A stretch of DNA of 64,000 nt, taken from assembly GCA_025594325.1 (NCBI GenBank), contig JANHCV010000005.1, forward strand, positions 310,001 through 374,000, in the 5' to 3' direction. Positions 1-64,000 of the stretch are shown piece after piece. Both the position numbers and the translations under genes were made by a program. Each line of letters starts with the position of its first letter. Within the stretch, counting starts at the first letter, position 1. The notes below the pieces were generated by a model that was not told where the DNA came from, did not search any database, and saw only the letters and a program-made list of their open reading frames with translations. The stretch comes from Blastocladiella emersonii ATCC 22665. Lineage: Eukaryota; Fungi; Blastocladiomycota.

Positions 1-144
1 GCTAATCTGGTCACGTTTGCGGTGCTACTTCTTTGCTGGAGGGTCGCCTTTGATCTGGTACTCTTTAGGAACGACGCGCTGAACAAGTCCGCGGCTTGCA
101 TACTACCAGTGAGCGCAAAATGCATCAAAGGCGCTGCGAACTGA
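1..144 (+). CDS. 3' end of a putative small membrane protein, partial at the window edge; probable paralog of 840..1448
   Basis: Frame 1 reads ANLVTFAVLLLCWRVAFDLVLFRNDAL...GAAN*. The hydrophobic helix resembles SLVCLQIAADLYLISKQI in ORF 840..1448. Confidence 0.4.
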   Translation, partial: ANLVTFAVLLLCWRVAFDLVLFRNDALNKSAACILPVSAKCIKGAAN

Positions 145-565
145 GCGAATAAGCTGTTGTCGTTAACTATATAATCGGTTTACATCCTCTTGTTTATTTG
201 CGCCCTGGTCATTGTTGATGCTGACGTGGAGGAGGCGGAAGACAAGAAGACGTGGATGTCTGTCTAGTCCTGCCTTCTGCTCCGAACCCAAGGCGGGGCG
301 ACGGGAGAAATAACTAAAATACGCAAAACGGGTGCGGCGGCGCGGGAGCGAGGCATATGGGCGATACCCGCGAGATCAGTCGTTGGATCACCATCCGCTC
401 GGCGAGCAAACACTATCGGCACCTCAGCATACGAAGCAGCACCAAGCGCTTGGGCTTGCTGTGTCATACGTTCGCTATGTCGTCTCCATTACATCGCCCA
501 CGAGCTTGAACTTCATGGATTACTTCCTGTCGGGCTCGGCTTTGCCTGTCGCGTAAGGTCGGAAC

Positions 566-590
566 TGTCTCGCGTGTGGCGCAACGCGTC
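566..590 (+). repeat. Dispersed 25-bp motif TGTCTCGCGTGTGGCGCAACGCGTC
   Basis: Exact reverse-complement copy at 50845-50869 and a near copy at 1687-1711. Related sub-motifs at about 30000-30020 and 33825-33840. Confidence 0.7.
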
Positions 591-839
591 TCGCAGCAAC
601 ATGTGTGGAATCCACGTGTTACTCGAGCCGTTCGCGCCGATCTCGGGACACTCGGATGGGCTCTGGGCTCATTTTCAACTCGGTATATGCGGCTCGAGCC
701 CTCAAAAGCGCCGCCCTCCTGCTCCGCTTCTCCGCTCCTCCGCTGACCCTCTCTCGCATTTACTCGGCTGGCCCTCCACGATAATGACGTTCGACGACAA
801 AGCTCTCAACATCCCAGCCGTGCGTCCTCAATCTTCCCT

Positions 840-1448
840 ATGGTGCAGAGCCGTCAATTCACGTTGAAGACGGCTTTCCAGGAAGCTGCGTTGAGCGGAA
901 TCGAGGACAAGTGCGAGGAGGGAGGCGACCGCTTCAGCACCTTGCGCTCCGGCCATCTTCTCGCGGATGTCGAACGTTCCTCGCCCGAGGCGACTGTCCG
1001 TAAGCATGCGAAGATTCACTCTGCCCAAACCCTCTCAACTCGACCTGTGCCGTTCCAGTGGTTCACTGGCACTCCTGACCCCGAGTATCGCAACCTCTCA
1101 GACAAAGAGCATCGCGCTCGTATGTGCGAGTCGACGGTTCTCGGGTGGATTTTCAGCATTGGAAGCGTGCGGCTCATTGCGCCTCTCTTTGGCTCGACCA
1201 ATGATCCCATGAAACCCCTCAGCTGGTTGCTGCCCGTCTTGGCAGTCCTCGTCATTGATTGGCTTGTCATGATCGGGTTCATGCTCTTCATGCAAGATGA
1301 ATTCATGACCGCCCTACCGGTTCTACTTAGTATTTCGCTCGTTTGTCTCCAGATTGCGGCCGACCTCTATCTCATCTCGAAACAGATCGTCATTGCGAAT
1401 GCGAGTCGCGCCTTGCACTCGAGCTCCAAGCGCATCGAAGATGTCTGA
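840..1448 (+). CDS. Lineage-specific multi-pass membrane protein (202 aa)
   Basis: Open ORF with 3-4 hydrophobic segments in the C-terminal half. TRPVPFQWF..LSDK..R..M......FSIGS.RLIAP aligns by eye with the ORFs at 48824-49515. Confidence 0.55.
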   Translation: MVQSRQFTLKTAFQEAALSGIEDKCEEGGDRFSTLRSGHLLADVERSSPEATVRKHAKIHSAQTLSTRPVPFQWFTGTPDPEYRNLSDKEHRARMCESTVLGWIFSIGSVRLIAPLFGSTNDPMKPLSWLLPVLAVLVIDWLVMIGFMLFMQDEFMTALPVLLSISLVCLQIAADLYLISKQIVIANASRALHSSSKRIEDV

Positions 1449-2017
1449 CCCGCGAAGCCGTGGCCCATCACGGTTTGTTGATAATTATCATCATGTTTTT
1501 TGCTCCAATCCGAATCTCGTCGCATCGTCAGCTCCACGACCCAATTCCCGTGCTCGCTGCCATTCTGTTGAGCCTCAATTCCGCCGCACGCCATCCTCTC
1601 TTATCGCGTGGGACGCTTGGGTTACCCCGAAACTGCGTCAAGGTCCATCGTGAGGTTGATAAGAGCGGGGATGGTCGCAGTCGCGAACTGTCTCGCATGT
1701 GGCGCAGCGCGTCTCGCATCTTCCGCGTGGGCTCCACGTGACTGAGTTCAAGCGTCTCGCACTGATCGCGGAACGCGGGCCGTTTTTCTCTCGCCCTCTC
1801 ACCTTGTAGGATGGGGCCGATTGGAAGGTAGGGTTGCGCGATTCGGTTGAGTGTGCTCACATGAACGAGGAGCACGTCGCGCTCGATTCGCATGCGAGTT
1901 CAAGGTCATGTAGAGAAGAGTGTGCGTGATAAACTAAAGCGGGAACAAACAAAAACAAAAACCGTCGCCTTTCTGGACCAGGCGTGACGAGCGCGCTCGC
2001 TCACCGCCGCGCCCACT

Positions 2018-4597
2018 TTACTTGGACGAGGCGGTCGAGGACGACGATGCGGACTCGTCGACGATATCCTTGGGGTTGAGCTTCTTGGCGGCCGCCTCGT
2101 CGCCTGCCGCTGCGTCCGCGGCGGGCGCAGCGCTGGTCGCAGCGGACGCGGCGGGCTTGGCCTCGACGACCACGCCGTGGCCCTCGGCGGCCATCTCCTC
2201 GACGGCGCGCGCGAGCTCGAGCAGCTCGTGCAGGGCAATGAGGCCGTCGCCGTCGACGTCGAGCTTGCGGACAATGGCCTTGATGTCCTGGTCGTTGTTG
2301 GGGCGCGACTTGATGACGCGCAGGGCGGCCTCGAGGTCGTCGGCCGTGATCTGGCCGCGCTCGTTGGCCTGGATCAGCGGCAGCTTGTTGGTGGACGCGG
2401 CGAGCTCCGTGTCGTACTGCTCGAGCTCGGCCTGGATCTTGGACAGGAGCTTCTCGACCTGCGAGTCGAGGCGCGTCGTCGCCTTGGCCGCGGCCTTGGC
2501 GGCGGCCACGGCCGCGGGGTCCTCCTCGACGGCGGGCGCCGTGGGCGTCGTAGGGGTAGCGGTCAGTTCCGCCGACGCGGCGGCAGCAGCAGCGGTCGCG
2601 GTGGCCTCGGCGGCGGCGGCCTTCTTCTCCTTCTCCTTCTCGCCAGCGGCGCGGCCGCCCTTGAGCGACTCGAGCTCGACGCGCTCCGTGTCGACGGCCG
2701 ACTTGGACACGAGCACCTTGATGGCCTCGGACAGCTCCTTGACCTGCTCGGCGGACATCTTGACGTCCTTGACGGGCTCCTCGGGCGCGGGGGCCGCGGC
2801 AGCCGCGGCCTCCGTAGCGGGAGCGGCCGCGACGGGCTCGGCGGCAGCAGCGACGGGCGTCGGTTCCGCGGCCGCAGCCGCCTCAGCGACGGCAGCCGTG
2901 ACGGCAGCGTGCACGGCCTCGGCCTGGGCGACGGCAGCCGCGGCAGCAGCCGCAGCAGCGGCGGCAGCGGCCTCGGCCTCCTTCTGCTCCTTGACCTTGC
3001 GGGCCTCCTCGGCGGCCTGGGCCTCCTGCTGCAGCTCGGCGGCGATGATCTCCTCCTGCTGCTTGAGCGCCTCGAGCTTCTTCTTGTACGACGACTTGCC
3101 GGCGTCGGCGAGCTTGAGCTCGGCCTCGTTGATCTAGTTTGCGTGGGGCGGGATCCAGGGTTAGCCGAGCCGGATCGTGGGCGGTGTGAGAAAGCGTACG
3201 AGGTTGGAGGGCAGCGACTGGAGCGTAGCCTGGAGGGCCTCGGCGGTGGTGGGCGGGAGCTCGGCGGGGACGGGCTCGGCGGCGGGTGCCGCGGCCGCAG
3301 CAGCTGCAGCCGCCGCGGGGGCAGCCTCGGCGGCGGGCGTGGTCGGAGCGGGCGCGGGGGCAGCGGGCTTGGCGACGTGCATGGGCTGGTCCGAGATGAT
3401 GAAGGCGCGCGAGAGGATGAGGAGGGCCGAGGGGATCTTGTGGATGAGGTGGAGGTCGAGCCACTGCTGGAGGTCGTAGCGGAGGCGGGCGGGGCTGACG
3501 CCGATGGTCTTGATGCCGCGGTCGGCGGCGGCCTTCTGGAGCTCCTGGACCGAGAGCGAGTCGACGCCCTCAAAATAGATCATCTGGTCGTCGGTGTGGA
3601 GCTGGCGCATGCGCGAGCGGACCTGGAAGCGGAGGAAGGCGTCGGTGCCGAAAGCGTTGATGCCCATGTACTTGCACATGGAGACGAGCTGCGGGCGCGA
3701 CAGGTTCTCGAGGGTGAGCTCGTTCTCGAACTGCTGGGCGACCTTGATGAGGTCGGCGGTCTCGGCGGGCTCGCCCGTGGTGCGGATCTTGCGGAAGAAG
3801 GAGGTGAACTCCTGGGCGGCGGTGGCGGGGGTCTTGCCGGGGGCGGGGGCCGCGGTGGCGGCCATGTCGTCGACCGTCTCCTGGAGGAACTTTGCGAGCT
3901 CGAGGCGCATCTTGAGCATCTTCTTCTTCTTCTCCTCCTGGTCAAACGATTTCTCGAAGGTGGAGGGGAGCATGTTGGGGAAGACCTTGAGCAGGACGGG
4001 CAGGGCGAGCTCGGCGAACGGGATGGCGACGAGGACGAGGAAGGGCACGAGGCGGAACATGTCCGAGACGGTGCGCTTGAGCTGGCGCCACTCGCGGCGC
4101 GACAGCTTGTTGCCGCGCAGCAGCTTGAGGACGTAGCGCGACGACAGCTTGAACTCGTAGGCGAGCAGCTTGCTGCCCTCCTTGTAGTGCTGCAGCTCCT
4201 CCTTGATGTGCGGCCACGTCTCCTCGCGCAGCTTCTGCATCAGCGGCTTCTTGGCGACGACGGGCGCGGGCGTCGCGGGCGTCGCGGGCGTCGTGGCCGT
4301 TGGTGGCTCGGGCTTGGGCGGCTCCGAGGCGGCGAAGCGGGACGGCGACGTGGAGAAGGCGCGCAGGTGCGGTCCGGAGGCGGCCGCGGACGCGGACACG
4401 CGGTAGCGCAGCAGGGCGGCAGCAGCGAGCTCCGTCGTAGATCCCGCGGGCGCCGCGGCGGCGCGAGCGCGCATGGTGGCGGCCAGCGACGAGGCGGCGC
4501 GCACGTGGTGGTTGTGGTGCGCGAGCGCGGTCGGGCGCGCGGCGGCGGCCAGGGCGGCGGGGTTGCTCGCGGCGGTCAAGCGGCGCAGGGCGAGCAT
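2018..4597 (-). CDS. LETM1: LETM1/MDM38 mitochondrial inner-membrane protein; exons 3200-4597 and 2018-3133
   Basis: Mitochondrial-type presequence. LETM1 motifs ELQHYKEGSKLL, LSRREWRQLKRTVSDMFRLVPF, LPVLLKVFPNMLPSTF and LENLSRPQLVSMC. A 66-nt GT-AG intron (3134-3199) restores the frame. C-terminal EF-hand-like DVDGDGLIALHE. Confidence 0.95.
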
Positions 4598-5339
4598 GGT
4601 GGTGGTGGTATAGGCGAGTGTGCGAGGGTGGTGCGGGGGATCAAGTCGAGCGTGTTGGCGGGTTGCGCAGATCCATGGAGAGCGAGCGAGGTGGTGGCGC
4701 AGGCAGCAGCAATTCCGGGTCCGGGTCGTGTTGTTGATACGTTGCAGGATGGCGGGGCGGGTGCGCAGGGCAGGGACGGGGCGGGCGTGTTGATCGCGGC
4801 GGGCGGGCGGGGGAGAGCGGCGACCGGACGCGCGGGCCAGCGCGCGGGCCGGGTCGGGTGGGGGTCCGCGGCCAAGACTCCGTCTCCGGCGTCGGTGGGG
4901 GGTCGGTGGGGCACCCTGACCTTGACGTAACACGCACGCGTCGCTCGCCGTGAAAGCAGAAGCCACGACAGGAAAACCTGCCAAAACCCGGTGGAAACCG
5001 CCCACGTGAGCGTGGCGGCGAGACGCGTTCCTTCCTTCCTCGGCGCGGCTGGCCAATCCGCGCGCGCCCGCCTCTACGCCGGCCGACTTGCTTCACACCC
5101 GCACGCAGCCCCGCCGAGATTATTAATATTCCCACTCGGCTTCCACCGTCGCGCTTCGAGCAAGCAGACGTCCCACGGCACCGGCACCCTTTGTCGTCGG
5201 TGTGCCCTCCCCCGGCTCCCATTCCCATCGCCCATCGCTCGCCGTGCCCTCCCTCGTTGCCCATCGCGCACTCGGCTCCCTACGCTCCGAGTTCGTGCCC
5301 ACGCACCGGCTTCCCGTGAGAGCAAGTCATCATCCCACC

Positions 5340-8300
5340 ATGCTGCCGAGCGCCTTCCCGGCCACGTCGCCATCGGCGCTCCCATCGCCGCCGCCGCCGT
5401 ACCCGCCCGAGTCGGCTCCACTGGCCTTCCCCTCGCCGCAGTCGGCTGCCGCGGCCGCTTCCCTGACGCCGTTCCCGGGCCCGCTCCCGCGGCCCGGCGG
5501 GGCCGGCGGCCTGCCCGCAGCGCTCCCGCCGGCGTACCTGCCCGCGCCGGCGGCCCTGATAGGCGGCACGGCGCGCCCGCTGCCCGCGCTCCCGCTCTCC
5601 CCGACCTCCACCACCCTCTCGACCTCGACCACGCATCAACCACCGCCACCACCAGCACCTGCACCCATGGGCGCCATGCGCAACTCGGCCTCCGTCTCGG
5701 GCGACCGCCCGCCACCACCGCCGCCGTCGCCCGGCGCACACAGCGACCGTTCCTCGACCACCATGACCGCCGCGACCGCTGCAACGTCGGCCACGCTCTA
5801 CGTCGCGGCGCGCGCCACGTCGCCCGTCCCTCCAACTCAACCGCCACCGAGCGCCGTGCTCGCCGAGCTCGCCAACGTGCCGCCGCCCGCCGTCGACCTC
5901 GACGACGCCACGCTCTACCCCTACGTCCTGCGCGCCGCCCTCTGGCACGACCGCAAGAGGTTGCCCGCCGGCGACTCGCTCCACGGCGGCGGCGCCATGG
6001 CCGCCCTCGCGCGCCGCCTCTTCGGCGTCCCCGCCAACAAGGCCAAGGACCCCGCCTACAACACGGTCAAGGTCAAGTCCGACGATAAGGTGCGTGCTCT
6101 GCTCGCCGTTCTCTGCACAGCAAGGTTCCTGCAACCTTGCGAGTGTGCAGCGCGTGCGTGTGAGCAGCGTCGCTCGCTCGCCTGCGCCACCCCAACCAGC
6201 GGCTCACCACCATCTTCGCAACGTGTAGCACCTGTACCGCGACCTGCAGCACTACCACGCGCGTCTCGACGCCGACTCGCTCGTCGGCCGCGCGCCCGCC
6301 GACTTCCCCTCGCCCGCCGCCTACGCCGCGTGGAAGTCGGCCGAGGCCGCCGCCGTGCACAAGGAGGTGCAGGCGCTCGCCGCGCGCGACCCCAAGAACG
6401 CCCGCAAGTCCAAACACACGCCGCCCGCGAAATCGGACCCGTGCCTCTTTGTCCCGCCGTGCCCCGACCACGCCTTCCTGTTCGTCCTGCGCCGCACCGC
6501 GTCCGCTGCGGCCGCTGCGGCAGGCGCCGACGACGGCTCTGGGGCCGGGCTCCCCGGCTGGCCATCCCCCGAAATCGACGGCCTGCTCGAGCTCCTCCAG
6601 ACCCGCTGGCGCGTCAACCGCGCGTTCCGTCACCTCGCCGTCCTCGACCGGATCGTGCAGGCCCAGGTCGTGCGCGCCCTGCCGCCCGCCGCCAACGCTT
6701 CGCCCGCGTCGGCCGTGCGCCGCGGGTCCGTGCCCAACGCGCTCGACGTCCCTGCCTCCCCGACGACCGCCAGCGGCCCGCGCCGCCCAAAACCCGCGAC
6801 CACGTCGACGCCGCACGCCCTGCGCGAGGTGTGCAACCAGCTCGACATTGTCGCGTCGCACGAGCCGCACGTCGCGACCTGGACGCGCGCGCAGCGCGCG
6901 CTCCTCGTGCGCGTCCTCACCGCGCTCGTCCAGGCCATGGCCGACCGTATCCAGCACTACCCCGAGTACTACGCCCGCACGCATTTCGTCGCCGCCATGG
7001 AGGCCGCTACCCGGATCCTCGCGGCCGCCCGCGCGATCCTCGACCGCCAGTTTGGGACGTCGTCCATGGACGGCACCGCGCCGCTCCCGTCGCTCCTCAA
7101 GCGCGCCGCGTACCTGCACTTCCGCCGCCTCGCGGACCGCATCGCCGCCGCGTCGCTCGCGCCACCCTCGCCCGGCGCCGCTGGCGGCGCGCTCGTCCCG
7201 GCGACGCGCGACGACGGCGCCGTCGTCGACCGGATCCTGACGCTGTGCGACGTGGTGGAGCGCGAGATCGACACGCTGCGGACGTACTCGCGCGCGGCCG
7301 CGTGGAGCACGCCGCAGCACCTGCTGGCCTCGTACCTCCTGCAGCAGCTGTTTGCGCACATTGACGAGTGGTGGCTCGAGCCGCGCGGGCAGCAGATCGG
7401 GAAGGTGTTTGAGCTGCACAACGCCGTGACGCGGCTGGCGCGCGCGAGCCGCGAGCACCAGGTCGAGGCCGGGCGGCTCGGGTTCGACGCCGGGCTCGCC
7501 CAGGCGGACCTCGCCCAGCACGTCCTCGCGCGGTACCAGACGTGGTTCCAGGACGCGGTCGACGACTGGATCCAGCGGACCTCCGAGACCATGGCCGAGA
7601 CGTGGACGAAGCGCATGGTCGCCGAGGACCAGTTTGTCGCGCAGAGCCCCGGCGACCTCCACTCGACCTCGGTCATCGACCTCTTCTCCGCGTTCCACCA
7701 GGAGGTCGACGCCATCCGCTCGCTGCCCTGGCCTTCGTTCGACCACGAGTACCGCGCCATCAAGCGGTTCACACGCACCATGTGCACCACCCTCATCACC
7801 TACTCGAACCACCTCCAGGCCCAGCTCATCGCCATCCTGCTCCAGATGGAGGAGGCCGCCATGGCCGCGACCGAGGCCGCCGCCGCCGCCGCGCACGACG
7901 ACGGCGATACGGCGTCCATTGCCACGAGCAGCAGCAGCGGGAAATCGTCCCCGTCGGCGTCGGAGCGGTCGCGCTCGCTCATGAACCGCCTGCGCGCGAG
8001 CCTCGTCGGCGGCAACTCGGCCGACAAGAAGCACAAGGACCGCACCGTCGCCGGGAAAGTGACGCGCCGCATCCGGTCGCCCGTCGAGTTCACGGCGCCC
8101 ATGTGCGTCCGCCTCAACAACATGTACCAGGCCAAGAAACGCGTCGACGCCCTGTACCACCACCTCTCGCTCGCCCTGTCCGACGACCCGCCCGGCGACG
8201 ACTACGTGTCGCCGTTCGCTCGTGACGAAACGCTCGTCGCCATGGCCGCCGCCGTCGTCGAGCTCGACCCGCCCGCTATCGTCACGGCGCTCACCACGAC

Positions 8301-10353
8301 CGTCGGGCGCGACGGGACCCTGGGCGGGGCGGGGCCCGACGTCTTTTTCGTCGAGGTCCTCCACGAGGGCGTCCCCGTCGGCACCACGCGGCCCGAGGAG
8401 GGCGTGCACCGCACCCGCACCGCGGACCCGAACAGCGCGGCGCCGACCGGCGCGCCCGTCACGATCGACCTCGACGACGCGGTCCTGATCCCCGGCACCA
8501 CGCTCGTCACGGTGCAGCTCGCGGTGCGCGCGTCGATGCTGAGCGGCGAGTCGGTGGTCGTCGCAGTCCGCGGGACCGGGTCCGGGTCCGCGGCCGCCGC
8601 CGCGCCGACCAGCGAGGAGCGCGAGGGGCTCGCCAAGGGCGGCATGGCGTGCGGCACCGTGTCCGCGACGCTCGACGTGCGCGACCTCGCGTCCCTCCCC
8701 GTCGGCCGCGCCCTCGAGCGCGTGTACCCGGTCGTGACCTCGTCGGGCGCGAGCGGGTGGGCGCACGCGCACGGGATCGGGAGTCGCCGGCTCCGCCTGC
8801 GTGTGCACTGGGTCCGCGCCGAGTCGCGGTACCTGTACCATTTCTTCGACGACGCGTACTCGACGCTCGCAGTCATGGTCGATAACGCGCTGCTCATGAT
8901 GGCCAACCAGATCGGGACGTGGATGCAGGACTACATGCTCCAGCTCGTCAAGCAGTACAAGCTGTCGGCGCTGTCGGCCGCGTTCGGCGTCGCGAGCGAC
9001 TCGGCCGTCGATCTCGTCGATGTCGGGGCCTCCGGTAATGGAGCCGGCAGCGCGGCGGATGTCGCGCAGACGACCATCTTCACGGTCAAGACGCGGTCGG
9101 GGAAAAAGGCCATCACGTTCGCGACGGTCGAGACGGACATGCAGCCGCTGCTCGACTATCTGAACCGCACGCTCGAGGTGCTCAACAACGACGTGGACGG
9201 GGCTCTGACGACGCGCCTGTTCAAGCGCGTGTGGCGGCAGGCGCTCGCGTCGCTCGAGTGGCAGCTGACGGGCCGCCGCGAGAAGCGGTCGGGCAAGTGG
9301 AAGCAGGTGGACCCGGCGCAGGTCGCCGTGCTCCGCCGCGCCCTCACGCTGCTGTACGACTTCTTCCACGTCGACGGCGACGGCCTCCCGCGCACCACGC
9401 TCCAGTCGCGCCACTACCACCGCCTCGCCGCCCTGCTCACCCACTACCACGCGTCGACCGATGACCTCATCGCCATGTACCAGTCGGCGCTCAACTTCTA
9501 CCTCGCCGCCAAGGTCGAGGGCATCCACAAGCGCGCCGCCCGGTTCCGCCAGACCCACGCCCTGTCGCGCGCGTCGTCGCTCGCCAGCTTCTCGCACGCC
9601 GAGGCCCCCGCCACCGCGCGCATCGTGTCCCCCGACGACGTGTCCCCGTTCGCCTCCGCCATGGACATCCACGCCATGGCCGACCCGCGCGCCCGCGCCG
9701 GCAGTAACGGTGGGACCGCGACCGTCCGCCGCCACCTCCTCACACACCGCCGCCCCGCGGCCCTGCGCCACCAGCGCGGCGGGAAGAACGTGTCGGCGGC
9801 CGACTTCCTCCCCCGGTCCGCCGCCGCGGCCGCAGCGAGCGCGGCGGGCGCGCACGGCGCTGGCGCCAAGAAGAAGCCGCGCCGGTTCCAGTACGTGGCC
9901 AACGCCGAGTCCGCGGACGACGACGAGTCGGCGTCGGACGCGGACGCGGACGGCCCGCTCGACGCCGATTTCGAGGAGGACGCGGACGACGACGAGGAGG
10001 ACGACGCGTACCGCCGCGCCATCGACGGCGACGTGCCCGACGACTCGGCGTCCCTCGCTACCGCGACCCTGCGCCGCCGCACGCGTACCCAGCAGGCCGA
10101 GGCGGCCGCGGCCCAGGCCGAGTTCAAGCTCGCGTCGCTCGCGCGCCAGGAGGCCATCTGGACGGTCCTGTGCCTCCGCGCCGACGCCGGCGACCATGAG
10201 TGCCGCGATTTCGTCACGGTCCAGGCCGAGACCGTCGGCCGCATCCTCGAGAATATGCGCGAGGAGGTGGCCCGCGGCGGCGCGGCCAAGGCGCAGCAGC
10301 AGGCGCAGGCGCAGGTCGGGTCGAGGGTGCTCGCGAGCCGTCGCCGCGCGTGA
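5340..10353 (+). CDS. Munc13-like MUN-domain protein (Git1/YOR296W-like); exons 5340-6089 and 6229-10353
   Basis: GT-AG intron 6090-6228 joins two long frames. Motifs HSTSVIDLFSAF, CVRLNNMYQAK, LYDFFHVDGDGLP recall fungal MUN/DUF810 proteins. A degenerate C2-like segment lies in the middle. Confidence 0.75.
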
Positions 10354-10440
10354 GCGAGCGACAGAGTCGTTTGATCGATTGGTTTGATTGTAACATAGTT
10401 CTTGTTGGTGTGTCTCTACTACTACTATCTCGCACATCCA

Positions 10441-12095
10441 TCAGAGCAGCGCAACAGCGACCCACGCGAGCGCCGCGACGACGAGCGCGGGACTCGACTT
10501 GGCCGCGGCCACGACCCACCCGCCTCCCGCGCCCTCCTCGCGCGAGCTCCACAGCCGGAGCGACCCGGCGCCGCTCGTCCCGTTCCCAAACGTATTGCTG
10601 CTGTTCCCCGTCGTCGTAGGCTTGCTGCTCGAGCTCGTCGCGGTCCCCGTCGTCGCGGACGGCGCCGTCGTCACGCTCGGCTCCATGGTCGACCGCGGCG
10701 ACCCGCACACGGCGAGCGGGCCGGGCCACGTCCCGTTGTTCGCCTCGGCCGCCCACACCTGGTTCAGCGCGTACCACACGAACGACGAGTACCGCGACGT
10801 CGCCGTCAGGTTCGTGCCCGGGACCGTCGCGATGGCTTTCGCGGCGAGCGCGGGCGCAGCGGCCGACTCGAGCGTCGCTGTTGTCGGGAGGAGCTGTGGC
10901 GGGATCACCCCGCGGCGGGCGCGACCGCCCGTCTCCGAAGCCACGGTCGGGTCGGCCATGATCGCGCCCGCGGCGGCAGCCGTCGTCGTCGTGGTCGCGG
11001 GCATGCTGAACGAGACGGCGCGGCACGGCAGGTTCCAGTGGTCGGCCGAGAGATCAAACAGGCCGACGCCCGCAAACCCGGCCGCGACGGACGGCAGGTT
11101 GCGCCAGAACGCCGGGTCCGTGACGGTCGTCGCGTTGACGAAATCGCCCGACATGGCGTCAAAGTACGCCTCGCTGCCGTACCCGAACCCGGGCACCGTG
11201 ACGACCATGGCCTTGCCCGCGGTCTGCGCGAACGTCGACCACGCCGCGGCCGCGGCGCGGAACCCCGCCGGGTTCGACGTGTACGAGCACGACGTCGACG
11301 ACGCGAAGAACACGTTGAGCGTGTCGATCAGCGGCAGCGCCGCGCTGCCCGCCGACAGCAGCCGGTCCGCGTACACGGGGCCAAAGTTGGCGTCCGGGTA
11401 GTCGCACCGCGGGGATACCGTCACGCCGAGCGCGCGGTTCGCGGCCGCGGCGAGACGTTTCAGCTCGACGAGGAACGCAGGGTACCCGGCCGCGTCGTTG
11501 TTGCGCATCGCAAAGTCGATCCCGTCAAGTACCGCGGTCCCGAACGGACGCTGCGAGTGGGTCCCACCGAAGAATAGGTTCCACATGTTGCCCGCCACGG
11601 TCACGGCGCGGTCGTTGGGCAGCGAAGTCATGGGCGCTACACGTAGCGGGGGCGTTAGTTGGTGCTTCTTCGTGGTTTTCGGGTCGCGGAATGCGTACAC
11701 AGCGAGAGGTACACCTTCTTGCCGAGCCCCTGGCACACCTTGACGCCGTCCTCGATCAGCGGGCACCGGAGCAGCGCGAACCCGCTCGTCGGCTGCTGCG
11801 ACTTGTACCCCGGCAGACTCGCGTTGGTCGGGAACCCGCAGTGCTTGGAGAAGTCGATCCCGGGCAGCCCGTCGAGCGAGAGGAAATCGCGCAGGAACGC
11901 GAGGTGCACGGCCGTGACGGGCGTTGTCCGACAGAACTCGGCCAGCGGCAGCTCGGTCGCCTTGTCGTCGCGGTACAGGTTGCCCGCCTTGTTCTGGCCC
12001 CAGTACCCGATCAGCGCCGGCGACGCGGCGGCCGCGGCGTGCGCGGTCGTCGCCGCTACTGCGAGGAGTGTGGCGAGGAGTAATATGAGTTTCAT
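10441..12095 (-). CDS. Secreted, probably GPI-anchored GH18 class III chitinase-like protein lacking catalytic acids; exons 11699-12095 and 10441-11636
   Basis: Signal peptide, IGYWGQN, MWNLFFGG, RPFGTAVLDGIDF (hevamine/Cts1-type). Ser/Thr-rich stalk and hydrophobic C-terminus. 62-nt intron at 11637-11698. Confidence 0.85.
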
Positions 12096-12459
12096 GGTCG
12101 TCTAGTGTTGAGCGGAGAGGAAGCGTGATTGTCGAGGACGCGCGAGGTGAAAGTGGAGACACTCGCGCGAGCTGAAACGCGACGCGGTTTGGGAGACACG
12201 CTGGGATCACATGATATCTCGACGCGTCCGCGAGTGAAGGAAAAGTCAGTGGATTTTACTTGAACCACCTAGACGCTTCGCGTCTGGTCTTCAATCGAGG
12301 GCTAAAGCCCTCCGCCACGTTGGAGCACGGCACACGCGGGAGGTTTTGTACCGCTGACAGTCGCGCGTCATTATGGAGTCGCATCTCTGTTCCCATCACC
12401 CACCAAAGTAACTGAAAGCAGCTAAGTCTACTTTATGACACTACAAATGAAATCTTACA

Positions 12460-15400
12460 CTAAATCTCGCGAAGACTCTTGCTCTCCCGCTGCTCATGCA
12501 ATTCTGGAGCGCGCTTCTGCTCGCGCTTACGCTCGCGATACCGCCTTGAGTACTCTTGGTCGCGCGCCTTCTGCTTCGCCTCCTTGTCGCTCTTGATCTG
12601 GCGGTGCTCTTGCATTTCGTGGCAAAAGAGCTCCGCGACTCGGGGGTGGTTTTGCGCAACGGTTTGTCCGTGAGCGAACGCGCCCTCAGTCAACACGTCT
12701 AGCGCCTGGAGCCGCAAGTCTTCGGCCACGGCCCGCGGATCAGGGACCATGGCGTCGTACACGCTGTCCGGGATCGGATGGAGAACCCACAGAAACGCGC
12801 TCTCGCGGAGCCGCGAGAGCGCAACGTACAGCGACGACCTGTTGATCGATCCAGACGAGCCAGCTGGGCACGGATCCGTCAAGATGATGGCGTTCTTGGT
12901 CACGCCTTGGACCCCGTGCACCGTCATCGCAAAGGCGGGCACGATTGGGAACTGCATGATCTTGACCTTTTCGTGGTCCTTGTACTGCTCGTGAGTATCG
13001 AAGTTCTTGACCATCTTGGCGCACAGTGCGCTGGACTCGGGTGTCTTGAGTTCGGTTCGCTCGCGCGACGTCATACCGCCCTCCTTGTAGAGAAAGTCGT
13101 CCGAGTGCACGGCGAACGGGATGACCGTGTCTGGCCAATCGGCCGGCATGCCAGGAAACCGAGGGCCAGGCGGCGCGTCGGGCAGGTCGACCCACACAGT
13201 ATGTGGCTCCCGCGATGGGCGGTACATGCGCGAGCAGGTCTCGGTAAACGTCGTACCCGGAAACCAGTCGATGTGGTGCACGACGCCGATAGCGCCATTC
13301 GCGCACCCCTTCTCGACGCACTGGTTGACCTTGACGCGCAATTCCATGCCGACAAAGACCTCGAGGATGGTTGGCAAACGAGTGATCGAGTCGGGCTCCT
13401 CGGCGAGACGGAACAGGTCCCTTTCGCCAATCGGGAGGCGGACGGTTGCGCCGTTTCGCTCCTTCTTGCGCGTGATGCTGGCCTTGATCTGAAACACGAC
13501 GCGTTCTGGGACCGCAGCGGCGAGCCGCGTGTACAGCAGGTTGAAGGTGTGACGCGTGTAGTTGTCGGGCGCAATGACCGTGAGCCCGCGCGTCTGGAGG
13601 ATCTCCTTGAGCGCGTTGTTGCCCTGGTCGTCGCTCAGCTGGCGCACGCGAGCGGTCGTGCGCGAGTCGAGCAGGCGGCACAACTCGTCGGGGGCCTTGT
13701 CGAGGCGGAACGCGTCGAGACACCTGCCCCATGATGGGTCGTTGACGAACCGGTTGCTGCGCACGAGTCGAACGACACGTCGGGCGCGCCAGTACGCGAG
13801 CTGGCCCGAGTGCTTTTTTTTTTCGCGCCCGTGGTGTCGTGCGCGAGCAGCCGCTCGAAGAACGAGTCTGGCGCATCGTCGAGCACCTCGGGTAGCTGGA
13901 ACAGCGCCGTGCCGTTCACTGGTGGAAGCTGCAAATGGTCGCCGGCGAGCATGACGATGCAGCCGCCAAACGGCTCGTCGCACCGACGCAGGTCGCGAAG
14001 GCTCGCGTCGACCCGTCCGAGCAGCTGCGTCGCACATGGAGAACTCGTCGATGGTCACGGCGTGACGTCCTTGCCACGCGCTGGCGACAGCCGAGTCGGT
14101 GCGGAGGCGCTTGATGTCGGGGCTGAGAGTCTCCCCCTTGAGCGAGAGCTGGAACGCGGCGTGGATGGTGGTACCGCCAATGTTGGCGGCCGCGATACCC
14201 GTCATGGCCATGACCATCATCATGCACTTTTCGCGGTTCCAGGACGCGAGAAAGTACCGGATCGCGTCAATGACGCGCGACTTGCCCGTGCCGCCCGAGC
14301 CGGTGAGAATGATCGGCGAGCGAGCCTTGCTAATGGGCGGAAGCGAGGCGAGAGCTGGTGCGTTTGGCCGGTCGCGGCCCGACGCGAGGGCGCCTGGATC
14401 CGATGACCCGGCGGCCTCGGCGATACCGCTGTCGCCGCCGATGAACGTGGCGATGAGCGGCATGAGGAAGAGCACGAACGCGCGGTGCTGCTCCTTGTTC
14501 AGGTTGAACTTGAGCGAAACCTGCGCGAGGCTCGCGTACGCGGGCGTGTGCTTGGTGCGCTGCTCCGTCTCCGTCCACTCCTTGCCGCGAGTCGCGTGGT
14601 CAAAGTTGTTGAGCGAGTCCGCAGCCTTCATGACGAGGAACCGCTTGCGCTTCGCTGCAGATTCCGTTGATCTCGCGGCGAAGGTACCGCACCAAACGTC
14701 GGCGGCGGGTACCTCTGGAGCTTCTGGACCGTCCTCAACGGCGTTTTCGGGATCGACGCCGATCTGCGACTCGGCAGCAGCGTCTGACGTGGTTGACGCG
14801 CTGATGAGCGGCGACTGCCCGCCTTGCGGAGCGACAGGAGCGGTTCCAGCAGCGGCCGGCGCTGCAGATACGGCGCTGCGGTGCTGCGCCAGGAATTTTT
14901 TCAGCGTGTTCGCCGAGATGGGCTCCTTGAGCGTCGTCGGTGGGACGGCCGCCTTGACGTCTAACGGGCACTCTGGAGGGAGGCGCAGGTGGTCGACCAG
15001 GTCTGCAGCAGCACCAGGGACCAGCGCGTCGATCACCAGCTTGAAGTTCTGCTCGCTAACGGTGGGCGCGACCTCGGCACCAGCACCGTTTATGGCGTTG
15101 TCGGCAATGACCGTATCGAGGGCAATGTCCTGCTGCAACTGAGTGAACATGGTCCATTCTGCAGTCGGGTCCTCGTTGGCGGTCGCCTTGGCGCGCGAGC
15201 TTGACGCGTTGCGGTCGCCGTCGCGAGATCGAACGAACAGCTCGCCGCGCTCCTCCTGCGGCAGCCTGGACGAGAGCTCGGCGTTCTCGCGATCGCGGCA
15301 CTCACGGTACGCGCGCGCACCGTCGAGACTGAAGTAGTACTCCTGGGCGTACTCGAGGTGGTTGAGCGCAGGGTCGCCGGGTTGGAGGCCCTCCTTGAAC

Positions 15401-15985
15401 GCCTTGAACTTGGCGATCGCCGAGCCATTCTCGTCGAGAATGCCACTCGAGACGCGGAAATGGCGGAGCAGCAGCAGCGCCATGCGCGAGTACTTTTCCT
15501 CAGACCCGGGCACGTCCCCAAAACTTGCGCGGGTCGGGCATGTGCGGGCCGGCGATTTTGGGCACGACCTCGACGATGTTCTTGCGCAGCTCGTGCGTCT
15601 TGGCCAGCGGGTGGTCGGCCATAAAGGACAGCCTCGTGCCGGGCGGCATGTCGGCAGCTGGTCCGAGTTCTGCTTGCGCGGGCACGACGCGCCCGCCGTT
15701 GGCAAGGACCTCGCGCATTTTCGGCGGCATGTTGACGCGCGACCACGAGGAGATGAACTCGTACCACGACAGGTTCTCGAGCTCGGGCGGGCGGAACACG
15801 TGGTCGTGCAGCGCGACGTTGAGCATCGGCTTGCCGTCGACGCTGATGGTGCTCGCGATGCACTCGACATCCTGCTCGGTCACTTCGCCAGCAGCGACGC
15901 CCACGAGGTCGAGCCACAGCATCGCCTGGTACAGCAGCAGCGGCGCGAACTTGTGCGAGAAGATCCCGGCGGCCGCCGTGTGACT
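12460..15985 (-). pseudogene. Helitron-type Pif1 helicase, frameshifted at about 15530, 14020 and 13820
   Basis: Helitron linker motifs SHKFAPL and HVFRPPELENLSWYEF. Helicase motifs ILTGSGGTGKS, AMTGIAAANIGGTTIH, IDEFSM, AGDHLQLPPV, KGCANGAIG, QFPIVPAFAMTVHGVQG, LYVALSR are spread over several frames. Confidence 0.85.
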
Positions 15986-15994
15986 TCATTGCGC

Positions 15995-16927
15995 ATGTGC
16001 AGCCGCAGCAGCAGCAGCAGATCATCACGCCGGCGCCGCCGCCTTCGGCGCCCACGGACCGCCATGCCCCCGCCGGCCTCGCACTTCAACCCGCCCTCCA
16101 CCCCCCTCTTCCTCGTCGTCGGCGCCCGCCTCTTCGTCGACGCCCGCCGTCCCGCCGCAGCAGCAGCCGTCGACGGCCGCGTCCTTCAACCCGCCGTCGA
16201 CCCCCTCTTCGTGGTCGGCGCCCGCCGTCCCGCCGCCGGCCCACCATCACCATCACGGTGGTCGTCGTCGGCGCCCGCTCTGCCGCCGCCGGCGCACCAT
16301 CACGGCGGTCCCGCGGGCCGCAGCAACCGGTACGGCGCCCGCCTGCAGGAGTGCATCCCGCCGACCCCAGCCACGCAGGTGTCGGGGCTGACGCTATCCT
16401 CGCCCGTGCGCCAGCCGCGGGTCGTGTTTGACGTGTCCTACGAGGAGGGCGACTCGGACCCCGAGTTCACGACGCGCATGGCGGGGATCCTGCGCGAGCT
16501 CAACGACGGCGTCGCCTCGTCGTCCTCCTCGACGACGGCCGTGCAGACCGCCGCACCGCAGATCACCAACGCGTCGTCGTCGTCCTCGACCGCCGTGCAG
16601 CCCGCCGTTTCGCGGGTCGACGCGACCGTCGCCTCGTCGTCGTCGACCTCGACGCTCTCGACCGCCGTACAGCCCGCCGGGCCGCCGGTCGGCTCGTCGG
16701 CCGCGTCGTCGTCGTCGTCGACTTCGAGTGCGACAGTCGCGCTCGCGGCGCCCATCATCGAGGAGGCGGGCACGACGGATCGCGAGGTCGCGTCGGCCAC
16801 GGCCGTTCCCGCTGACGCGCCCAAGCGCACGGCCGCCATGGCCGCCGAGGAGGGCGGTGACGACGACGAGGACGAGTTTGAGGCGGTCCCCAAGCGCCGC
16901 CGCCGCCGCCGCGGCGGCCGCAGTTAA
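15995..16927 (+). CDS. Low-complexity opposite-strand ORF inside element 1, with an acidic and basic NLS-like C-terminus (probably frameshifted)
   Basis: Ends APKRTAAMAAEEGGDDDEDEFEAVPKRRRRRRGGRS*, similar to the end of the matching ORF in element 2. Confidence 0.4.
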   Translation: MCSRSSSSRSSRRRRRLRRPRTAMPPPASHFNPPSTPLFLVVGARLFVDARRPAAAAAVDGRVLQPAVDPLFVVGARRPAAGPPSPSRWSSSAPALPPPAHHHGGPAGRSNRYGARLQECIPPTPATQVSGLTLSSPVRQPRVVFDVSYEEGDSDPEFTTRMAGILRELNDGVASSSSSTTAVQTAAPQITNASSSSSTAVQPAVSRVDATVASSSSTSTLSTAVQPAGPPVGSSAASSSSSTSSATVALAAPIIEEAGTTDREVASATAVPADAPKRTAAMAAEEGGDDDEDEFEAVPKRRRRRRGGRS

Positions 16928-17409
16928 CTGAACGACGTCGTGTTCCTCTCTCCACTTCCTCCGTTTCCCTCTTTTGTTGTTGATGTCCTCTCATTCACAA
17001 TATTTGTTTTTTTTTTGTTACTATCGCGATTGACTGCAGGCGAGAGAGCTTGGTGGTGGGAGACTCGGACGCGTTGGTTATATCCCGTGAAACGCGTGAA
17101 ACACGTGCGTGACGCACGTGGGCCAGGGAGACACGTCAGATCCCAAGGGCGCGCGTCGGCTAGGCAAAAATAGAGGGCTTTAGCCCTCGACTTTTACGTG
17201 TTCGCGGCACCGAGTCATCAAAAGATTATACTTGAGGCACCTAAACGCTTCGCGTTTGGTTTTCAATCGAGGGCTAAAGCCCCCGCCACGTATGGTACAC
17301 GACTGGTGGAGGTGCTGTCGCGTGCGTCCCGCACAGGAGATTTAGGTGATCGAGCTATGGAAATCGTGCTATTGATGGATTGGATGATGGAATACACTAC
17401 GTTAATACT

Positions 17410-20160
17410 CTACTGTGTTTTCTGTTTCTTGGCGTTCTGTGAGCCGTCCTCGCCTCCAGCACGTTTCGTGGCCAATCGCCGAAACCTTGCGTTGAGAGCA
17501 TCTGACGCGCGCTTGGCGACTAGCTTCTCAGCCGCGTGCTGGCGCGAGAAGAGAATCGCGTCGTCGAAGAGCTTGGCGATGCGCGGGTCGCCTGGTGCGA
17601 TGGCTGTACCTTGATCGAAAGCGGTCTCGGTCAGCTCGTCGAGCATCTGGAGCCGCTTGTCCTTGGCCACTGCGAGTGGATCCGGCTTCAAGGACTTGAG
17701 CACGGCTCTTGGGATCGGCTGAAGCACCCACAGGTACTTTGAGCGACGAAGCCGCGATAACGCCACGTACAGGGAAGCGCCGCTGATGAAACGCTCGATG
17801 CCCGCGGGACGCGGATCTGCCAGGGCGATGGCGTTCTTGGTCACGCCTTGAACCCCGTGGACCGTCATGGCGAAGGCTGGCACCATCGGGTACTGCTCGA
17901 TGTGCGCGACGACATGATTAGGATACATGCTCCTGTTGGTTTTGGTGTTGTTGACACAGAGCGGGAGCGAATCCCCCGTTGTGCTGACGACCCGCTCTCG
18001 CGACGTGGAACCGCCCGCCATGTACAGGAAGTCCTTCTTCTCCACGGCAAGCGGGATGACCGTGTCAGGCCACGCGGCCGGCATACCCGGGAAGCGAGGG
18101 CCACGAGGAGCGTCGGGCATGTCGATCCATACGTTGAGTGGAGCGCAGGATGGCCGGTACATGTTGGACGCGGTTCGCGTGAACGTGGTCTCGGGCTTCC
18201 AGTCGATGTGGTGCACGACGCCAACCGCACCGTTCGCGCACCCCTTTGCTACGCACTGGTTGGTCTTGACGCGCATCTCCATTCCGACGAAGAGCTCGAG
18301 GATGACCGGCAGTTCAGTCGTGGTTTCTGGCTCTCCTCCGAGGCGGAACACGTCCTTGTCGCAGATGGCGACGCGTTCACGCGTGCGACGCCTATCACGC
18401 GGCCGCGTGATGTTGCCCTTGATCTGGAACACGATGCGGTTCGGGTTTGCTGCTGCAAGCCGCGTGTAGAGCAGGTTGAAGGCGTGGCGCGTGTGTGGTT
18501 GTCGGGCGCGATATCCGTGAGTCCGGGCTTCTTGAGGATCTCCTTGAGGACGTTGTTGCCGTTTTCGTCGACCTGCTGCTGAAGCTGAGTGTTCGTACGC
18601 GAGTTGATCAGGTCGCACAGCGTGTCCGACGCCTCGACGAGGCGGAGCGCGTCCACTTCGTTGCCCCATGGTGGATCGTCGACAAATCGGTTGCTCTTCA
18701 CGAGACGAACAGCGCGTGTAGTGCGCCAGTACGCGACCTGGCCTCGATCCACGTGCTCGGGGACCGTCAATTGATTTGACGTCATGCGCAGGTAGAACGA
18801 GTCCGGCGCGTCGTTGAGCACGGCGGGCACCTTGTACAGGGCATTTCCGTTGACGGGAGGCAGCTGTAAATGATCGCCAGCGAGCATGACGATGCACCCG
18901 CCGAATGGTTCGTCGCACCGCCGCAGAAGGCGCAGGTTCGCGTCGATACGGCCGAGTAAAGTCGCGTCGCACCTGGAGAAGTCGTCGATGACGACGCCGA
19001 GACGCCCTTTCCACGCGATGGCAACCGCAGGATTGGTACGTAAACGGGCCACGTCGGGGCTGTTTTCTTTTGGCCTTGGCGAAAAAGAGAACGCGGCGTG
19101 GATGGTCGTAACGCCAATGTTGGCGGCCGCGATCCCGGTCATGGCCATGACCATGAGGCACTTTTCCCGGTTCCAGGACGCGAGAAAGTATCGGATTGCA
19201 TCGACGACGCGCGACTTGCCTATGCCGCCCGAGCCGGTGAGGATAATCGGCGTCCGGTCCTTGCTCATGGGCGGGAGGGCCGTGGTGCGGAGTGCATGTT
19301 GGACGTCGTCGCGGCCCAACATGATCACGCTCTGCTCGGCCGAGGCCGCAGCGTCTGCGATACCCGCGTTGCCGCCGATGAAGGTGTCGATGAGCGGCAT
19401 GAGGAAGAGCACGAACGCGCGGCGCTGCTCTTCTTTGAGGTTGAACTTGAGCGAGACCTGCGCGAGGCTCGCGTACGCGGGCCTGTGCACAGTGCGCTGC
19501 TTCTCGTCGCTCCACTCGTCGCCGCGTGTGTCGTAGGCAAAGTTGCTGATCGAGTCCGCGGCCTTGGTGACGAGGAACCGCGCGCGCGCGTCAGGATCCG
19601 TTGGCGTGGTCGTGAAGGCGCTGCGCCAAACGTCGACGGCTGGTCCGAGTTCTGGTTCGGGCACGTCGACGGCCATTTCCGGGTCGATACCATGCTGAGA
19701 TGTGTTTGTCGAGGCTCCAGATGGCACTGCGGGAACAATACCGATCATGGATGGCTGCCCGGGCCCGGGAACGACAGGTACGGCGCCGACATCCGCGGTC
19801 GGATGACCTTGAGCCGCGGCAGCGCATAGTTGAGCCATGATTTTCTTGACGTCAGTCGGCGAGATGGGCGTCTCGAGGTACGGCGGCGGCGGCGCGGCGT
19901 TGACATCGAACGGCTGCACCTCGGGGAAGAGCAGGGTACCCATCATGCCGTCGCCCATTCTAGGTATCAGCGTAGAGGTCACGCTCTCGATGCGCTCGAG
20001 GTTCGCCTCGGTTTCGCCGTCGTTGGCCAGGATGCGCTCCACGTCCGAGTTGACGATAGTCGGGTCGAGAACAATGTCGTTCTCCAACTGACCAACGACG
20101 CCAAGCACGGGTCCGGCTCGCGCGACGCTGACGGCGCCGCCGCGGCCGCGGTTCCTCTGC
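17410..20160 (-). pseudogene. Helitron-type Pif1 helicase, 5'-truncated, with a +2 frameshift at about 18490
   Basis: GSGGIGKS, VIDDFSRCD (degenerate Walker A/B), AGDHLQLPPV, QYPMVPAFAMTVHGVQG, LYVALSR. An extra CA in a CA run splits ORFs 18249-20336 and 17410-19515. Confidence 0.85.
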
Positions 20161-20163
20161 GAC

Positions 20164-20987
20164 GTGAACGCGTCGGACTCGTCAGAATCCGACGACGACC
20201 CGGGCTTCCCCGGCGACGAGGCCTTCACCTCGGCAGGCGTGCCGCGCACGATGAAGGGCATGCGGGCCGAGCTTAACGAGGCCACGGAGGTGTACCACGA
20301 GTGCATGCGCGACGGCCGCGAGAACTTTGTCAACAACCTCGCCGCGCACCAGGCCGCCCGCGCCGCGGCAAACGGCGTGGCATCGGGCGCCGCTGGTCAC
20401 GGTGTGCAGCAGGTCGCCGCCTCGATAGCCGCGGAACCCGCGGCGCAGCAGCTCACGATCCAGCAGCCCGTCGACATCTCGGCCGTCGTCGTCTCGCCCG
20501 CCGCGGCGCCCGTGACGCAGGAGCACGCGATCCAGCCGCCCGCTGTCGTGTCGCCCGCCATCAACTCGCCCGCCATCAACTCGCCCGCCAACACCAAGAA
20601 CGCCGGCGGCAAGAACACTGGCACCAAGAAGTACGGCGGCTTCCCGAGCTGCGCGAATCCCATTTGGACGCACTCGTTCATCGCGATCGGCAGCATCGAC
20701 AAGATCGTCGTGGGGGTGCCGGACTCAAACTCCGTGTCGTCGGGTGCGACATGGACGACGCGGCCGCAGCTGCGGCTCCGACAACCGCGGCGCTCGCGGC
20801 GTGCACGCCCGCCGCCATCGGTGACGACCAAGCCGGTGTCCCGACGTCTACCGCCAACGCGACGAAGCGCACGGCGGCGACCGCCGCCGCGGCCGCCGAG
20901 GAGGAGCACGAGGAGTGCGTCGTCAACGACGAGCACGAGGCGCAGCCCAAGCGGCGCCGCAGCGGCCGCCTGTCCTCGTCGACCTGA
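20164..20987 (+). CDS. Opposite-strand ORF inside element 2 (frameshift at about 20760), with an NLS-like C-terminus
   Basis: Ends ATKRTAATAAAAAEEEHEECVVNDEHEAQPKRRRSGRLSSST*. Contains a 15-bp tandem repeat encoding PAINS. Confidence 0.4.
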
Positions 20988-21574
20988 TGCACTCGCTCCC
21001 GCTCCGACTCTGTTCATTCCCCTCGCGCAGACTCGCGCAGACTCTTGTTTCCTCCCGCACAAAGATATACTTTTCGTTCTCCTACGTTCACATCGCTCCG
21101 ATCCTCTTGAACTCAGAAGCTCGCGAAGGCACGCGAGTCGGTGCAACGCGCTCCGCTCGCCCTTGAGTGGTTGGCGCCGCGCGGCGCTTCCGCGGGTTGG
21201 GCCGAGGCCGATCACGTGCAAGGCCAGGACGCGTTGCGCCACAGCAGTCACATGAGAAACGACGCGTCTGTCACGCGTTTTCGGGTCGCTCACGTGGATG
21301 GCGCTCACGTGAGCGTCGGCACCCTATCCGGCAGCGACCCGGTCTAGAAAGAAGGCTTTAGCCCTCGATTCAGACGCGTTACCGTTTCGGCAAAGGCTGA
21401 AATGAAAAATCGCGTCAGAACTTCGCGAACTGTGACCCGACTTACGCGGTCCATTTCAGGGTTAGAAGCGCGCAGTGGAAAATGGAAGGAGTATTGTAAG
21501 CAAATTTGCGAAGCAGTCTTGGCAGGTTCTGAAAGTCGTCACGAGCGCCCAGCTGCGTGAAATGCAATGCATAC

Positions 21575-22367
21575 ACGGTCCCGCAGACGGCGCGCACGGC
21601 GACGAGCTCGACATCAAGTACTCGGTGCGCGCGCCATGGACCTGGCCAGCGAGCACGGCCACGTCCACGTTCTGGACTGGTGGTTCGCGCGCTTCCCGCC
21701 GGGTGAGCTCAAGTTCACCAAGGACGCGCTCCGTTTTGCGAGCAAAAAAGGGCACCTCGCTGTGCTCGACTGGTGGTACTCGCACCGCGACTCGCTCGCG
21801 CTCACGTACAACAACCGCACCATCGACGCGGCGAGCGCCGAGGGCCGCGTGGCCGTGCTCGACTGGTGGCTGGCGCGGCGCCGCGAGCTCAAGCCCGAGT
21901 ACTCGAACTACGCCATCAACGAGGCCAGCATCCGCGGGTGCATCGCGTCGCTCGACTGGTGGTTCGCGCACCGCGGCGCGCTGCGGCCAAGGTACACGAC
22001 GGCCGCGCTCGACGAGGCGTGTACCCGCGGGATCGCGCGGTCGGTCGAGTGGTGGTTCGCACACCGCGATAAGCTGCCGCTCAAGTACACGGCGTTCGCC
22101 ATGGACAACGCGAGCAGACGCGGGCACGTCGCAGTTCTCGAGATCTGGCTCAAGCACCGCGACGCCGTCGAGCTCAAGTACTCGCAGCAGGCCATGAACG
22201 ACGCTGCGGCGCGCGGGCACGTCAACCTGCTCGAGTGGTGGCGCGCGTCCGGGTTGCCGCTCAAGTTCTCGCCGGCCGGGATGCAGGAGACTCGCGTCAA
22301 CGCGGTGCGCGAGTGGTACGCGCAGCACGAGGCCGAGTTGCTTGCCCGACGTGTCGATACGGAATAG
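21575..22367 (+). pseudogene. 5'-truncated ankyrin-like repeat protein with about 7 repeats of ~31 aa, each carrying a W-W motif
   Basis: Repeats of A(M/I)DxASxxGH(V/L)xVL(D/E)WW...L(K/P)Y. Frameshift at about 21630 and no recognisable start. Confidence 0.75.
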
Positions 22368-22521
22368 ATGTCATGGCCTGCCTGTCTCATTGGTCCTTGA
22401 CAGCTTTTGTGGGGGGAGTGTGAGCTTGCACGCGTCGCGCCACTCACGTGAGTTTAAGCCACTTGCAAGATCGAAAAACAGCGAACAATTCGCAAATATA
22501 TTGGCTGCACAGAAGTACAGT

Positions 22522-24313
22522 TCAATCATCGTCTTGCTCACTACCTTCGCCATCACTACCTTCCCCATCACTACCTTCACCATCGAATCCGTCGAGATCC
22601 TCGATTAACTCGTCTGGGAAGACCAGCCCTGCCCGAAGCTCGTCCGATGCAGCACTGTGAAGTGCGATTGCGCCATCAATTTCGATATCCGTGTCGTTCA
22701 TTTCAAGGCTGATGAGGCATGGCGGGAGATGTGCAGCGAGCAGAATCGCGCCCTCGTCACCAATGTGGTTGCCCTCCAAGCTCAAGTACTTGAGGGTCTT
22801 CGGAAGCACAGGGACGAAAATGGGCATCACATCGTTGGAAAGGTCCATGTCGCCAAGCTCCAGCGATTCAAGGTGTGAAGGCATCCGCGTTGCCAGCACT
22901 TGGACAACATCAAGCTCGACCACGTTGTTGGAAAGCGCCAGCGACTTCAGGCTTGACGACAAGCGGACCAAGTAGTGCTCCAGGTGACTAGCGCAGAGAT
23001 GTGTACCTGCAAGTTTGAGCGACGTGAGAGTGGCAGGCAGTACACTCGAGAGGTTGTGGTGCGCCGGTCCAAGCTTGGCGCCAGCGAGTGAGATACTTTC
23101 GAGGTTTCCGCAGTTGCGCTGAAGCGCACCAAGAAGGGCACGAATAGCTGCAGGTGTGGTCAAGGAACAGTCCAAACAAAGCCGAGTCAAAGTTTCAGGC
23201 AGGGTCCAGCATGGCTCAATATTGTTGCTGATTTCGCCTAGTTTGTTTGCGCTGACATCAAGGTACTCGAGCTGTTGAGGAAGGAGCGAAGAAATCACCT
23301 CGAAGCCGCTGCCAGTCAGCGCGGTGTGGCTGATTCGAAGGGACGTGATGCCCGGCGGAAGCGCGCGAAGGATTAGCGCCAGGCCCGCATCGCCAAGGTT
23401 GCAGGCAGACAGGTCGAGTGATCGAAGCGTCGCTGGAAGTGGGGCAAGGAGGGCAGCCATAGCACGGGCAGAAGTTGTGCTGCGGAGCATGACAAGCGTT
23501 TCCAGCTGCGGAGGCCAAGTCCAAGCATCGAAAGCGCCACTCGGCATCACCTTTTGGAACCAGTAGCCGCAGAGCTCGATCGCCTTAAGCGTGTCGGGGA
23601 GTCGAAGCGCGAGCAGCCGCTGCATGTCGAAGACACAATAGTTGATTTTTAGCTTGGCAAGTTGGCAGCTCGAACTCGCAAACGCGTCATTTAGCGCGGC
23701 AAGCCCATCCATGGTAATAAGCTCCTCCTGGATGAAGAGGGACTTGAGTAGGCCATTCGAGATGCCGTTGGCTCTGGCATGGATGGTAGCGTTCGAGACG
23801 GGCGGGGCTCCGTACTCCTACAGAGCCGGCGAACTATGAGTTGATGTGCACAGGTAGTTGAAGCTCGGAATTAATACGAACGATCGCGCAGAAATCTTTG
23901 GGGTTGCGTTTGGGATAGCCGACGCCGAGCGCTGGACAAGCGTAGGAATTCAGTTTAATATCCAGAGGAACTCGAATGTTGCTGGTGCGAAACCATTCCA
24001 AGGCGGCAAGTTGACGAGACTTGACTGCAGTTTCGACTGCATCGCTCGTGAATTTGAGCGACAGGCCGAGTTGACGCCGCTTCTCAAGAACGAGAATGCG
24101 GCCATGGGCCAAGGCGCTGTTGACAGAAAGGCTCGGGGCAACTCCAAAGATGGTACGACTCACGGAGGGGATCTCATGCTCGCGCATAACACGCGAGTAC
24201 TGCGCAAGGCCCAAGATGTCGTCGGGGTCGCCGTGAAGGAGGACGGCCTCGACCAGGATGGCCTCGATGATAAAGTGGATGCCCAACCACAGTGTGTGTT
24301 TCATAAGCTTCAT
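22522..24313 (-). CDS. Ankyrin-like N-domain + RNI-like LRR protein, paralog 1 (intact); exons 23924-24313 and 22522-23817
   Basis: LxxLxLSxNxLGxxG repeats (LRSLDLSACNLGDAG, LKYLSLEGNHIGDEGA). Phase-0 intron after ALG is shared with the paralogs. Acidic tail encoded by a 15-bp x3 repeat (DGEGS). Confidence 0.8.
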
Positions 24314-24674
24314 AGATTTCGTTGCGGCAAGTTACATGAGAGCAGCTGCCATATGCCGGTCTATCAGCGAGGAGCAATCAGTCTGGCGGACGAGACGAGG
24401 AGGAAGGCGACCCCGCTCGAACGGCGCCGCCGGATTGCGCCACTCACATGATATCGCATCGCGTCTCACAGGGCAAGTCGCCTCCGCGGTTGGTAGCAAA
24501 CGATGAAAGTATATCGTAAGAGCGTGAAATCCGAACAGGTGTGGGACAAGGTTCATGTGCGACAGTGCAAATTTGGCGGACGACATGCGATTAGACTCGC
24601 TCGCTTTATGATCACTAACGCGCGCGTGTGTGCTCCGCGATCAGTGTGGCCGCACCGGTACTCTTCCGAAAGCT

Positions 24675-26670
24675 TCACACGGTTGGTAGAGCAAAGAGGA
24701 ATCGAATTACAATGACAAAACGGCGAAACGCGAACAAAGGCGAAGCGAGATCGCTTGATCTTTCTTCGTCCTCGGATCCCTTGGGGCAAGGATCGAAATG
24801 GTTGGTGTCCGTAAGCATCAGCTCGGCACCTAGCTGGGACGAAGCAGCCTGGTACAACAAGTTTCGGCTCTCGAAATGGAATGAGTAACTTACGTCCAGC
24901 TGGACGAGATTGGGCGGCAGCCACTGGGCGAGAAGCATCGCGCTCCGGGGGCCAAGGAAGTTGTGGCTCAGGTCCAGGTACTGTAGCGTCGCGGGGAACG
25001 CACGAACAAGCGCGGGCATCGATCTGTCGTCAAAGTCCGTGAGGGAAAGGCTAAGATGCGTGAGGCGAGGGGGCATGAGTTCGGCCAGAACAGCGACTCC
25101 CTCGTTTCCGATCGAGTTCGACTCGAGGTCGAGACGGAGCAGGCCGGGAGATAGCCGAGTCAAGTAGTGCGCCAAAAAGTCCGATGTCATGCGAGTCCCG
25201 TTCATGTACAGCCACTCGAGCTTGCGAGGAAGCGCGTTAGCCAGCGTACGGTGCGCGGCTCAAATGGTACAACTTGTCAGCGAAACCACTCGCAGGCTGT
25301 GACGGCAGTCGCCTCGGAGCGCGCGGATCAGTGCACGAACGGCAACTTGGGTCTTGATCGAGTTATCAGCGTTGAGCTCAAGCAGTGAAGCAGGCAGCTG
25401 CCAGCACAGCTCGTGGTCGGGGACGGAGTCGCTAAGCTTGGAGTTGTCGTTGACGTACAAGTGCTTGAGGCACGTTGGAAGGAGCGGGGATATCGCCTCA
25501 AAGCCAACGCCAGTGAGCCCCGTGGAGCCGAGCTTGAGTTCAGTCAAGTACGGCGGGAGGGTCCGGACGATCAGGGCAAGGCCCACGTCATCGAGCTGAC
25601 AACCGTCTAGATCGAGATAGCGAAGCGTCGCAGGAAGCCTGCCAAGAAGAGCAGCCATGGCGCGCGGAGACGCGGCGCTTCCGTGAATGGTGAGAATCTC
25701 GAGATGCAACGGCCAGGGCGACTGATTAAATACGCCGCGGGGCAGCGAACGCTGGAACCAGGTGCCGTCTAGGTAGAGCTCCGTCAAAGACGCATGAAGC
25801 TGAAGAGCAAAAAGGTGACGCAGATCGTAAGCGCAATCCATAAATCCAAGAGCTGCAAGCTTGCACCGCGGGCTAGACATTGCTCTATAATCTCGTCCTT
25901 CATTATGAGCTTGTTGACTGCAACGCCCTTGTGATTGGCGAGAATTGTCTAATTCGGATCGCGCAGGGTCCGGGTTTTCTGCAGCAGCGGTTTCGATAGT
26001 GAGGTGAGTATTTTGTTAACGGTCAGCGGCACACAGAGTCTTCGGACCTGCCGGAAAGAGCGAGGGTAAAAGACACCCCAGTCGAACCCAAGCGCGATGC
26101 TCGCCGTGATGTTTGACGTGGGCCCGTCGTAAGGCACACACATGATACGGATCCACTCAAAGATCGGAAGGTGGCGGTTGTTCGTGTTGAGTGGCGAAGG
26201 AGGGGACTCGAGGAGACACGATACAGCTAGTCAGGGTTGTGTATTCCTGCCTCGGCCCCGAACCAGGGCTGGGTGAGGGAGAGAGGATGACAAAAGCGGG
26301 AGCGCCGCCGCGGGGTCGCGGCGGGGCGAAAGAGGCGGTTGTGGGCGAACCACGCGAGATCAGGTGGATGATCACCCCGATCACCACCGCATGAACGACG
26401 CGTAACAGTTCGAAGCAACTTCAATCAAGTCCGCTGGCATGCCAGTCAAGAGACCCAGCCGGCGCCGCTTCTCGAGAACGGATACGCGCCCGCTGGCGAC
26501 GACTTTTTGGTGGACAGTCGCGGTGCAATGGCAAGAACGGTGTGATGCACAACTGGAATCCGGTGCTCGCGCATCACGCGGGCGTACTGCGCAAGGCCCT
26601 CGAGGTCGTCGCGGTCGTCGTGATCGAGAACCGCCTGGACCAAGATGGACTCGATGAGCCAAGGAGCGTT
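24675..26670 (-). pseudogene. Ankyrin-like + LRR paralog 2 (in-frame TGA at 25260-25262, frameshifts, ~200-bp insertion near 26200-26400)
   Basis: IESILVQAVLDHDDRDDLEGLAQYARVMREH matches paralog 1. LRRs LRYLDLDGCQLDDVG and LQYLDLSHNFLG. ORFs 25260-25880 and 24675-25205 are in the same frame across one stop. Confidence 0.75.
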
Positions 26671-26964
26671 CAAGCGCGGACGACGTTGCATAGGACACAT
26701 GGAAGTCATTGCATCAAGTTACATGTGAGCGGAGACCGCGATGTGACCATGAAGTGGAGAAAGGAGGTTGAACGCTGCCGCTGGGAGCAAGCCCACCCAA
26801 CCGAACTCCCATCCGTGCGTTTCACATGATTTTTGCGTCGCGTCGTTGTGGTTCTCGGCTCGATCGCTATGCCCGGATTGTGAGAATTCGGTGCACTACT
26901 TGAACGTGTGGCCTTCAGCCACTGGGACGACGTTTCTTGTCGCTGCTGCTTTGATGATAAGCAA

Positions 26965-27035
26965 GCACGCATGGTTTAATGGTAAAATTCTACCCTCCCA
27001 AGGTAGAGCTCCGGGTTCGATTCCCGGTGCGCGCA
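26965..27035 (+). tRNA. tRNA-Gly, anticodon CCC (A3:C70 acceptor mismatch)
   Basis: 71 nt. D arm TGGTTTAATGGTAAAAT, anticodon stem CTACC/GGTAG with loop CT-CCC-AA, T arm CCGGG-TTCGATT-CCCGG, discriminator A, followed by TTCTTTT. Confidence 0.9.
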
Positions 27036-27317
27036 TTCTTTTGATTTAGGTTTGGAGCGAGAAGTGCAAGCCTCGTTGCGACGGGATGGTCGGTACTCTC
27101 ACTCGGCGTATTCGCGTCCCTCTCTACGGACGATCGATTCTCTTGGTCGGCGGATGCGTGTGCAATGCACAATTGTCCCGGATCATTTGTGCGATCAATC
27201 GCCGATCAACCCGCCAGCGATGAAGCGGGAGCTCGTAATGTGGGCCGAGTTGTCGGCTTGTCTCTACCGTAAGCTGAGCGGTGAAAGACGAATGCAATCG
27301 GTGGACAGCGCGAGGGT

Positions 27318-27361
27318 TTTAGATTTAGGTTTAAATTTAGGTTTTGGGTTAGGTTTAGTTG
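27318..27361 (+). repeat. Degenerate TTTAGG/TTAGG telomere-like tandem tract
   Basis: tttagatttaggtttaaatttaggttttgggttaggtttag. The segment GATTTAGGTTTGG also occurs at about 27044 and 27448. Confidence 0.45.
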
Positions 27362-30300
27362 CGCTGACGTGCTCGAGCGCTGGAGTGAGCGAGCGAATGG
27401 AATTACTCGCGCAGTGCCGTTCGCCGGGTTGGACGATGCGATAGGTGATTTAGGTTTGGTGCTCTGAATGGACACGTTCGATTTGGACGCGTCGCGTTAT
27501 CACGTGCGCATGTCTCACGCGTCTGGTTGTCTCGCACCACCGCACGCGGCGGGCGCGTACCGCAGTGCCTTGAGGGAGACGGCGCTCACAGTACACAGCC
27601 CCGCAAAGATCGAGTGGCGAGAACACAATGGCCCAGGACGTCCGACTTTGGATTCCATTCCATGACTGGGGGAGTGGGCCGGCGTGGTCGAATTTTACTG
27701 TGGTCGAATTTTACTATGTTGTCGCCGCGAGCCTGATACTGGAAACATGCAACAGCAAGCATTTTGACCCTCCCTTGTTTCGCGTCTGCATCGGAAATCG
27801 CGGATCACAAATTGTGCGGCCAGCTGCAAATTTGCACTCAATTCTTGGGCCGGGTCGGGCGAGGGTCGAAATCGCAAACAAAGATTTCCGGTCAATGCAA
27901 TACCTGAGTGTGATGGGGGAGGTCAGGGGGATTTTTCGCTGGTGGTCGCGGTGGTCAGAGTTGCCCTTGGAGAAAGTTGGACTCTTCACCACAACGGCTC
28001 AGTCGATTGCGCTGTTCTTGACGGTGATGAACTGATCGTGGTGGGAGCTACAAAAGAGCTAATTAAGCTTTGGGGTGGTTGGAAGCCGGGTGTCGAGAAA
28101 AAAATGGCGATCGGATTCTCAACGCTAACACACCGCCGGGGTTGATTCGAGAAGCTAACCTCGAAAGTCGTTCCTGCGCAACGGAGTGAAGGATGTGACT
28201 CGCGGAAATATACATAGCGCTCAGAGGAGCACGGAAACGATAGACACTGTTTGAATTCATGGGGTCGCGAATCGAGTACATCATCCAATCCAGAGGGTAA
28301 ACAGGCTTTCTCCTGGCGGCAAACTGGTCAACTACCTCTACCTCGGTAGATAAACTTGGTTTCCTGGCTGGGATTGCAGTTTACAGAGGGCGAAACGTGT
28401 GTTCGCCTGAAGGGGTTTGCGGTACGCATGCTGTTGCGGATTGCGCTTGCGGATCGAGCTTTTTAGATGGACGCCTACCGGCGCGGCAAGCCAAGCGGCC
28501 AAGAAGAGTTCGGAGTTCTCCAACATCTGTCTGAACGTGATCGCATGCTGGTTTAACTCGTACTAGTTGACGAGAGCGAGCGAGTGAAGGACCGCTTCCG
28601 CTAGCACGAATGGACAACAATTGCCAGCCTCGAGTAAAGCTGGTGAGCCCTGGTACTTAGCTTGCTCACAAGTCAGCGCTTCTGCGAGAGCGCGCGGGAC
28701 GGTCGCTCAACCAGTGAAGCACGTCCACGGCGCTGAACCGGCACGTTGCAAATCTTTCCAGACTTGAATGAGGTGCATGCGATCCAGTTGGTGCGATTGA
28801 GCGCCTGGAACGCATCAAAGGCCACTTCAGAGAGTTGCGAATGGTGCTATCCCTTTGCTTGAACACAGGGTTGCGGAACGGCCATGCTCAAGCTGCCTCT
28901 GACGCTGGTAGAACATGTAACACCGCGTGATCGAGCTTCACTATCTGCCACGCGACGCTTTTAGAGTTGAAACGCGAAGTGAACGTTTCCAGCTTCATGG
29001 TAGAGTCATGGATCAGTAGGCGACATTCTGTTCGTCACTCAAGGGCGGGTCTCCGACTTGGCGAGCGGCCCTATCAACTAGCTGAAGCTGCCGGCGGTCA
29101 AATCAAACGCGGACATGACTTCTGATGCGCTGGGAGCGACAGGCGCGGCTCGTCAGCGGCTGGCGATGCATGTGTTACGGGTTCGGCGCGGCGCTCGAAT
29201 CGCGCAAGAAGACATAAACTAAGCGCAATTTGAGAGAAGTCCATGGGTTTAAGACATTACATCAAGTGTTATCTGCAGCATACGTAAAATATGCCCGGAA
29301 GGTGGAGGGAGCAACTGAGTGAGCTGTGGCAGGCGTGTGAACTCCACCGTCCGACGCCACCGCAGGGTCACGTTGGCCGCGTCCGTTCACGCTTGGCATG
29401 CGAGCTCGTTCAGGCGCAAGATTCCCTCAAAACGCGATGAATGCCCTTTGCGGCTCGCTTGAGAACCTCGCGTGAGCTGCGGTGCGATCCGGCCGCTGCG
29501 ATGTGCTTGGTACTCGCTCTCACACAGCAGAGTTCGGCCACATCAGCAATATTCGCCTGTCGTCGCGCGGGCAAGAGAGCCGAAGGCATGAGCTCGCTCT
29601 TGGTCTGTCCGTACGACTGTGACACGGTTATCAGACCCGGCTCGCTTCTTGGCCCCTGTTTACGAAGGAAACGGTGGGCGCTCGCTGTGGACACGAATGC
29701 GCGGAATGGAACGGCGAGGTGCGACCCCAGGAACTGTCATGACAAGGGTCTCGTCGCTTCCAAAGCCTAACCAACATCTAAGCTTTCATCGACTCGAGAA
29801 CAAAGGGGGTAACCGCGCGGCCGCGTCACGACCCGGAACGCGCCGTGCCCTGCCAGTTCCTCCCTCCTCCCTCCTCCCTCCTCCCCTCGCAGTCCTGCTT
29901 TCAAGTGCAGCTAGTCGTTTTCTTTTTTTTTTTTTTAACCGCGCGTTTCAAGGCTAGCGAAACTGAGCGAGAGTCGTGGCACGGCGGGTTGCGAGACGGG
30001 CTGCGAGACGCGTCGCGAAAACACGTGTGCGGTCACGCGCACGTGACACAGCTTGGCGTGGACTTTGCCGCGAGCGCGCGTCGGGCGGCCGAGTGACTCT
30101 TTCGCCGCGCCGCGGTCGGTCCACGCTCCCTTGCTCATCACCACTCGCTGCAATGTATCACCCGTCCGCCAACGAAGCACACTACGATCTCGACGCACGG
30201 CAACCACGCGGCGACCGTCAACAGGTACGCGTCGCGTCCCGCTGCCGCGCCCGCCGCCGCGCGCTTGGCTCCCATCGCGCCGACCGTCGTGTTGCGCTCC

Positions 30301-31267
30301 CGTGGCGGTGCGCCCGGTGTGGTGCCCTTCACACTCAGCTCTGGCGCGTCGACGACGCGCTGTGAGACCAGCGGTGTCGTCGCTGCCGCGCGTGCGCACC
30401 GTCGTACGCGGGCTCCGCCGCGCTCGTTCCTCGGGCGCAGCACGGCGCAGCGCAAGGGGACCCCACCGGGCTACCAGCCGCGTGCGCGCTCGTCAAAGGT
30501 GCTGACACCTGTGCGGTGCCCATGTAGCCGCCGGCGCGCGTCTGCCACCAGGGACTCGACATTTGCTGACACATGGACCTGGGACCATTAAGTCAGCCTC
30601 GCTCGCGACGGTACGCCGTCTCCGCCACACCACCACCGCGTGTCTCATGCACTCACGCTGCACGCTCGCGCCAGTAGCGCCGACAGGCTCGCTCAAGCGG
30701 TTCGGCCGCGCCCACCACGTGGGCCAAGTCCCAGTCGCAGGTACGCTTGACTCTTCTCGTGGCTGCGCAAGAGTTGGTGCGCGACTGACATGCTCGCTCA
30801 CATTGCTCCTCGTAGCCCCTCGTGATCCACTGGTCTCTCGCTGCACCATCGAACCGCCACCTCTCGACGGATCAACAACTGATGCGCAGCATCCGCAAGC
30901 TGTAGGTTGCCGATTCCTAAGACGACTCGGTACGCCCTCGTCACACGCCGCTCGAGGCGCAGCGCGACTCACATGAGCTCTCGGACCTTTGTTGCTTGTA
31001 GCAGCGATCTCTGACCACCATCTCGCCCGGCCGGTTTCTGTACTCGGCATCGTGCCGCGAGCTGACCGCGGATCGCGTCAAGCACGAGGCGCGTGCTGTC
31101 CGGTCGGTCACGGGCGGCGAACCGGAGACGGCGTCCGCGGTCCGCTCCGGTACCTGCTTGTCGTGCATCGTCGTCGCGCATGGGCGTTGATTCCGACTCG
31201 CATGCCGCGCGACCCGCGGCGGTGGCGACCTGACCTGTATCTGAGATCTCCCTGTACGCAATACACT

Positions 31268-31510
31268 CGCAAATTTGTACCAAAACGCAGTCCCCATCTT
31301 GAGAATATGCCATCAATTTGCGCGCCAACCGGATCGCTCGCCTCACTAATTGGCCATCAAATCCGCCATCAAATCGCAGCAGATTGAGCGGCAATTGGTT
31401 GCAAATTCGCTGTCCAAGCCGACCCGCGGGCCGCCGCTCAATTTGGTGCAAATTTGCTCAGGTTTAAAATTTGCCTCCAAACCGTGTAAATTGGCCGCAA
31501 ATTCGCAAGG
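31268..31510. repeat. Cluster of degenerate AATT(G/T)G..GCAAATT(C/T)G direct repeats with a 9-bp inverted repeat
   Basis: aattggttgcaaattcg, aatttggtgcaaatttg and aaattggccgcaaattcg. ATTGAGCGG/CCGCTCAAT inverted pair at about 31383 and 31434. Confidence 0.5.
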
Positions 31511-31892
31511 CCCGGATTTCCGATGACTGAAGCTCAACTTGACTGAAGCTGAAGCATACTTAACTCGCCCCCATTGACGGCGGACGACCTCGGCTACTTC
31601 CCTCTACTCTGATGATTGTCGATGGATGCCCCTCGCGCCCACGGCGGACATCCGATCCTGTACTCCCTTTCACGGAAAGCGCTGCGAGCAAATGACTTGC
31701 TATCTTGCCTCAACCTTGCCGCAGCTGGAACTTCTGGGTCCCTCGAGTTCGCTGCGAAACTTACCTTTTCGCGATCGGGGCTAAACTAGGGTTTCGAAAG
31801 TACTTTCGTCTAACGAACTCCTTTCGATCGGGCTATTCGAACACTATACGGCAATTACGAGCAGGCAACCATATACCATTACCTTGAGCATT

Positions 31893-33712
31893 CTAGTTAA
31901 CAAATTCCATCAACTCGTTGTCAACCTCGTCATCATCGTCTCCGTCACTGTCGTCGTCCAGCTCCAGTCCTTCAAGTAGCGTGGGCGATGCCGCGCTTCG
32001 AAGCGCGTCTCTTCCGTCCGCGGTCACTAATTCGCACTCCACGAGCTCGAGCTCCATGAGGTTGGGAGGAAGCCACTCTGCAAGCACTCTGACACCTTCG
32101 TCCGTAAAGTCATTATTCGAGAGGACGAGTGACTCAAGCGATACGGGGAGCGCGTGGACGAGATCGATCAGCGAGTCGTCAACCAGGCCGATTTGATCCA
32201 AGGACAGTTTGATGAGTTGCGGCGGAAGATGCTCGGTGAGGACTGCGACTCCGTCTAGGAGATTGTGCAGGTCAACTGGCCGAATAATGCCCAAGTCAAG
32301 CTCTTGAAGCGAGCGCGGCAGGCGTTCAGCAAGGTATTTGAGTTTTCCGCAGCTCATGCCTGTGCCGCGAAGCGCAAGGACCTCGAGCGATGGCAGAAAC
32401 GAGTCCGCCAGGTTCATGAGCGTTTCGTAACTAAGTTCGTTGTAGGACATATTAATGGTCGCGAGCTGGCAATTTGCCATGGAGCGAACGAGGACGGATA
32501 GGTCGTCTTCGCTGAGCCCGCAGTTATCAAGATCAAGGTACTCGAGACCTGGCGGCAGAGCGCGGGCCAGGGCTCGAGCCTCCACGTTGCCAAGTCGGCA
32601 GCGGGTCATTTTGAGGCACACAAGCGTCGTCGGAAGTTCCCATTGTTGAGCACGGGTAGAGTCAGGCTTGGATCTGAAATTGTCGGTCAAGTCGAGCGAA
32701 TGAAGCCGTGGAGGAAGCTAAATGCTGGCATCGCTGAACCCGCGGGCGCTGATGTCAGCTTGCGGAAGCAGGAGTGACTGGACCGTTTTTGGAAGTACAA
32801 TGAGGACGCTAACCAGTCCTGCGTCACCGAGGCTGCACATGCAAAGGGCCAGAGTATGTAGCGTAGGCGGAAAGCGAGAAAAGATCCCGGCGTAAACGCG
32901 CGGCAGCATGGGGTAACCCGAAATGAAAAGTTCCTCTAGCCGTGACGGCCAAACCAGGCCATCAAAGGCATCGAGTTTAGTGTGTGGCGGGAACCACAAC
33001 GGCTCAAGCTTGAGGCTGACAAGCGTGTTTGGAATGCGCAGGGCAACGAAGCGCGGAATATCAAGCGTGCAAGCGCAATCGATACGAAGTGACTCGAGGC
33101 GCTGGTTCGGGCCCAACAATGCACCGTTGAGAAGCTGGATCCCGTCCATGGTGATAATTTGGTACTGGAGATCCAGCTCGGTGATCTGGCCGCTCGAGAT
33201 TCCATCAAGGCTCGCAAGAATTTGCTCGTCAGGTACGCCTGGTGTCGATCGGGGGCTCTACACATGATCCACCGTGTTAAGCGTGATCCGGCGATGCCCG
33301 TGAATGATTGCCGCCGTACCCCGAGCGCGATGTAAGCGTGGTCGCTGAAAGCAAAATTACCCTCTGGGATTACGACACCCGAATCGCGAATACACTCAAA
33401 AACGGCAAGGTCGTTGCCTTGTGAGATCTCCTTGAAGCAATCATACGTCAAAGCCAGAGGCAAGCTCAGTCGTTGCCGTTTGTGGAGCGCCGACATGTGG
33501 CCGCGAAGAAGCGCGGCATCAACGGACAGTTCCGGAGAGCACTGGAAAATGGCGCGCACTACGCGGGGAGCATCATGCTCGCGTAGGACGAAGGCATACT
33601 GCGCGAGTCCGTCAAGGTCGTATGGGTCGTCGTGCGCCCACACGGCGCGGACGAGGATCTCCTCGAGGATCGTGTGGATAGATAGCACTGGTCGTGTTTC
33701 CATAAGTTGCAT
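31893..33712 (-). pseudogene. Ankyrin-like + LRR paralog 3 (single in-frame TAG at 32718-32720); intron 33258-33319
   Basis: ILEEILVRAVWAHDDPYDLDGLAQYAFVLREH; same intron position after ALG; LRRs (LESLVLSNNDFTDEGV); acidic tail. The frames on both sides of the stop are continuous. Confidence 0.8.
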
Positions 33713-34018
33713 GTCTAGGGATGTGGGTTTGGCCGTGTGCGAGGGGAGTGAAGGCGATCCGATCCGTCTGACCCGAGGCGGAACTTGCAAAAATCAGCCG
33801 CACAGTCACGCCCACATCACCTGATTTCGCGACGCGTCTCTTCCGCGAGCCGGGTCGAGCGCTCGCGACCAAACGCGTGATATCACGGCGCGTTCGCGCC
33901 GGAAATCCCAGTCTTCGGCCCTAACGTCGTGCGGACGTCGGCGAAAGCGAACCCATACGATGGACACGACCAGGGTCTCCCGCGTGCTTGAACAAGTTCG
34001 CGTCGCTACTTCAGTGCG

Positions 34019-34309
34019 ATGATGGCGTCAAGTTCTCGTTTCTCGCTGATGGCCCTACTTATCGTGGGCCTCGTCATCGCCCGCCCACTACTGCGGACCA
34101 ACCCGGTCGCCTTCATCCGAATAGTTGCTGCTGTGTTCTTTCTCGCTCCAGTGGTAGGTCTGGGTAACTGGACAATCTTTGCCATGATGAAGCAGGCGGA
34201 GCTGACGCCGTTGGGCTTTTGCTTTTACCACGGACGGTCACTGGTCACATTGAGCGTTGCATCAACCAACGACGTGGTTCAATCGCGTGCGAGACAGTCA
34301 GGTTCCTAA
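34019..34309 (+). CDS. Small membrane protein; likely a degenerate member of the 840/48824 family
   Basis: Two to three hydrophobic helices. AVFFLAPV...KQAELTPL resembles TVFFLAVV...QQAGKTAL in ORF 48824-49225. Confidence 0.4.
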   Translation: MMASSSRFSLMALLIVGLVIARPLLRTNPVAFIRIVAAVFFLAPVVGLGNWTIFAMMKQAELTPLGFCFYHGRSLVTLSVASTNDVVQSRARQSGS

Positions 34310-34339
34310 GAGTCAAGTGTATTCCCTCCTCTCACCACC

Positions 34340-37300
34340 TCACGTCGATGCGGACACGGGTGCCGCGCTGCTCGGCGACCCGTTCCCGCCGTTCCACCGT
34401 CCAGCAGCCGACGGCTTAGGCGGGAGCCCCGACCCAGACCCAGGCGTTGGCGCGAGTGCGCCGGGTGCCGCCGTCGCCTCGATCGGCGTGGTGGGCGCCT
34501 CGACGCTCGGGTCGGGCGTCCCCGTGAGCACGCCCCACAGGGCGAGGACGCGGGGCTGGCGCTGGAGGTTCTTGGCCTCGATGAAGGCGAGCAGCTGCTC
34601 GCGGAGGGGCGCGATGCGGTCGAGCACGTCGTTGAGGGCGTCGGGGCTGAGCGTCAGGGCGATGGCCATGGAGCTCGGCAGGGTGGCCTGGAACGCGCGG
34701 ACCCAGCCGGCCCACAGCGGGTGACCCCACACGCCGCGCAGGGCAACGCGGTGGATGACGTGCTTGGCGGGCGTCAGCAGCGCGGCCTTGTGCGCGGCGT
34801 ACGCGTCGAGAACGGTGCGGAACAGCAGCTTGGGCCACGTCGGTTGGTCTGCCATGGCGATCAGCGCCTCGCCGACGATCGCGGGCGTCAGGAGCGTCGC
34901 GTGCTCGAGGCAGACGTGGATCGCTACAAATTCGCTCGCGGGGTCAGTTTCTCAATATCAGCAAGCGTGAGTCGGTGAAACCGCGTACCCTCGATCGTCT
35001 TGCGCACGGTGTCGCCGGCAAACTCGTCGCGGTGCAGCGCGACAAAGAACTCGCGCGGCCGGACCATGGGCTTCTCGCCGCCACTGATGCGGTGGACCGC
35101 CTCCTTGAACACCTTCTTGTTCTGCTCGGACCCGTCGAGCAGGTCAATGAGCTCGCCGAGGTGCGCGATGACGTACGTCTACACGCGAGTGAACCGCGTG
35201 TTAGTCTCGCGAACCCGTACAGCAACGTCCACGAGTCGTACCCGATCCAGCTGCCCAAGCACGGGAAGCAGGAACCGCCCATCGAGCTTACGCACGTCGT
35301 GCAGCTCGCGGACCGCATTCACCAGCACGGGCGGCGGGTAGATGCACTGCGTAAGGACCACGAGGATCCGCAGCGTGAGCGTCTCGGCGCCGGGCGGGAA
35401 CGACGTGAGGACCTCGAGCAGGCCGGGCGGCAGCGTGCCGGGGACCTTCTGGTGCTGCTGCGTGGCCATGGCGCGGACGAGCGGCGCGATGTGCGCGCGG
35501 ACAATGACCTGGACCGCGGGCGACGCCGCGAGCTCGGAGTACGTGTTCAGGACCTCGCCGAGGAGCGCTGGGTCGCGCGCGCACAGGGCAAACAGCTGCT
35601 CGCACTGCGCGAGGACCACCGACTCGAGCTCGACCTGCGCGGCCGACGGCGGCGGGCCCGCTGCGACAGCACCCTCCTCGGGCTCGTCCTCGTCGACGGG
35701 CGCCGCGGCCGCGGCCGCTGCTGCCGCGGCGGCGGCGACACCGGGGGCCGACATGGGCGGTACGGCAGCCGGGGTCGGGAGCGCCATGCTCGCGAGCTTG
35801 CGCATCGACTCGACGGCATGCGCGCGGACGCGGTGGCCGAGCGTCTTGTGTGCCGGGTAATACCGCTTGAGCGCGATGATGGCGGGCGCGCGGTTCGCCT
35901 TGGTGCGGTGCGTAGTGACGGCCTGCAGCGCGACAAACGCCTGTTCGCGGCGCGCGGGCACAAAGTCGACGAGCTCCTTGAGCGTGCGGACCGCGGCGAG
36001 GAACGCAGGACCGGGTGTTTCCGCGACGCACACGGCGCGCAGCCGCGAGACAACGGGGTCGGGCTCGTCCTGGTCCATGTCGGCGCAGGCGGCATCGTCT
36101 TTCACGGGCTCGCACAGGAGCGACGCAGGGAACGGCGGCATGTCGGCGACGAACCGAACGAGCGTCAGGTCCTTACCGTCGCCAAGCGCGGACGTCCCGT
36201 TGAGCACGCGGTCGAGGATCGAGATGTACCACTTGGCCGCAGCCGCACGGTCACGACGCCAATCGCGCAGGATCCACGCGAGCAGCGGCTCGGCGCGGCG
36301 CACAAAGTCGGCGCACGCCCAGTCGGAGAGGCGGTTGCGGAGCTGGCGGCTGCGCTCGCCGTCCGTGTGGTCGAGGAGGTGCATGAGGCCGGCCATGACG
36401 CGGGTCCACAGGCCGCGGCCGCGGTTGGTGCGCAGGGGCTTACGGCCGGGACCCTGTACCACGTCGCCGTCGTCGGCGAGCCGCGCGTCGGCCTCGAGCA
36501 CGCGCAGGAGGAGGTCCCAGTAGTCGGCCTCGGGCGCGTTGGCGGATGTTGACCGCGCGCCCGATGCGGACAGGACGCCGCGCGCCTGGTTCAGCGCGGC
36601 ATCGGCGTCGCCGTCCACGACCATCTCGTCGTCCTCGTCGGCTCCCGTGACGCCATTCGGCAGTGCGGTAGCCGTAGCGGCGGCAACGGGTGGCGGCGTG
36701 TCAGGCTCGGTGAGGACCTGCTCGCGGTACCGGGCAATCGCAAAGTCGATCTGGTCCTGCGGGATGCTGTGGAGCGACTGGACGATCATCTCGACGACGA
36801 TCGGGTGCGGGAGCGCCATGAGGTCAATGGTCTGGCGGATCGCGTTGGCGATGGCGAGCCGCTCCTCGAGCGCGGCCTGGGCGACTGCCGGATCCGTAGC
36901 CGTCGGCGGAGCCACCACGGCGGGAGCCGACGCGGGAGCCGCGGGCGTAGTAGTTGCCGATGCAGCAGAAGCGACATGGGCGAGCTCGTGCCACTTGGCG
37001 CCGAGGACCTCGGACGCAGCGGCGACGCGCGCGGCGGTCTCGTGGTCGAGGTTGGCGGCCGAGATCTTGGTCAGACCGAGCAGCGCCGTCTTGAGGGTGC
37101 GCAGGATCGAGGCGCGGTCGAGGGTGTCGGCACGGCTCTGCGCGGACGGCAGGACGGCGAGCAGGCCGTTGGCGATGGAGGAGGTGAACTGCGGGCGCTC
37201 GCGGGCGAGCTGGACGAGGAGGTTGATGGTCGCGGTTGCGCTCGGGGCCGAACTGTTCCGGGTGCGCGAAGTTAGCGAGTGGAGCCGCGGCAGAACCAAT

Positions 37301-38056
37301 TGAGAGAACGTACGTGGCGGGCGCAGCAGCGAACTGGAGGAGGAACTGCGTGATGGCGGTACCGGCCACAAGCAGCTCCTGCGCGCGGAGGACCGGGTGG
37401 GCGGGCGGCACGCGGGCGAGCGAGACGGGGACCGAGGTCGGGGTGTCGGGCGGGGCGAGCGAGAGCAGCATGGCGAGGACCTGATGCAGCTTGAGGATGG
37501 CGAACTTGACGCCCTCGTTAACGGTGGGCTGGTCGAGCAGCGGGGCGAGCATCTCGCGGATCTGCAGCATCGACTGCCATGTCTGCGCGAACGAGGGGTC
37601 CGCGATTCTATATGTCGTGGTTGAAGGGTCAGCGGCGGGAGCGACCCGAGCGGCAGCGGGGTGAGGAACGCACGTCTTGTCGAAGAACAGGACCGACGCC
37701 TGTGCGACCGCGAGAACAGCGGCCTTGACGACGGCCGGCGCCGCATCGCTGAGCTGCGACGCGAGTCCCTGGACAGCCTGGCACGCGACCGCCGTGCGGG
37801 CGGCGGCGTCGAGGGCGCGGTGGGCGAGCGTGTTGTCGACGAGGGCAATGTACCACGCGCGGATGGTGGGGGCGGGGTCCTGGAGCAGCGGCTGCAGCTG
37901 GGCAACGACGGCGGGCAGCAGCTGCGGGTGAGCGGCAACGAGCGCGGCGCTTACGTCGGCGAGGCGCGCGGCCTTGGCGGTCGCGTCCGGGTCGACGAGC
38001 GCGGCCTGCAGCGAGGCGATCAGTTGCGCGGCATCGGGCGGCGCGGGCGTCGTCAT
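34340..38056 (-). CDS. PTA1: Symplekin/Pta1 (mRNA 3'-end processing scaffold); introns 37608-37673, 37253-37313, 35179-35241, 34924-34988
   Basis: N-terminal helical region (VKFAILKLHQVL) and symplekin C-terminal motifs (LDGRFLLPVL, REFFVALH, LLFRTVLDAY, VWGHPLWAGWVRAF). Four canonical introns restore one frame. Confidence 0.85.
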
Positions 38057-38320
38057 GGTTTCATTTGCGGGCGGTGCCGTGAGGAGCGCGGGCCGGGTCG
38101 AAGGGGAGCGGCGCTTGAGGCAGGGGGCTGCTTGAGGTCGCTGCTGCTTCTGAGGAGTGTCACCTGATCGCTGCTGGACTTCGCGTTGGCTTCGCGATGG
38201 TCGCGCTGCCCTCGTCCGCGGCCGTCCTCGGCCCTGCTCTAGTGCTCACAAATCCTGCCACAACCAAACAGAGAAACAACTGCTAATACATAAGACTATC
38301 ACGCGGTCCAAAACTGTTCC

Positions 38321-40141
38321 TTACTCGGCACCCTCCTCCTCGTCCTCGTCGTCCGCGACGAGGTACTCGAACGCGACGTCCCAGCGCGACCCGGGCGCGA
38401 GGCCCGAGACGTACTTGACGAACCGCATGACGCCGGGGTCGCGGAGGACGAGGTTGAGCACGTTCCACCCGGCGGGGACCGTGAGTAGCGCGCCACCGTC
38501 CTCGTCGTCCTCACTCGCAGCCGCAGCCGCGCGGTACACGGCGGGATCGTCGTTCCCCTCGTCGGGCGCGACGTAACACTCGTACCCGCCGCATGCGCCG
38601 TCCTCCCAATCGCCGTGCGCGGGGGTGAGGGCGAGCGTGGCGTCGAGGACGGCGGACCCGGTGCGGTACGTGGCGAGCGTGTAGTCGAGCCCCGCGCGGA
38701 ACCGGCGGGCGCGGCCGCGCACCTGGGTCGGTTTCGCGCCCGTCACCTGGTACACCCACTTGGCCCACGCCGGGTGCGCGAACAGGGACTCGAGGGACCC
38801 GAGCGTCTTGCGGACCGTCTTGTCCTCGTCCGACGCCTTATCGGCGGCGGCGGCCTCGTCGTGCGCCGCGAGCACCATGTACCGCTGCTTGACGGGGGAC
38901 CCCTGCACCTGCCACCCGGGCCGCACGCCGGCGCCGTGCGCGAGCGGCGCCTTGCCGCCGGCTAGCCCGTCCTGGCGGTCGACGGCGCGCAGCCGCGGGA
39001 GGAGCAGGGTGTCGGCGACCTCGGGCTTGAGGAACGACACGAGCTGGATCGACGAGTTGTCGCTGAAGGCCTCGTTGACCTGGACCAGCGTCGGCGCCGT
39101 CAGGTACTGCGGGTTGATGTACTCGGCGAGGAACTTCAGGTCGGTCTTGGTCAGGTTGAGCGGGTCCGCGTCCGCGCTCTCGCCCTCGGCGGGCTCGGTT
39201 GGGAGGTCGAGCGCGGCAAACGGGAACTCCTGGTCTTGCGCGTGGTCCTCCTCGAGCTGCGCGAGCGACGCGGGGCCGGCCTCTGCCGCCCACTCGGCGC
39301 CGTCCGGGTTGTACCCCTCCTCGCCCTCCTGCGGGATGTGGAACCAGCCCGAGACGCTGAGGCGGTCGCGCGGCACGATCACCTCCTGGACCGAGTGAAA
39401 CGAGTACCCGGGCTGGACCGTGAACATGACAAACTGGTTGAATGCGGGCGGCAGGAGCACGGTCGGGTCCGTGTCGGGGGTGCCGCGGGCGACGCACGGG
39501 TACAGCTCGAGGCCGCCGCCCCACTCGCGGCGCCACGGCGTGTCGGGGTCGGGCAGGTACAGGATGTACGACACGCGGCGGGTGCCGATCACGTCGTCGT
39601 GGTTGAGCAGGTGGCACCCGTCGCGGTACGAGTTGATGCTCATGTCCTGCTTGGACCCGGACAGCGGGCCGCACCCGGTCACGGCCGACACGAAGTCGCG
39701 GAACGACTGCGAGTAGAGCGCGTTGCGCAGCCGGTGCAGGTTGCCGAGCGCCGCGCGCTCCGCCTCGGGCAGGCCGTCGATGTTGGCCAGGTCGCCCGTC
39801 TGGTGCACCTTGTAGATGTCCGTCTCCTTCTCGGTGAAGTGCAGGTTGCCGAGGATCTCGTCGCGCACCGCGCGCAGCAGGGCGTCCTGGCCCAGCGCCG
39901 GCAGGCACGTGTGCAGGTACGGCGCCGACGTCTTGTACGCGGCCGCGAGCTTGGCCACGTTGGCGGGATCGAGCAGGCCGTCGGCAAACGTCGCGCGCAG
40001 CGTCTCCTCGTCGTGGTCGCCGGTGCGCGGCAGCACGGGCGCCGGCGGCGGCGTCACCACGGCGGCCGCGCGCTCGGGCGACGTCTGGCGCGAGCGCTTG
40101 GTGGGGCGGTCGTCGCTCTGCTGCTTCATTTCGGTTGTCAT
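38321..40141 (-). CDS. TPA1: Prolyl 3,4-dihydroxylase Tpa1/Ofd1/OGFOD1
   Basis: FTEKETDIYKVHQTGDL, CHLLNHDDVIGTRRVSYILYL (HxD), YSFHSVQEV, RLSVSGWFH and a C-terminal Ofd1-type domain. Single exon. Confidence 0.95.
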   Translation of the reverse strand: MTTEMKQQSDDRPTKRSRQTSPERAAAVVTPPPAPVLPRTGDHDEETLRATFADGLLDPANVAKLAAAYKTSAPYLHTCLPALGQDALLRAVRDEILGNLHFTEKETDIYKVHQTGDLANIDGLPEAERAALGNLHRLRNALYSQSFRDFVSAVTGCGPLSGSKQDMSINSYRDGCHLLNHDDVIGTRRVSYILYLPDPDTPWRREWGGGLELYPCVARGTPDTDPTVLLPPAFNQFVMFTVQPGYSFHSVQEVIVPRDRLSVSGWFHIPQEGEEGYNPDGAEWAAEAGPASLAQLEEDHAQDQEFPFAALDLPTEPAEGESADADPLNLTKTDLKFLAEYINPQYLTAPTLVQVNEAFSDNSSIQLVSFLKPEVADTLLLPRLRAVDRQDGLAGGKAPLAHGAGVRPGWQVQGSPVKQRYMVLAAHDEAAAADKASDEDKTVRKTLGSLESLFAHPAWAKWVYQVTGAKPTQVRGRARRFRAGLDYTLATYRTGSAVLDATLALTPAHGDWEDGACGGYECYVAPDEGNDDPAVYRAAAAASEDDEDGGALLTVPAGWNVLNLVLRDPGVMRFVKYVSGLAPGSRWDVAFEYLVADDEDEEEGAE

Positions 40142-40411
40142 GATTGCGTTGTGGGAGGGAGAGCGGGAGCTCGAGGGCCGATGGGCGAAAGGCAAACTCA
40201 AGTCGCTCCACCAGATCCCTGGCCGGCCGGCTGGTGATGGCCAGTCGATAAGCAGTGACACACGGTGACGCGCCTTCGAGTGCGTCGGTCGTCCCGTGAC
40301 GCGTTGCTCGTGGCGCGCCGACCCTTCTCGACGCGCCGCGCCGCGCGCCTCACCCTCCCCCTTCTCACCCAGCAACTGCAACGTATCGACACCCGCACCC
40401 GACTCCCTGCA

Positions 40412-41017
40412 ATGACACCGCCCGCGCCCGCCTCGCAGTTCCCCGACGTGCCCGCGTACGCCCACCTGCCGGCGTACGTGGACCTGATCACGCGCATCCG
40501 CCGCGCCGAGAAGTTTGCCGCCGCCGTCTCGGACACGGACCGCGCCCTGTACCGCCAGTTCAAGTTCGGCACCTACACGGAGGCCTCGGCTGCAACGGCG
40601 GCCAAACCGGCGGCGGCGGCGGCTGCGCCGAAGGGTAAGGGGAAGGAGGTCAAGAAGCCCGCAGCAGCGCCAGCAGCAGCAGCAGGGAAGAAGGCGGCGG
40701 CAGCGGCGGCTGAGCCCGCAAAGCCGACGAAGCGGGAACGCAAGGCCAAGGCCGTCGTGAACCCGCTCGACAAGCTGACCGACGACGTATGCCTCTCGCC
40801 GCTCGATCCGTGACACGCGGAAATCCGCGACTCACGCCTGCTCGCTTATGTATAGGTCAAGCTGTCGATGCTCAAGCGTGCGCGCAAGTTCCACCACCAG
40901 ACGGACGAGTCCAAGGCGCTCGAGGCGTGGTACGCGCAAAAGTACCCGACCGCGAGCGACGCGGCGAGTTCTTCCTCCCCTTCCGCTGCCGTGGCCGCCG
41001 AGCCAGCAGCGCCCTAG
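40412..41017 (+). CDS. Hypothetical Lys/Ala-rich protein; exons 40412-40786 and 40856-41017
   Basis: Codon usage like the core genes. GTATG...TAG intron gives an in-frame splice. No family recognised. Confidence 0.65.
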
Positions 41018-41117
41018 ATTCCGTCGGCCCGCCCTCGCCCTCGACTTGAATATATCCTGCTCTCGCTCCCACACGCACACCCGAGACTAGAAACAGTGAC
41101 ATGTACTCGCACCCTCC

Positions 41118-41581
41118 TCAGACAACGATATCGCTCGCCTTGGGCTTATCGTGGCGCAGCACGACGGTCGCGGCCTTGCGCACCTTGTCCCACTGCGCCT
41201 TCGCCTTGAGCGTGTCGGCGTTCACCTCCTTGATCCCCCACATCCAGTTCTGCGCCTTCTCGGCCTTCTTGGCGGCCGCCTTGGACGGCGCGGCCGCGCC
41301 CTTGACGTACTTGATGGCGGGCGGCGCAATGGGCCGCACCACGCCGCGCCGCTTCAGGTCGTGCACAATCGACCGCTTCAGGTACGACTTGGTCGGGATC
41401 GTCGCCGCGTGCGCCGCGTGCAGCGACGTGAACAGCTGCTCGATCGTCTGCGGGCCCTTGGCCTTGAGGAGGTCGACCACTAGACGTTGGGTCGCGCCGC
41501 CAAGTGAGCGGAAGGGCAGGGTGCAGGTGCGATGGGGCGAGCGGCGCCGGATCGCATACCGAGCTTGGATGGGGACGCCAT
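41118..41581 (-). CDS. Small basic hypothetical protein, possibly winged-helix-like; exons 41560-41581 and 41118-41479
   Basis: Spliced product reads MASPSKLVVDLLKAKGPQTIEQLFTSL...IPTKSYLKRSIVHDLKRRGVV. The intron is canonical and 80 nt long. Confidence 0.65.
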
Positions 41582-41909
41582 GGCGAATCAGGTTACGTTG
41601 CAGCAAGTGGGGGTGTGGAATTCGCTATGTCGAGAGCGGTATCCGGGTAGAGTAGAGCGCAAAGCGCGGGCTGAGCCAGAAACATCAAACGGCCCTCTCC
41701 CTGGCCCTCTCCCACTTCAATCGCGCATCACCTGACCGAATCCATCATCATTCCCGACAATACACGGCAGCCGGCGCGAAATAAACGGTGGAGGGCGTAG
41801 ATATTTCCATAATCACAAATGCAATAAGGGGGGCACGAGAGGGGAGGTGGTGGTGGTGGAGGTGCAGCGCCCAGTCCAAAAGTGCAGCACCCGCTGAGCC
41901 ACGTACGCC

Positions 41910-43371
41910 TTAGCGGCGGTCGCGCGAGCGGGAGCGGTCACGGCGGTCGTCGCGGCGGTAGTCACGGCGGTCGCGCGAGCGGTCGCGGCGGTCGTCACGG
42001 CGGTAGTCGTCGCGACGGTAGTCGTCACGGCGCGAGTCGCGGCGGTCGTCGCGGCGGTCGTCACCGCGGCGGTAGTCACGGTCGTCGCGGCCGGGGCGGC
42101 GGGAGCGCATCTCGAGCTCGCCTACGGGTCATGATACGAGTGGTTAGGGGACCATCGGGTGGTGGATCGCGCAAGGACACGAGGCGAGGGACACGTACGA
42201 ACAGAGAGACGGCCGAGGTACTCTCCGGGGGTCTTGGGGCGGGGACGCGTGCGGCGGGACTAGGTGGTCGAGGAGCGGGGGCGGGCGTGGTAGTTGAGCG
42301 TCGACACGGGTGGTAGGACGAGTCGGGGTGCCGAGACGGGCGCGCGAGCGTGGACAAGGGTGAGTCGAGGATCGCGTGCATGGTGATGGTGTCGCGACAG
42401 CGCGGGCTGCCCGCAACCTCGTAGTAGTGGCCGAGGGTGATGATGATGGTGGTCGGCGAGGGGTGGAGTGGAGGGAGGTGGTGTCGCACTCGTCTCGAGA
42501 GCAGCTGCTGCGGTGCACGCCGACGCGAAAACGTGCTTCGGCTGGCCGATGCTCGATCGAGACGCGGAGGGTGGATGATGGTGATAGTAGTGATGGTGGA
42601 GGTGGCGATCATGGAGGTTGCGGCTGTGCGTGACGGTCGAGGTGGCGAGAAGTAGACGAGGTCGGTACCAGCTCAACGATCATGCGGCGGCCGTGGAACT
42701 CCTGGCCGTGCTCGGCGGCGATGGCGCGCTGGGCGTCGTCGGGGTTCATGTAGCGGACGAAGGCGAAGCCGCGGCACTCGTTGAGGTGCGGGTCCTTGAC
42801 GACGCTGATCTCGTCGAGCTAGACGCGGATGCGGGGTGAGTCCATGTGGTCGAGCACGGCGCGGCAGCGAGAGGAAGCGCACCTCGCCGTAGCGGTCAAA
42901 GATGCGGCGCAGCTCGTCCTCGGTGGTGCGGCCGGACAGACCGCGGACGTAGAGCTGGTTGCCGGGGTTGAGGGCCTCGGGGTCGTCCTCGTCGCGGCGG
43001 GCGCGGTCGTGGTCGCGGTCGCGGTCGCCGCCGCGCTCGCTGCGGTCACGGTCACCGCGGTCCTCGCGGTCGCGGTCGACCGAGCGCTCGTTGGAGCGGG
43101 AGCGCTCGCGGTCCCTACGAAGCGCGTGGGGTCGGGGTGATCAGTTGCGGGTCGTCAGGCTGGGAAAGCAGCTGCATCTCCTCACAACCTTTCCCTCAGG
43201 CAAGTCTCTCTCGCTCAGCCAGTTCAAAAACGCGCAATGGTCGAGAGCTGGAGGTCGAGAGGGCCGAGGGGCGGGAAGGCGAGAGCAGCGTGATGAAGGG
43301 ACGGGCACTCACTCGTCACGGCGCGGGGCGCGGTCTTCGTCGTAGCGGGCACGGTCGGGCGAGAGCGACAT
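41910..43371 (-). CDS. SR/Tra2-like single-RRM splicing factor; introns 43115-43312, 42819-42882, 42260-42668, 42122-42198
   Basis: RS/RD repeats flank an RRM (NPGNQLYVRGLSGRTTEDEL; RGFAFV as RNP1). The post-RRM linker PKTPGEYLG is typical of Tra2. Confidence 0.85.
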
Positions 43372-43708
43372 GGTGTCGTGAGTGGTGAGGATGCGCAAGG
43401 AGCGGATGGACTCGTTGCGTTCTCGGAGCCGAGGGAGGGGATCCGACCCGAACGACTTGGCGGCAGCGGCTGCGGCGCGCGGCGCGGACGCACGCGGCCA
43501 CGCACGGCGCACAGGCGGCTGCAGCGACCCGCGAAAACGCGATTCCCACGACGCAAAACCATCACCTGACGAGCCGCGCGCGCCGATGGGAGTGGCAGGC
43601 GCGGTTTGGGTGACATCACACACTGTCTCGCGGCGCGTCGCCGCGAGCCGCGTCTTGAATCCGGCTTCCGGTTGATCCCTCTCCCCCTCTCCCCACCCAC
43701 GCACTGTC

Positions 43709-46013
43709 ATGTATCTCTTTCGCGGCTTTGGCCGAGCCGGTAGCGGCCATGCTACCGCCGCGGGCCGGCTGCTGCCGCGAGCGCCAGGGCCCGCCGCCCG
43801 CACGCCCAGCATCGCCTCCATGCTGCCCGCGCGCGCGTCGAAGCGGTCCCTGACCACGCTTTCGCCGTCGCTGCCGCGCCTCGGATCTCGCTCGTTGGCC
43901 CGATCGGCGACCCTCACCGCCACCGTCGCTCGCGGTGCGGGCACCGCTCCGTGGACCCTAATCGCTACCTTCTCGCTCAACCACCGCGCGCGCCTCGGCC
44001 GCGGGCTAGCCTTTGCCCTGTTCCCGGCCATGTACGCCGACGCCGGCCAGCGCCCGCAGACGCTCGTCTCGCTGTCCGCTGAGCACACGGTCGCGCGCCG
44101 CCCGGCCATCTGGCCCGAGATCGTGCGCCTGCTCAAGGCCGACTGGCCGCTGCTTCTCGCCGTGGTACTGAGCACCGTTGCCGGCGCGCTGGCGAGTCTC
44201 GCGCTGCCGCGTGTCATGGGCCAGCTCGTCACCGTCATCTCCAAAGCACTTCTGCCCTCGGCCACCGCCGCGGCGGGTCCCGTCTCGCTGTGGGTCGCGC
44301 TGCAGCCGCTCAACGCGCCGGCGCGCCGCCTGCTCGCGCTGTTCGCCGTCAAGGGTCTGCTCACGTTCGCGCACATCTCGCTCGTCAGCCAGCTCGGCGA
44401 GAACCTCGCCCACCGCCTGCGCCGCGAGCTGTTCGCGTCGCTCATCAACCAGGAGATGGGCTTCTTTGACGCGAGCCAGTCGAGCGAGCTCGTCGCCCGC
44501 CTCGCCACCGACGTGCAGGAGTTCAAGCACACGTTCAAGCAGTGCGTGACGCAGGGCGTGCGCGCCACCACCGAGGTCACCGGCTCGGTCCTCCACCTGC
44601 TGCACCTGTCGCCGCTGCTCACGGGGACCCTCGCCGCGACCATGCCCGTCCTGTACCTCGTCGGCACCCTGTACGGCGCGTTCCTGCGCCGCGTGTCGCG
44701 CCGCGCCAAGGAGATCGAGGCGCAGTCGCTCGGCGGCGCCGGCGAGGCCCTGAGCAACGTGCGCACCGTCAAGGCGTACGCGGCCGAGGACCGCGAGATC
44801 GCCAAGCTCGATGCCGCCACGGCCCGCTCCGCCCGCCACAACCAGGCCCTCGGCATGCACATTGGCGCGTTCCAGGCCATCACGTCCACGTCCATCGGGT
44901 CCATGATCCTGCTCGTCCTCTACGTCGGCGGCGCCCAGGTCGCCACGGGCGCCATGGAGCCCGGCGACCTCATGACCTACCTCATGGCCACGCAGGCCGC
45001 GCAGCGCAGCCTCGCGTCGCTCGGCGTCCTCGTCGGCCAGTTCATCAAGGCGCAGTCCGCCGCGCAGCGCGTCTTCGAGTTCATCCACCGCACCCCGCGC
45101 ATCCCGTCGCACGTCCCCGGCGCCCGCACGCTGCCGGACCTGCAGGGCGAGATCGAGTTCCGCAATGTGCGGTTCGCGTACCCGACGCGGCCCGACCAGT
45201 ACGTCCTCGACGGCTTCTCCCTGACCATCCCCGCCGGCCAAATCACGGCCATCATTGGGTTGAGCGGGAGCGGCAAGAGCAGCTGCGTCAAACTCGTGGA
45301 GCGGTTCTACGACCCGAAGCGCGGGAGCGTGACCGTGGACGGCGTCGACCTGCGCGACCTCGACCCGCGGTGGTGGCGCGAGCACGTCGGGTACCTCGCG
45401 CAGATGCCGACGCTGTTCAGCGCGTCGATCCGCGACAACATCCGGTACGGCAAGCCCGACGCGACCGACGCCGAGGTCGAGGCCGCCGCGCGCCTCGCGA
45501 ATGCGCACGATTTCATCGCCGGGTTCAAGGACGGTTACGACACGCTCGTCGGGCAGTCGGGCCGGTCCGTGTCTGGCGGCGAGGCCCAGCGGATCGCCCT
45601 CGCCGCGGCGATCCTCAAGAACCCGCGCCTGCTCATCATTGACGAGGGAACGTCGGCGCTCGACCGTACGTTGCTCGGGATCAGCGTGGTTGCCTCGGAT
45701 CTGACGCGGCGTGTCGCCCTGTGTGTAGACAACAGCGAGCGGCTGGTCCAGGAGGCCCTCGACAAGCTGATGAAGGGTCGCACCGTGATCGTCATTGCGC
45801 ACCGCCTGAGCACCGTACGTCTCTCCCACTTCCTCGCTAATCGCGTCGCTGACCCGTCTTTCCGCGCTGTAGATCCAAAACGCGGACATGATCGTGGTCA
45901 TGGGGAAGCCGCACGGCCGGATCCTCGAAAAGGGCACGCACACCGAGCTCATGGCGCGCCGCGGCGTCTACTACCGCCTGCACAATGCGGGCGGCGAGGA
46001 GCTGCTGGGATAG
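43709..46013 (+). CDS. Mitochondrial ABCB half-transporter (Mdl1/Mdl2/ABCB8/ABCB10-like); introns 45666-45728 and 45815-45872
   Basis: Presequence, transmembrane domain, Walker A GLSGSGKS, signature [10 protein letters not shown], Walker [18 protein letters not shown]. Confidence 0.93.
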
Positions 46014-46053
46014 CAAGTAGGCGTGACGCATGTATAGATGACTGAATAGAACT

Positions 46054-47655
46054 GTCAGAACTCCATGGACTCGTCCTGCTGTTCCTCTACGCGACGGGAG
46101 GGTGAGTGAGTTGGGGTGTTGATGCGCAGGAGGGGAAAGGAGAGCGTACGGCGCAGTTTCCGGCGAATCTCGAGCTCGAGACCCTGCACGAACGAGCGAA
46201 AGTGTTCCACGTAGGGCTTGAGGCTCGTCCGCGCCCAGTCTACATCCGTCGTTCGAGTCAGTACACGGCCCTCGCACTATCCACCCGAGAGAGCGTACCA
46301 GGAGAGTCGCCATCGACGGACATACTCGCGTCGAGCTCGGCCATGAGATCCACGACGGTCGGCACCGTAGTCGGGTCGAACGTCTCGCACTCGCGCGGGT
46401 CGATCGGGACACACACGCGGCCCGTCTTCGGGTGCACGCAGAACGGCGACTTGAGCAGATGGTTGATGTGGGTCGACACGTTGGCGTCGATGCGCGGGTA
46501 CATGAACTGGAACACGAGGTCGCGCGGCAGCGTCGCGAGCTCGCGCTTCGTCTTGGCCGACCCCGCCGCGCCCGCGCCCGACGCCGTGCTCGCCGCCGCC
46601 TTGCCGACCAGTCGCTCCAGGTGCTCCCACTTCTCCGCGGCCGTCGCCCGCGTGTCGCGCGACGAGTCGCCATCCTCGCCGTCCTCGTCGTCGTCGTCGG
46701 ACGTCGGCGGACCAGCGCGCCCGCGCGCGCGTTCCCGGTCCACGTCGGACCACCGGCCGCGGACTCGGGCGCGCAGGGCGTCGTCGGGGATCGTGGCGAG
46801 GACCTTGGCGGCGGACTCGGGCTTGGCGAGGATCTGCTGGTTGACGAGGACGGTCTGGACAAAGTTGGGCGCGAGCACGTCGTCGTAGGCGCGGCGGAGC
46901 GCCGGATGGAGCGCCGCGGGGAGCACAACCTTGCGGCCGACCTGGTCGCCGGCGCGCACGAGGTCGAGGTACTTGACGATGGCGGTGCGGGCCTCGTTGG
47001 ACAGGGCGCGGGCGGCGGCGTCGCACACCCAGCCGTGGATGCCTCGGCGGCCCGAGTACACCCACAGGATGTGCTTGAACCCAAAGTCCTGGCGCAGGGC
47101 GGCGTCGAGGACGCGCTGCGCGGCGGCCATGAGCGGCCAGCACCGGCGGCACACGTCGCCGCCCGTGCAGCACGTGCGCAGGTCGTCGTAGTCGGTCATG
47201 TCGATATCGACGACCAGCTCCTTCTCGAGCGGGACAAAGGCGCCGGGCTGCACCATCTTCTTCTTCTTGGGCGGCACCGCGTACACGGCGCCAACGTCGA
47301 TCTTGACGGGCTGCAGCGCGAGCAGGTCGGCCATGAGCTCGTCGGCCGAGTCGTACGACTTGAACCGCAGGTACGCGTCGTTGGCGAGCGTGAAGGAGAA
47401 CTCGCGGCGCCCGAGGTACGTGTCGCTCCCCGCCGTCGCCGTCATGGGCGCTGCGGAGGCGCCGGCCCCGCGGCCCGTCGGAGCCGCCGCCCCGCCGTAC
47501 GACAGCCACCGGCCGTACTCCTTGAGCGGGAAGAAGCGCCGGTAGAAGGCAGGCAGGAGCTCCATGGACTGCGCCGCGATGTCGGCCGCCGACGGGGCCT
47601 CTGGCGCCGGCGCGTCCGCCACAGCGGCAGGCGAGGGACTCGGATCGGTTTCCAT
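46054..47655 (-). CDS. PRI1: DNA primase small subunit; introns 46240-46298 and 46087-46149
   Basis: RREFSFTL, PVKIDVGAVY, KELVVDIDMTDYD, WVYSGRRGIHGWV, YPRIDANVSTHINHLLKSPFCVHPKTGRVCVP. C-terminus TSLKPYVEHF...SMEF*. Confidence 0.97.
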
Positions 47656-48823
47656 GGTGTTTACGTGTGCGCTAGCGTGCGATGGCAGCGACAGGACGAG
47701 GGAGGGGGAGAGAGGAAGAGCCGAGGAGGGACACGAGCAGGGACACGAGCGACTCCGACGTGCGCGTGCTGTGTGACGGTGCGACCTAGCCGAGCTTGGT
47801 CTCCCCTTTTCTTTGCATAGCAGTTCGCACCACCGATGTAACTCGATGCAATGTGATTATGGCTGCTCTAAGCTTATGGCCCAGCGCGTGCAACGATGGT
47901 GAGAGACTACGAATTGGCTTTGTGTGTTAGGAGTGCCCAGCTTCTCGTGCGCAAGAGCGTCGCTTCCGTGCCTGGGGACGGGTGTTCACGGAGAGCTCGG
48001 AACATCTTCCGCTGATCTCGGCAGGTGCTCATGGTCCATGGATCGCCCCCTTGGAGACTTGTACCATCGCCTTGCACACGATGCAGCTTCGCTCTCGAAC
48101 CACAACATTGAGCAACGCGGCTCTCATCCGCCAGCGAGTGATGTCCGAAGTGCCGAGCGGTCACATTGCACTCTCTTGCGGTAATAACTTGCTGGCACGT
48201 GGCAAGTTGAGAGTCCAAACCCGCTTCTTGTTGATCCGGCTGCAGTCTGGGATCGCTTGCGAGCGCAGAGCACGCGCTAGTTATGACGATCCGTACGAAC
48301 TCTGTCCCGTCTATGGCATCAAGCTGAGCTCGATTCAGTTCAAAGTGTGGCGGGGCGAAGGAAACAGGTTTCCGATCCAAGCCGCGCCGAGTCTGCGCGT
48401 ACATCGACGCTCTTTGCGGCCAAGTCCGCTTCGTCACGAAACGGGTCATCCCCCCTTCGAACGCGCAATATGACTCCAGTTTGCTGACCAACGGAAGGTC
48501 GTGCGTCGCATGCACAAGCGGATTCCTCACCCGGCAACAGGGCGGCCGCCGACTTGAGTGCGGCTGGATCGGAGTACGAGGTCGCGCCATTGACCATCAC
48601 CGCCGTTTTGAATCGCACGAACGCCCTGAAGCGCAAACCTGTTGACAAGCACGTACCGCACGCACGATCCCCTCTCACGAATCATGCAGAACAGAGCAAT
48701 CAACAAATTGGTTGTTATTACCAGATTTCTGAGCGGGTAACATCACAAAACCAACTCCGTAAGAACATGTAGGATCAAACATTTAGACGATGGGCAATCC
48801 CGGGCACCAACAACTTCCACGCA

Positions 48824-49821
48824 TCAGGCGCCCGCGACGCATTTCGAGCGTTGACTTGCAGGCGAAACAGGGATTTGGATTTCAAGGAGAACAATATCGA
48901 GAAGCAGTCGCATGTAAACCAAGTCAATCGCGAGCATAACCTTCAACGCCGTCTTGCCTGCCTGTTGAGATGGCGCGAACAGAAGCGAGTAGACGAACAC
49001 GACGCAACTATTCACTACCGCCAAGAAGAAAACGGTCCTCGCGTAGTTGGTAGCCGTCTCCTTGTCCTTGACAGGCCCGATTAATCGTTTCAAGCTTCCG
49101 ATGCTAAAGAGAAGCTCGACGGCCTTCGATGCATGCATGAGGACGCGATAAGTTCGATCAGACATCTTTGACGTTGAGCACGAATTGGGGCCGAGAAACC
49201 ACGCGAAGGGGGGCCGAGAAACCACGCGAAGGGTACAGATCGGGTCAGAGCGGAGTCGCCATGGTGATGCGTTTCAAGTTTCGTGGCAGGGACATCGCGT
49301 TCAGCGCGTGTAGGCAGAATGGGATTCGGGGATGCTGGACGTGCTTCACGCGCAAGTTGACGAAAATCATGAGAGAGCACGAGGGCAATGATGGCAATCG
49401 AGCATATGATCCAGAGATTTGTGTTGAAGTCCGGGTCGCGTGCGTCCATCAGTGCCAGGAGACAGAAAATGGCGACGACACCGCATAAAGCAACGATGGC
49501 GGAGCAAGCCGCCAAGTTGACTGCAAGTCGAGGGTCGCGGATTGGCCAAGAAAGCTCTTAAAGCTGACACTGCGGACAAAGTCTTGGTGTGCTAGAGCAC
49601 TGCGCAAAAGAGCACGATACGTTCCACCAAAGGATCGCAGACTTGTAGTAAGAAAGACGGTCAATGAACCGAGCAAAGACCGTGGGCAGGGTCCGAGGAG
49701 CCTCAGTAAGTTGAAGGCCATCATTGGCCAGGACCGCCGCCGTCGCGCACTCCGTGCGAGTGTCCGGGTGAGTAGCGTCGTTGCGCACGGTACTGTCGTG
49801 CTTGTCATCCTCGAGGCGCAC
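48824..49821 (-). pseudogene. Frameshifted two-module member of the small membrane-protein family
   Basis: TRSVPFAWFLGP..KMSDRTYRVLMHASKAVELLFSIGSLKRLIGP matches ORF 840. A 23-bp tandem duplication breaks the frame. A second hydrophobic module lies upstream. Confidence 0.55.
49187..49232. repeat. Perfect 23-bp tandem duplication GGGGCCGAGAAACCACGCGAAGG x2
   Basis: Seen directly in the sequence. Confidence 0.9.
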
Positions 49822-51151
49822 ACGCTCGTACTGGTGGCTACCGAAAGCAGCGCTTTCGTACGACTTTGCGAACGGTGAGGAATGACAACAGACGAAAGGT
49901 TAGCTGACATGTTACATCGCCACGACGCAGGAGAACGTACAGGCGGAGGCTCCTGGACAACGTCTTGGAACCCCATTGGTGAGGAGCAGTCGATACTGCT
50001 GAGCGAAGTGGAGGACGGTGGATGAACGAGGAGGAGAGAAAGGACTGATGCCGCGGCAGGGCTTTTGAGGCCCTGCGCCTTGAAGCGGATGGATTACCGA
50101 AACTCAGTGGATGCATGCGAGCACATGATACCATGTTATGCGTTGTGCAATGACGCGCGGTGGCACGCCATCCACACAATGAATGGTTCTGGCCGCGTAA
50201 TCAAGGTCGTGCTCGGACCTACGCGAACCTGTTCGCCCCGTTCAACAATCCTGCCAACAAACCTCCATCGGGTCAAGCGTCGGAGGTGCAGAGGAGGATT
50301 GACACTTTTCTATAACGAGCCACGGCCCCTCTACAAAGAGCGACGTGGAGATGTACTTGCCGCTTGGTGAGCGCTCAATCGTCCCTCTCGATCCTCATCG
50401 ACGTACGCACACGAGTTGAAGCACCCTCAAGTCAACGCTCGCTTCATGTTATCCCAAATCACGGCTTCCAGGATATGGACACAAACTGCATGCGCTGTAA
50501 ACTTGAAAGAGTGGGAGGAGTTTGCGCCGTGACGCGTCGATGCCCCAGGCGAGGAGCCGCGCGTGGACCGTGTCGCTCAATCCCTCGTCACTCTTCATCA
50601 GCACGTACCACGTTAGCTAGCTAGCTAGCTATCTAGCGCTCAAGATAACCCATGACGTACCCATCCGACATTGACTACACGGGGATGACCAGAAATTGGA
50701 GTTGCCGCGTTTCGAGGCGAGTGCGCGCACGTTCCCCTCGCGCTCACGCGACCTTAGCGTAGTGTTCGAGGTCGAACCACTTGTACAGCAACGCGAATTT
50801 CTGTCGCGAATCGACCTATCTCGGATAAGCGCGGGTAGGCGCGCGACGCGTTGCGCCACACGCGAGACACCCGGTGCGAGACACGGGTCACGTGCAGCTA
50901 TCAGTCAGTCGCGGTGACCGCTGCGAGACGCGCGCAAACGTTCCGCGCGCCGCCGCCTTCTATTTTTCATCCGCTCGTCCTCCCTTTCGTTGGGTTGCTG
51001 CTCCGCGCATCCTCTCTCTCCCTCCCTCATCGACTTGACTCTCTTGCACATGTACGCACTGCGACCACCATGAAAGCAAAGTGCCTCCCGTGAACATGAA
51101 CCGACCCTGCGCCGCCTCGCCCGCGACTTGCAGAACCCTACGCAGTAAAGA

Positions 51152-52070
51152 ATGGGAAGCCAAGCATCGTCGTCCTCGTCCGTGCTCGCCGCCGTCCTGC
51201 GGCTGCCGAACCCGGCGCTCGTGAAAAAGTACCTGCAGATTGCCGACGGCCGCGACAAGGGTGCGTGTCTGCCTTCGCTCTCCCCGCCCGCGCGTCGCCC
51301 CGCATCATCCCTGACCCTCGCCCTCGCCCTCCCGCCGCGTAGCCCTCAAGATCGTGCAGTACCTGTTCAAGGTGATCCTGTGGGCGGGGTGGGTCACGAA
51401 AAAGTCGCACCCGGTGCTGCACCCGCGCGTCGCCGCGGTCGTGGCGCAGTTCTCGCTTACGCGCCGCGTGCTGCGGCTGGGCCACTGCGTCGAGCCGTAC
51501 GCCGAGGTGCGGGACCAGGTCGCCGGCGGGTGGGCGCCCGCGAACCGGTCGGTGCACGCGCAGTTCCTGCACCTGCTGTCGTGGTACAACCCGGTCGCGA
51601 GCGTCGTCAACGACGTGGTCGACGATATCATCTGCCTGGCCAAGATCGGCGCGCTCGACAAGTCGTGGAGCAAGCGGCTCGATACGACGTCGACGCGGCT
51701 GTGGTTCTCGACGATCCTGATCGACGTGTACGAGAACTACCGCGGCCAGGCCAAGCTCGTGGCCGACGTGGTGCGGCGCGAGCGCGATCTCGCTGCGCTG
51801 CACGCGTCGTCCGCGTCGCCGGTGGCGGCAGCGGCGGTCAGCAAGGGTGAGCGCGAGGTGGCCATCGAGACGGCGCACAAGGGTCTCGCGGCGGCCAAGC
51901 AGAAGCTGTTCATGCAGCGCGTGTCGTTCTTCAAGCTGCTGGCCGACTTCACCTTCTGCTGGGTCGACTTCCGCGAGATGTCGGGCGACCGCGCCGACGG
52001 GATCCAGGCCGTGGCCGGGTTCTGCGCCGCGCTGCTGGCCACGTACAAGATTTGGGTCAAGTGCCAGTGA
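51152..52070 (+). CDS. PEX11: Peroxin 11 family protein; intron 51261-51342
   Basis: DGRDKALKIVQY, FSLTRRVLRLG, and C-terminal KLLADFTFC..AVAGFCAALLATYKIW are Pex11 hallmarks. Confidence 0.88.
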
Positions 52071-52185
52071 TCATGCTCGCCGTTCTCACCTATACCTGCA
52101 CTGTACTCTTCTCCTTCCCTACTCCCGTGTGTGACCTGACTGTGGCCGTGTGAAACTATGGAAATCAAATCGTCTGCTCATCATC

Positions 52186-53438
52186 CTACTCGGCGACCCG
52201 CGCAAACACGCCCATCTGCGCACGCAAATGGTTATTGAGCGCGAGCGCAGCAGCCACAGCGTTGCGGAACGCGACGAGCTGCTTCCACCCGACCTCGACG
52301 CTGACCTCGCTGACGACCTCGTGCCAGCGGCCGTGCAGCCACACGAGCCCGCGGTCCGCGCTGCCCGTGGCCGACGGCGCGCCGGGCCCGACGCCCATGC
52401 CGCTCAGCGCGCTGCGGATCGACGCCGACGCGCGGAGTTTCGCGTTCGCGTTTCCGTTGCTCCCGCCGCCGGGGATCGGACTGCTGGACCCAGACGCCGA
52501 CGACGCGAACGGGTTGAGCGACGGCGGCGGGGGCGGGGTCGCGGCGCCGCTCGCGGGGACGGCCTTCGCGCTGCCGATGGACGCGGTGCGCGCGTGGTGG
52601 TGCCGCCCGCTGTGCTGCAGCTCGCGCCACGCGGCCGAGACCTTTTGCCCGGCGGCAGCCGCGAGGCCCGTGGTCGAGGGCGACGCCGACACGCTTCCGA
52701 GCGCCACGGTGCTGGGCGTCGCGGTGGTCGGGACGACGTGCGCGAGCCCCAGGACGAGGTGGTCCCCCGCGATCGCCGCGGTCGCCGCGACTTGCGGGTC
52801 GCCGGGGACCACGAGGCTCTGCGCGGGGCCGACGGTCCAGTGGCCGTGGTGCACGTGGGCGAGCGCGGACTCCATGGCGGCGGCGAGGCGGCGCGTCAGG
52901 GCGTCGACGAGGTGGTAGGTGAAGGGCGGCAGCGTGCTCTGCAGCAGGGCAAGGACGGCGGCCGCGTGGTGGTGCGCCTCCATGACGGGGTTGAGCGGGA
53001 CCGGGCCCAGCACGACGCGCACCGGCGCGCCCGACCGGCTCGGGAACTTGGCCGTCACGTCGCTCCGCGTCAGCGTGTACCCCTGGATGCACACGAGGCC
53101 CTTGACTGAGACTGCGTCGTTTAGGTCCGACGACACGGGGAGCGTGTACTCGACGGCCGACGCGGACGTCGGGTCCGTCGGGTCCCCCGCGAGTCCGCCG
53201 CCCGGCGACGGCGAGATGGCGTCGTGCGCGTCTTGTACGAGGACCGCGATGTCGGCGAATGCGCCCGGGATCACCGTGGTCAGGAACCAGTCGAGCTCGG
53301 CGCGCTATCTCGGGAGTGCGTCAGCGAGCCGCTTCGACACACGACAGCGGCGGCGTGGCGTGTACTCACCAGCTGGGCGCGCTCGCGCGCGAGGTCGTCA
53401 GTTGCATGTACTTGCGTCGCCGTCGCCATGGTTTCCAT
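52186..53438 (-). CDS. RAV2: RAVE complex subunit 2 / Rogdi homolog; intron 53305-53369
   Basis: ELDWFLTTVIP..., VKGLVCIQGYTLTRSDV and C-terminal VSVEVGWKQL...ALALNNHLRAQMGVF resemble Rogdi (E.RWLL..EV; VKG.LTLQG). Confidence 0.7.
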
Positions 53439-53672
53439 TTGGCGTGTGCAGGGGAGAGCGGCAGCGACGCGTCGTCCTCGTCGGCGTGACCGAAGCCGGC
53501 CGACTGCCGCTGCCCCCGCCGCCACCCCAAGCCGAGTCACTCGCGCCTCACCGCGGCTCTCCCCGCGGGCCGATGCGAAGCCCAATGAACCACGCATGGA
53601 GACCTCAAGTACCCCTTGGCCGCCGTCGCCCTGTCGCTGCTGCTCCTCCAGACGACCGCCATCGCCACAACC

Positions 53673-54305
53673 ATGACATCGCACACTGAGATCCTGACGC
53701 GCGTGCTCGCCGGTCACAACAACGTGGGGGACCCGCTCGACGCCGACACGCTGGCGGACTTGGCCGAGTATCTGGCGTCCGACATCCTGCCGCTGCCGTC
53801 GGCGTCGCCCCCGGACGCGGACGCGCTGGCCGCGATGCTGGCCGCGCCGCTCGCCGAGTTCGCGCACCCCGCGGGTTTCGCGCCGCTCTTTCTCGCGCTG
53901 CTGGCGGACGACGTGCACGAGCTGCTGCGTGACCCCGAGTCCGCGGCGCTCCGGTGGCCGTCCTCCACAAACGGCGACGGCGTGGACGATGAGGGCGACG
54001 AGCTGCTAGAACCGGGCCACTGCGAGCTGTGCGAGCGCGGTCCGATGCGCTTGTCGTTCCACCACCTGATCCCGAAAAAGACGCACCGGCGGCTGCTCAA
54101 GAAGGGCGTGTTCGCGCGGGCCGAGATGGAGACGCGCGGCGCGCTGCTGTGCCGCGGGTGCCACAGCGCCGTGCACCGCATCTACGACCACGAGACGCTG
54201 GCGCTCAAGTTCAACACGGTCGACAAGCTGCTCGAGAGCGACGAGGTGTGCAAGTGGGTCGAGTTCCAGCGCAAGCAGAAGGTGCGGCAGCGCATGTTGA
54301 AGTGA
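53673..54305 (+). CDS. HNH-like (YisB-type) Zn-binding protein
   Basis: CELCER...HHLIPK...LCRGCHSAVH motif in the C-terminal half. Single exon. Confidence 0.8.
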   Translation: MTSHTEILTRVLAGHNNVGDPLDADTLADLAEYLASDILPLPSASPPDADALAAMLAAPLAEFAHPAGFAPLFLALLADDVHELLRDPESAALRWPSSTNGDGVDDEGDELLEPGHCELCERGPMRLSFHHLIPKKTHRRLLKKGVFARAEMETRGALLCRGCHSAVHRIYDHETLALKFNTVDKLLESDEVCKWVEFQRKQKVRQRMLK

Positions 54306-54383
54306 TAGGGGTGGACAAGGCTGGGTGTAATATATTTCTTCATCATTCGATCATATCGCTGGCAAGGGCCGCCGCGACGCCGC

Positions 54384-55871
54384 TTAGAGCAGCATGTTCA
54401 GCGGGTCCTCCATGTACTTCTTGAACGACGCGAGCCACTGGGCCGAGACGGCGCCGTCGACGACGCGGTGGTCGCACGACAGCGTCACCTTCATGACCTG
54501 CTGCACGTCAAAGGCGTTGGACCCGTCGGCGGCGGGGACGCGCACCACCTTCTCGTCGAGGGCGCCGACGGCCAGGATCGCGGCCTGCGGCGGGTTGATG
54601 ATGGCCGTGAAGTGCTCGACGCTGCCAAACATGCCGAGGTTCGAGATGGTGAAGGACCCGCCCTGGAACTCGTGCGGGGCGAGCGCGTTCTTCTTGGCCT
54701 TGGCCGCGAGCGCCTTGACGTCGCCCGAGATCTTGGCGAGCCCGGCAGCCTCGGCACCGCGCACGATGGGCGTGATCAGGCCCGACTCGGTCGCGACCGC
54801 CACGGCAATGTCGGCGCGGTGGAACTGGCGCACCGACCCGGTCTCGGGCCACCACGCCGCGTTGACGGCGGGCACGTCGACGAGCGCGAGCGCCGACGCC
54901 TTGATGACGAAGTCGTTGACCGACAGCTTGCCCGAGCTGAGCTTGCCGTTGAGCACCTCGCGCAGCTTGAGCACGCGGTCCATGTTGACCGTCGCCGTCA
55001 GGTAGTAGTGCGGGATCGTCGCCTTGGACTCGCTGAGGCGCGACGCGATCACCTTGCGCATGTTGGTCAGCGGCACGTCCGAGAAGGGCGTCTCGTGCGC
55101 GGGCAGCGCCGACGCCGCCGACGACTGCGGCGGCTTGGTCGCGACAGCGGGGGCAGGGGCAGCGGCGGCAGCGGCGGCAGCGGCGGCGGGCGCGGGCGGC
55201 GACGCGAGAGTGCGCTCGACGTCGGCCTTGACGATGCGCGAGTTCGGGCCGGTGCCGGCGATCGAGTTGAGCGCGAGACCGTGCTGCGACGCCATGTTCT
55301 TGGCGAGCGGCGACGCGAACACGCGGCTGCCAGCGGCGGCAGCAGCAGCAGGGGCGGCAGGGGTCGCAGCAGCAGCGGGCGCGGGCGCGGCGGCAGCAGG
55401 CGCAGCAGCCGCGGCGGGGGCGGTCTCCGCGGGCGCGGCGGGACCGGCCGTGAACGAGGCAAAGGCCGAGACGTCGGCCTGGTCCTCGCACATGACGGCC
55501 ATCGGGGTGCCGACGGGCACGTCCTTGGACCCCTGCTCGAGGATGATCTTGGCCAGGTAGCCCTCCTCCTGGCACTCGAACTCCATCTGGGCCTTGTCGG
55601 TCTCGATCTCGACCAGCACGTCGCCGGGCACGATCGAGTCGCCAATCTGCTTCTTCCACGCGCCAATGTTGCCCTGCGTCATGGTCGGCGACAGAGCGGG
55701 CATGTTGATCACCGTGTGCGTCGGGTACGAGGCGTACGTGCGCCTGTATCGCGGGATGGAGGGTCAGTGGCCGTTGCGTGGGTTTCGACGAGAGGGGACG
55801 TACATCCACGGCGCAGCGAGGCGCGCGGCGCACGCCTTGTGGGCGAGGGCGGCAGAGCGGAGGGCCAGCAT
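54384..55871 (-). CDS. LAT1: Pyruvate dehydrogenase E2, dihydrolipoamide acetyltransferase; intron 55744-55803
   Basis: Lipoyl domain MPALSPTMTQGNI..IETDKAQMEFE, subunit-binding RVFASPLAK, catalytic GGSFTISNLGM and LSCDHRVVDG. Confidence 0.97.
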
Positions 55872-56529
55872 AGTTGTAGTCGCTAGAGAGGGTAGACTGG
55901 GAGGTTTGTTAGCAGTGCACGCGACAGGTGCGACGCGACGACGCAGCGCGCTCACTTGCCTACTCGCTGCTCCCACCGCTCCCGATCGAGGGCGTAGTTC
56001 ATCCATGCATCTCTCACATCACATCAGGGGGTCAGGGCAGTCGAGTCGATCCATGGTACGGGGGCAGCAGCGCGGCAGGCAAGCGGACGCGTCGTCGTCG
56101 CGGGCTCGGCGCACGCAGCTAAGCGACGTACAGCCGAGAACGACGGCGTAGGAAGCGGGGAGGCGGGGGTTAGAGACGGCGCGACGGGCTGCTCAAGAGA
56201 AGAGGAGAGAGGAAAGCGGACCCCAACGCAATCGTGAAGCGATAGACGGGCGTTCTGCAACTCCTGCGCGCGCTGCCACCGCGCGCCTGCCACGCCCATC
56301 ACCCGACCCCGTTTATCGCGGCCGGCCCCAGATGGCACGTGCGGCGCCATCGCGCTGGGGATCTCTGTCGCGTCGCGTCGCGCTCTCTTGCGTGCTCACA
56401 CTTGCGTTAGGTTAGGACGTGTGCAAGAAGGTGGCGGCGGACTACCGCCACAATACATAAGGAGAGAAGGGTGGGTGGTGGGGTGGGTGTGGGGGAGGAG
56501 ACTGTGCAGGTGAAGGGGAGGGACAAGCG

Positions 56530-58797
56530 TTACGCTGGTCGGATGTGCAGCCGGAACCCGGGCGCGAGGGCGGCAGCCGCGGGCCCGACCGTGGCCGTGG
56601 CCGTGACGGGGACCGTGGTGCCAGCGACCTCGACGTGCTGCGGCGGGTGCGGATGCTGTTGGTGGTACGCGGCGGGCGATACAGGCACCGCGACCGCCGC
56701 CGCTGCCGGCACCGGGACCACAGGTGCCGCCGGGACGGCTGCTGCCGCTGCCCCCGCCTCATCGCCCGCGCTGTCGTCGAGCGCAGCGGGCGGCGGCGGC
56801 GTGAGCCCGTGGTCGAGCAGGATGCGGCGCAGCAGGTCGTTCTCGGCGCGCACCACGTCGATGGCGGCCTCGAGGTCGTTGACGCGGTGCTCGAGGTACT
56901 CGATCTTGGCCGCCTTGCGCGCGCGCGACTTGCGCGCCGACAGCGTGTTCTTGATGCGCTTCACGTCGCGCGCGTCCAGCGTGCCGTCGCCCAGGTCAAT
57001 GTCGGCGGGCAGCTCGGTGCCCGTCAGATCCGCGAGCACCGTCGCAAGGTGGTGCGGCGCAGTCGACGGCCGCGAGGATCCCGCCGCCGATGCGTTCTCG
57101 TCGTACTGCTGCTGTGATCCCGCAGGCTCGGCCGGCGCTGGCTCGTGTCCTGGCTCGGCCGGGTGCTGCAGCGGAGTCGTGCCGCCGCCGTTCCCGCTCG
57201 CCGCAGACCGAGCGCGCTTGCGGCCGCGGCCCATGAGCGGGACCGCGGTGCTCGGCGGCGAGGTGACGGAGCCCGCCGAGGCCGCGCGGGGCGGGAGCGG
57301 GGCCGGCGCAATGGGCACGAGCCCTGCGGACCCAGCAGGAGCCGGGCCAGCGGGGGCGGCCTGCTGCTGCTGCGCGGCGACGAGTGGCGGGACCACGACG
57401 GCGCTCGATTTGCGCGAGCGGGACCGCGGGGTGGCTCCGACCAGCGGCGACACGTTCCCGCCGGCGGCAGCCGCCGCGGCGCCAAAGCTGCCGATGGCCG
57501 AGGGCAGCAGCAGGATGCCCGAGGCGCTGGTGGCGGCCGAGGCCGTGGCGAGCGCGGTCAGGACGGCGTGCTCGCGCGACGCAATGGAGCTCATGGCGGG
57601 CGCCGCCGCCGTGGGCACGGCCGATGCAGCCGCCGGGGTGCCGGGCGCCGAGTGGGTGACGGCAGCGGCGGCGGCCTCCTCGTTGGGCGCAGACGCGGTG
57701 GCGGCCGCGGGTAGCAGGGCCGAGTCGGAGCGGGCGCGCACCGCGGCGGGCGGGTGCTGTTGCTGCTGCTGCTGGTGCTGCGGGTGATGATGGTGGTGCA
57801 GGTGCAGGTGTACGGTGGGTAGCGGCTGCGAGGACGGCGGCGAGTTGACGGGGTGCTGCTGCTGGTTCTGCGACGAGTGCTGCTGTGACGACTGCTGCTG
57901 CGGGTGGGGCAGGCCGTAGCGGCCGCGCTTGGCCTGGATCGGGGCGTCAATGGGGATGAGGTGGGCGGGGTATTCGAGGACCGAGGGCAGCGACTTGCAC
58001 CGGGTCGCGCTCTTCTTGGTGGTGGAGGGGATCAGGACCTGGGTGGCGAGAGAGGAGATGGGGGCGGCCGTTGGCGCGGCAGCCGAGCTCGGCGGCAGCT
58101 GCGGCGGGTAGACGTAGTGCGGGTGCGGCGGTGGGTGGTCCGAGAAGGTGACGGAGCGCGGGCCCGCGGCCGACGTCGCGGTCGCCTGGATGGGCGGCTC
58201 GAGCAGCGGTGGTGGCTGCGACGACGGCGGGTAGGCGAGACCCGAGGAGGGTCCGAGGACCGGCGTGGTGGCGCCGTGCGCGGCCGCGTCGTCGTCGAGC
58301 TCGTGCGCGGCAGCGCTCGTCGTCGTCGTCGTCGTGATGGCAGCGTCGACCTGCATCGCGTCGTCGCCTGCTTCGTCGTCGTCGTCGTAGTGGTCAATGT
58401 AGCCGCGGCGGTGGTTCACGGGGACGTGGTAGCGGCTCGAGGGCGCGTGCGTGTGTTGCTGGTGGTGGGCACGGCGGAGATGGGCCGAGGCCGAGGTCGC
58501 GGCGGCCCAGTGGGCAGCGAGCGGCTGGGCCTCCTCGACGGCGGGCGCGGTGGCGGCGGCGGCGGACAGCACGGGCGAGGCGCGCGGGCAGTGGTCGTTG
58601 CTGTGGGCGTCGCCGGCCGACGAGGATCCCGAGCGCGACGGGTACGCGTGCGAGTGCTTGGTCAGGCTCAGCAGGAACTCGGCCGCGGCCACCGTGTCGG
58701 CCGGCGGCGGCGCGTCGTGGCCCTCGGGCGCGAGCACGGGTGCGGACGCGAGCGGCGGTGATGTGGGCGCGGTTGCGCTGACGGTCATCGTGTCCAT
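56530..58797 (-). CDS. bZIP transcription factor with a Gcn4/Cpc1-like basic region (755 aa, low complexity)
   Basis: KRIKNTLSARKSRARKAAKIEYLEHRVNDLEAAIDVVRAENDLLRRIL. Long Q/H/A-rich N-terminus. Confidence 0.88.
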   Translation of the reverse strand: MDTMTVSATAPTSPPLASAPVLAPEGHDAPPPADTVAAAEFLLSLTKHSHAYPSRSGSSSAGDAHSNDHCPRASPVLSAAAATAPAVEEAQPLAAHWAAATSASAHLRRAHHQQHTHAPSSRYHVPVNHRRGYIDHYDDDDEAGDDAMQVDAAITTTTTTSAAAHELDDDAAAHGATTPVLGPSSGLAYPPSSQPPPLLEPPIQATATSAAGPRSVTFSDHPPPHPHYVYPPQLPPSSAAAPTAAPISSLATQVLIPSTTKKSATRCKSLPSVLEYPAHLIPIDAPIQAKRGRYGLPHPQQQSSQQHSSQNQQQHPVNSPPSSQPLPTVHLHLHHHHHPQHQQQQQQHPPAAVRARSDSALLPAAATASAPNEEAAAAAVTHSAPGTPAAASAVPTAAAPAMSSIASREHAVLTALATASAATSASGILLLPSAIGSFGAAAAAAGGNVSPLVGATPRSRSRKSSAVVVPPLVAAQQQQAAPAGPAPAGSAGLVPIAPAPLPPRAASAGSVTSPPSTAVPLMGRGRKRARSAASGNGGGTTPLQHPAEPGHEPAPAEPAGSQQQYDENASAAGSSRPSTAPHHLATVLADLTGTELPADIDLGDGTLDARDVKRIKNTLSARKSRARKAAKIEYLEHRVNDLEAAIDVVRAENDLLRRILLDHGLTPPPPAALDDSAGDEAGAAAAAVPAAPVVPVPAAAAVAVPVSPAAYHQQHPHPPQHVEVAGTTVPVTATATVGPAAAALAPGFRLHIRPA

Positions 58798-58821
58798 GGC
58801 GCAGGTGAGGATGGGTGTGCG

Positions 58822-59287
58822 TCACTCGCGCGCAAGAGGGGAGGGGCAGCGATGCGTCAAAGTTGGCGAGAGGTGGCGCAGCTGCAGGAGAAAGGGGTTG
58901 CTGTTGCGGTTCACGGTGGTGGTGGCACCGAGAGCGCGGCGACTAGACGACGGCGGCGGCGTGGGCGCGCGTGAGTGCCAATGAACGGCGGGCCGATGGT
59001 CGTGCGCGGCCATGGCGCGGGGTCGGCGACACGCGCGCCGGCGCGACGAGCACCCGCACGGGGCGTTGCCGGGCAGCGGGCGGGCCTACATACGGCGTGC
59101 GTGGTATGCGTGCGTGATATGTGTGGGTTCCCGAGGGCCGCGAGGAGCCGGCGATGGGCGCGGGTCGGTTGGCCGTGGCGGTCGGGCGGGCGGCCGGCAG
59201 CAGCGGCGGCGGTTGTGCGGGTGCGAGGCGGCGAGCGAGTCACAGTCGGTCTCCCGCGCCGCCGCCGCCGCCGCCGGCCAGCGTCAT
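58822..59287 (-). promoter_or_regulatory. Putative uORF-containing 5' leader of the bZIP gene
   Basis: uORF 59287-59240 (15 aa), start-stop ATG-TAG at 59091-59086, and a 63-aa uORF at 59013-58822 in frame with the main ORF. The transcription start is unknown. Confidence 0.45.
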
Positions 59288-59924
59288 GAGAACTGAGTCA
59301 GAGCGCCGCCAACGTGCGCTCACCTGATGTCTCCCGCGGCTGTCTCCAACCGGCGCCGCCACCCGCACACGCGCGCGCGCGTCCCTTGCGTCGCCGTGAC
59401 ATCACCGCGTTTTCAACGCGCGCTTCGTGCGTGCTTGTTTTCGCCAGACTTGCCCCGCCTGGGCGGGTCCCCCGCCGCCCGCCCGCCGTTTTCACACGGT
59501 GGCCCTCGGCTGGCCCCGCAGCCGCTGCGGAGACTACAAGAACGCGCGAGGGTCCGAACCGAACGTTCGCTCTCCCTCCGCCACCGCATCCTCGCCACGA
59601 AAGGTCGGTTGATGAACTCTTGATGAATGAATGGACGCCCGCCCACGGACCCGATCAGACGCCGCGCGCTCGGGCGGCAGCTCGCCGTTCCGCGGCTGCG
59701 GACCTCGCGGCCGGACGCGCGCTCCCACGGCGGCCGGACATGCGCCCGCCGTCCGCCTGAGCGCCGCGGCCACCTGATCGAGCTGGCCGGCCCGCGCCTT
59801 GGCTCCATTCGCGTCCCCACCCCCGCGCTACACCCGAGAGACTTGGCCGGCGAGACTGACGCTCCCTCGCTCGCCCCTCCTCCGCGGTCATCGCTCTAGT
59901 CGTCCTCGTCTGCCCGTCCTCACC

Positions 59925-60619
59925 ATGCTCGCTGCCACCTCCTCGACTGTCGTACGTTGGATCTCCCCCTCACACCTCCCGGCGTTCGCTCACCCTCCGC
60001 CTCAACCTCGACCTAGATCAACAAGGCGCGCTCGCTCATCGTCGACTACGTGCCGGCCACCGCCGCCGCGTACCTGCTTCCCGCCGACTCGGACGCTGCC
60101 ACCACCGCCCCCGCCGCCCTGTCGCCCGCGACCCGCGCCGCGTGCCGTTCTGCGCTCGAGGCGCTGCGCGCGCTGGTCCGCGGCACCGAGCGCGGCTCGT
60201 CGCGCCTCGACCACACGGCGCAGGCCGCGCAGGCGTACCTGTTTGCCGCCGCCAAGTCGCTGCCCGCCGCGGACCCGAGCCTCGAGTTCCCGCGCAACGC
60301 GCTCGTCCGCGCCGCCGCCACCCTGCAGCCCATCATCTCGTCAGCCGACGAGTCCGTTGACCTCGAGTCGGCTGTCCGCGCCGTCCTCGACGACCTCGTG
60401 CGCGCCCTCGGCCCCGCGGCGCTCTCGGCGCTCCTCGACGATACCGACGACGAGTACGACGCCGCCTACGTCCGCGACAACGCGTCCCGCAGCCCGAGTC
60501 CCGCCGAGGTCGCCCCGCGCCTCCGGGAAAACGGCCGCGACTGCGAGGATACGACGGGCAGCGACGAGTCGGACAACGACGGCACCGCGTCGCTCGACTC
60601 GGCCGTCGCCACCGAGTAA
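59925..60619 (+). CDS. Hypothetical protein with an acidic C-terminus; intron 59952-60016
   Basis: ATG, a canonical GTACGT...TAG intron in frame, and core-gene codon bias. Confidence 0.6.
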
Positions 60620-60762
60620 CCTCTCCCCTCCCGCTTCTGTATATCCCCTCCCCTCTCCATCCTCGCGCGCGTGTGAACCAAAAACTCTCCTCCGACTAGA
60701 CCCCCCGCCCTCTCGCACATCCACAGCATCCTAATGAAACTACTTTTTATCCACCGTCACCC

Positions 60763-62582
60763 TTACCCCGCAGCGAAGAACGCCTGCTCGACCGCGCCCC
60801 CGTGCGCCTCGGCGTCAAACAACAGCACCACGCCCTTCTCACGCACCAGCCGCGCCGCGACCTCGCCGCACTCGCCGCGGATCATGCGCGCGACAATCGC
60901 CGCCCTCGCCGTCTGCACCTCGTCGTCGACAGGCATCGCGACGCCCGCCGCGTGCGCGACCGCCGCCACCACCTTGCGGAACAGCGTCGCCGTCTTGCCC
61001 TCGATCACCGCCGCGAGCGTCGCCTCGGCCGCCGCGCGCTCGCCCGCGTCCGCGACCTGCTCGGCCAGCGGGCCCGCGATCTTGGGACCGACGACGCGCA
61101 GCAGGTGCCGCTCCAGCATTTTGGTGAGTTTGCGCGGCACACCGTGGTCCGCCAGCTTCGCCAGCCCGTCGTCCATGTACACCGCGAGCGCGGCCGTCCA
61201 CTCGAGCACCGCGCGCGCCGGGTCGCCGCGGTGCACGACGGCTTCATCGACGGCGGACTGGACCCGCGCCACGACGTCCCCGAGCACCACCTCGCGGAAC
61301 GCGCCGGGGACGTGGCCCGCGAGGTGCCGCGCCACGTCCGCGCGCGAGACCTCCGTCGACTCGCCCGCAGGCCGCGCCAGGACCGCGGCGACGACGGGCG
61401 CCGTTGCCCGCGCGATACATGCCGCCGTCACGCGGTCGCGCCGCGCCAGCTTCGTCTTGGCCACCAGCATTGGGGTCTCGGAGGTCGGCCCGAACGCACG
61501 CGTCAGGAACGCCGCGGCGTCTGCCGGGTCCGCGAGCGCGGGCCACGCGCTGCCGCCCGCTGCATCCATCACGTCTACTACCAGCTCGACGTCCGCGAGC
61601 CCCGCGATCGCGTCGCGCAGGTACCGCGCGTGCGGCGGGGACAAGAGCACGGTGTCGAGGTGCCACGGCGCGTCGGGCCCTGTCGCGGGTAGCCACGGGA
61701 GAGATTTCGCGGTGGAGAGCGGCAGGTAGCCCGCCGACGCGTACGTGTCGCGCACCTGCGCCGACGCCCGCTCCTCGTACACGGTCGGGACGAAGGTGCC
61801 GCCCTGCACGCGGCCGGCGAGCGCGCCGCTTGAGGTGAGCTCGCGCAGCGTCGACTGTAGCAGGCCCGTGGGGCATGCGAGGTCGCCGAGCGCGGCGCGG
61901 ATCGTTATTGGGCTACGGGAGGGTGGGTCGGAGTGAGCTCCCCGCTCGCGCTCGGATCAGTAGGTGGAGCATACCGGTCGGTCGCCAGACTCGCCGCCAG
62001 CCGGTCGCGGACCTGCGTGCGGAACGCGTCCGTGTAGAAGGTGTTGTTGTCGATGTCGTCGCGGATCGCCACCGCCGGCGCGGGTGCGGCCGCGGCCAGC
62101 GAGGAAGACGACGACGCTGCTGACGCCAACTCGCCAGCCGCGCGCTGCTTCTCGAGGACCTGGTACACGAGCGCGGTCGCGATCTTGCCGACCACGGCCG
62201 CGAGCGCGTCGGCCGTCGCGACGCCGCGCGCCGCGATCGCCACAGCCAAATCAGTCTCGAGCTTGGCGTAACCCGCGCGCGAGAACAGGTACGTGTCGAG
62301 GAGGAACACGGCGCCATCGTCGTCTTCGTCAAGCAGCGTCTCGACCACGGCGTCGCAGTCCTGCTGCGACAGCTGCAGCGTCGGCGCGAGCAGGTGGAAC
62401 GGCAGGTAGCCCTTGAGCTCGACCTCGGAACGGAGTTTGGAGACGAGGTGCGCGTGCGTCGCCAGGTGCCCGTCCAGCGTGTGGAACGACGGCGGCAGCT
62501 CGGCCTGCGCTAGCAGTAGGTCCAGCAGCGCGGTGAACTGGCCCGGCGCGAGCGGCGGCGTGGGGGTCGTGGTTGATGACAT
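60763..62582 (-). CDS. UFL1: E3 UFM1-protein ligase 1 homolog; intron 61913-61974
   Basis: HTLDGHLAT..L.SEVELKG, FYTDAF, RPITI..L...LLQSTLRELTSSGALAGRVQGGTFVPTVY....QVRDTYASAGYL parallel UFL1 (HTLDGKEY, IFTEAF, FVPDIY, NGYL). Confidence 0.75.
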
Positions 62583-63183
62583 GGTTGCTCGATGCGTTGC
62601 GATGAGTATAGATGCGTGGCGGAGCGACAAGGGGGGCGGAGCAGGGAGCGAAGCGGGGAGATCGGCAGCCGAGCGAGGGAGGGCGCACGCCACCCTGCAC
62701 GCCACCCGCACGTGGCGCTGAGCGACACGCCCGGCGCGCGCATGTCTCGCACCGCGCCGGAGACGCCCCCCTGCCGCCTGCGCGTGACGCACGGTGCGTT
62801 GGCGCGGCCGCCGTGATGGGTGGGAACGCGGCCCTCGTGCCCCGCGCGCCGCACTGGCTGGCGTGGGACCGCCGCGATGGGAGACGCAGGTCCCTCCCTC
62901 GTGGCCGCGCGCGCAACCACACGTTGGCGCCGCGGCGACTCGCCCGCGCGCAACCTTTGCTGGCCATCCCGCCACCGTGCACGCAAGGCAGCAAGCTCGG
63001 TGTCTGCGCAGGACGGCGAGCGGGCCCGGCCCTATAAAAACCCGCCGCGCCGCCCCCGCACCCTCGCTCTCTCGCCTGCTCCTCACCCTCTGCATCTCGT
63101 TGGACGACAAGCCGGCCTTGCTCTCCTCCTCTAGCACCCATCCTTGCGACCTCCTCCAAACACCCACATTGCTCCCCTTCACC

Positions 63184-64000
63184 ATGTCGCCCTCGACCGC
63201 CTCCCTCGCCACCCTCGTCGTCGCGACGCTCGCCATCATCTCGGCCATCACGCCCGCGGCCTCGGCCCACTTCACGCTCACGGGCTCGCGCGAGCAGTCC
63301 ATGTGGCAGTCGAACCTCAAGTACTACCCGATCGCTGGTACGCGCGCTCTCTTTCTCGCGTGTGTGTGCGGGCGCGCGCGCTCGCGCGGGCCGCCGCTGT
63401 GATCGCGACTCTGATCTCACACCCACGACGCGCCCCCGCTCCCCTCCCGATCCCCGCAGGCAGCCCGAACGCGCGGCCCATCACCGACTGCCTGCAGGTG
63501 CCGTCCAAGACGCCGATCCCCGTGACGCCCGGGTCGACGCGCACCGAGGCGTACGACGTCGGCAACCACGCGACGCACGTGGGCGTGTGCAAGGGCGCCA
63601 TCATCGACGCCAAGACGGGCTCGACGGTCGCGACGCTGCCCGACGTGCTCAACTGCGTCGCCAACTCGCAGGCCTACTCGTGGACCGTGCCCAACATCAA
63701 CTGCCCCGCCTGCGTCCTCAAGGTGTCGGTGACGGCCGTCCACCTCGGCCCCGACCACGCCGAGAACTACGACTCGTGCCTCGACATCAGCATCGCCGGC
63801 GGCTCGGGCTCGGGCTCGGGCGGCAGCAACTCGGGCTACCCGAACGGCGGCAAGGGCAGCCGCCGCGTCACGGACCAGCTGCCCTCGGTCCAGGTCCCCG
63901 CCAACATCCCGACGGCCGCGCCCGCGATCCCCGCCGTCCCCGTCCCCGCGGCGCCCGCTGTCCCCGTCGTCCCGGTCCCCGTCAAGGCGCCCGAGCAGCG
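63184..64000 (+). CDS. Secreted LPMO-like protein with a predicted mature N-terminal His (3' partial); intron 63338-63459
   Basis: Signal peptide ending ASA|H, second His in NHATHVGVC, Cys pairs, ENYDSCLDISI, then a Gly/Ser linker and Pro/Val/Ala stalk. Confidence 0.65.

Follow-up and report, generated by a model that had tools for sequence, protein, structure and literature searches.

Two head-to-tail Rep-less elements of a probable Helitron2-type family upstream of a chitinase-like gene in Blastocladiella emersonii

In the definition of Helitron2 given by Bao and Jurka (2013, PMC3627910), the 5' repeat forms a hairpin by pairing with bases downstream of it; compensatory changes in the stems were already reported in the same work. 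The group corresponds to HLE2 in the HELIANO naming (PMC11417382). In Fusarium Helitrons, the inverted repeats are themselves hairpins with a GAA loop (Chellapan et al. 2016, PMC5148889). No description of Helitrons was found in the literature for the lineage of Blastocladiella emersonii.

Two elements were analyzed in a 64,000-nucleotide stretch of the B. emersonii ATCC 22665 genome (contig JANHCV010000005.1, positions 310,001 to 374,000), hereafter the window. Both are encoded on the minus strand in a head-to-tail arrangement, and a chitinase-like gene is located 158 bp downstream of them (Table 1). With a probability of roughly 0.85, both are non-autonomous, internally deleted members of a Helitron2-type rolling-circle family that were inserted separately upstream of this gene. 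They share with Helitron2 (PMC3627910) short asymmetric terminal inverted repeats, a 5' repeat that stands at the terminus, begins with T and forms a hairpin with downstream bases, a subterminal 3' repeat upstream of a 3' hairpin, stems kept by compensatory changes, T at both junctions and occasional target-site duplications of variable length. However, the distance of the 3' repeat from the end is 42 nt, compared with 20–30 nt in the original description, and the window copies have no Rep.

As for other described systems, FoHeli1 and FoHeli2 of Fusarium oxysporum (PMC5148889) are also fungal elements of about 5–6 kb that start with TC, have a 5' inverted repeat that folds on itself into a hairpin (with a GAA loop in FoHelis) and a 3' repeat 38–51 bp from an A/T-rich terminus, and insert beside or into one another, forming composites. 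Their termini are unrelated to those found here (TCAGCC-GAA-GGCTG versus TCGAGGGCT-AA-AGCCCTC) and they encode a full Rep-helicase, whereas the present elements occur in a fungus reported as early-diverging and carry an extra ORF on the opposite strand. The non-autonomous Helentrons DINE-1/HINE (Thomas et al. 2014, PMC4067079) resemble the family in subterminal inverted repeats, a 3' stem-loop, clusters and arrays, and derivatives that outnumber any autonomous partner, but DINE-1 elements are short and non-coding with endonuclease-bearing partners; the copies described here are 4–5 kb long, retain a helicase gene and show no endonuclease. Helraiser (Helitron1; PDB 7LCC) also starts with TC, has a hairpin near its 3' end, makes no target-site duplication and belongs to a Rep-helicase type whose helicase is Pif1-like; unlike the present family, it lacks inverted repeats and terminates in CTRR, and the similarity of its helicase is distant (E 7e-11).

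Table 1. Features of the two elements (positions within the window; strand "." denotes no orientation)
Feature	Position	Strand	Remarks
Copy 1, subfamily 1, Rep-less Helitron2-type element	12253..17190	-	4938 bp; ends from 23-copy alignment
Copy 2, subfamily 2, Rep-less Helitron2-type element	17225..21368	-	4144 bp; subfamily-2 copies 93-97% identical mutually
Inter-element spacer	17191..17224	.	34 bp, between copy 2 3' end and copy 1 5' end
Copy 1 Rep-helicase gene remnant	12463..15985	-	linker + Pif1-like helicase, without Rep
Copy 2 Rep-deleted helicase gene	17413..20261	-	start MPFIVRG; PIF1 (PF05970) 1.4e-18
Copy 1 opposite-strand ORF	15997..16927	+	Ser/Pro/Ala-rich; KRTAA-acidic-PKRRR tail
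Copy 2 opposite-strand ORF	20251..20987	+	split over two frames; tail homologous to the copy 1 tail
Copy 1 5' terminal inverted repeat	17173..17190	-	GAGGGCTTTAGCCCTCGA (element strand: TCGAGGGCTAAAGCCCTC); hairpin-forming
Copy 1 subterminal 3' inverted repeat	12295..12312	-	TCGAGGGCTAAAGCCCTC
Copy 1 3' end	12253..12294	-	spacer, 6-bp stem + GAA loop, 18-nt tail ...CAAGTAAAAT
Copy 1 3' hairpin	12271-12285		AGACGC-TTC-GCGTCT
Copy 1 subterminal palindrome	17102..17120	.	CACGTGCGTGACGCACGTG; two CACGTG motifs
Copy 2 5' terminal inverted repeat	21351..21368	-	GAAGGCTTTAGCCCTCGA; one substitution weakening hairpin
Copy 2 3' end	17225..17284	-	repeat 17267-17284, hairpin, tail ...CAAGTATAAT
Copy 2 3' hairpin	17243-17257		AAACGC-TTC-GCGTTT (element strand AAACGC-GAA-GCGTTT)
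Copy 2 subterminal palindrome	21302..21315	.	CGCTCACGTGAGCG

Both window copies are defective: a domain search of the window ORFs found no Rep domain in either, and both helicases are frameshifted, so that neither element can move by itself. In copy 1, read against the intact copy L004, frameshifts occur around positions 15520 and 14035 and within the T10 run at 13814-13823, and the PIF1 (PF05970) match (6.4e-12) covers the domain partially. The helicase of copy 2 has one frameshift near 18490 and changed Walker A (GIGKS) and motif II (DDFS) sequences. A Pif1-like SF1B helicase is nevertheless recognizable in the window copies and in L004, whose helicase frame is intact (PF05970, 5.4e-26). The ORF on the opposite strand of copy 1 matched no Pfam family. 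In a tblastx comparison of both 5' regions low-complexity matches dominated, and the alignment was credible only over the last 76 residues of this ORF, which are approximately 30% identical between the copies.

Traces of Rep were detected in other copies, within the same ends as those of the window copies. In copy L032, the Rep tyrosine motif AFYVTKYSTK shares a reading frame with the linker and helicase and aligns with AFYITNYISK of the C2 Rep-helicase gene in the same genome; the two-tyrosine Rep fused to a helicase is thus represented in this related copy and not in the window, which indicates descent of the family from a true Rep-helicase Helitron. In addition, a decayed HUH region was found upstream of a subfamily-1 3' end (L017; PF14214, 28.7 bits against a cut-off of 28.9), with a second, diverged copy elsewhere (L031), and of the 46 nearest database relatives identified by an exhaustive protein search, 11 carry Helitron_like_N. 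Among PDB matches, cellular and bacterial Pif1 proteins (about 1e-20) scored better than Helraiser (7e-11), which counts against the Helitron assignment. As for the genome's own Pif1, the candidate at C11:51.5-59.5 kb consists of several ORFs broken by long inserts. The initial annotation proposed a search for an autonomous copy with an HUH Rep domain; it yielded these remnants, but no intact Rep-helicase ORF was found in the assembly (12 Rep matches and the longer elements checked). A single Rep frame is open (C2:727-733 kb); the element there is of another family, distinguished by its ends, and its helicase contains stops and a frameshift.

This distribution of genes bears on the possibility of a two-part system, in which the helicase would be functional in some Rep-less copies and Rep would come from another element. 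The dN/dS of the helicase between subfamilies is 0.38–0.43 versus 1.07–1.45 in out-of-frame controls, and judging from these sequences the family helicase is under purifying selection. The frame of L004 is unbroken for approximately 1000 codons through all helicase motifs, and the sole open Rep frame of the genome has a broken helicase. Recent movement is suggested by two pairs of nearly identical copies in different surroundings (one difference in 4938 bp, four in 4861 bp), although gene conversion between neighbouring copies could also have produced them. On the other hand, the selection signal may predate the loss of Rep, subfamilies 1 and 2 lost Rep in separate events, most copies contain frameshifts, including both in the window, and motif III of L004 reads GNHLQLPP instead of the GDHLQLPP of other copies. 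A two-part system is considered quite unlikely.

The initial annotation placed the elements in a combined Helitron2/Helentron class, of which the Helitron2 part agrees with the layout of the ends. A Helentron in the strict sense, i.e., an endonuclease-encoding relative of Helitron2, would have the same end layout and T at both junctions (PMC11417382). This assignment was rejected because no endonuclease domain was found: Exo_endo_phos (AP endonuclease) is absent from the intact 1129-codon frame, from the window ORFs and from the 46 nearest relatives, and the protein extends a mere 60 residues or so beyond the helicase. A strict Helentron thus appears very unlikely.

Both copies open with 5'-TCGAGGGCTAAAGCC..., and on the 3' side the inverse of the 5' repeat is followed by the GAA-loop hairpin and by a tail ending in ...CAAGTAWAAT, with the 3' repeat 42 nt inside the element end. 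This asymmetry, with a terminal 5' repeat and a subterminal 3' repeat before the hairpin, is that of Helitron2/HLE2. The core motif has 8 matches in the window versus 0.04 expected by chance. All sequence features listed for both elements in the initial annotation are present, with coordinates shifted by 1–2 nt: hairpin-core inverted repeats, 18 bp long at the mapped sites, bound both elements, and both copies contain the second 3' stem-loop and the subterminal palindromes. Each of the eight subfamily-1 copies has CACGTG at element positions 71 and 84, and copy 2 has it at element positions 58, 73 and 151. When folded as single-stranded DNA, the 3' end (terminal 63 nt) of copy 1 gave -16.2 kcal/mol (z -4.6) and that of copy 2 gave -13.2 kcal/mol (z -3.5), and the 5' hairpin gave -5.6 kcal/mol (z -3.2) for copy 1 and a degraded -2.1 kcal/mol (z -0.1) for copy 2. 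The hairpins at two ends typical of Helitron2 are thus found, with that at the 5' end of copy 2 spoiled by one substitution.

The difference between the two 3' stems had been taken as a compensatory double substitution arguing for a selected structure. Across the set of 90 3' ends, the variable position is a G:C pair in 55 cases and an A:T pair in 31, and does not pair in the remaining 4; among 26 distinct ends 93% of cells pair versus 27–43% with the partner columns slid. The covariation concerns one pair only, the one that separates the subfamilies. The terminal hairpins and compensatory stems are known features of Helitron2 and are not new; the suggestion that a hairpin inside the inverted repeat was undescribed is contradicted by earlier publications (PMC3627910, PMC5148889).

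A genome scan with pairing of the ends, also proposed earlier, gave 158 matches of the terminal 15-mer and approximately 90 3' ends of the full layout in three subfamilies in this small GC-rich eukaryotic genome, with consistent pairing around helicase ORFs; the reverse-read controls of the 15-mer and of the full 3' layout had zero matches genome-wide. The element ends were defined from an alignment of 23 complete copies with differing flanks, and all 23 have identical, precise ends in unrelated surroundings. A purine precedes the 5' T in 22 of these 23. The T at both junctions is invariant and may be attributed to element or target alike, and one directly abutted pair of elements has a single T in common. 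The search for empty sites yielded one paralogous site, which confirmed a 9–10 bp flanking duplication at L001, the one copy flanked in this way; the duplication complicates the use of this site for placing the T.

This duplication and the 18-bp inverted repeats bounding each element would fit a cut-and-paste inverted-repeat DNA transposon that captured a Pif1 helicase gene. However, the 3' repeat is not terminal, with the conserved 42-nt hairpin and tail lying outside it in 90 of 90 ends, and a target-site duplication is absent in 22 of the 23 complete copies, as expected of Helitrons. In addition, the ORFs searched contained no DDE transposase domain, and the helicase is in frame with Rep remnants. 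A cut-and-paste origin is extremely unlikely.

The initial annotation estimated the distance between the copies at about 35 bp, close to the 34 bp found, and its observation of diverged helicases between conserved termini was confirmed: the helicase regions have 72–86% DNA identity and the last 59 nt 90%. The common orientation and close head-to-tail spacing might be explained by local tandem duplication of a single element, which is hardly conceivable given that the copies belong to different subfamilies and differ in length (4938 versus 4144 bp), that each has its own dispersed near-relatives (93–99.98%; for copy 1, eight full-length relatives with 94–99.98% identity), and that mixed-subfamily junctions with spacers of 0, 6 and 11 bp occur elsewhere. 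Spacer length also varies at other head-to-tail junctions. Two separate Helitron2-type insertions remain the preferred reading.

For such insertions, we infer a mechanism modelled entirely on Helraiser and IS91-type HUH transposases. The 5' end would be nicked beside the hairpin-forming repeat by a Rep nuclease provided in trans, and a 5'-to-3' Pif1-type helicase would peel off the element strand. The subterminal 3' repeat and the GAA-loop hairpin would mark a cut site about 18 nt beyond, and the single strand would be circularised and pasted at a T-flanked site, normally without target-site duplication. The window copies would contribute no enzyme of their own. Insertions positioned between -5 and +34 bp relative to a resident 3' end are far above the chance expectation; resident 3' ends appear to attract insertions, which would explain the 34-bp spacing. 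A bolder and rather doubtful proposal is that 3' ends are beacons mistaken for cleavage sites, and that the family includes a Rep-deleted lineage with a selected helicase only, which obtains Rep from elsewhere. If so, the transposase would be split between two kinds of element, and new copies would be pasted within a few bases of resident 3' ends.

The family illustrates clearly a kind of transposon that is already known, and the current understanding of Helitrons is unchanged by these results; the earlier suggestion that it is undescribed in this lineage may hold in the sense of a new family only. For Blastocladiella emersonii, the analysis provides a well-bounded Helitron2-type family with approximately 90 3' ends in three subfamilies, whose exactly mapped boundaries make it possible to mask repeats and annotate genes cleanly, for example in the neighbourhood of the chitinase-like gene. 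The clustering of insertions at resident 3' ends may be of use for studying target choice in rolling-circle transposition, and the Rep-less copies with a selected helicase for studying how elements survive the loss of the nuclease.

The two elements of the window, copy 1 and copy 2, are filed here as a putative new family of the already known Helitron2 type. In element orientation, both start with 5'-TCGAGGGCTAAAGCC(C/T)TC, and in their 3' region the inverse of the 5' repeat is followed by a 9-nt spacer (TTGAARACC), a stem-loop with a 6-bp stem and a GAA loop, and an 18-nt tail ending in CAAGTAWAAT. All motifs listed in the initial annotation were found, at positions differing by 1–2 nt at most, and the window contains the core palindrome 8 times, versus 0.04 expected by chance. 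Folding of the 3' terminal 63 nt as single-stranded DNA gave z-scores of −4.6 (copy 1) and −3.5 (copy 2) relative to shuffled sequence; the 5' hairpin of copy 1 is stable in a single-stranded DNA fold (z −3.2), and that of copy 2 is degraded by one substitution (z −0.1). In the coding copies examined, CACGTG is clustered near the 5' end, within 160 nt (element positions 55–160): subfamily 1 has the motif at 71 and 84, subfamily 2 has it at 58 plus 73/151 or 160. Chance predicts about 0.08 motifs per 230 nt, and the sequence around them is diverged; the cluster could be a candidate binding site for the transposase or a host factor.

The defining layout of Helitron2 is the same, including the hairpin-forming 5' repeat (Bao and Jurka 2013, PMC3627910). 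Fusarium Helitrons, which are also fungal, start with TC, have a 5' repeat that is itself a GAA-loop hairpin, and carry the 3' repeat 38–51 bp from the end (Chellapan et al. 2016, PMC5148889). Since these published layouts match, the novelty proposed for a hairpin inside the inverted repeat fails, both papers having already described it. As for Blastocladiella, no literature account of its Helitrons was found; next to Blastocladiomycota, Helitrons are mentioned no more than in passing.

Coordinates of the elements and associated features
Feature	Location	Strand	Remark
Copy 1	window 12253-17190	minus	4938 bp
Copy 2	window 17225-21368	minus	4144 bp
CACGTG cluster, copy 1	window 17040-17140		
CACGTG cluster, copy 2	window 21210-21320		
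Opposite-strand ORF, copy 1	window 15997-16927	plus	no Pfam match
Opposite-strand ORF, copy 2	window 20251-20987	plus	no Pfam match
Empty site	window 1392-1790		paralogue of L001 flanks
Gene with signal peptide	window 11655-12095	minus	MKLILLLATLLAVAA...
Tandem 93-nt units	window 21645-22200		six units
L001, copy outside window	G000:C17:284444-290383		
L004, copy outside window	G000:C21:870042-875992		1129-codon frame
L013/L030, second Helitron2-type family	G000:C2:727237-733000		1481-codon Rep-helicase frame
Other PIF1-domain loci	G000:C20:391838, C6:897451, C5:1168465, C21:688150, C19:912716, C1:850591		

A scan of the genome (32.65 Mb, 21 contigs) for the terminal motif, suggested in the initial annotation, revealed a real multi-copy family: the terminal 15-mer has 158 matches and the full repeat-spacer-hairpin layout defines 90 3' ends, with 0 matches genome-wide for reverse-read controls of either. 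Among 37 fetched loci, 23 complete copies were defined, with identical ends and unrelated flanks, and they sort into three subfamilies. Subfamily 1 (~4.9 kb, e.g., copy 1) and subfamily 2 (~4.1 kb, e.g., copy 2) encode a helicase without Rep; subfamily 3 (1.7–1.9 kb) contains no convincing ORF and is represented by fetched loci only, such as L018 and L025. Copies inside one subfamily are 93–97% identical. Copy 1 and L001, 37 kb apart, show 1 difference in 4938 bases, and another pair, L006 and L007, 300 kb apart, shows 4 differences in 4861 bases; in both pairs the flanks differ, and recent transposition is the simplest reading. Gene conversion within one chromosome may instead have produced the pairs, and exchange between copies does occur: in the subfamily-1 element L004, the tract of residues ~470–620, which spans the Walker A region, is a near-identical match to subfamily 2, suggesting that the two subfamilies have recombined or undergone gene conversion.

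In the stem of the 3' hairpin, the pair differing between copy 1 and copy 2 is G:C in 55, A:T in 31, and unpaired in 4 of the 90 ends. Among 26 distinct ends, standard pairs occupy 93% of stem cells versus 27–43% when partner columns are slid one to three places. A clear two-sided change is found in only one stem pair (16 G:C, 8 A:U of the distinct ends), and its states follow the subfamilies, which reduces the case to essentially one compensatory event, consistent with a selected stem and not strong alone. GCGAAGC, which forms the core of the loop, is known as a DNA mini-hairpin of unusual stability. Compensatory stem mutations have been shown in Helitron2 (PMC3627910).

Target-site duplication is absent from 22 of the 23 complete copies. 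A purine precedes the first T in 22 of the 23, and the position after the last T is unconstrained; the invariant T at each junction could belong to element or target alike. At L020, two abutting elements have one T in common, which fits, without proving, the T-T insertion rule reported for the Helitron2 group (PMC11417382). The search for empty sites yielded one, in the window, with 86–91% identity to the L001 flanks. Relative to it, the L001 insertion has a 9–10 bp direct repeat, (T)CGCGARCTG, on both flanks, the only such duplication among complete copies; occasional target duplications of variable length are described for Helitron2 (PMC3627910).

The start of a gene with a signal peptide lies 158 bp from the copy 1 3' end, so the element pair occupies its upstream region. 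Directly adjoining the copy 2 5' end are tandem 31-codon units, apparently coding for ankyrin-like repeats in which an LDWW motif is conserved.

No Rep domain was found in copy 1 or copy 2; the PIF1 match is 6.4e-12 and 1.4e-18, respectively. The unbroken 1139-codon frame of copy 1 was ruled out as the true reading, since comparison with other copies reveals two compensating frameshifts, near 14035 and in the T10 run 13814-13823, with helicase motif III garbled between them. A third, near 15520, severs the upstream linker. The copy 2 helicase has one frameshift near 18490 and altered Walker A (GIGKS) and motif II (DDFS). Among the subfamily-1 copies inspected, L004 alone has a helicase frame without interruption, intact across all motifs. 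Between subfamilies, helicase dN/dS is 0.38–0.43 versus 1.07–1.45 for the same columns out of frame, indicating purifying selection on the frame while the lineages diverged. The opposite-strand ORFs resemble each other only in a 76-residue tail (~30% identity; KRTAA, acidic stretch, PKRRR), and in copy 2 the ORF and helicase ATGs overlap head to head by 11 nt.

Three lines of evidence from sequence comparison show that the helicase formerly belonged to a Rep-helicase protein. The frame of L032, a locus with subfamily-2 ends, begins ...NMDARFLMSFGTSIVAFYVTKYSTK, a segment that aligns with another Rep-helicase gene of the same genome at its two-tyrosine motif, and continues via the linker into the helicase. 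L017, with a subfamily-1 3' end, retains the beginning of the linker together with decayed forms of both the HUH region (PF14214, 28.7 bits; cut-off 28.9) and the tyrosine motif. Finally, among the nearest 46 proteins outside this genome, drawn from a library of 1.84 billion representatives, Helitron_like_N is present in 11, DUF6570 in 8, and an endonuclease domain in 0. Deletion breakpoints differ between subfamilies, so Rep was lost through separate internal deletions. In pairwise PDB comparisons the helicase scores better against Pif1 (~1e-20) than against the Helitron1 element Helraiser (7LCC, 7e-11), which speaks neither for nor against Helitron2 placement. At least six other loci with a PIF1 domain score similarly (profile positions 2–158), lie outside the window family, and may represent another helicase-bearing repeat family.

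An autonomous copy with an HUH Rep was not found among 12 genome matches to the Rep model. The only open frame among them (1481 codons, C2:727-733 kb) belongs to the second family, whose 5' repeat, TCAGCTGTAGCTTTA, has a GCGAAGC mini-hairpin and whose 3' region contains the inverse of TCAGCTGTAGCTTTA, then the hairpin GTGTGTGC-GCA-GCACACAC. Its helicase is 29% identical to that of the window family and broken in the C-terminal part by stops and a frameshift.

Junctions that join differing subfamilies head to tail are found repeatedly, at spacings that vary: 34 bp in the window (copy 2 to copy 1), 11 bp at L004, 6 bp at L003, 0 bp at L020 (shared T), and −5 bp with a truncated tail at both L019 and L035. 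By our arithmetic (~90 3' ends, ~70 5' ends, 32.65 Mb), ~0.004 junctions within 40 bp are expected by chance. Insertion next to resident ends has been described for Fusarium Helitrons (PMC5148889), and the transposase is presumably drawn in by the 3' signal of the resident copy.

Follow-up and report, generated by a model that had tools for sequence, protein, structure and literature searches.

Among the LPMO families, AA11 and AA13 to AA17 each brought new substrates or biological roles, and AA10 enzymes carry an S/T-R motif shortly after His1. LPMO-like proteins that possess an intact histidine brace yet show no polysaccharide activity exist as well, X325 being one example, and the X325/Bim1 proteins have been proposed to acquire or buffer copper at the cell surface. 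AA18 is a different, bacterial copper enzyme. In AfAA11A, His71 acts as the brace histidine and Ala69 and Tyr133 are the axial residues, and in bacterial chitin-active AA10s the axial position is a Phe (PMC8668981). AA16 illustrates how an unassigned family becomes a new auxiliary-activity family upon demonstrated activity (PMC6420742). AA9 and AA11 have been reported in the literature from some zoosporic fungi; papers citing Santos et al. 2025 name AA18 among the LPMO families and say no more of it. The lineage of the present gene has received little study, and our literature search returned no description of the protein family treated here, nor of any LPMO from Blastocladiomycota.

The gene analysed here lies at the end of a 64,000-nucleotide stretch of the Blastocladiella emersonii assembly GCA_025594325.1 (the window), where the initial annotation had proposed a copper-dependent LPMO with a histidine brace. 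It consists of two exons and encodes a protein of 253 amino acids, P0001 (Table 1). When joined and translated, both exons yield residues 1–231 of the database protein; the splice 63337/63460 is identical in the database gene model, and homology continues unbroken over this junction. The GC3 of the coding sequence amounts to 0.99 as compared to a GC content of 0.74 in the intron. Upstream of the start codon, a TATA-like box suggests a promoter element, as far as this can be judged from the letters of the DNA. A promoter and terminator scan of the locus remained empty, the scan relying on bacterial models that are unsuited to a eukaryotic host, and tblastn retrieved no paralogue of the LPMO-like gene within the 64-kb window.

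Table 1. Features of the P0001 gene; positions refer to the window and residue numbers of the site residues to the mature protein.
Feature	Position	Strand	Description
TATA-like box	63033..63040	+	TATAAAAA; ATG 151 nt downstream; read off the sequence
Exon 1	63184..63337	+	154 nt; ATG at 63184; signal peptide and 23 mature residues; ends in phase 1
Signal peptide	63184..63267	+	28 residues, MSPSTASLATLVVATLAIISAITPAASA, ending A-A-S-A; hydrophobic core, small residues at -3/-1
His1 codon CAC	63268..63270	+	predicted mature N-terminal residue, first brace ligand
Intron	63338..63459	+	122 nt, GT..AG (GTACGC...CCGCAG); interrupts the codon following residue 51
Exon 2	63460..64000	+	continues past the window; CDS end including stop at L001 3884, +67 nt
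Ala61-Thr-His63	63570..63578	+	Ala 63570-63572, His 63576-63578; candidate second brace His and distal axial Ala
His118	63741..63743	+	candidate second-sphere His; aligns with His157 of MtPMO9E
Glu125-Asn-Tyr127	63762..63770	+	Glu 63762-63764, Tyr 63768-63770; N/Q/E-x-F/Y motif, candidate second-sphere Glu and axial Tyr
Gly/Ser linker and Pro/Ala/Val-rich tail	63801..64000 and beyond the window	+	no secondary structure after residue 165; pLDDT 48-75

The initial annotation had placed a histidine directly behind a predicted signal cleavage site ASA|H. This arrangement is present in the gene as described, and it recurs throughout the family: a His follows the signal peptide at position +1 in 40 of 41 alignable homologues, position -1 is occupied by A, G, S, C or T in 38 of 39, and the (-3,-1) layout of a cleavage site is found family-wide. 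Judging from the aligned sequences, a His immediately after the signal peptide appears across the family far beyond what chance would produce. Residues 8–20 of P0001 form a low-confidence helix in the full-length structure model, which corresponds to the signal peptide. The signal peptide is predicted to be cleaved at ASA|H, which would expose His1 of the mature protein. The latter comprises a domain of 137 amino acids with six cysteines followed by a disordered tail rich first in Gly/Ser and then in Pro/Ala/Val. A search of this tail for a carbohydrate-binding module found none, and the C-terminus reads SAAAAAAVVTAEH followed by the stop codon and thus has no hydrophobic GPI-type end. The Pfam model DUF6426 touches the Gly/Ser/Pro tail with an E-value of 0.005 and 16.8 bits, below its cut-off of 25, and this match was discarded as compositional.

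An exhaustive search with the single sequence of P0001 recovered about 45 short homologues with E-values from 7e-52 to about 4e-6. Those that carry an organism name belong exclusively to Blastocladiomycota or to the sanchytrid Amoeboradix; nearly all begin with the layout signal peptide|HFTL, and the six cysteines are conserved. About 55 of the 100 matches of this search are long proteins of about 350–4,350 amino acids, which cover only residues of about 103–155 in many stretches. Since the three of them that we inspected turned out to carry Ig-like repeats (Big_3, Reelin subrepeat B and CHB_HEX_C), we treated the long matches as noise. In a word-indexed protein search, exon 2 of P0001 matched itself alone, which is due to the index, as relatives do exist. 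At the profile level, relatives occur in chytrids and in Pythium, which form a sister clade with an HG start; hhalign connects the family to the Pythium relative with a probability of 99.1 % and an E-value of 1.3e-18. Some of these profile-level relatives carry appended modules, namely CBM1 in Borealophlyctis and CBM18 in Gaertneriomyces. Within the family, one third of the members possess a small cysteine-containing tail module that weakly resembles the chitin-binding CBM19 and CBM14, the similarity remaining below the cut-off (CBM_19 in 4 of 16, best E 1e-3; CBM_14 in 1 of 16).

The residues expected at a copper site are conserved. The conserved set comprises H1, R8, C34, A61, H63, G65, C67, C89, C105, C108, H118, E125, Y/F127, C130 and D132, in which H1, A61, H63, H118, E125 and Y127 are numbered according to the mature protein. 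The second brace histidine had been proposed to lie in the motif NHATHVGVC; this motif is present, encoded in exon 2, and its H63 is retained in 39 of 42 family members and aligns to His71 of AfAA11A. The accompanying comparison with the H-x-G-x-x-C pattern of AA11 enzymes stood only in part: the resemblance exists, but the exact spacing does not, as the actual motif is H-x-G-x-C and the HMMER alignment bridges the difference by a gap of one residue. H118 is found in 38 of 40 members. Position 125 is a Glu in 39 of 41 members and a Gln in the other two, and position 127 is a Tyr in 36 and a Phe in five. The motif ENYDSCLDISI (63762–63794), to which the initial annotation had ascribed the strand bearing the axial aromatic residue, was borne out by this conservation and by the alignment of Glu125 and Tyr127 with Glu131 and Tyr133 of AfAA11A; altogether, HMMER places A61, H63, E125 and Y127 of P0001 on Ala69, His71, Glu131 and Tyr133 of that enzyme. 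A61 and H63 are invariant in an alignment of 12 sequences from blastoclads, chytrids and Pythium, and five site residues are conserved jointly across blastoclads, chytrids and one oomycete. H63 and H118 have been lost in part of the family (P0034, P0044 and P0047).

The fold points in the same direction. An AlphaFold model, suggested at the outset as a check of the brace, was obtained for the domain with high confidence (pLDDT 95.5, pTM 0.89) and adopts an LPMO fold. The best 50 Foldseek matches in the PDB are all LPMOs (lowest E 1.1e-5), and among 48,161 representative chains compared by VIA-align the best 24 are all LPMOs or LPMO-like proteins with Z-scores of 8.0–12.4, below which other sandwich folds tail off gradually at Z 6–7.7. 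By family, the Z-scores are 12.4 for AA15, 11.9 for AA16, 10.7 for AA11, 10.5 for AA10, 10.4 for AA13 and 10.2 for AA9. According to the alignment ranges, residue 1 of the model is superposed on the mature residue 1 of solved LPMOs. A fold search of the ESM Atlas gave TM-scores by query of 0.66–0.73 and clusters mostly with LPMO_10 or AA9, and a feature search of the same resource gave LPMO_10 and BIM1-like clusters.

The sequence had initially been described as not clearly assignable to any CAZy AA family, and our comparisons agree with this assessment. The Pfam scan of P0001 yielded no LPMO model at its threshold. Exon 2 reaches 12.6 bits against the AA9 model PF03443, whose cut-off is 27.8, and the full protein remains unmatched; sub-threshold AA9 matches occur in 16 of 42 family members with a best E-value of 3.2e-5. 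P0001 is matched neither by the AA10 model PF03067 (LPMO_10), against which P0105, the relative from Pythium, reaches 19.9 bits with a cut-off of 23, nor by PF20238 of the X325/BIM1-like proteins. When the family profile was run against the PDB chains, 16 of 16 matches were LPMOs, each of them individually non-significant with an E-value of at least 0.046. For AA11, the profile reaches AfAA11A with a non-significant E-value of 0.062 and leaves AoAA11 unmatched, so that the likeness is confined to the level of motifs; AA15 (5MSZ, E 0.094) and AA16 (7ZE9, E 0.08) are likewise non-significant. No profile match at E <= 10 was obtained to AA13 (4OPB), AA14 (5NO7) or any chain attributable to AA17, and the Pythium relative has no significant sequence match to AA15 or AA16 chains. 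The matches listed by the exhaustive search with P0001 include no recognisable named LPMO at E <= 1e-3, and those sampled outside the family are Ig-repeat proteins. The Pfam model CV_2116-like (E 0.21) and the NCBIfam model sce4755_fam (14.9 bits against 75) were set aside, both being far under their cut-offs. Since no Pfam model passes its threshold and the profile E-values are at least 0.046, we regard P0001 as a member of the LPMO superfamily outside the named families that were tested by Pfam models and by the family profile against solved chains, and as a credible candidate for a new family.

The conserved site residues, the fold and the alignment to described copper-site residues all support the original proposal of a His-brace LPMO candidate. 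We regard it as very likely that P0001 is a His-brace protein with an LPMO fold, and the fuller description, a secreted mono-copper protein of this type outside the named families tested, is in our estimation probable. That P0001 is in addition a catalytically active LPMO we consider rather likely. In such an enzyme, the amino group and the side chain of the predicted mature His1 would hold one copper ion together with His63, Tyr127 would lie beneath the copper with Ala61 on the opposite axial side, and Glu125 and His118 would be part of the second sphere. The reduced copper may then react with H2O2 or O2 and oxidize a C-H bond beside the glycosidic linkage of a crystalline polysaccharide. Chitin, either of the fungus' own wall or of chitinous debris, is our tentative suggestion for the most likely substrate, because of the Ala/Glu/Tyr site and because of the weakly CBM19/CBM14-like module in one third of the family. 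Such an Ala/Glu/Tyr site is known from descriptions of AA10 and AA11 enzymes that act on chitin.

It is possible, if not the outcome we would expect first, that the HFTL-starting clade from Blastocladiomycota and Sanchytriomycota and the HG-starting sister clade of chytrids and oomycetes together represent a new AA family of active LPMOs, which would combine a domain of about 137 residues, among the smallest known, with an Ala/Glu/Tyr site and an AA9-type second-sphere His. Such enzymes might remodel the chitin of the blastoclads' own walls during the zoospore-to-sporangium cycle or might be used by the parasites Coelomomyces, Sorochytrium and Paraphysoderma in the attack on host cuticles or walls. 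The family might otherwise represent a strongly diverged branch of one of the established CAZy families, with AA11 as the first candidate and AA15 or AA16 as the next. AfAA11A is indeed a top PDB sequence match of both sub-clades (E 0.062 and 0.0046), it has the A-x-H...G.C and E-x-Y-x-x-C-x-D motifs in common with the P0001 family, and the structural comparisons rank AA15 and AA16 highest. However, these E-values are rated non-significant, the identity in the structural alignments is 14–19 %, and the model is about equidistant from AA15, AA16, AA11, AA10, AA13 and AA9 (Z 10.2–12.4). With no Pfam LPMO model past its cut-off and no named LPMO at E <= 1e-3 in the exhaustive search, we judge membership in an existing family to be improbable.

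P0001 might also bind copper without cleaving polysaccharides and rather acquire or buffer copper at the surface of the cell, take part in redox signalling, or associate with the wall via its Pro-rich tail. LaX325 (6IBH) is found among the structural matches (Z 8.0), BIM1-like clusters appear beside LPMO_10 in the feature search, P0001 itself lacks a CBM, and the loss of H63 and H118 in P0034, P0044 and P0047 indicates that non-catalytic derivatives arise. The second-sphere Glu-x-Tyr and His are tied to oxidant activation in characterised LPMOs, however, and the family keeps Glu-x-Tyr and His118 far more strictly than copper binding alone would require. No LPMO-type structural match is furthermore weaker than X325, P0001 has neither a BIM1-like Pfam match nor a GPI-type C-terminus, and the CBM1, CBM18 or CBM19-like modules of its relatives argue for an action on polysaccharides. 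We consider a non-cleaving copper binder unlikely, albeit the strongest of the competing explanations. Far less probable is a secreted beta-sandwich protein of the wall or of adhesion that binds no metal and whose N-terminal His and motifs are coincidental or vestigial. The LPMO core is itself built as an Ig/FnIII-like sandwich, numerous proteins with Ig repeats align to one hairpin of 30 residues in the domain, unrelated sandwich folds follow in a gradual run at Z 6–7.7, and P0001 ends in a long Pro-rich tail, all of which would suit such a protein. It is contradicted by the joint conservation of five site residues in blastoclads, chytrids and an oomycete, by the residue-for-residue alignment with described copper-site residues, and by the 24 consecutive LPMO-type matches that precede the first other fold.

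New LPMO families extend the known chemistry of LPMOs, and a 14.5-kDa domain with the full set of first- and second-sphere residues would be a handy scaffold for mechanistic and spectroscopic work. The profile-level ties between blastoclad, chytrid and oomycete proteins bear on the early divergence of LPMO families in fungi and fungus-like protists. Should the proteins prove inactive, they would constitute another lineage of LPMO-like copper-binding proteins.

Compared with the described systems individually, P0001 shares with LaX325 of the X325/BIM1-like proteins an LPMO-like fold, the N-terminal His and its origin as a secreted fungal protein, but differs in retaining the second-sphere Glu-x-Tyr set, in lacking a GPI-type end and in its low structural similarity, the weakest of LPMO type. 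It resembles the compact AA10s JdLPMO10A (5AA7, 142 residues) and CBP21 (2BEM) in minimal size and fold (Z 10.1–10.6), in the A-x-H motif and, by alignment, in an S/T-R motif soon after His1, whereas identity is only 7–10 % and the axial residue of the P0001 family is a Tyr. To the AA9 enzymes MtPMO9E and TaAA9A it is related by the C-terminal strands A-x-H...(Q/E)-x-Y-x-x-C (Z 9.5–10.5), with H118, E125 and Y127 falling on His157, Gln166 and Tyr168 of MtPMO9E; in contrast to AA9, however, the family has Glu in place of Gln together with an Ala of AA10/AA11 type, and the catalytic domains of AA9 exceed the P0001 domain by about 90 residues. The AA16 chain 7ZE9, whose PDB entry is titled 'AA16 LPMO-like protein', superposes over 125 residues (Z 11.9, rmsd 3.1), its GHHPG aligning through the second His with H63 of P0001 and its QSYESCVD with Y127-x-x-C-x-D, so that E125 and Y127 fall on Gln and Tyr, but the AA16 motif reads Q-[TN]-Y (PMC6420742) where the P0001 family has E-x-Y. 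Structurally, the best match is the AA15 enzyme TdAA15A (5MSZ), with 133 of 142 residues superposed at Z 12.4 and an rmsd of 3.1. AA11 (AfAA11A, 7P3U; AoAA11, 4MAH/4MAI) differs from P0001 in that identity is 14–18 %, the P0001 domain is about 50–60 residues shorter, the P0001 family begins with HFTLxGSRE, and its conserved His118 has no counterpart in the alignment with AfAA11A. Nevertheless, both are secreted fungal proteins, with a predicted His1 in P0001, and share the fold (Z 10.2–10.7, rmsd 2.8–2.9), and AfAA11A has the same succession of A-x-H followed by G..C and of the strand E-x-Y-x-x-C-x-D-[IV].

The candidate lytic polysaccharide monooxygenase (LPMO) is encoded by a two-exon gene that runs off the end of the window, in GC-rich eukaryotic DNA (0.57–0.73 GC across the window). 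The exons were searched separately; a word-indexed protein search retrieved the 253-aa protein P0001, in which the splice is identical to the predicted one (...KYYPIA-G-SPNARP...), and a script comparison showed that the joined translation of exons 1 and 2 equals its first 231 residues. The coding sequence has a GC3 of 0.99 versus 0.74 GC for the intron. Since neither neighbouring gene is carbohydrate-related, the LPMO-like gene lies outside any CAZyme cluster.

Coordinates of the LPMO-like gene, its proposed copper-site codons and its surroundings (window positions unless L001, the locus record reaching past the window, is named)
Feature	Position	Strand	Remarks
UFM1 E3 ligase homologue (PF09743)	60763-62582	minus	neighbour gene
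TATAAAAA box	151 nt upstream of ATG		read from sequence
Exon 1	63184-63337	+	154 nt, opens with ATG at 63184
His1 codon	63268-63270		directly after ...PAASA
Intron	63338-63459	+	122 nt, GTACGC...CCGCAG
Exon 2	from 63460, off window end	+	stop codon 67 nt past window
Second His codon	63576-63578		in NHATHVGVC
Glu codon	63762-63764		in ENYDSCLDISI
Tyr codon	63768-63770		in ENYDSCLDISI
(CATT)n microsatellite, short	L001 ~4000-4025		~115-140 nt past stop codon, beyond window; presumed 3' UTR
FAD_binding_4 oxidoreductase (PF01565)	L001 4284-6299, just past window end	minus	downstream neighbour

A Pfam scan of both exons and of P0001 gave no model reaching its cut-off. The family is described from an exhaustive phmmer comparison with 1.84 billion representative proteins, which gave 100 matches with E values of 1e-3 or lower. 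Some 45 of them are short (148–383 aa) and align along the full length of the domain, their E values ranging from 7e-52 to about 4e-6. The remaining matches, all long proteins, were rejected as noise, since each matches only one β-hairpin of about 30 residues (residues ~103–155), many times over; Big_3, Reelin subrepeat B and CHB_HEX_C domains were identified in the three that were scanned, all of them Ig-like repeat proteins. Such Ig-like-repeat matches (P0032, P0035, P0036 and about 50 others) reached E values down to 8e-19 with the single-sequence query by summing hairpin matches, which calls for caution in automated homology calls on LPMO-like domains.

The initial annotation had placed a histidine at mature position 1 by a predicted ASA|H cleavage, and this residue does directly follow ...PAASA. 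A histidine stands right after the N-terminal hydrophobic segment in 40 of 41 alignable short homologues (alignment A1); position −1 is A, G, S, C or T in 38 of 39, and almost all carry a small or aliphatic residue at −3. Across the family these residues follow the von Heijne cleavage pattern, the strongest indication in this analysis that cleavage at the predicted site would expose His1. Conserved in the mature domain are H1, F2, S7, R8, P21, R29, C34, A61, H63, G65, C67, C89, C105, C108, A116, H118, E125, Y/F127, S129, C130 and D132, the six conserved cysteines suggesting three disulfides.

We compared the family profile with all PDB sequences. The 16 matches are LPMOs without exception, none of them individually significant (E 0.046 or weaker), and with the Pfam result this bears out the earlier view that the protein is not clearly assignable to an AA family. 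In the HMMER alignment to AfAA11A (7P3U), n-g-A-s-H-v-G-l-C of the family lies on S68-A69-T70-H71-G-G-G-S-C and p-E-y-Y-d-s-C-l-D-v on R-E131-L-Y133-M-N-C136-A-D138-V. The copper of AfAA11A is coordinated by His1 and His71, and Tyr133 and Ala69 occupy its two axial sites (PMC8668981). The two motifs proposed from the DNA are both present, ENYDSCLDISI as described and NHATHVGVC with its second histidine, but the latter had been likened to an H-x-G-x-x-C pattern and has H-x-G-x-C spacing, one residue shorter than in AfAA11A. In the AA16 protein 7ZE9, the second histidine of GHHPG falls under H63 and the tyrosine of QSYESCVD under Y127. His157, Gln166 and Tyr168 of MtPMO9E fall under H118, E125 and Y127; these positions were counted from the alignment and agree with the deposited variants called H157Q and Y168F. 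By these alignments, informative although not significant, the family carries an AA10/AA11-type set of His1, Ala61, His63, Glu125 and Tyr127 together with His118 as an AA9-like candidate for the second sphere.

An AlphaFold2 model of residues 29–170, built from the 39-sequence domain alignment A2, has a mean pLDDT of 95.5 and a pTM of 0.89, and its best 50 PDB matches in Foldseek are LPMOs throughout (AA9, AA16, AA11, AA10, AA15; E 1.1e-5 to 6e-4). VIA-align, which is independent of Foldseek, was run over 48,161 representative chains and gave only LPMO or LPMO-like proteins in its first 24 ranks, among them AA15 (5MSZ, Z 12.4, 133 residues aligned, rmsd 3.1), AA16 (7ZE9, Z 11.9), AA11 (7P3U and 4MAI, Z 10.7 and 10.2), AA10 (5WSZ, Z 10.5), AA13 (4OPB, Z 10.4), AA9 (5ACF, Z 10.2), fusolin (4YN2, Z 8.8), AA14 (5NO7, Z 8.2) and X325 (6IBH, Z 8.0). 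Residue 1 of the model lies on the first mature residue of solved enzymes, e.g. residue 28 of CBP21 and 35 of ScLPMO10C. An ESM Atlas fold search gave TM scores by query of 0.66–0.73 to clusters mostly carrying LPMO_10 or AA9, and a language-model feature search, taken as a lead only, points the same way. The features described in the initial annotation are confirmed, and the modelled fold and the conserved site residues support its reading as a candidate copper LPMO.

Family members with an organism name come solely from Blastocladiomycota (Allomyces javanicus, Blastocladiella britannica, B. emersonii, Paraphysoderma sedebokerense, Sorochytrium milnesiophthora and Coelomomyces lativittatus) or the sanchytrid Amoeboradix gromovi, the others from metagenomes or unlabelled assemblies. 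In the maximum-likelihood tree P0001 pairs with P0002 of A. javanicus (support 96/74). P0021, a second B. emersonii protein, falls in a different clade beside a B. britannica protein, hence two or more old paralogues exist in the B. emersonii genome. At least four members belong to Paraphysoderma; P0003 (KAI9136696.1) and P0014 (KAI9136701.1) of P. sedebokerense lie on one 67,635-bp contig with accessions five apart, which suggests local duplication. An environmental clade (P0034, P0044, P0047; support 100/98) retains its signal peptide and His1 but no longer has the second brace histidine or His118, and is probably a non-catalytic offshoot.

The tail of P0001 consists of a Gly/Ser linker and a Pro/Ala/Val-rich stretch, contains neither a CBM nor a GPI-type end, and in the full-length model (residues 166–253) is devoid of secondary structure at pLDDT 48–75. 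A small terminal module with two to four cysteines, C..DG..[FY]..C......APGT.C, occupies the C-terminal ~50 residues of 16 of 42 family members (alignment A4: P0004, P0007, P0008, P0009, P0011-P0013, P0019, P0022, P0029, P0031, P0033, P0034, P0044, P0046, P0047) and is missing from P0001. Its weak, sub-threshold matches to CBM_19 (4/16, best E 1e-3) and CBM_14 (1/16, E 0.005) are suggestive of chitin binding. Strongly basic Arg/Lys-rich C-termini after a Pro/Ser/Thr-rich linker occur in P0003, P0014-P0017, P0020, P0021, P0026 and P0043, the basic stretch of P0001 (...EQRKVVFPRRPS...) being mild by comparison; one may guess that these stretches bind polyanions or the wall, or serve as dibasic processing sites.

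A profile search with A2 also found distant relatives outside the clade of short homologues that nearly all start with HFTL: P0068 of Gaertneriomyces sp. (E 7e-28, no appended module), P0103 of Borealophlyctis nickersoniae (E 8e-25, C-terminal CBM1 at Pfam E 3e-11), P0104 of G. semiglobifer (E 1.6e-17, CBM18/hevein domains at E 1e-17), and P0105 and P0106 of Pythium oligandrum (E 2.8e-16 and 4.4e-15). P0105 scores 19.9 bits on LPMO_10, below the cut-off of 23, and hhalign of A2 against it gives a probability of 99.1 % (E 1.3e-18). After the signal peptide these five start with HG[YG][VM]..P..R, and A-x-H, G.C, H118, E-x-Y, C and D are invariant among them. They form a sister clade on a long, well-supported branch (95/99) of the tree and share an insertion of about 13 residues, LHPGPGNKGD.PIP. 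Their own profile finds no significant solved LPMO (best AfAA11A, E 0.0046), and the clade likewise goes unmatched at Pfam cut-offs. Both clades may constitute one unclassified LPMO family across fungi and oomycetes. Fusion to cellulose- or chitin-binding modules is expected of carbohydrate-active LPMOs.

In the proposed copper site, His1, His63, Tyr127 and Ala61 would complete the first sphere and Glu125 and His118 the second, and this set is far more strictly conserved than the remaining domain. Since the set is complete and strictly conserved and relatives carry CBMs, P0001 is most likely a secreted mono-copper LPMO, with ASA|H cleavage, copper binding and catalysis all predicted. A copper-binding LPMO-like protein devoid of catalysis is rather unlikely: X325-type proteins do exist, P0001 has no CBM and the environmental clade has degenerated to His1 without H63 and H118, but the second sphere is conserved and relatives bear CBMs. 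Membership as a very divergent AA11, AA15 or AA16 enzyme we consider improbable, because the motif resemblance, although real, is accompanied by no statistically significant similarity and the model lies about equally far from six families. Unrelated β-sandwiches appeared in VIA-align only below the LPMO-type matches (Z 7.7 or lower), and a non-metal β-sandwich protein seems very improbable.

For the predicted mono-copper LPMO, we favour chitin as the putative substrate because of the Ala/Glu/Tyr site, the CBM19/CBM18-like tails of relatives and the chitin in blastoclad walls and in the cuticles of the hosts of parasitic members, while cellulose is possible because a chytrid relative carries CBM1.

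Full-text searches on Blastocladiomycota or Allomyces LPMOs, new LPMO families and Pythium oligandrum LPMOs, mostly in papers outside subscription journals, yielded no description of the family, which we provisionally regard as undescribed. AA18 is probably a different, bacterial copper enzyme. The retrieved papers do no more than name it among the LPMO families, with reference to Santos et al. 2025. The gene is one among several unclassified LPMO-like lineages of early-diverging fungi and a credible, so far purely computational, candidate for a new family with a very compact domain; by its modelled fold and site residues, it most likely belongs to the LPMO superfamily, outside the named families tested.
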